Source: Promethearchaeota archaeon (GTDB lineage Archaea; Asgardarchaeota; Lokiarchaeia; Sigyniarchaeales; SOKP01). Taken from it: DNA of 29,744 nucleotides. The position numbers and the translations under genes were made by a program. Shown here piece by piece: positions 1 to 29,744 of the stretch. Location: positions 1 through 29,744 of the forward strand of contig JAHPZJ010000011.1 in the NCBI GenBank assembly GCA_019058245.1. The letters run 5' to 3'. Below the pieces are notes generated by a model. The model was not told the origin of the DNA. It was given only the letters and a program-made list of their open reading frames with translations, and did no database searches. Position 1 is the stretch's first letter; each line of letters starts with the position of its first letter.

Positions 1-18
1 TTTATTGAAATAAATAAA

Positions 19-591
19 TCAATTGTTGTTTTTATGAAGTAGGATTATAGTTATTAAATTTGATAATTTTGAGAAATTTGTTGTTTCTAGTTTATCTTTA
101 TTAGGATCCCACCCAAATAAAACTTTAGCAGCCTTACTAAATTTCGATACATACCATTTCATAATTGAAATCTTTTGTTTCAAATCTGAGACAAATTCTA
201 ATCGCGGCTTAAAACGATGAAATCCGTGCATTACTGATGCATTGTCAGGATTTGCCCTTAAATTTTTTATCCATGTTGCATCCTCTCCTCTTGCAGCAAA
301 AATAGTGATAGTTCCTTCGTATCGTCTATATTCTAATGGAGTTCTTCTTGTTTTTCCTGTTTTCCATCCTTTTGTTTTTAAAATCAGAATAATTCTTCCG
401 AATCCTAATAAAGGTAATAATTTAGCTCTATACAATGGGACTACTAAATATTTATTTAGGTTTTTCCATCTTTTTAAAGTCTTTTTTTTAGAAATTTCAT
501 TTTGATAATGAAAGTTAAACATTACCGATTCAGGACGGGGCAATTCTTCATTATTCTTTTCAATTTCATTTGATTTAGACATTATCATCAT
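19..591 (-). CDS. Deazaflavin (F420)-dependent nitroreductase-family oxidoreductase (DDN/DUF385-like)
   Basis: Motifs LILKTKGWKTGKTRRTPL and AARGEDATWIKNLRANP are typical of the DDN family. The ORF-track start at 657 lies inside the IS left end, so the real start is probably ATG 591, 588 or 582. Confidence 0.8.
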   Translation of the reverse strand: MMIMSKSNEIEKNNEELPRPESVMFNFHYQNEISKKKTLKRWKNLNKYLVVPLYRAKLLPLLGFGRIILILKTKGWKTGKTRRTPLEYRRYEGTITIFAARGEDATWIKNLRANPDNASVMHGFHRFKPRLEFVSDLKQKISIMKWYVSKFSKAAKVLFGWDPNKDKLETTNFSKLSNLITIILLHKNNN

Positions 592-649
592 AAATAAAAT
601 TTTAATACTTATAAATTTTAAACACCATTTTTTACCATTTTTTAAGCAA

Positions 650-673
650 AAAGCCATGTCCTTTAGGACATGG
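650..673 (+). repeat. IS left-end subterminal hairpin with guide (AAAG + CCATGTCC-TTTA-GGACATGG)
   Basis: Perfect 8-bp stem 654-661/666-673 with a TTTA loop. AAAG immediately 5' matches the IS608 left guide. Confidence 0.85.
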
Positions 674-745
674 ATGAATGCCTCTAAAAATCTCTAAACC
701 TATGTAGTTCTATCTTTTTTATATTATCCAAGTAATAAATTCAAA

Positions 746-1168
746 ATGGAATATCACCAAAATCCTCATAGAGTCTATTCTATTTTCTACCACTTAATCT
801 TTATAGTGAAATACCGTCAACCTGTTTTTTTAGGCGATATCGGCATAATTGAAGCTGTAAAGACGAAGATTATTCAATTATCAGAGAATTTTGAAGTAAA
901 GGTAGTAGAAATTGAATGTGGTATTGATCACGTTCATTTGTTAAATTCTGCGATACCTATGTTAGATATTCCTAAATATATTAATACAATCAAGGGACAT
1001 TCTTTTCATTTTCTCAAGAAGCACTATAAAACCTTCTTACAAGATAAATTATGGGGGGCTCATTTTTGGAGTCCCAGTTATTTTATTGCTTCTATTGGAA
1101 ATGTATCAATTGATATTCTTAAGCAATACGTTGAGAAACAACGGGGGATGGGTGCTCTTGAACACTAA
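746..1168 (+). CDS. tnpA: IS200/IS605 Y1 HUH transposase TnpA
   Basis: YHLIFIVKYR, HUH motif DHVHLL, LWGAHFWSPSYF and catalytic Tyr in QYVEKQ. Confidence 0.95.
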   Translation: MEYHQNPHRVYSIFYHLIFIVKYRQPVFLGDIGIIEAVKTKIIQLSENFEVKVVEIECGIDHVHLLNSAIPMLDIPKYINTIKGHSFHFLKKHYKTFLQDKLWGAHFWSPSYFIASIGNVSIDILKQYVEKQRGMGALEH

Positions 1169-2321
1169 CAAAGCAATTAAGATTCGGATATACCCTAATG
1201 TTCTTGAACGAGAATTTTTAAACAAGACATTTGGTTGTTGTCGTCTTTTATGGAATCAGATGCTTGCTGAGCGTAATGAAGTGTATCAACAACTTAAAGA
1301 GAATTCTGAAGCTTTAAGAGCTCATAAGTATAAAACCGAAAAGGAATATAAACAAGATTTTAAGTTCATGATAGAAGTAGATAGTAAAGCCTTACAATCT
1401 ACTACTCGGCATCTATTGGAAGCGTTTCAAAAGTTTTTTAAGGGTTTAAAGCAGGCTCGAAAAGTAGGATATCCGAACTTTAAATCAAAGAAACATGAGC
1501 AGGCCTATACTACTTATAACATCAACAACAATATTAAGATTGATTTTACGAAAAAACGAATTAAGCTCCCAAAAATTAAGACATGGATTAAGTATAAAGA
1601 TGATAGGGATTTTGTAGAGCCTATTCGACATGTGACCGTCTCGAAAACCAAAAGCGGAAAGTATTACATATCCATTCTAATTGATGAGGAGCTTGGTATT
1701 ACCCCCTTAGAAGTGATTCATTGTGATGTTATTGCCGCCTTTGACATGTCAGCATCGGAATTCTTAGTGGGGGAAGGGGAGTCTTATTCTAATCCTCGGT
1801 TTTATCGCTCTTCAGAGCCAAAGCTTAAAAAGTTACATCGACAAGTTTCTCGTAAGAAAAAAGGTTCGCAAAATCGCTGGAAAGCAAGGTTAAAATTAGC
1901 TCGTTTGTACGAGAAAATAGCTAATCAAAAGCGCGATTGGACTCATAAGACCGCACTTAAACTTGCAAATACATATGATGCCATAATTCTAGAAGATCTA
2001 AATGTAAAAGGCATGCAACAATTCAATAGCGGGCTTGCTAAATCTGTAAGCTTGGACTTTTCATGGCATCAGTTTAAAAATATTTTAAAATACAAGCTCG
2101 AATGGCGTGGCAAGCACTATCAAGAAGTAGACCGCTTTTTCCCTTCGAGTAAGCTCTGCTCTGTTTGTGGATATAAAAATGAGAATTTAACCTTAGCTTC
2201 ACGTGAATGGACTTGTACTGAATGTGACATGCATCATCATCGAGATAAAAATGCCTCAACTAATATTAAAATAGAAGGTATACATCTTTTAGAAGAAAAA
2301 GGGATCAAAGTCATTAGTTGA
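1152..2321 (+). CDS. tnpB: RNA-guided endonuclease TnpB
   Basis: N-terminal KIRIYP/FGCCRLLWN, RuvC residues AFDM, LEDL and HRDKNA, and zinc ribbon CSVC...CTEC. The probable start is GTG 1152 (overlapping the tnpA end) rather than 1086. Confidence 0.95.
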   Translation: MLLNTNKAIKIRIYPNVLEREFLNKTFGCCRLLWNQMLAERNEVYQQLKENSEALRAHKYKTEKEYKQDFKFMIEVDSKALQSTTRHLLEAFQKFFKGLKQARKVGYPNFKSKKHEQAYTTYNINNNIKIDFTKKRIKLPKIKTWIKYKDDRDFVEPIRHVTVSKTKSGKYYISILIDEELGITPLEVIHCDVIAAFDMSASEFLVGEGESYSNPRFYRSSEPKLKKLHRQVSRKKKGSQNRWKARLKLARLYEKIANQKRDWTHKTALKLANTYDAIILEDLNVKGMQQFNSGLAKSVSLDFSWHQFKNILKYKLEWRGKHYQEVDRFFPSSKLCSVCGYKNENLTLASREWTCTECDMHHHRDKNASTNIKIEGIHLLEEKGIKVIS

Positions 2322-2450
2322 CCTACTGTTGGGATGACGGGAAGTTACGCTTGTGGAGATCGTGTAAGACGCCGTTTAGGTGCTGTGGTCGAGGAAGCAA
2401 GAATCCAGCTCCTTTAGGGGCTGGTAATTCAATTAAATTTTATACTAAAA
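2250..2450 (+). ncRNA. Predicted TnpB omegaRNA (reRNA) scaffold plus flank-derived guide
   Basis: The stretch ACTGTTGGGATGACGGGAAGTTACGCTTGTGGAGA...GAAGCAAGAATCC-hairpin-TTCAA resembles IS605 right ends. By established TnpB biology the guide is the DNA right after TCAA (2433 onward). The 5' boundary is approximate. Confidence 0.6.
2401..2432 (+). repeat. IS right-end hairpin with GAAT guide and TCAA cleavage site
   Basis: GAAT-CCAGCTCC-TTTA-GGGGCTGG-TAAT-TCAA; stem 2405-2412/2417-2424 with one G-T pair. Confidence 0.85.
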
Positions 2451-2538
2451 GATGAGAATTCAAAAACCTATTAAATCAATAATTTATATTTTAAAGCAAT
2501 ACATTTTTATTGTTTTAAAATGAGGATTATACTATATC

Positions 2539-2859
2539 ATGACAAATTTGGATGAAATTGAAAAAAAATATAGTGAAAAGGAAATAGAAATTCAAAAAGA
2601 AATCTCTAGAGACTTCGATTCTGTACTCAATGAGATCCACTCTAAGTATGAAAAAGATTATCGCGATATGGGCACAGTTAAAAAAGAAAAAGAACATTTA
2701 AAAGAAAGAATCTCTGAATTTAAACTAATTTTAAAACTATTTAATAAAGAAATTAAAATTTTAACTCGCAATAAAAAAAAGGCGTTAAAGGAAAGATTAA
2801 AAGAATTGAATAGAAAAAAAGAAGAAGAAATCAATAATCTTGAAGAACCTATTTCATAA
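2539..2859 (+). CDS. Small charged coiled-coil hypothetical protein
   Basis: 106-aa E/K-rich ORF with GAGG upstream; no family recognised. Confidence 0.65.
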   Translation: MTNLDEIEKKYSEKEIEIQKEISRDFDSVLNEIHSKYEKDYRDMGTVKKEKEHLKERISEFKLILKLFNKEIKILTRNKKKALKERLKELNRKKEEEINNLEEPIS

Positions 2860-2982
2860 TTATTTCAACAGTTCCAGATTTGATAGCTAGCTTTTCTTTT
2901 TTAATTTTTTTATTTAAAATATTTCATTGTAATTTTACCTACAATGATGTTAATAATTTAAATAAATGCTTCTATGAACTAA

Positions 2983-4086
2983 TTATAATATTTCAAGACA
3001 TTTTGCCAAACATCTTTTTACGCATGCATTACAGTTTATACAATTCTGGGGATTATATAGATCTATTTTTTTATCATTTTCATTGAATCTATAAAGATTT
3101 CTAGGGCACACTTCAATACAAACCTTACAACCAATACATTTTTCACGCTCTAATTTAATTGTCCCATAAGGTTGTAATTTCATTGACATCCCTAAAAATT
3201 TCATTTCTTTATCTCCTTTTTTCCAAGTTTTTTCACCTAATTCACTCTTATAAATTGGCGTCAAACCGTTAAAATCCTCGATTAAGATTAAAGCAAATAT
3301 TAAAGAAGAAATTATATTCCAAACTAAGTAAAAAACCTTAGGAAATACAAAAATATAGAATAATACGATAATAATCAAGATTATTCCCTCAAAGATCAAT
3401 GTTTTTAGTCTTCCTGTCTTGGTTTTAATGCTTGGTAAAATAATAAGAGCACCATAAATTACTATGATTAATATTACAATAGAATCGAGAAAAAGAAATA
3501 CGTCTAGAGCACGAAAAAATATAGATGCTATCCAAAAACCTATATTAAATAAGAGGAAAAGTGTAAAGAAATACATGTTTGCTATTTCTAATCTCTTTGA
3601 GAAGGAAAATTTTACTTCACGCATATTTTTTGTTTTAATAAAATTGTTTTTCACATAATGTTGAATATCCTTGGCATAAACAGGACCAAAGTTTACATCC
3701 CATCCTAATTTCTTTTTGATAACTAAGGGATCAATTCCCGGAGCACTTAATTGGGGAAGAATCAACATCCTGTGATCAACTAACTCATTTATTCCACTGA
3801 TTTTAATTATAGAAATTACAGAATCTGTCGTAAAATCATCCCCGCAAGCTCCACACCAAACATTTATACCTTTTGAAGGAGCAATGAGTAAATAGCAGTC
3901 AAGACCCTTTAATGCTTTTAGAACTCTTTTTACAGTTATACTGAAGTTACATGTCAAAAATACAGGGCTTTTTTTATCTGGATTTCCAATCTTAATAAGA
4001 TCTGGTTCTATAGGAAATCCCACCCATCGAAAAAAATATCCTCCAAATAAATTTAATGCTTTTTTTATCGTCAATTTTAGTTTCAA
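2983..4086 (-). CDS. HgcAB-like fusion protein (CdhD/HgcA-like corrinoid domain + ~4 TM + 2x[4Fe-4S] ferredoxin)
   Basis: IGNPDKKSPVFLTCNF, cap-helix-like GINVWCGACG, LILPQLSAPGI, FGPVYAKDI, four hydrophobic helices, CIGCKVCIEVCP and CINCNACVKRC. The TTG start overlaps the upstream TGA. Confidence 0.85.
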   Translation of the reverse strand: MKLKLTIKKALNLFGGYFFRWVGFPIEPDLIKIGNPDKKSPVFLTCNFSITVKRVLKALKGLDCYLLIAPSKGINVWCGACGDDFTTDSVISIIKISGINELVDHRMLILPQLSAPGIDPLVIKKKLGWDVNFGPVYAKDIQHYVKNNFIKTKNMREVKFSFSKRLEIANMYFFTLFLLFNIGFWIASIFFRALDVFLFLDSIVILIIVIYGALIILPSIKTKTGRLKTLIFEGIILIIIVLFYIFVFPKVFYLVWNIISSLIFALILIEDFNGLTPIYKSELGEKTWKKGDKEMKFLGMSMKLQPYGTIKLEREKCIGCKVCIEVCPRNLYRFNENDKKIDLYNPQNCINCNACVKRCLAKCLEIL

Positions 4087-4748
4087 TCCTTTTTTTTAGT
4101 TCTAAATAATTTTAATGTATCTAATAGGTATAATTTTTCTTCGATAATTTTAAAATTATGAGCTTCCAATCTTTTTTCAATATCCTTTAATCTCTTTGTT
4201 GTTAACTGAGATTTTAAAAATGTAATTAGCACAAGTGGTATTCTAATGATAAAATAAACAATTTTTTTCCATAGTTTTTTGGGTTTTACTTCATCTACAA
4301 GTATAAATTCGCCATCTTCTTTTAGAATCCGATATATTTGGCTTAAAGCATAATCTTGTTCTTTTTGGTATAACTCACTAAATGATAACATTGCTGTTAT
4401 TTTATCAAAAGATTTTTCAGAAAATGTCTCATCTAAATCTAATTCAATAATAGGCATTTTGATAATTTGAATACCTTCAGTTAAGCCTTCTTGTTCAATA
4501 TTTTTCTTTGCAACTTCAAGCATTTTTTCTGAATAGTCAATGCCAGTAACATTTACTCCTTTTTTTGCACATAGAATAGCGAACGTTCCCGTCCCCATAC
4601 CGATATCTAAAAGGTTCTCATTCTTATAAACTAAATTATCTACAATATACGTTTTAATTTTTGGTAAACGTCCTAATGTTATATTCTTTATTCCCTTATC
4701 ATATTTTTCTGCTTTAGTTTCCAATGCTTTCATATAAACATAAGACAT
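4083..4748 (-). CDS. cpaM: Class I SAM-dependent methyltransferase, CpaM-like (corrinoid protein-associated)
   Basis: SAM motif LLDIGMGTG. The N-terminus YVYMKALETKAEKYDKGI and the position directly upstream of an HgcAB-like fusion fit CpaM. Confidence 0.75.
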   Translation of the reverse strand: MSYVYMKALETKAEKYDKGIKNITLGRLPKIKTYIVDNLVYKNENLLDIGMGTGTFAILCAKKGVNVTGIDYSEKMLEVAKKNIEQEGLTEGIQIIKMPIIELDLDETFSEKSFDKITAMLSFSELYQKEQDYALSQIYRILKEDGEFILVDEVKPKKLWKKIVYFIIRIPLVLITFLKSQLTTKRLKDIEKRLEAHNFKIIEEKLYLLDTLKLFRTKKKD

Positions 4749-4833
4749 TTTTTACGAATACCACTTATAAAAAATTATTAATTAAGAAAGTATATGTTAC
4801 TTAAGATTTAACTCTCAAGTATAATTAAAGATT

Positions 4834-6774
4834 TTATAGATCTTTTAACTTTTGTTGTTCTTGCTGTATCTTTTTTTCTATTTTTCTCTTTTGTTTTTCA
4901 AACTTTTTTTGCTTTTTTGCTTCCTGTTTCGATTTTTTTTCTTTTTGTTTCCTTTCTTGTTTCAACTTTTCAAGTTCTTGTTTTTGCTTTTCAATAGCCT
5001 CAATTACTTCTTTTTCTTTCTCTAAACGTTCCATTTCTTTTCTGATCTTTTCTTGTTTTTCACTTTCAATTTTTTGCAAGCGTGCCTTTTCTTTTCTAAT
5101 CTCCTCTTGTTTTTCTCTTTCTATTTTTTCTACGCGTTCTCTTTCTAATTGTTCTTGCTTTACTCTTTCATTTTCTTTTCGAATTCTTTCTAGACGTTCT
5201 CTTTCTTGTCTTTCCTTCTCTTGTCTTTCTCTTTCTTTTCGCTCCTTTTCTAATCTTGCTAGTCTTTCTTTTTCTAAACGAATTCTCTCTAGTCTCTCTT
5301 TTTCCTTTCTTTCAATTTCTTCGATTTCAAAAAGCCAACTATCTACTTTTTGAATTAATTCTTGTTTTTCTTTTAAAGGCAATCCAAAGGTTGGTTCTTT
5401 TTTTATGTAAATATTAGCATATTTACTCATCTCCCATATTTTTGTCTGATGTGTTTTGGTAGAACTCACACCAATTTGTCTCATAATTTCCCTAGCAATT
5501 TCAAATGCTTGTCCGATCAATCTCATTTCGTAATTTTCTTCAATTACTTTTTTTAAATATAAAAGAATTTGTTTAGTATCAGCGTTAGGTGGATTAGGTA
5601 ATTGCTTAAATTCAACTTTTTCAGATTTTAATGTTTCTAATTCAAATTTTTCTTGTTTGTAGTCTTTTACTTCAGCTCCTCCAATATCAGAATTTTGAAT
5701 GTTATTTTGTAGGTGAATGGGTTGTTCTACTATTTTAGGTAAAACTGATTGTTCTTTTTTTGCTTTTCTCTTGAATTGTATTGGCCAACTGATAAATGAA
5801 TATAGGCGATCTTCTGCAGATGCAAAAATCGAATGTTTAGAAGTCTTACCAGTAGTCAAATCTCTTTGTTCTGAAGAAACTTGTAGTATACCAGAATTTA
5901 ACATTGTTGCTGCTTTTTCAAATATAGAAAATAAATTCATCTGATCAAACTCAAGATTAGAATAAATATTTTTCAAAGAGTCTATTTTGCTTTCTATTAT
6001 GCTAAGATTTTCAACAGAGATAGTTTCTTGCAAATGTTGATCTGCTGCAGAGATTATCCCATCTAATCCTGCTGTTGAATTTAGGTAAGAAGATTCGAAT
6101 TTTTCTTTCATTTTATTAGAAACTAAAATCTGATTATAGAAATCCCAATGTGTACTCAATATCATATGTCCATCTTCAGCAATATTATAAGAATCGTGTT
6201 TACGAAGACTTTCCATTAAATCCAAGAATATATCTTTATTAGGTATGAAAACATTTCTCATTATAGCACCCTTTATGAAGGTTATATGTTCTTCTGTTTT
6301 ATAAGACAAATCGATGGGGATTTTAATCACTTTTTCTGCTATGACAACATCTCGATCTTCTTCTAAGGTGACATTTTGTGAAGTAGCCATGTGATCATAA
6401 ACAAAATCTGTTAGTACTAACCCGGTTAGAACTCTTTTATCGGTAATATATTTACTTGACTCTAATTCGAATTTGAGGTAATAATATCCTAAACCAAAAA
6501 GGTAATGAAGTGTTCCTTTTGCGGTCTCAATTGAATAATCATAACCGCTTAAAAATATAACGGGATCTGAGATTATTTTTGATACGGGGTGATGAACGTA
6601 GGTTCCTAATGTAGGATAACCTAATAAATCACTCCAACTTGGGATCATAAAAAGAGAGTTATTGGGAAATAGTTTATTCTCTATTTTTTGTTTTTCAATT
6701 CTTTCTTTTTCTAACCTTTCCCTTTCCAATCTTTCTTTTTCTAGTTGTTCCGGGTTTTCATTTTCCATTCCCAT
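4834..6774 (-). CDS. Hypothetical protein: globular N-terminal domain + long E/R/K-rich C-terminal helix
   Basis: 646-aa ORF. The last ~160 aa are almost entirely E/K/R/Q, and there is a short similar repeat at the N-terminus. Confidence 0.8.
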   Translation of the reverse strand: MGMENENPEQLEKERLERERLEKERIEKQKIENKLFPNNSLFMIPSWSDLLGYPTLGTYVHHPVSKIISDPVIFLSGYDYSIETAKGTLHYLFGLGYYYLKFELESSKYITDKRVLTGLVLTDFVYDHMATSQNVTLEEDRDVVIAEKVIKIPIDLSYKTEEHITFIKGAIMRNVFIPNKDIFLDLMESLRKHDSYNIAEDGHMILSTHWDFYNQILVSNKMKEKFESSYLNSTAGLDGIISAADQHLQETISVENLSIIESKIDSLKNIYSNLEFDQMNLFSIFEKAATMLNSGILQVSSEQRDLTTGKTSKHSIFASAEDRLYSFISWPIQFKRKAKKEQSVLPKIVEQPIHLQNNIQNSDIGGAEVKDYKQEKFELETLKSEKVEFKQLPNPPNADTKQILLYLKKVIEENYEMRLIGQAFEIAREIMRQIGVSSTKTHQTKIWEMSKYANIYIKKEPTFGLPLKEKQELIQKVDSWLFEIEEIERKEKERLERIRLEKERLARLEKERKERERQEKERQERERLERIRKENERVKQEQLERERVEKIEREKQEEIRKEKARLQKIESEKQEKIRKEMERLEKEKEVIEAIEKQKQELEKLKQERKQKEKKSKQEAKKQKKFEKQKRKIEKKIQQEQQKLKDL

Positions 6775-7069
6775 AATATTAACCTAAATCTCTTTTTTTT
6801 TTAAAAAAAAATCTTTATTTTATATATGTTCTAGCAAATAATTTATGATTTTTTCATCTCAAGATAAATATTAATTACTTTTAAAAAAAATATGGACGTA
6901 TTAAATTATTTCATTTATAAAATATTTTTAATCCAGAAGGTAATATTATTAAAGATATGATTATGCAAACTTGAAAAGCTGAAATTTTTTTTTATATTTA
7001 ATTTGAAGAAAAGATCATATTAGATTTTAACAATATAAAAAATAAAAAAAATTTGAAAAAAGATAGGAT

Positions 7070-8458
7070 TTACTTTTTTCGATATTTTAATTTGAGTAAT
7101 ATAATTAGAGTGGCAGAGAACAAACATAGAATAATTATCATATTATATCCTGGAATTGAATTAGTATCTTGGTTATTATCAGAATCATCATTATCAACAG
7201 AATTTTGATTATCGAAAGATGGAAAAGATGGATTTTTAATCAAAACAAGATCTGAGCTACGATTTAAATTAAAGCTTGAGGAATCGCCTGCTATATAGAT
7301 ATCATCTGTTGCTCTATTAATAGTAATAGCGTGTCCAGCTTCAATATCCCCTCCACCCCAAAGAGTTTCAGAAAGTAGGATACCATAACTGTTAAATTTA
7401 CCAATATAAATATTTTCTAAACCCCAACCATCAATAGTACCCTCTCCAACAAAATATATGTTATCTTCTGAATCTACATCAACTCCTGTTCCATAATCCA
7501 TATTTTCACGCCCCCAAATTTTACTCCATAATGTACTTCCATTTATATCAAACTTTATAAGGACAAAATTAATGTTATATACTCCAGCTCCAGCCATTAG
7601 ATCATTTGGATAGTAGGTCCATCCTGCGACATAGATATTATTCATTGAATCGACAGCACAGTCATATCCTCTATCTATTGTGGAACTTCCCCATGTTGTA
7701 TTCCAAATAAGACTTCCAGTAGGAGAATAGTATAAAACAAACACATCTGTACTACCAGCGCCATAACTACTAGTTTGTCCACTTATTACGATATTCCCGG
7801 TTGAAGTTTTTTCAATACCAGAGGCGGTCTCACTGTTTAAACCTCCCCAATTCAAAGCAAATTGTAAATCACCAGAACTATTGTATTTTAAATATAAAGA
7901 ATTTCTCCCATGGGTTGCATTATCACAAAATCCTGCGACATAAACATTAAAATTAGAATCCACTAGTACGTCACTCGCACTGTCATAACCAGATGTTCCC
8001 CAAGTCCTATTCCACAGTAATGTCCCATCCTCATTATATTTAGCAATAAAACAATCACCATTAATTAAATCAGTTCCGAAACTTTTAGTAAATCCAACTA
8101 AGTATACATTATTTTCTGAGTCAGTACATCCTCCATTTCCATGATCCATACTTGATCCTCCCCACTGCCTTTCCCATATAAGAGTACCATTAACATTATA
8201 TTTTAATAAGGTTGCATTAGTAGCCCCATTATCTGACATTATTGTACCAATTAAATAAGAATTATTGCTGATATCGACAGCACAATCCCATGCTTCATCT
8301 GTTTCATTTCCACCGTATGTAACATACCAGTCAACTGTTGAAAGTTCTGTGATATTAAACGCCTGCGATTTTGGAAGTAAAAAAAGAAAAGACACCAAAA
8401 ATAAAATTGATATTAATGCTATATTAATACTTTTAAGATTATTTACCTTAGTTTTCAT
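7070..8458 (-). CDS. Surface beta-propeller (SBBP-repeat) protein with Loki-CTERM-like anchor
   Basis: Signal peptide; ~7 repeats of WxxxWGGxxxDxGxxxxVDSxxNxYxxG; D/N-rich linker; C-terminal IPGY + TM + KLKYRKK. Confidence 0.85.
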   Translation of the reverse strand: MKTKVNNLKSINIALISILFLVSFLFLLPKSQAFNITELSTVDWYVTYGGNETDEAWDCAVDISNNSYLIGTIMSDNGATNATLLKYNVNGTLIWERQWGGSSMDHGNGGCTDSENNVYLVGFTKSFGTDLINGDCFIAKYNEDGTLLWNRTWGTSGYDSASDVLVDSNFNVYVAGFCDNATHGRNSLYLKYNSSGDLQFALNWGGLNSETASGIEKTSTGNIVISGQTSSYGAGSTDVFVLYYSPTGSLIWNTTWGSSTIDRGYDCAVDSMNNIYVAGWTYYPNDLMAGAGVYNINFVLIKFDINGSTLWSKIWGRENMDYGTGVDVDSEDNIYFVGEGTIDGWGLENIYIGKFNSYGILLSETLWGGGDIEAGHAITINRATDDIYIAGDSSSFNLNRSSDLVLIKNPSFPSFDNQNSVDNDDSDNNQDTNSIPGYNMIIILCLFSATLIILLKLKYRKK

Positions 8459-8673
8459 TTAAATACCTCAAGAAAACTTAATTAAAATTATGAGAAAGAA
8501 TGATTTATACCTTAAAAATAAGTGATATTAGGATAAATGGGTAGGAGTTAAAAATATCAACTATTTCTTCAATGTAACAGCCTTAAAAAGAAAACGCTAA
8601 ATTTTTTTTATTATTCCTAAAATTAAAAATTGATTATGTGTTTTAATTTTAGAAAGATAATTACGACAGAATT

Positions 8674-9522
8674 ATGAAGATATTATATGTAACTGATATA
8701 CATGGAATTGAATGGAAATATAATAAGATTTTCGAGATAGCCACTTCATTAAAACCAGACATAGTAATAAATAGTGGCGATATGCTCCCCTTTAAAGGAA
8801 ATTTATTGCATCAGGATAATTTTATAACTGGTTTTTTAGATGAATATTTTTCAAGATTTGAATCAATGGAGATATATTATTTCAGTATGTTAGGAAATGA
8901 TGATTTAATTATATTTGATGAGATATTTCAAAATACTTGTGATAAATATTCTTTTGTAGTAAATATAGCTCAAAAGAGGTTCCAGATTGATGGGAGTAAA
9001 TATGAGTTTATAGGGATGAATTGGGTTTCAGATTTGCCTTTTGGATTAAAAGACAGAGCACGTAAAGATACACTGGATTTTGAACATCCAAAACAGATAG
9101 GAAAACAATATCTTTCCAATCCAAATGGTTTCAAAAGAGTGGAAGATTGGATTTCATATGCAGGAATCCTTCCTACAATCGAAGATGAACTCAGAAATTT
9201 GAAAAAGCCTTCTAATATGAATAATACTGTCTATATCTTCCATAATCCCCCTGCTAATGTGGATCTTGATGTAACTTATGATGGTAAAAAAGTCGGTTCA
9301 AAAGCAGAATTTATATTTTTAAAAGAAAATCAACCAAAACTCTCACTTCATGGGCATATCCATGAATCTCCTGATGTTTCAGGAAAATGGTATTCTCAAA
9401 TAGGTAATACGATATGTGTGCAACCAGGACAATCTGGACAAGACGAGGATTCTTTAGTCTATGTTTTAATCGACTTAGAAACTATTAATTTAGAACGGAA
9501 AATAATTAAAAAAGAAAATTGA
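8674..9522 (+). CDS. Calcineurin-like metallophosphoesterase (Icc-related)
   Basis: TDIHG, SGDM, GNDD, FHNPP and HGHIHE motifs. Confidence 0.9.
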   Translation: MKILYVTDIHGIEWKYNKIFEIATSLKPDIVINSGDMLPFKGNLLHQDNFITGFLDEYFSRFESMEIYYFSMLGNDDLIIFDEIFQNTCDKYSFVVNIAQKRFQIDGSKYEFIGMNWVSDLPFGLKDRARKDTLDFEHPKQIGKQYLSNPNGFKRVEDWISYAGILPTIEDELRNLKKPSNMNNTVYIFHNPPANVDLDVTYDGKKVGSKAEFIFLKENQPKLSLHGHIHESPDVSGKWYSQIGNTICVQPGQSGQDEDSLVYVLIDLETINLERKIIKKEN

Positions 9523-9656
9523 TTATCAGTTCAAATGAAATTAAGTATTAGAACATCCTAATATCTTTAATATAATTTTTATAAGTTATCAAAGGATTGA
9601 TTGCAATTTCTTTTAAATGAAATAAATATGAAAAAATAAATTTATTTTGTATGAGT

Positions 9657-10814
9657 TTACTTTCGGTAAGTCCCATAAGTTTTGCAGGTGTCTATCATGG
9701 TTTTAACATTCTCCAGTTTGGCGTCATCAGGGATTTCAGAACCTACGAATAATCCACCACCCTCAGCACATTTATCAATTATTTCTTTAGTCTGTTTCTC
9801 AACCATAGTTGGAGTTCCTATTGTGAATAAGGAAGGTTTTAAATTTCCTTGGATACACATATGATCACCGAGTATTTCTTTTGCCTTGAATATATCAGTT
9901 CGTTCATCCATATGCATATAAATCTTTCCTTTAGGTAGTTCTCTCAAATAATGTAATCGATCTGTCCAACTAGTATCCATATGAAGCTGTACAATGAAGC
10001 CATCGTTTACATACTTTGAAACCATTTTTTTAAAATATGGCCAAAATAGTTCTTCGAAATGTTTGATTGAAATGAAATCTGCACTTGCTCTCACAGCTCC
10101 AACTAAAATTGTTTTTCCTTGACTCATGGAAACACCATACTCTCCCATTAAAATTAAATTATCTATCAGAAATTCACTTACTTCTTTAATTTTGTCAGGG
10201 TATCGGTATACATCTTTCATAAAGTTAGTTGATCCTCGAAAAACTGAAAGTAAATCAAATGGGGGAGTTGCAGCTCCATCACTAAAAGTTGGAACTTTAA
10301 AATGTGTCCACCATCTTATGGTATTTTCAGCTACTTTTGCTCCAATTTTACTTAATCTTTGCATATCTTTCATTCCTGCCCTTCTGAAATTTGCAAGCCA
10401 TAATAATCCATCTTCAATTATTTTATCATAGTCTTTTTCAGTGATAAAAGGATCGCTAAGACTTTGTTCGACAAGTTGAGGTGATGCATTTACATCTAAC
10501 ATACGACCAGGTAATCTCCAATCAAGATAGTAAACAGAAAAGAAGTCTGGAAAGGGATTTATATATTGCATATACATTCCTCCTCCAGCAATTGCAATAT
10601 CATAACCTCCTAATTTATGATAAATCCATTCAGTTGCTTGTTGAGATTTTTCAGGATCTTCAATCATTTCTTGTGCTGTTATATTATAGTATTTTGTAGG
10701 GAGGAAGTCTATTAAAGGCCAAACAGGGACTCTATCAGGCTCCTTTAATTCCATCGCAGTTAATACTCTCTCAACCGAGGTCATAGATTCTTCCTTAATA
10801 GGTTCAAACTCCAT
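9657..10814 (-). CDS. Uroporphyrinogen decarboxylase / MtaA-like corrinoid methyltransferase family protein
   Basis: TSVERVLTAMELKEPDRVPV, PFDLLSVFRG, DIFKAKEILGDHMCIQGNL and IPDDAKLENV. ATG 10814 follows a GAGGTGA RBS, and the gene sits next to a corrinoid protein gene. Confidence 0.85.
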   Translation of the reverse strand: MEFEPIKEESMTSVERVLTAMELKEPDRVPVWPLIDFLPTKYYNITAQEMIEDPEKSQQATEWIYHKLGGYDIAIAGGGMYMQYINPFPDFFSVYYLDWRLPGRMLDVNASPQLVEQSLSDPFITEKDYDKIIEDGLLWLANFRRAGMKDMQRLSKIGAKVAENTIRWWTHFKVPTFSDGAATPPFDLLSVFRGSTNFMKDVYRYPDKIKEVSEFLIDNLILMGEYGVSMSQGKTILVGAVRASADFISIKHFEELFWPYFKKMVSKYVNDGFIVQLHMDTSWTDRLHYLRELPKGKIYMHMDERTDIFKAKEILGDHMCIQGNLKPSLFTIGTPTMVEKQTKEIIDKCAEGGGLFVGSEIPDDAKLENVKTMIDTCKTYGTYRK

Positions 10815-10816
10815 TC

Positions 10817-11458
10817 TTATCTCACCTCTAACCATGATTTTACAATCTTTAGACCTTCAAAGGCATTATCAGTAAAAGCATCAGCACCAGCTTCTTTCAT
10901 CCACATCTCATCAGCAGGTAAACCACCAATAATTATTTTCAATGTATCTCTTAATCCAGCAGCAATTAATGCTTCGGTGGTTTGTTTCATCGCTTCAAGT
11001 GCAATGGTTAACAATCCAGAGTAACCAACAACATTAGCATTTGTCTCTTTTACTTTACTGACAAATACTTCAGGGGAAATATCAACTCCTAAATCATATA
11101 CTTCAAATCCAGCTGATTTTAAAAGAGTTACAAAAATATTTTTACCAATATCATGAACATCACCTTTAACTGTACCTACAACTATAACTCCTTTAGTTTT
11201 TTCTTTAACAATATCAACTTTTAGTGCGGGTTCAATTATTTTTGCAGACTGTTGAAAAATTTCTCCAGCCATAACTAATTCTGAAAGGAAATATTCTTTT
11301 TCATTAAATTTTTCACCAACGATTTCTACAGCTTTACGTAGTATATCAATAATTTCTTGTGCATCATTTTTTTCTTCTAATAATTGTTTAACTAACTTGT
11401 AAACTTTTTCTTCTTCTAATTCTACAATACTTTCCATCAATTCTTCCTTTTTACTCAT
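10817..11458 (-). CDS. Cobalamin-binding corrinoid protein (MtaC/MtbC/MttC-like)
   Basis: B12 cap domain (EYFLSELVMAGE), DxHxxG motif GDVHDIGKN, SGLLT and IIGG. Confidence 0.92.
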   Translation of the reverse strand: MSKKEELMESIVELEEEKVYKLVKQLLEEKNDAQEIIDILRKAVEIVGEKFNEKEYFLSELVMAGEIFQQSAKIIEPALKVDIVKEKTKGVIVVGTVKGDVHDIGKNIFVTLLKSAGFEVYDLGVDISPEVFVSKVKETNANVVGYSGLLTIALEAMKQTTEALIAAGLRDTLKIIIGGLPADEMWMKEAGADAFTDNAFEGLKIVKSWLEVR

Positions 11459-11613
11459 TATTTCTTCTTACCTCCAATTTTCTTTTTCATAAAAGCAAAT
11501 ATGAGACGATGCATCGAAAATTTTTTGCCATTTTTTCCCCAAAGAACACGCCCAATAGCTTTATAAATTTCATCTTTATCAGCATATTTAGGTTTCTTAG
11601 AAAATTCTTCCAA
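11458..11613 (-). CDS. Small basic hypothetical protein (51 aa), first gene of the corrinoid operon
   Basis: Not in the ORF track. TTG start after AAGGTG gives MEEFSKKPKYADKDEIYKAIGRVLWGKNGKKFSMHRLIFAFMKKKIGGKKK. Its stop overlaps the next start as TAATG. Confidence 0.6.
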   Translation of the reverse strand: MEEFSKKPKYADKDEIYKAIGRVLWGKNGKKFSMHRLIFAFMKKKIGGKKK

Positions 11614-11769
11614 TATCCACACCTTCAATAATATTTTCTAATATTATTTTAATCATTAATTTTTATAAAAAACTATAATATGAATATTGAATCTTATAAT
11701 ATTTAAAGATTCAATAATCTGAGAATTTGAACTTATTTAATTATAAATATTGTAATTTAAAAAAGGAAA

Positions 11770-14700
11770 TTAAATACTTAATTCTGCACCACAAAATCTA
11801 CAATGGTTAGAGCTTTTACTATTTATTTTCTTGCATGTTGGACATATTTTTCCTGATTCATATCTTTTACCCAAAAGAAGAGATTCACCACAATGTTCGC
11901 AATAATTCCCCCCCAGTGGAGTAGGTGCTTTACAGTGAGGGCAGTTTATTAGGTGATCTAAGACGACATCTGTATCTAGTTTATATTTCTTTCGATATAA
12001 GGCCATAAAGAACCCAATGACCGATAGAATTCCAATTAGGAAGGGTAATAACAAGAGTATTCCTTGTCCCGCATACACGCTTAAATCACTGGCAAATATA
12101 ATAGTAAAGGTAATTATTGTCAAAAAGAGCAAACCTTTTCTTCCCACTTTCCCAGTGAGGTTAGATATTGAGCTTTCCTTTCGCTCCAATAGTGTTAAAG
12201 GATTTTCGTTGAAATTTTCACCCGTAATTAGATCCTTTTTTACTCGTTTTGCAGATTTGTAGGTAGAGAAGGTAAGTACGATTATAGAAGTGAAAAAGGC
12301 TGCTAAGACTGTAAATAATGCACGAGGTACGCTAAATACCCCAATATTATAAGATTGTTCGTTGAGTCGAACTCTCCACCATGCAAAAGTATTTCCTACA
12401 AAAAATATTGATAAAATCCCCATAAGTATCAATATAGCTGAGATCACCAGCCAAATTTTTACATCAAACACAGAAGCATCTTCTTTATTAAGAATTAATT
12501 TTTCAACAAGATAGTTTGAAGAAAATCCCCATAAAATTATAGAACATAAAAATTCAGTTACAAATAAAAGCATACTGAGAGTAGCGAGATTCAAGAGGAG
12601 GAGGGAAACCAATCCCATGGTAAAAAGAGCTCCAATTAACAATAAATTCAATTCTAAAATTAAAGAATACTTTTTTAAAGCGATAGTTTCAACCCCTTTC
12701 TGTTCCCTAATTGTAACAGTGGTTAATTTGTCATCGTCAACATTTTTATCATTTAAGGATTCTTCAGTCATCACATTAGAAAGACTTTCCCGCAATTTCT
12801 TTTGGTATTTTTTTCTTTTAAATAATGTTGAATATACTATCCCCGAAACAATCCCTACGATTAAGGAAACCAACACCAAGATTGTTTGCTCAATGATACT
12901 CATCTCCCATGATGGTAACGCAGGAATCAATGAGATGGTACGAGCTTGTCCTAGTGAAATGTTATTTCCATAAATATCTACTGCAAATACTTCATATGTA
13001 AGTTGGGTTACATCTGAAGAAAAGGAGGTAAATATGAATTTATATAAGTTACCAGAACCAGTTAAATTATCTAAGATTACTCCATTTCCATCATCGAATT
13101 CATATTCTATGTAGATATAACTGATGTATTGATTATATTGGGATACTAAAATACTGACTTCAAAAGAAGATTCTATATCTAAATCCAGAACTAATGGAGG
13201 CTCTTGTTCTTCTTCAAGAATTATAGTTGGACGTGAGAGAGATAGTTCTTCTATAGTAAAATTCTCTCCTTCATCACTTTGGAACATCAATCGATAATTA
13301 GCATTTATGTGCACAAGATCATGTGTAATAGGTATACTAAAAGAAGTATTTAGAGCATCCATCGCATTGATTGGAATATCAGGCTGCAAAATACCATCAA
13401 AAGTTCGACTTAACCAAACTAATTTGATGTGAGATGTACCAGATGTGAAGATATAAGTCCATGTCCAATCATCGTATAATGTTGGAGATATAGCTCCAGA
13501 TTCTTTTATATACTCAAAAATCCCTTTATCGTAACTGTATAATAGACCATTGTTATCCACTTCAAATAAATTCCCACACAAATCGTAAATTTCAGCTTTC
13601 CAATAGACAATTGTAATATTATCTGTTTGCGCTGGAATAATTGCAGTATAATTAATATAAGGGAGTGTAGAGTTATCTAATGTCATATTAATAATTTGCC
13701 AATCATCTACTGGAGTTCGATAATGAAGGTATCCTTTACCAGGGTTTATCTCATAAATCGGAATTATTATTGTCACATTTTTAATAGGAAGGGGTTCATA
13801 AGAAGTAATTGCATTTTCATTTATTTGAAAGGCAGGAAGAGTATTGTCAATAAGAAGATCCCCTGATATCATTGATTCATATCCAGCACGATCTATAATA
13901 ATTAAATCCCATGTATAAAGATCGTCTTCAAGAATCTCTCCTGTTCCTGAAATTCCAGAAAATTTAACATTTCCCTGATAATTGTTATCAAGTGGTTTTG
14001 AAATGCTAAACACTAAATTAGAACTACTGGAAGTTACTAATTGAAAGGTTTGTATTATTGCCCCTTTCATAACTCCCGTAACGAAACAGGGAAAGCCTTT
14101 CTCTGGAAAAAACAATTTCCATCTCATCCATGCCACAAATGGATATAGAAAATCTCCTGAAATTTCAGTAAAATTTTGCCAATCTCCAAAAGTTGTACCT
14201 CCAGTAGATACTTTATAGGCAAGGATAGAAGTGAAGTTTTCTAAGTATGGAGGATTTTTTGCTATTGTTGTGAGTACCCATTGATATGTATTATTGTCAA
14301 GTTTGCGAGCTTGAAGATCTGTCGTTTGAGTGTAACCATCTACGTATGGTGGTACTCCATCTACTAATTGATTTCCACTCATAGTTGCTTTACTCCCATT
14401 ATTATTTGTAATAATAGTATGTATTTCTGGATCTTCTATATGAGCGATCAGAAAAGAATAATTACCTGTAATTGGATCATGGGCTGCGGCTTCAAGGGAA
14501 TAGTTAACAGAGTGATCAGGAGTAGTTATATTAATAAAAGATTTAAATGTAAAACCCAAATCATTAGAAACATTAATTTCAAAATTATTGATATCTGTAG
14601 CACCTCCAAGCCAGCATTTCAAATCGCGTGTAATTCCTTGGACGGGCCTAGGTAATTCTGATTGAATAAAACTCTCTCCTCCGTCTGAAGAAGTAAATAC

Positions 14701-16575
14701 GCTTCCATCAGAAGTACCATCTGTATGGGTCCATAAATAGATATTATTACTTTTGACAGTCGCACGTAATAAACCCCAATCGGCCTTAATATCACTTTTT
14801 ATAATCCGAGGTTCGCCCCAAGATAGGCCCCCATCAGTTGATTTTGCAATCATAAGATTAGAAATAGTATCCACTTTTTCTGAATAAAATAGATAATTTG
14901 TAATACCATCCCCACATATCGTTGGAAACGAAACGGGATAAATTCCACTCGTAATTTCATAGGTGCTATTTAAGGGATCCTCTGATTTTACATTAAATCT
15001 TAAATCTCCGGGTTTATCAGATTCAACATCAATTGAAAATTGATCTTGATTTCCTGGCGACGCAAAAGGAGAGATTTGGTTATTTGAAACATTATAGGTG
15101 AATTCAGCAGGAATATCATCTACATAAACAATAAGGTCATTTATTAAACCAGTGCCCAGATTATCTATTACTAAATTAAAAGAATATGCTTGTGCGCCAT
15201 GTGTGCTTCCTTGAGTATCTTTTCCATCAAAAACATAACTAAACGTTTCATATGCCTCTATTGATTGATTAAAAAATAGGAGATTGAATGGATTTTCCAC
15301 ATCCAAAATTCCAGGTCCTACCAATCCATTCTCAAATTGGGTTTTTCCTGAAAAACATTTTGTACCATTATCAGCATAAAGATTAAAAGCACCAGATCCC
15401 GAATGTGATTGAAAATAATCTATTTGTTTTTCGTACACATTTGGATCCCCCCACGTGGCATTTCTAATTCCCTGTTCCCTTTCGTCTTCAGTTTGATCTA
15501 CAAAATAAAAAAGCTCTGTGGAATAATCCATAGTGCATTTAACCAACGGTGTACTGATTGTTTTTTTAGTTTTCCCCAAACTTGAAAAAGTAATATTCCA
15601 AGAGCGTAAACGCGTTCCATTTAACCCATTTTCAAATTGTGATATATTAAATTGCATATCATTATCCAATATATCTGGATAATAATTATAGGCCATATAA
15701 AAAGAACCATTTCCATTAGTACGATTATAAAACACCTGAGGTGCTACACATGCCTCACCTTCTAAAGCGGTAAAATTATTTGGTGTAGTCCATCCGCCAT
15801 TCGGATCATATATACAGGTCCAAATCGTAGCTTTATTATAAGCATCTCCAGTAACATTTGAAATGCTCCAAGCAGCTGTAAAGTTCCCATCAAATGCAGA
15901 CATTGACAACCCGTAAAATTCCAAAGTATCCCATCCCGTGCAATTCATCAACGTGCCATTCGTCCATGTTTTTCCCCAATCATCACTTGAAAAATACTTC
16001 AATCCATTGAAATTTTCATACACTCCTGATGCTTCTCGATACACCACTTTAATTTCCCCGCTCTCATCTGCTGCTACAGCTATCTCCTCATCATCAGTTG
16101 AATTGACTACTCCAATTTTCTGCCACTGGAAATTGGTCGCATTTGTTCCAATTCCCAACCATAAATCTTTTTTTATCGCTCCTAAAACATTGTCTTTAAC
16201 AACGATTATCCATGTTCCATTCTTCATTAAATAAGAATTTGAATGCAGCGCTTCTCCTATTGATAATACTCCAGGATAATTGTTTATTGGATCATAATAA
16301 CATGAGACCTTCAAGGTAAAATTCTTAGCCTCGTCAATCGCGAATGAATATAAGGTCGTATCGCTAAAATCAGGCGTCTTTTCAGGACTGAAAAATTTAT
16401 TACTTACAGTTGGAAAAAGAAACCAAGATGTGGATTGACTAACCTTAGGAATAGAATGACTCTCAGCCTCTATTTCATCTCCTGTTTGTAGTAGGAGATT
16501 ACTAAATGGAGTGAAACACAACACAATAAACAGACATATAAAAAGAATCGCATATTTTTTTCTAATTATTACCAC
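11770..16575 (-). CDS. Large receptor-like membrane protein: BNR/Asp-box propellers and Ig-like ectodomain, ~7 TM helices, C-terminal double zinc ribbon
   Basis: Signal peptide; Asp-boxes SSDDWGKTW, STDGGLSW, SSDGGESF and SNDLGFTF; seven hydrophobic segments; CPHC/CEHC/CPTC/CRFC at the C-terminus. Confidence 0.8.
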   Translation of the reverse strand: MVIIRKKYAILFICLFIVLCFTPFSNLLLQTGDEIEAESHSIPKVSQSTSWFLFPTVSNKFFSPEKTPDFSDTTLYSFAIDEAKNFTLKVSCYYDPINNYPGVLSIGEALHSNSYLMKNGTWIIVVKDNVLGAIKKDLWLGIGTNATNFQWQKIGVVNSTDDEEIAVAADESGEIKVVYREASGVYENFNGLKYFSSDDWGKTWTNGTLMNCTGWDTLEFYGLSMSAFDGNFTAAWSISNVTGDAYNKATIWTCIYDPNGGWTTPNNFTALEGEACVAPQVFYNRTNGNGSFYMAYNYYPDILDNDMQFNISQFENGLNGTRLRSWNITFSSLGKTKKTISTPLVKCTMDYSTELFYFVDQTEDEREQGIRNATWGDPNVYEKQIDYFQSHSGSGAFNLYADNGTKCFSGKTQFENGLVGPGILDVENPFNLLFFNQSIEAYETFSYVFDGKDTQGSTHGAQAYSFNLVIDNLGTGLINDLIVYVDDIPAEFTYNVSNNQISPFASPGNQDQFSIDVESDKPGDLRFNVKSEDPLNSTYEITSGIYPVSFPTICGDGITNYLFYSEKVDTISNLMIAKSTDGGLSWGEPRIIKSDIKADWGLLRATVKSNNIYLWTHTDGTSDGSVFTSSDGGESFIQSELPRPVQGITRDLKCWLGGATDINNFEINVSNDLGFTFKSFINITTPDHSVNYSLEAAAHDPITGNYSFLIAHIEDPEIHTIITNNNGSKATMSGNQLVDGVPPYVDGYTQTTDLQARKLDNNTYQWVLTTIAKNPPYLENFTSILAYKVSTGGTTFGDWQNFTEISGDFLYPFVAWMRWKLFFPEKGFPCFVTGVMKGAIIQTFQLVTSSSSNLVFSISKPLDNNYQGNVKFSGISGTGEILEDDLYTWDLIIIDRAGYESMISGDLLIDNTLPAFQINENAITSYEPLPIKNVTIIIPIYEINPGKGYLHYRTPVDDWQIINMTLDNSTLPYINYTAIIPAQTDNITIVYWKAEIYDLCGNLFEVDNNGLLYSYDKGIFEYIKESGAISPTLYDDWTWTYIFTSGTSHIKLVWLSRTFDGILQPDIPINAMDALNTSFSIPITHDLVHINANYRLMFQSDEGENFTIEELSLSRPTIILEEEQEPPLVLDLDIESSFEVSILVSQYNQYISYIYIEYEFDDGNGVILDNLTGSGNLYKFIFTSFSSDVTQLTYEVFAVDIYGNNISLGQARTISLIPALPSWEMSIIEQTILVLVSLIVGIVSGIVYSTLFKRKKYQKKLRESLSNVMTEESLNDKNVDDDKLTTVTIREQKGVETIALKKYSLILELNLLLIGALFTMGLVSLLLLNLATLSMLLFVTEFLCSIILWGFSSNYLVEKLILNKEDASVFDVKIWLVISAILILMGILSIFFVGNTFAWWRVRLNEQSYNIGVFSVPRALFTVLAAFFTSIIVLTFSTYKSAKRVKKDLITGENFNENPLTLLERKESSISNLTGKVGRKGLLFLTIITFTIIFASDLSVYAGQGILLLLPFLIGILSVIGFFMALYRKKYKLDTDVVLDHLINCPHCKAPTPLGGNYCEHCGESLLLGKRYESGKICPTCKKINSKSSNHCRFCGAELSI

Positions 16576-16802
16576 CGCTTCTTAAAAAATCTATATTGAA
16601 TTTATTAATATGAATAGAAGATATTTATATATTATATTTTTTTTTAAAATCTACAATTCATTTTAACTCTAAGACATTTTAGTAGGACTTTATTTGAATT
16701 TAAAATTAGGAATTGAATATAATATATAAGAGTCGAAAAGTTTAATCTGAAAGGACATATAATATACCTATATTTTTAAGGATTTAATAAATAGAATTTA
16801 AA

Positions 16803-17300
16803 ATGGAGCGAATTACAGTCTTTATTGATAATAGCAATATTTTCAAAGGGTTTCAGAAATATGATGTTAAAGTCGATTATGAGAAATTGAAAAATCTTAT
16901 AACTCATAATCGTAAATTAACAGCTATATACTTATATGAAGGCGTTGTATATCCTATAAGTCCGGAGAAGAAACGTTGGTATAAAGAATTAGCAGCTAAA
17001 AGTGGTTATATCATAAAGGTAAGTTTTGATAAAATCTCGAAAAGTGGGGCTATTGAAAAAAAAGTAGATATTAAGATCGCAATTGATATTATCTCACTTG
17101 CATATGAGGATGTATATGATACAGCAATTTTGATTTCTGGAGATGGAGATTTTTTACCAGTAATAAAAAAGGTAAAAAAATTGAATAAAAAGGTGGAATT
17201 ATGGGCGTTTAGATATTCATTGGCAAATACATTAAAGCAGGAATTAGAAATTGGGAATATTTATTATCTCGATGACATCTTAGATAAGATAAAAATATAG
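16803..17300 (+). CDS. NYN-domain (LabA/DUF88, PIN-like) putative ribonuclease
   Basis: VFIDNSN, EKKVDIKIAID and ISGDGDFLP acidic motifs intact. Confidence 0.9.
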   Translation: MERITVFIDNSNIFKGFQKYDVKVDYEKLKNLITHNRKLTAIYLYEGVVYPISPEKKRWYKELAAKSGYIIKVSFDKISKSGAIEKKVDIKIAIDIISLAYEDVYDTAILISGDGDFLPVIKKVKKLNKKVELWAFRYSLANTLKQELEIGNIYYLDDILDKIKI

Positions 17301-17342
17301 AAAATGATAAAAAAGATTTTTGTAATTAGATTAATCAACTAA

Positions 17343-18317
17343 TTATTTACTTTTTTGTTGGATTAATATATACTTTTTATTTAGTGCTTTTTGGTTTTCT
17401 GGATAATATTCTAAAATTTCATTATAAATTTGTAAAGCTCTATCATATTTGCGTTTTCTTACATATACTTTAGCAATGCCTAATAGGCTTTTCAAATTGA
17501 TTGGATTTATATCTCTTGCGTAAAAAAAGGATTCAAGAGCTTTTTTAAGTCTATTGCCATTCAAATAGTTATAACCAAATTTAATCCATATATTTTCATC
17601 TAAAATTAATTTAAATAATTCTTCTCTTTCCTCTTTATTAAAATAATCTAAATAGCCAATTTCTATTAAGCATTGTTGCGTAGAAGGATTAAAACTTTCA
17701 AATCGCACTCTAATCTCCTGTTTAAATACTTCTTTTGCAATAGGATCTCCAGCATCGGTTAAGGCATTTAATAATGGAAAAGCCAAATTACTATGTAGTA
17801 ATCGAGGATTATAATTATATTCGGCCCATACCTGCAAATTAGAGCAATGAGCCCAAAACTCGGTCTCAGGAGATATTTTAAACTTATTCTTAGCTTGAAA
17901 TTCTAGTTCAGGATTTAATCTTTCAGCTGCTTCATCAATTGACTCAATATCATCAAAATCTCTGACATTATCAACAGGAATTTTTAATAGTAAATATTTA
18001 CATTGAATGAACTGTTTTCCATTAATATAAATATTGGATGCTTTATCTTCAAGTTTTAATGTGAGATAATCATTGATTTTATATTCTTGTTTTGGACGGT
18101 TTTTTTTTTTCTGTATATAATTAATAAAAGTAACAAAACCGAATTGAGGAATAAAAAGAGCTAATAATATAGAGTAATAAATTAAAGAAGGGGGAATCTG
18201 AAGAATATATCTAAATAATTCTATCGAAAAAATAGGAAGTATTCCAACAAGAATAATATTCTTTATTTTGTTTCTTTTATCCTTTGTTAAAATTACTTTA
18301 CCCAACTTCATTCTCAC
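17343..18317 (-). CDS. Membrane-anchored Lokiarchaeia-type domain protein with C-terminal TPRs
   Basis: Two N-terminal TM helices; domain YKINDYLTLKLE...IESIDEAAE...EFWAHCSNLQVWAE...LLHSNLAFPLL; about two TPRs (ARDINP, ILEYYP). Confidence 0.8.
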   Translation of the reverse strand: MRMKLGKVILTKDKRNKIKNIILVGILPIFSIELFRYILQIPPSLIYYSILLALFIPQFGFVTFINYIQKKKNRPKQEYKINDYLTLKLEDKASNIYINGKQFIQCKYLLLKIPVDNVRDFDDIESIDEAAERLNPELEFQAKNKFKISPETEFWAHCSNLQVWAEYNYNPRLLHSNLAFPLLNALTDAGDPIAKEVFKQEIRVRFESFNPSTQQCLIEIGYLDYFNKEEREELFKLILDENIWIKFGYNYLNGNRLKKALESFFYARDINPINLKSLLGIAKVYVRKRKYDRALQIYNEILEYYPENQKALNKKYILIQQKSK

Positions 18318-18795
18318 CTTTACTATTTAAAAAATCTATTTTATAATTTATTCTCTTGACCAAAAATAGGGATTAAAACAAAGAAAACAAATTAAAGATA
18401 TTTTTGAACTTTTAATATTACATAAATTAGATCTAATTAAAGTTATTTATAGGAAAAAAATGACTTTATAATAATCGGATATGCTACTATTCTTATCTTG
18501 AAGCTTAATTTTATTATAATAGTGGAGAAAATTGACTTATTACTAATTTAAGGCCCACTGGTTCTAATTGCTTTAACTATATCTCAAATTCAAAGCAGAA
18601 GGGGTTGATCTGAAATGCTAAGCACTATATTTTTTTATCTTAATCTTGGAATTACCCTTTATATTCTAATTGCGGTGTATTTTTTTTGCATTAAGAATTA
18701 ATCTAACTATAAGTGTTGAATAAATATATTAGATTTATATACTAAGGTTTTCATAATTAATAATGGGACAAAACCAATTTTATATTTAGGTAAAT

Positions 18796-19323
18796 ATGAC
18801 GGGTTTTAAACTAAAAGTAATATTACGGGGGAACCAAAATATTAGGAGAAAAAGTTTAATTGAAAGAGTAATTGAAAGTAGGTTTGAAAAAAACTATAAA
18901 TTAACTGTAGGTGTTGATATTCTTACAAAAAATGTAGAATATATACATGGAGAAATTGTCACCTTAAGTATATGGGATATAGCTGACCAACATAGATTTG
19001 ATTTTTTTCGTCATCTATTCTATAAAGGAGCTTCTGGAGCAATAATAAATTTTGATTTATCCAAAAAGGGTATGTATAAAGAAGCAATTAAGTGGTTGAT
19101 TGATATTACAAAATACATTGGTTTTATTCCTTTTATGTTAATTGGAAATAATGTTCAATTAATAAAAAAAAAAGAAAAAGAAGATATTCGAGAAGAAGCT
19201 TTTGAATTTGCTAAAGATGAAGGGGGAATCTATATTGAAACATCTCCAAAGAGTGTTAACATTTTAAATGAGGCTCTTCGTGAATTAATTAGAAGAATTA
19301 TGCAAATACACATAAATAATTAA
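18796..19323 (+). CDS. Rab/Ras-like small GTPase homolog with degenerate G motifs
   Basis: YKLTVGVDIL, TLSIWDIADQHRF, FYKGASGAI and YIETSPK are recognisable. The P-loop reads GNQNIRRKS and G4 reads NNVQ. Confidence 0.85.
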   Translation: MTGFKLKVILRGNQNIRRKSLIERVIESRFEKNYKLTVGVDILTKNVEYIHGEIVTLSIWDIADQHRFDFFRHLFYKGASGAIINFDLSKKGMYKEAIKWLIDITKYIGFIPFMLIGNNVQLIKKKEKEDIREEAFEFAKDEGGIYIETSPKSVNILNEALRELIRRIMQIHINN

Positions 19324-19396
19324 AAAATAAATTTAGTGGATTTTAATAAAGAAATAGAACTAATCTTGAAAAGATAATTTATTTTCTGGTGCTTTT

Positions 19397-20176
19397 TTAG
19401 ATTTTGTCGTAAACATTATTTATCTCATTCTCTATTAATTCCTCAATGATTTCAGAGATTTGTTTCATATCAGTTATAATATATGGAAACTGGGGTTCAT
19501 ATTCTCCAGTTAAGCAGGCTTGAATCACATTAGCACCCACATTTTCAGCAATATTCAAGTAATATGGTTTATCATCAATAATAATTGCTTTTTCTGGAGC
19601 AATTCCAATATCTTTGAAAATAGCTCTATAGAAAGCATCATTAACTTTGAGAATATTAATTAGATCTGGACCATATAACCTCTTAAAGTATTGTTTAATG
19701 CCCATGCCTTCTAAATAGTACTCCAATTCGATCGACTCTGTCCCTGAAGCAGTACATAGATTGAATCCCTCTTTATATAAATTTTTAATACTCTTTATGA
19801 CTCCTGGAAATGCGGCTTTTACTTTGAGATCTACAAACTTAGAAGCGTTATAATAAATTTCCTTATAAAATTTTTTTTCAGGACGTTTAATTCCAACAAA
19901 ATCAAACAAGCCATTTATCCATTTTTCAATAAATAATTCTATGAAAGAATTATAAGATTTATCTCTATTTTCATATATCAATTTTGGAACTTCTTTACCC
20001 CTGAAATTCTCGACTATCCTATCATTCGCAATACCCCATTTTTTTGGGTTTCCACCAAATCTAGGGTAAAAAAATTCACCAACTAGCTGATGCCATTGTC
20101 TTCCTCGAATATGATTATCATTAAGGACGTTACCATCATCAAAAAATATAAAGAATTCAGAATTTTTTATTGACAT
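19397..20176 (-). CDS. HAD-superfamily hydrolase
   Basis: FFDDGNVL, AFPGV, TASG, Lys motif and IIIDDK. Confidence 0.8.
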   Translation of the reverse strand: MSIKNSEFFIFFDDGNVLNDNHIRGRQWHQLVGEFFYPRFGGNPKKWGIANDRIVENFRGKEVPKLIYENRDKSYNSFIELFIEKWINGLFDFVGIKRPEKKFYKEIYYNASKFVDLKVKAAFPGVIKSIKNLYKEGFNLCTASGTESIELEYYLEGMGIKQYFKRLYGPDLINILKVNDAFYRAIFKDIGIAPEKAIIIDDKPYYLNIAENVGANVIQACLTGEYEPQFPYIITDMKQISEIIEELIENEINNVYDKI

Positions 20177-20253
20177 ATAATAGATTTAAAAATCGTGATT
20201 TTAAGAAAAAGTTTATTGAGATTTACTTAGAAAAAGGTTTGGAATATCCATCG

Positions 20254-21768
20254 TTAATATTTGCAGTTTTTTACTAATTTTCCTCTTTCAGATAAATTCA
20301 TAACAATAACTTTCGGTCTGCTCATTGCTTCAATCGAATATTTTATTCCTTGAGTTCCTAAACCTGAAGATTTTGTTCCTAAAAATGGAAAATGATCTGG
20401 ACCTCTTTCACTTTTTCCATTTACTTGAACTGTCCCTACTTCCAATTCTTGTGCAATATTAAATGCTAAATCGATATTTTCTGTAAAAATCATACCTTGG
20501 AGGCCATATTCCGATTTATTTGATATTTCTATTGCTTCTTCGGCACTATGAACTCGTATGAATGGTAAAACAGGACCAAATGGTTCTTCCCAAGCTATTC
20601 TCATTTCTGTAGTTACGTTATCCAATAATGTTGGCCACATAATATTATCTTCCCTTTTATTTCCACATATTAAAGTACTTCCTTTCTCCAAGGCATCATC
20701 TATTAGTCCTTGAACATAATCACATTGATGTGAACTTATAAGGGGTCCGATATTTGCATTTTCTTCGGGATTCCCTACTTTCAAATTTAATATTTTATTT
20801 TTAGCTAATTCTATTAACTGATCAGCAATTCCTGGCATTGGAAGGACTCTTTTTACGGCTGTACATCTTTGCCCACTATAAGAAAAAGCCCCTGAAACAA
20901 TGGCATCGGCAGTCAACTCTAGATTAGCATCATCTAATACAATAGCCGCATCTTTTCCACCTAATTCCAGCAATAACGGTTTCATTCCAGCAACGTTTGC
21001 GAGATGCTTTCCCGTTTCTGAGGATCCAGTGAAACTTATCATATTAACTAGGGGATGTTGAACTAAATAATCCCCGATTTCAGATCCTCTTCCCGTTATT
21101 ATATTCATGACACCAGGTGGAAGTCCTGCTTTTTCTAGAATTAATCCGAAAAATAACGGAGTAATTGCTCCTTGAGAGGGAGGTTTTACAACAACTGTGT
21201 TTCCTGCCATTAATGCTGGTGCAATTTTAGATCCTGTAAGATTAAATGGATAATTAAATGGACCTATACAAAGTATCACTCCTAAAGGAACTCTATAGGT
21301 CATTGATATCTTATCTTTACCGAAACCCTTAAAAGTATCTCCATATATTGCCTCTCCTTCTTGCTGTAATCCTGCTTCAGCTGTAGCTTCAAATAATTCA
21401 GATGTTCGGATTATCTCTGATTTAGCACTTTTTAGAGGTTTACCTATTTCTTTCATTAGAATATAACCTAAGGGATCAGCCCATTCTTTCATCAATTTAG
21501 CTGCATTTCTTAAAATATCTGCTCGTTCTCTCTGAGTTTTTTCGATCCAACATTCTAAATTTTCTTTTGCTATTGTTATAACTTGATCAGCTTCTTCAGT
21601 AGAACAAGCTGATACCGTTCCTATTAATTCTTGGTTATATGGGTTTTTTATCTCAATTGTTTTTCCTGAAGATGAATTTTTCCAAGTTCCTGCTAAAAAA
21701 AATCTAAAATCTAAATTATCTCTCATTATAGAAGAATCAGATATTTTTTCTAGTTCGTCTATCATCAT
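20254..21768 (-). CDS. gapN: NADP-dependent non-phosphorylating glyceraldehyde-3-phosphate dehydrogenase
   Basis: ALDH motifs PFNYPFNL, FTGS, LELGGKD, SGQRCTA and EEPFGP, plus the GapN-type tail RGPDHFPFLGTKSSGLGTQGIKYSIEAM. Confidence 0.88.
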   Translation of the reverse strand: MMIDELEKISDSSIMRDNLDFRFFLAGTWKNSSSGKTIEIKNPYNQELIGTVSACSTEEADQVITIAKENLECWIEKTQRERADILRNAAKLMKEWADPLGYILMKEIGKPLKSAKSEIIRTSELFEATAEAGLQQEGEAIYGDTFKGFGKDKISMTYRVPLGVILCIGPFNYPFNLTGSKIAPALMAGNTVVVKPPSQGAITPLFFGLILEKAGLPPGVMNIITGRGSEIGDYLVQHPLVNMISFTGSSETGKHLANVAGMKPLLLELGGKDAAIVLDDANLELTADAIVSGAFSYSGQRCTAVKRVLPMPGIADQLIELAKNKILNLKVGNPEENANIGPLISSHQCDYVQGLIDDALEKGSTLICGNKREDNIMWPTLLDNVTTEMRIAWEEPFGPVLPFIRVHSAEEAIEISNKSEYGLQGMIFTENIDLAFNIAQELEVGTVQVNGKSERGPDHFPFLGTKSSGLGTQGIKYSIEAMSRPKVIVMNLSERGKLVKNCKY

Positions 21769-21942
21769 TTTTTTTTACTCCTTTTCTTTATAGAAAGAGG
21801 TTCATTGGAATTTATTTATATTTTCATTATTAAATATAATTTTATAATTCAATGAACTGATTTTACATAATAAAACTAAAGAAACATAAAAAAACAGGAA
21901 ATATAAAATAGAAATGCTAAAATAAGATTATGATCATTTCTT

Positions 21943-22095
21943 TTAAGGAATAACCTTAGAAGCAGATTTAAGTCTTTTTAATCTTATGTGATATTCTGGG
22001 CATACTTTAAATTTTGGAAAATTGCATGAATTCAATTTAACTGGTAGAGTACAAGTGTGAGAAAAAGGACACTCAAGTATATTAATATCTGTCAT
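21943..22095 (-). CDS. Small Cys-rich protein (50 aa, four Cys; possible zinc finger)
   Basis: Not in the ORF track. MTDINILECPFSHTCTLPVKLNSCNFPKFKVCPEYHIRLKRLKSASKVIP, with GAGG upstream. The region is less AT-rich than its flanks. Confidence 0.65.
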   Translation of the reverse strand: MTDINILECPFSHTCTLPVKLNSCNFPKFKVCPEYHIRLKRLKSASKVIP

Positions 22096-22333
22096 TAGAT
22101 TCTAGTTCCTCAACCAAATATTTTTTAATTATGTAAGAAAAAATTTCTCTTCGTTTATACTTTTGGTCTATTTTTTATTAATTCAATAATATTTAAAAAA
22201 AAAAAAAATGTAACTCGTACAAATTATAAAAAAAACATGATAAATAAATTCGATTTTAAAATTAATATCTCTATGAGAATGATTTCTTGAAATAAAAGTG
22301 AATATTTAAATTAGATTTGCTCTTTTTAATGAA

Positions 22334-23599
22334 TTGTCAATGGTGCGAGAAAGAATATTGCTAAGGCTTTTTGGCAAAAAACTCCTAAGTTTTAAAAAGT
22401 TAGATACAGGAGAAGTTATTGGAACAGGCTTATTAAATCCAATTTTCGACAAGTTACGCTTCCTAATAATGATAGTCTTCCAAGCTAATTTCTATAGACA
22501 ATATAAGAATTTAGGGAGATGGAGAGGTAAGAGAGTTGCAAACACTTTTGCACCTCCCGTTGGAAGTAGTCCAATGTTAAGAGTACTAAAAGCCAGTATT
22601 ATGAGTAGAATTTTTCGCCATACATTCCCTGTTGCTATGACGTTCGCAGTTACTTATAAATGTCAATGTACATGTAAACATTGTAGTGCAGGGAGACACT
22701 TGAAAGATGATTTGCGGGAGCTTTCAACAAAAGAAGCGAAAGCATTGATAGATCAAAGTCAAAATCTAGGTGTTTCACTCATAGCATTCACAGGAGGAGA
22801 ACCTTTATTGCGTGATGATATCTATGATTTAATTTCTTACGTGGATAAAAAAAAAGCATTACCTATACTCTTTACTAATGGTCTTTTACTTACTGAAGAA
22901 AATATTAATAAATTAATAAATGCGGGATTATATTCACTTTTTGTAAGTATAGATAGTCCTATTCGAGAAGAACATGATAAATTAAGAGGTTTTATTGGTT
23001 TATTTGATTCTGCCATTCAAGGAATAAGAAGAATGCGATCTAAAGGAGGTTTTGTTGGAATATCATCGTATGCTACTCGTTCAGCAACTCAAAATGGAAT
23101 GTATAAAAAGTTATATTTATTAGCAAGAAAACTTGGTGTACAAAATTTGATTTATTTTGATGGTGTACCAACAGGAAATATGTTAAAAGATACGAGTGAG
23201 ATACTTACTTCAGAACAGCACGAAGAAATTCGGAAGTTTTCTTCTAGTGTTTTTGGACAGCGCAAAGTACCACAATTTAACTCTCAATCATGGCAGAATT
23301 CTATAGAAGGATATCTTGGAGGGATAGGTTGTTTAGCTGTGAATCTCCAATATTACGTATCTGCATATGGGGAAGTATCTCCTTGCGATTTTACACCTTT
23401 ATCATTTGGGAATGTAAGAAACAAATCTCTAAAGGAGATCTGGAACAAAATGATACACCATCCTGCCTATAAACATAGAGATACTTCTTGTAGGATGCAA
23501 AATCCAAAATTTAGAAGATTTTATATTGATCCAATACCAGATGATTCCAGACTACCATATGATATTGAAAAGCTTCCTTATAAAGATTATAGAGTCTAA
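22334..23599 (+). CDS. Radical SAM protein with SPASM/Twitch domain
   Basis: CQCTCKHC (CxxxCxxC), FTGGEPLLR and GCLA...GEVSPCDF...FGNV...SLKEIW...C. Confidence 0.9.
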   Translation: MSMVRERILLRLFGKKLLSFKKLDTGEVIGTGLLNPIFDKLRFLIMIVFQANFYRQYKNLGRWRGKRVANTFAPPVGSSPMLRVLKASIMSRIFRHTFPVAMTFAVTYKCQCTCKHCSAGRHLKDDLRELSTKEAKALIDQSQNLGVSLIAFTGGEPLLRDDIYDLISYVDKKKALPILFTNGLLLTEENINKLINAGLYSLFVSIDSPIREEHDKLRGFIGLFDSAIQGIRRMRSKGGFVGISSYATRSATQNGMYKKLYLLARKLGVQNLIYFDGVPTGNMLKDTSEILTSEQHEEIRKFSSSVFGQRKVPQFNSQSWQNSIEGYLGGIGCLAVNLQYYVSAYGEVSPCDFTPLSFGNVRNKSLKEIWNKMIHHPAYKHRDTSCRMQNPKFRRFYIDPIPDDSRLPYDIEKLPYKDYRV

Positions 23600-23786
23600 A
23601 TTGTATAATTCCTTTATTTAAAATTAAGCTCAAATCTATAGATTTTTAACTCTATTTTTTTTTTTAATTTATCTATAAAAAAGTTAAATATGATAACAAA
23701 TTCTTAAGCAGAAATGAAAACAAATATGTAAAAGATTAATTAAATTGAAAATATAACAAAAATAACTTTAGAAAGGACTAATTATT

Positions 23787-25214
23787 ATGCAATTAGAGAA
23801 ATTATTTAAACCAAAATCAATGGCGGTAGTAGGGGTTAGTAAAAAAAATCCATTAAGCCCTGGGAGAATAATTTTCGTAAAGAATGTTTTTGAAATGCAA
23901 GTAAATACATATGGAATTCATCCAGAGGGCGGAAACGTTGAAGGTGCACACTTACATACTCGATTAGATAAATTACCTGAAATACCTGATCTATTGGTAA
24001 TTGCAATTTCTGCAGATCAGACATTAGATTATGTTCAATCTTGTGCAGACTTAAATATTCCTGCATGTATAATTATTGGAGGGGGATTCGCTGAAATAGG
24101 AAATGAAGGAATTGTCAGACAAAAAAAATTAGAGAGAATTGCATTTGATAATGATATTGCTGTATTGGGACCTAACTGTATAGGGGTTTATTCCCCACCC
24201 CTACTTGATACCATCTTTATGCCTACAGAGAGGTTAACGCGCCCACCTAAAGGCACAGTGGCATTAATTAGTCAATCAGGAGGTGTTTTAGTAGATCAAT
24301 TCTTCCACAAATTTAATGAAATAAAAATAGGGGTATCTACTGCTGTTTCGATTGGAAATCGCGCAGTAGTAGATGAAACTATGTTATTAGAATACTTTAG
24401 TAAATATGATAAAGAAACTTGTAATATTGCTTTTTATTTGGAAGGATTCAAATCAAACAAAAGTCAAAAATTTCTTGAATTGGCAAGGGAATCAGAAGAT
24501 ACTGTAGTTACATATTTCGGAGGTTTATCTGAGCAAGGAAGGAAAGCTACTAAATCCCATACCGCAAGTTTATCAGGAAGTGATAAAATTATTTCAGCAG
24601 TATTAAAACAAAATCTAATAGTTCAACCTAGAACAGAACTTGAGTTGCTTACATATTTGAAATTATTTGATATCTTATCTCATAAAAGAAAGTTATTTGA
24701 TTCAAATACAATAATATATGGGAAAATTGCCATTTTATCAATTTCTGGAGGTCATGGTGTATTATGTGCAGATCTACTCAAGAATTATGGCTTAATTGGT
24801 GTTGAATTTAATGAAAAAGAAAAAAAAGAAATGAAGGAATTAGTAAACCCTGTCGCTCGAAATATTGCTTCATTTGATAATCCAATAGATCTTACTGGTT
24901 CTGCTAAAGATGAAGATATTGAAAACTTAATTCAATATCTTTCCAAAATTGAACGGATTGAATGTATTATAGTACTTATTTTACCTTATACGCCTTCAAT
25001 TTCTTTTCAGATTGGGAGGAGAATAGCGAATACAGTGTCAATAGAAAAAAAACCATTAATTTGTTTTATACCATATGTTCAGAAATATGGAATGATTATA
25101 GAAGCTTTAGAACTTTCAAATATCCCTGTGTTTCATAGCATTGAAGAAGCAGTGCAAGCCGCTTCAGCTCTTAGAATTTTAACACGGATAAATAATTTTA
25201 AGCAAAAAAATTAA
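23787..25214 (+). CDS. acdA: Acyl/acetate-CoA ligase (ADP-forming) alpha subunit
   Basis: LFKPKSMAVVG, GGFAE, LGPNCIG, ISQSGG, phospho-His SHTASL and NPIDLTG. Confidence 0.85.
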   Translation: MQLEKLFKPKSMAVVGVSKKNPLSPGRIIFVKNVFEMQVNTYGIHPEGGNVEGAHLHTRLDKLPEIPDLLVIAISADQTLDYVQSCADLNIPACIIIGGGFAEIGNEGIVRQKKLERIAFDNDIAVLGPNCIGVYSPPLLDTIFMPTERLTRPPKGTVALISQSGGVLVDQFFHKFNEIKIGVSTAVSIGNRAVVDETMLLEYFSKYDKETCNIAFYLEGFKSNKSQKFLELARESEDTVVTYFGGLSEQGRKATKSHTASLSGSDKIISAVLKQNLIVQPRTELELLTYLKLFDILSHKRKLFDSNTIIYGKIAILSISGGHGVLCADLLKNYGLIGVEFNEKEKKEMKELVNPVARNIASFDNPIDLTGSAKDEDIENLIQYLSKIERIECIIVLILPYTPSISFQIGRRIANTVSIEKKPLICFIPYVQKYGMIIEALELSNIPVFHSIEEAVQAASALRILTRINNFKQKN

Positions 25215-25261
25215 AAATTAGAGGTAATATTTTACTTTTTAAGAATTCATAATATCAAAGG

Positions 25262-26632
25262 TTATTTTATATAATCATTAAATTCGGGTATCAAACCTTT
25301 TTTCATGAGTAATCTCGACATTGAATGAGATTCTTCAATTACTTTCTTAGCATTAGAATATAACTCTTCTTCAGTAAGTTTAAGACGAGCCAATCCTTGT
25401 TCAATTGCTTTCAACCCTGTAGCAACAGCTTCTCTAATAAAAAGTTCTTCATATTCCATATTCGGAAGGATACATGATTCTATTAAACATCCTTTAATCT
25501 CCTCAACTAAATTTGCTAGAGCATACGCGGCAGCAATACACATCTCATCTGTAATAGTTTTTGCATGTACATCTAAAGTTCCTCTAAAAACTCCCGGAAA
25601 ACATAGAGAATTATTTACTTGATTTGGAAAATCTGATCTTCCTGTTCCTATAATTCTCGCACCAGCATCTTTTGCATCCCAAGGAAATATTTCAGGAATT
25701 GGGTTAGCTAATACAAAAACTATAGCATCATCTGCCATTTTTGAAATCCATTCTTTCTTAATGATATCTGGCCCTGGAATGCTAGAAGATATAAGAATAT
25801 CGGCACCTTCCATCGCTACTCCACAGTCACCTTGAAGATGCTCAGGATTACTAGCATTAAGCAATTCATACTTATAATCTTCAGGATCGTTTAAATCTGA
25901 CCTACCTTGATATAAAATTCCTCTTGAATCAACAAAAATAAATTTTTTTATATCAAATGTATCTGCTTTTAATAATCGATAAATACCGAAATTTGCAGCA
26001 CCAATTCCATTAAAAACTATTTTTACTTCACTTTTTTTCTTTCCTACTATTTTTAATGAATTTATTAATCCTGCTAGAGTAACACATGCCGTTCCTTGTT
26101 GATCGTCATGCCATACAGGTATTTCAACTTCTGGGTCAGCACGTAATCCATCTAAAACAGTAAAACATTTAGGTTTCTCAATATCTTCTAAATTAATGCC
26201 TCCAAATGAAGGTTGTATCATTTTTGCAAATTCTATTATATGATCTGCGTCACAACATGCTTTTTTACCTATACATAAGGGAAATGCATCAATTCCACCT
26301 AAATATTTGAATAATAGAGATTTTCCTTCCATTACTGGTAGTGCTGCTTCAGGTCCAATAGCTCCAAGGCCTAAGACTCTTGTTCCATCACTTACAACTG
26401 CAATAGAGTTCGATTTATTCGTATATTCGTATACTTTTTGTTTATCCTTGAAAATTTCAGTAGATGGAACAGATACTCCAGGAGAGTACCATATTGCAAA
26501 GTCTTTATAATCTCGAATTTGACACCGAGGAAGTATCTGAATTTTACCTTTATAGAATTTATGCATTTTAATAGCATTAATTCCAGGAATCTTTGATTTT
26601 CTTAAAAGCTCTTCTTTAGATATTTTTTTCAT
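25262..26632 (-). CDS. NAD(P)-dependent malic enzyme
   Basis: YSPGV, DGTRVLGLG, VMEGK, INLEDI, HDDQQGT, GIGAA, ANPIPE and GRSDFPNQVNN. Confidence 0.93.
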   Translation of the reverse strand: MKKISKEELLRKSKIPGINAIKMHKFYKGKIQILPRCQIRDYKDFAIWYSPGVSVPSTEIFKDKQKVYEYTNKSNSIAVVSDGTRVLGLGAIGPEAALPVMEGKSLLFKYLGGIDAFPLCIGKKACCDADHIIEFAKMIQPSFGGINLEDIEKPKCFTVLDGLRADPEVEIPVWHDDQQGTACVTLAGLINSLKIVGKKKSEVKIVFNGIGAANFGIYRLLKADTFDIKKFIFVDSRGILYQGRSDLNDPEDYKYELLNASNPEHLQGDCGVAMEGADILISSSIPGPDIIKKEWISKMADDAIVFVLANPIPEIFPWDAKDAGARIIGTGRSDFPNQVNNSLCFPGVFRGTLDVHAKTITDEMCIAAAYALANLVEEIKGCLIESCILPNMEYEELFIREAVATGLKAIEQGLARLKLTEEELYSNAKKVIEESHSMSRLLMKKGLIPEFNDYIK

Positions 26633-26734
26633 AAGAACAAAAAATACGTATGAATTATAATAAATTTGATTATATTATATTAATTTATTCATTATATCAT
26701 TTATTTAGGATAAAAGACTTTAGTGTCAAACAAA

Positions 26735-27574
26735 TCATTCATGTGGTAAGAGCCCCACTAATAATATAATAAGCAATATACCACCTATAAAAATTAATGC
26801 CTGAAGAATAGATTTTTTTAGATGTTTCTCCTTTATAAGTTCAGGCATGAGTTCAACGGCAGCAATATATAAAAAACCACCACCAGAAAAGGCTAAAAAT
26901 AATAAGTTAAATATGTCTACCGTCATTGATAAAAATAATGCTAAAACACCCCCTAGTAGAGCTACCATTGCGCTTAAAAAGTTATAAAAGAGAGCCTTTT
27001 TCTTTGTGAAACCTCCATATAAAAGAATTCCGAAATCACCAATTTCCTGCGGTAATTCATGGAATGCGACAGCAAGAGTGATAATTATCCCGTTACTAAA
27101 TCCACTTAAAAATCCAACCATCATAACAATACCATCTAAAAAATTATGCAATCCATCACCAATTAGATTAAGAATTGCGAAATTTTCTATGACAGTTCCC
27201 TTTTTTATAATTTTGTGATTACTCTCTATTCGAGAATCATAACAAACTAATTCATTTTCTTTTTCATGAGCATGCCCATGAAACCAATAGATGAAACGTT
27301 CTAGTATAAAAAATATTACAAAACCTATTATAATAAAAATAAAGAGAAGGTTTTCATTTATGCTTGCCCCTCCTGTATTTAACTCTTCAAAATGGTGAAG
27401 CGCTTCTGGAATTAAATCAAAAAAAGCTGTAGCAAGAATCGTTCCAGTAGCAAAAGCTACAAGTATAAATAAGACTTTATCTAAAGTTTTTTCTTTTATT
27501 GAAATCATGAATACTCCAACTAAACTGATACACCCTATAATGAAAATCATTAGAAAGCCAAACATTGGATTCAT
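26735..27574 (-). CDS. ZIP-family divalent metal (zinc) transporter
   Basis: DLIPEA, His-rich loop HGHAH, GDGLHNFLDG, HELPQEIGDFG and about 8 TMs. Confidence 0.92.
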   Translation of the reverse strand: MNPMFGFLMIFIIGCISLVGVFMISIKEKTLDKVLFILVAFATGTILATAFFDLIPEALHHFEELNTGGASINENLLFIFIIIGFVIFFILERFIYWFHGHAHEKENELVCYDSRIESNHKIIKKGTVIENFAILNLIGDGLHNFLDGIVMMVGFLSGFSNGIIITLAVAFHELPQEIGDFGILLYGGFTKKKALFYNFLSAMVALLGGVLALFLSMTVDIFNLLFLAFSGGGFLYIAAVELMPELIKEKHLKKSILQALIFIGGILLIILLVGLLPHE

Positions 27575-27707
27575 CTGTATTCAATCACCTTTTCTTACTT
27601 ACTTTAATTGAGATTTAATTTGATATTTAATTTCGAATATATTTTTGGAAAAATAAAAAGGATGGCACTATTAATTATTAACGAGTGAAAATAATAGCTT
27701 TTTGATT

Positions 27708-28877
27708 CTATATTAATTTATATATATTTCCATCAAAAGCGCAAATGAGCAGTTCATTATTAGAATCTATTCCAAAAGAAGATATTTTCAAATTAGTATC
27801 TACTAGTAATGTGTTATTAAGAACTAGATCCCCCGCATATTCCAACGCCCAAATTCGACCAGAAACATAATCACCATACACATACTTTCCAATTAGATCA
27901 GTCAGAATCGAACCTCTATAAACATATCCACCAGTGATTGAATCCCCAACACTATGGCTATATTCAAATATCGGATCTTGAATAATAGTTACATTTGTAC
28001 CTGGTTTATAGTCATGAGATCCTTCTCTTGTATTCCATCCATAATTCTTGCCATTTTCAACAATATCAATCTCTTCCCAAGCTCCTTGCCCTACATCTGC
28101 AACCCAAAAAAAACCCGTAATTGGATCAAAACTAAAACGCCACGGATTTCGAAAACCAAAAGCATAAATCTCTTCAGCCCAATCATTTAAATTGCCATAA
28201 AATGGATTACTAATTGGAATACTATAAGGATCCCCAGTATCAATATCAATTCTAAGTATCGATCCTAATAAAGTTTGGCGATTTTGTCCATTTCCCAAGG
28301 GATCACCACCAGAACCTCCATCTCCTAAAGCGATATATAAAAAATTGTCTGGACCAAAACAAATTTGCCCTCCATTATGATTGGAATAGGGTTGTGTGAT
28401 TTTTAATAAAATTTTTTCACTAGTTTTATTTGCTATATTCGGATTTGTGGAATTAACTCTGAACCGTGAGAGAACTGAATCTCCTGTCCCTATTTCTGAA
28501 TAATATACAAAAAAATAACCATTCACAGCATAATTGGGATGAAGAGCAAAACCTAGTAATCCTCTCTCTCCTTCGAAAGAGATTTTATCCCCTATATCAA
28601 GAAAGATTTTATAATCAATTATACTTTCATTGTTTTCAATCCGTAGAATCCTACCGCCCTGTTCAACAATGAATAAGTTATTAGTCCCATCTTCTGAATT
28701 ATAAATTCCTAAAGGTCTAGAAAATGAAATATTTGGAAACGCATTTTGAATATCATATTCATAATTAACTGGAGTGGTTTCTTGACGATTCAAAAGGGAA
28801 AAAGCTCCAATGCCAATTCCAAATCCAATAATTATTCCAAAAATAATAATAAAGGCTAGAATCCTTTTTTTTTCCAA
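27708..28877 (-). CDS. Membrane-anchored PQQ-dependent sugar dehydrogenase-family (GSDH/YliI-like) beta-propeller
   Basis: ERGLLGFALHP, NHNGG, LGDGG, GFRNPWRFSFD, DVGQ and NYGW; N-terminal TM anchor. Confidence 0.9.
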   Translation of the reverse strand: MEKKRILAFIIIFGIIIGFGIGIGAFSLLNRQETTPVNYEYDIQNAFPNISFSRPLGIYNSEDGTNNLFIVEQGGRILRIENNESIIDYKIFLDIGDKISFEGERGLLGFALHPNYAVNGYFFVYYSEIGTGDSVLSRFRVNSTNPNIANKTSEKILLKITQPYSNHNGGQICFGPDNFLYIALGDGGSGGDPLGNGQNRQTLLGSILRIDIDTGDPYSIPISNPFYGNLNDWAEEIYAFGFRNPWRFSFDPITGFFWVADVGQGAWEEIDIVENGKNYGWNTREGSHDYKPGTNVTIIQDPIFEYSHSVGDSITGGYVYRGSILTDLIGKYVYGDYVSGRIWALEYAGDLVLNNTLLVDTNLKISSFGIDSNNELLICAFDGNIYKLI

Positions 28878-29078
28878 CAGAAAAACCTTTAAGATGACTA
28901 TAGTATTGATTCTAGTTAGAAAAGTTAATAGAAATATATATTGATTTTAAATCAGAAGTTTTCCTTTTAGAATAATTAATATTCAAAAGGTAGATTTAAT
29001 TTTTTGCTTAGATTCATAAATCTAAACTTTTAAATTATTAAATCAAAACTTTTAAGCATTTCTTAATCTATTTTCAAT

Positions 29079-29744
29079 ATGAATAATCAAATGGAGAATT
29101 ATGGAGATAATTTTCAACAAAAATCTAAATATATTAGAAATAACTTACCACAACATCGATTAGATTGGCAAAACAAACCAAAAACATTTAAAATATACCC
29201 TAATGCTATAAAAACTATAAAGCTTGAAAAACCAGTTTTTGATGATCAAATAAAGTTTTGGAAGGTAGTTTTAAATAGAAAATCTACTCGGAAGTTTAAA
29301 CAGGAGCCGATAACGCGGTCTCATATTAATCAATTATTATATGGAATGACAGGTTTAACTCGAATTTTGACTCAATTTGCTTTTAGAACCGTTCCTTCGG
29401 CAGGAGGTTTGTTTCCTATTGAAGTATATGCAATAATAAATGATGTAGAAGAGTTAGAGAAAGGAATATATCATTATAATATTGCTCAACATATGCTAGA
29501 ATTATTAAAAGAAGGAGATTTTCGAGTGGAAATCGCGAAAGGTTGTCTAGATCAAGAAATGGCATACAATTCGGCTGCAAGTTTCGTGTGGACTGCTGTA
29601 ATAGAAAGATCTAAATGGAAATATCTTCAAAGATGCTATCGTTATATTTATTTAGATGCGGGACATATAGGACAAAATTTTTATCTTATTGCTGAAGCAT
29701 TAGGTTTAGGGGCATGTACAATAGGGGCAATATATGATGATGAG
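29079..29744 (+). CDS. SagB/ThcOx-type nitroreductase-family dehydrogenase (3'-truncated by the window edge)
   Basis: Absent from the ORF track because there is no stop in the window. Translates MNNQMENYG...NRKSTRKF...RTVPSAGGLFPIEVY...KYLQRCYRYIYLDAGHIGQN...LGACTIGAIYDDE. Confidence 0.9.
   Translation, partial: MNNQMENYGDNFQQKSKYIRNNLPQHRLDWQNKPKTFKIYPNAIKTIKLEKPVFDDQIKFWKVVLNRKSTRKFKQEPITRSHINQLLYGMTGLTRILTQFAFRTVPSAGGLFPIEVYAIINDVEELEKGIYHYNIAQHMLELLKEGDFRVEIAKGCLDQEMAYNSAASFVWTAVIERSKWKYLQRCYRYIYLDAGHIGQNFYLIAEALGLGACTIGAIYDDE

Follow-up and report, generated by a model that had tools for sequence, protein, structure and literature searches.

The gene analysed here, which lies in a 29,744-nucleotide stretch of DNA from a Promethearchaeota archaeon of the Lokiarchaeia (the window), encodes a giant, probably glycosylated surface protein that resembles an adhesion receptor in outline. 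We class it as a surface adhesin or receptor of a familiar kind with an undescribed membrane core: its seven C-terminal helices consist of one anchor helix and a conserved six-helix core, a 1+6 architecture that matches no known family. We tentatively interpret the protein (probability roughly 0.45) as a modular surface receptor or adhesin in which TM1 docks on the six-helix core, which in turn presents a TM5-TM6 hairpin of fixed length to a cytoplasmic partner. The features of the gene are listed in Table 1; all structures of the protein are predicted.

Table 1 Features of the gene and its product, in order along the protein, with positions in the window
Feature	Residues	Window position	Strand	Remarks
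Whole gene		11770-16575	(-)	GTG start, 1601 aa; stands as a single gene
N-terminal hydrophobic segment	about 1-30	16486-16575	(-)	From hydropathy (hydrophobic over residues 1-31); comparable N-termini in many relatives; putative signal peptide or signal anchor
Ectodomain module 1	about 50-490	15106-16428	(-)	Ig-like (FlgD-type) domain; sialidase-fold propeller inserted at about 92-429 (window 15289-16302); one Asp-box
Ectodomain module 2	about 491-915	13831-15105	(-)	Duplicate of module 1; propeller at about 535-852 (window 14020-14973); three Asp-boxes; no conserved Arg
Stalk	about 916-1221	12913-13830	(-)	Three all-beta domains, Ig/FN3-like and related to one another; hhalign 96-97% to the third domain; fold predicted from secondary structure
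TM1	1230-1250	12826-12888	(-)	Near-invariant Pro (P1221) ahead; single conserved face S1237/G1241/Y1248
TM1-TM2 linker		12670-12825	(-)	Basic, cytoplasmic; highly variable length; place of the natural gene split in relatives
TM2, TM3 and TM4 of the six-helix core		12394-12669	(-)	From conservation and AlphaFold2 model
TM4-TM5 outer loop		12322-12393	(-)	Short helix with W1399 (91%), beta-hairpin, P1417 (96%)
TM5, cytoplasmic helical hairpin and TM6		12088-12321	(-)	Hairpin fixed at 42-48 aa; K/R1466, K/R1472 and K1480 conserved; TM6 with F1484 (98%)
TM7		12007-12066	(-)	P1511 (98%); no Lys, no NPxxY
Cytoplasmic double zinc ribbon		11788-11943	(-)	Four CxxC; Pfam DZR PF12773

The reading frame was borne out by a contig from a public sequencing run (itself a possible source), which spans positions 11770-16575 on the minus strand in full with zero internal differences. 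Near-identical pieces of the gene from a second study were likewise free of indels. A profile built from 19 Lokiarchaeia rows and run against 1.84 billion proteins yielded 151 matches, about 148 of which are members (counted as clusters), with full-length members of 1350-2500 aa. The nearest relative, 80% identical, belongs to a Promethearchaeota archaeon, in line with the Asgard origin suspected in a preliminary description of the sequence. The minority of matches that carry a name, on the member or on a neighbour, are all Asgard as well (Loki, Thorarchaeota, Helarchaeota, Njordarchaeia, Asgardarchaeum and, in two genomes, Heimdallarchaeota). With a deeper profile of the core, 96 of 400 genomes of the phylum were matched, or about 91 once five weak matches were dropped; these include about 18 of 154 genomes in the host's order and 56 of 89 in a block read as Thorarchaeia, the others being scattered. 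This distribution would fit an old family with patchy loss, and its patchiness within the order implies that the protein is not essential. No paralogue of the membrane region was found in the host genome, and none of 114 core rows had a Pfam match. Our literature search retrieved no paper on the membrane-core family, an absence that is not proof.

The seven C-terminal hydrophobic segments counted in the preliminary description lie at window 12007-12888, recur as seven conserved peaks over 133 family rows and are helical in the AlphaFold2 model, where the membrane module reaches a pLDDT of 91. Helix number and topology were assigned from hydropathy, conservation, charge bias and this model. The N-out/C-in orientation, proposed earlier from the positive-inside rule, is supported by charge: 30 Lys and Arg residues lie in the four inferred inner segments, compared with 3 across the three outer loops (family averages, 26.3 vs 2.1). 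TM2 and TM3 form one 50-residue hairpin, and TM6, with 16 strongly hydrophobic residues, is the shortest helix. W1399, P1417, K1480, F1484 and P1511 are kept at 90-98% across the family core. The inner loop between TM5 and TM6 has a fixed length of 42-48 aa, whereas the length of the TM1-TM2 linker is highly variable. Conserved polar residues inside the membrane are few in the core (S1430 and, partly, H/Q1379). A ligand- or force-gated channel or transporter, in which several cores would surround a pore gated by the ectodomain, is in our estimation improbable.

We regard the seven helices as 1+6 because the gene is naturally split after TM1 in a well-supported clade of relatives, one locus of which combines two ectodomains with one core. 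Genome G046 encodes a secreted protein of 941 aa whose C-terminus consists of TM1 and a short basic tail; the gene for TM2-TM7 and the zinc ribbon starts 4 nt later. An ENA contig has the same junction, with the upstream gene preserved as a tail only. At the third locus, L129 (GCA_975967135.1), a single six-helix core gene is preceded by two genes for an ectodomain with TM1, of 942 and 1006 aa and 60% identical to each other. The three loci come from different assemblies, are split directly after TM1 and have 1-4 nt between genes. Given that the three split core genes share related N-termini and fall into one clade (SH-aLRT 100), the split is a single genuine event in evolution and not an error made three times. 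Fused members of the Helarchaeales type have ectodomains homologous to those of the split loci (E 1e-35 to 1e-62). In the split clade, the core is a separate subunit, probably able to serve more than one head. All three of the split ectodomain proteins that we examined carry a TM1 signature, Pro followed by Ser/Gly/Tyr on one face, as do 83 of 100 family rows, the latter figure being partly circular because the signature was derived from the family itself. From this conservation we infer that TM1 docks on the six-helix core. The domain ahead of TM1 is paralogous to the others in the stalk and is related to the last Ig domain of single-pass surface proteins of Lokiarchaeia; in contrast, all 20 ordinary Ig-TM proteins of this kind that we checked lacked both the TM1 signature and the six-helix core.

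The ectodomain is rich in N-x-S/T sequons, as had been noticed before: 36 were counted, compared with 15.1 +/- 3.4 expected, and none of 2000 shuffles reached 36. As N-glycosylation at N-x-S/T is known from a cultured relative (PMC11284389), the ectodomain is presumably N-glycosylated by analogy. Ectodomains of at least four types, grouped by sequence similarity, occur in the family: BNR, FG-GAP plus Ig, a Helarchaeales type and an Ig-rich type. In the stalk, the middle domain is missing from some relatives. Both propellers of the 1601-aa protein are modelled as six-bladed Asp-box propellers, as in GH33 sialidases. Together with the sialidase fold, these Asp-boxes would suit a membrane-tethered glycosidase of the sialidase or arabinanase type that feeds on surface glycans. 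However, neither propeller has a conserved Arg, even across 18 close relatives (judged by alignment, not by active-site superposition), so that the arginine triad of GH33 is not conserved. Identity to GH33 sialidases and the GH93 arabinanase is 9-14%, and, unlike in these enzymes, the Asgard propellers are duplicated and carried on a membrane module. FG-GAP propellers take their place in other clades, and a glycosidase would leave the six-helix core unexplained. This function is hence extremely unlikely, and the two sialidase-fold propellers appear from their sequences to be non-catalytic.

Parallels in domain content are found among known receptors. Vps10p-domain receptors (sortilin, SorCS2) and the ectodomains of ROS1/Sevenless/LRP headed the Foldseek list for the ectodomain, and they likewise interleave non-catalytic beta-propellers with Ig/FN3-like domains; the propellers of Vps10p receptors are of the Asp-box type. 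These receptors are single-pass, though, and whole-chain TM-scores of 0.10-0.16 indicate that the likeness is one of domain content and not of architecture. Within Asgard archaea, the single-pass propeller/fibronectin proteins of Nerearchaeum marumarumayae (10.1101/2025.07.22.663070) share the signal sequence, propeller head, Ig/FN stalk and anchor.

The membrane module shares with the GPCR superfamily its seven helices and N-out/C-in topology, as judged from all four lines of evidence above. With adhesion GPCRs (class B2, e.g., ADGRF1 and the latrophilins, with 7tm_2 plus GAIN/GPS), the protein further has in common a large, glycosylated, adhesive ectodomain, a long TM5-TM6 inner loop and the lack of a catalytic output. 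A preprint also reports Asgard-eukaryote structural clusters annotated as GPCR (10.64898/2026.10.28.762692), none of which could be matched to the membrane-core family. A diverged true homologue of eukaryotic GPCRs, or proto-adhesion-GPCR, can nevertheless hardly be entertained and is already largely refuted at the level of the model. The structure comparison recommended in the preliminary description gave no fold match to GPCRs or rhodopsins (TM-score 0.12-0.31): GPCR chains of classes A, B2 and T did not superpose on the model (TM-score 0.14-0.31, rmsd 11-15.7 A), nor did ADGRF1 (0.17/0.22, rmsd 18.3), and bacteriorhodopsin scored 0.12/0.20. In 133 rows, D/ERY after TM3, NPxxY in TM7 and the retinal Lys of microbial rhodopsins in TM7 were each absent, and a cysteine in the TM4-TM5 outer loop, as required for the TM3-ECL2 disulfide of class A GPCRs, occurred once. 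Among 100 segments preceding TM1, H[LM][TS] was found in three and two Cys in two, and the 1601-aa protein has no GPS. The earlier caution about GPCR homology and a missing GPS/GAIN was thus justified. TM1 is, moreover, detachable, and G-alpha (PF00503) gave no match above the cut-off in the host genome, which is 76% complete. The family is a plain caution that seven helices and a large ectodomain in an Asgard genome do not by themselves make a proto-GPCR.

Bacterial 7TMR-DISM and 7TM-HD receptors likewise combine an extracellular ligand-binding domain with seven helices. Their outputs are kinases, cyclases or HD domains, whereas no enzymatic output domain is fused in any Asgard member scanned, as had been read from the single sequence. 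Neither group was among the Pfam or NCBIfam families listed for the core rows or among the matches listed in fold searches of the model. The same fold searches listed no member of the Oxa1 superfamily (EMC3/TMCO1/GET1/YidC). The order TM5-hairpin-TM6-TM7 is that of this superfamily. The core could accordingly be a private biogenesis factor, an Oxa1/EMC3/TMCO1-like insertase or chaperone dedicated to the giant ectodomain subunit that goes with it; the first profile matched TMCO1 (E 9e-4), and the split clade encodes core and clients together. This match, however, weakened to E 0.038 once the profile was deepened, and the core alone no longer gave it. In hhalign, 30 Asgard EMC3/TMCO1 sequences reached 19%, compared with 18-26% between unrelated core halves as a control, and the host genome has a separate EMC3/TMCO1 gene. 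We therefore consider such a role very improbable. Judged by the features tested, the protein does not belong to the GPCRs, the rhodopsins, the 7TMR-DISM receptors, the sialidases or the Oxa1 superfamily.

The four CxxC pairs noted earlier in the tail belong to the double zinc ribbon (E 1.7e-6, 28.5 bits vs a cut-off of 27.3), the only Pfam domain found in the 1601-aa protein. Its Cys residues are 87-100% conserved among family rows with the tail. A quick tree of the core (root not placed) separates a zinc-ribbon Lokiarchaeia branch from the rest with an SH-aLRT of 92. The other half of the family has no ribbon, which therefore cannot be the general output of the family. With 31 matches in the host genome, zinc ribbons are also common tails and thus a weak guide to function. 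Of the signalling route first proposed, through a seven-helix bundle and zinc ribbons, the seven helices stand; the bundle is not indivisible, as TM1 is separately encoded in some relatives, and the ribbon is confined to one branch.

Our preferred reading of a modular receptor or adhesin combines these elements. The exchangeable, presumably N-glycosylated head, here the two modelled propellers, would attach to another cell or surface by binding a glycan or protein there, and the three-Ig stalk would keep it away from the membrane. At the end of the stalk, TM1 may pack by its conserved Ser/Gly/Tyr face onto the six-helix core. Load or binding might then displace TM1 and the conserved Trp/Pro outer loop, so that the long TM5-TM6 hairpin would shift in the cytoplasm and, with its conserved Lys/Arg, recruit in trans a partner from the cytoplasm. 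A second interaction surface may be offered in Lokiarchaeia by the double zinc ribbon. Sequences and models establish the topology and the domain content, the exchange of heads, the separability of TM1, the fixed hairpin and the restriction of the ribbon to one lineage; ligand binding by the propellers, TM1 docking, transmission to the hairpin, partner recruitment and signalling as such are what we infer. The working of the protein may, by analogy, resemble in outline that of an adhesion GPCR or a two-subunit receptor.

The neighbourhood of the gene was surveyed together with its homologues across Asgard genomes, as the preliminary description had advised. The gene is flanked by a corrinoid-protein/methyltransferase pair and a divergent NYN gene. 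Neighbours were not conserved across Lokiarchaeia, and the 21 loci compared differed except among close Thorarchaeia kin; no linked ligand, partner or signalling gene occurred at any of them. Candidate partners failed controls and were rejected. The lack of a linked output gene, the few polar membrane residues, the patchy distribution of the family and a multi-helix base that could be purely structural count against a receptor.

A non-signalling adhesin or envelope protein is accordingly possible, if doubtful; its core would act as a mechanical foot that never switches state but gathers the ectodomain into clusters, keeps it from being pulled out or links it to the cytoskeleton. Thorarchaeia members, often almost without a C-terminal tail, are consistent with such a foot, as is the frequency of propeller, Ig stalk and anchor on Lokiarchaeia surfaces. 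Proteins of this make-up are numerous in Nerearchaeum, which displays irregular, T-shaped densities at a distance of about 12 nm from the membrane (10.1101/2025.07.22.663070). On the other hand, hundreds of Lokiarchaeia Ig-stalk proteins need just one TM, and the fixed-length hairpin and near-invariant residues across Asgard classes exceed the needs of an anchor.

A more far-reaching version of the receptor reading is that the six-helix core is a signal-transducing subunit with a new fold, ancestral to Asgard, which binds TM1 of interchangeable adhesive heads, whether these are part of the same chain or supplied in trans, and passes contact on to a cytoplasmic effector, for example a small GTPase or a protein of the cytoskeleton or the ubiquitin system. 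We consider this possible, though less likely than not. If true, this receptor system would have converged with adhesion GPCRs and with two-subunit immune-type receptors without being related to either. To our knowledge, no contact receptor has been established in Asgard archaea. How these archaea sense and hold on to the partners with which they live in syntrophy is an open question that bears on the origin of eukaryotes, and for it the family provides a defined candidate, with a core conserved over several Asgard classes, exchangeable heads and a natural split form. In the latter, the core is small (about 230-340 aa) and should be easy to express and solve.

Several loci of the family depart from the arrangement of the studied gene. 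At locus L061 (G152:C191), two full-length family genes stand in tandem with a hydrolase gene between them, and the zinc ribbon found in one of the two is missing from the other. In the product of the split core gene of L129, at L129:6001-7320, the zinc ribbon is followed at the C-terminus by an additional helix-hairpin-helix domain (HHH_5, E 1.2e-7). At a further locus, L127:3292-4335, the core and zinc ribbon are encoded without an ectodomain gene upstream, and this gene is either a stand-alone core or a remnant.

Features noted around the studied gene in the window are listed in the table below. The URO-D-family protein of the pair encoded downstream of it is probably an MtaA/CmuA-type methyltransferase. 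The coiled-coil protein had no Pfam match. Its N-terminal domain is highly conserved within the order, being found in 116 of the 154 genomes and often as two paralogues per genome. In two genomes, G075 and G081, the short paralogue sits just ahead of a gene that we take to be profilin-like. On the other side of the studied gene, the P-loop of the Ras-family GTPase is degenerate, with GNQNIRRKS in place of GxxxxGKS; this protein is possibly nucleotide-free or altered. The TPR protein contains a domain that resembles the Lokiarchaeia LRR-associated module.

Features flanking the studied gene
Feature	Window position	Strand	Remarks
IS200/IS605-type element	746-2321	+	TnpA-like ORF, then TnpB
TnpA-like ORF of element	746-1168	+	Identified by eye
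TnpB of element	1086-2321	+	Pfam OrfB_IS605, Cas12f1-like TNB
646-aa protein	4834-6774	-	Long charged coiled-coil tail
Second secreted beta-propeller protein	7070-8458	-	462 aa; SBBP repeats; same strand, 3 kb downstream of studied gene
Corrinoid (B12-binding) protein and URO-D-family protein	9657-11458	-	Same strand, directly downstream of studied gene
TPR protein	17343-18317	-	Hydrophobic N-terminal segments, C-terminal TPR repeats
Ras-family small GTPase	18796-19323	+	

A single-pass Ig-stalk family is also widespread in Lokiarchaeia (loci L133, L134, L137, L140, L141 and L144-L148). Its members share a conserved juxtamembrane motif, EIFPGMP ahead of the TM segment and IPKxVK behind it, as well as a conserved cytoplasmic tail. 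One member, at L140, carries an additional 400-aa cytoplasmic extension.
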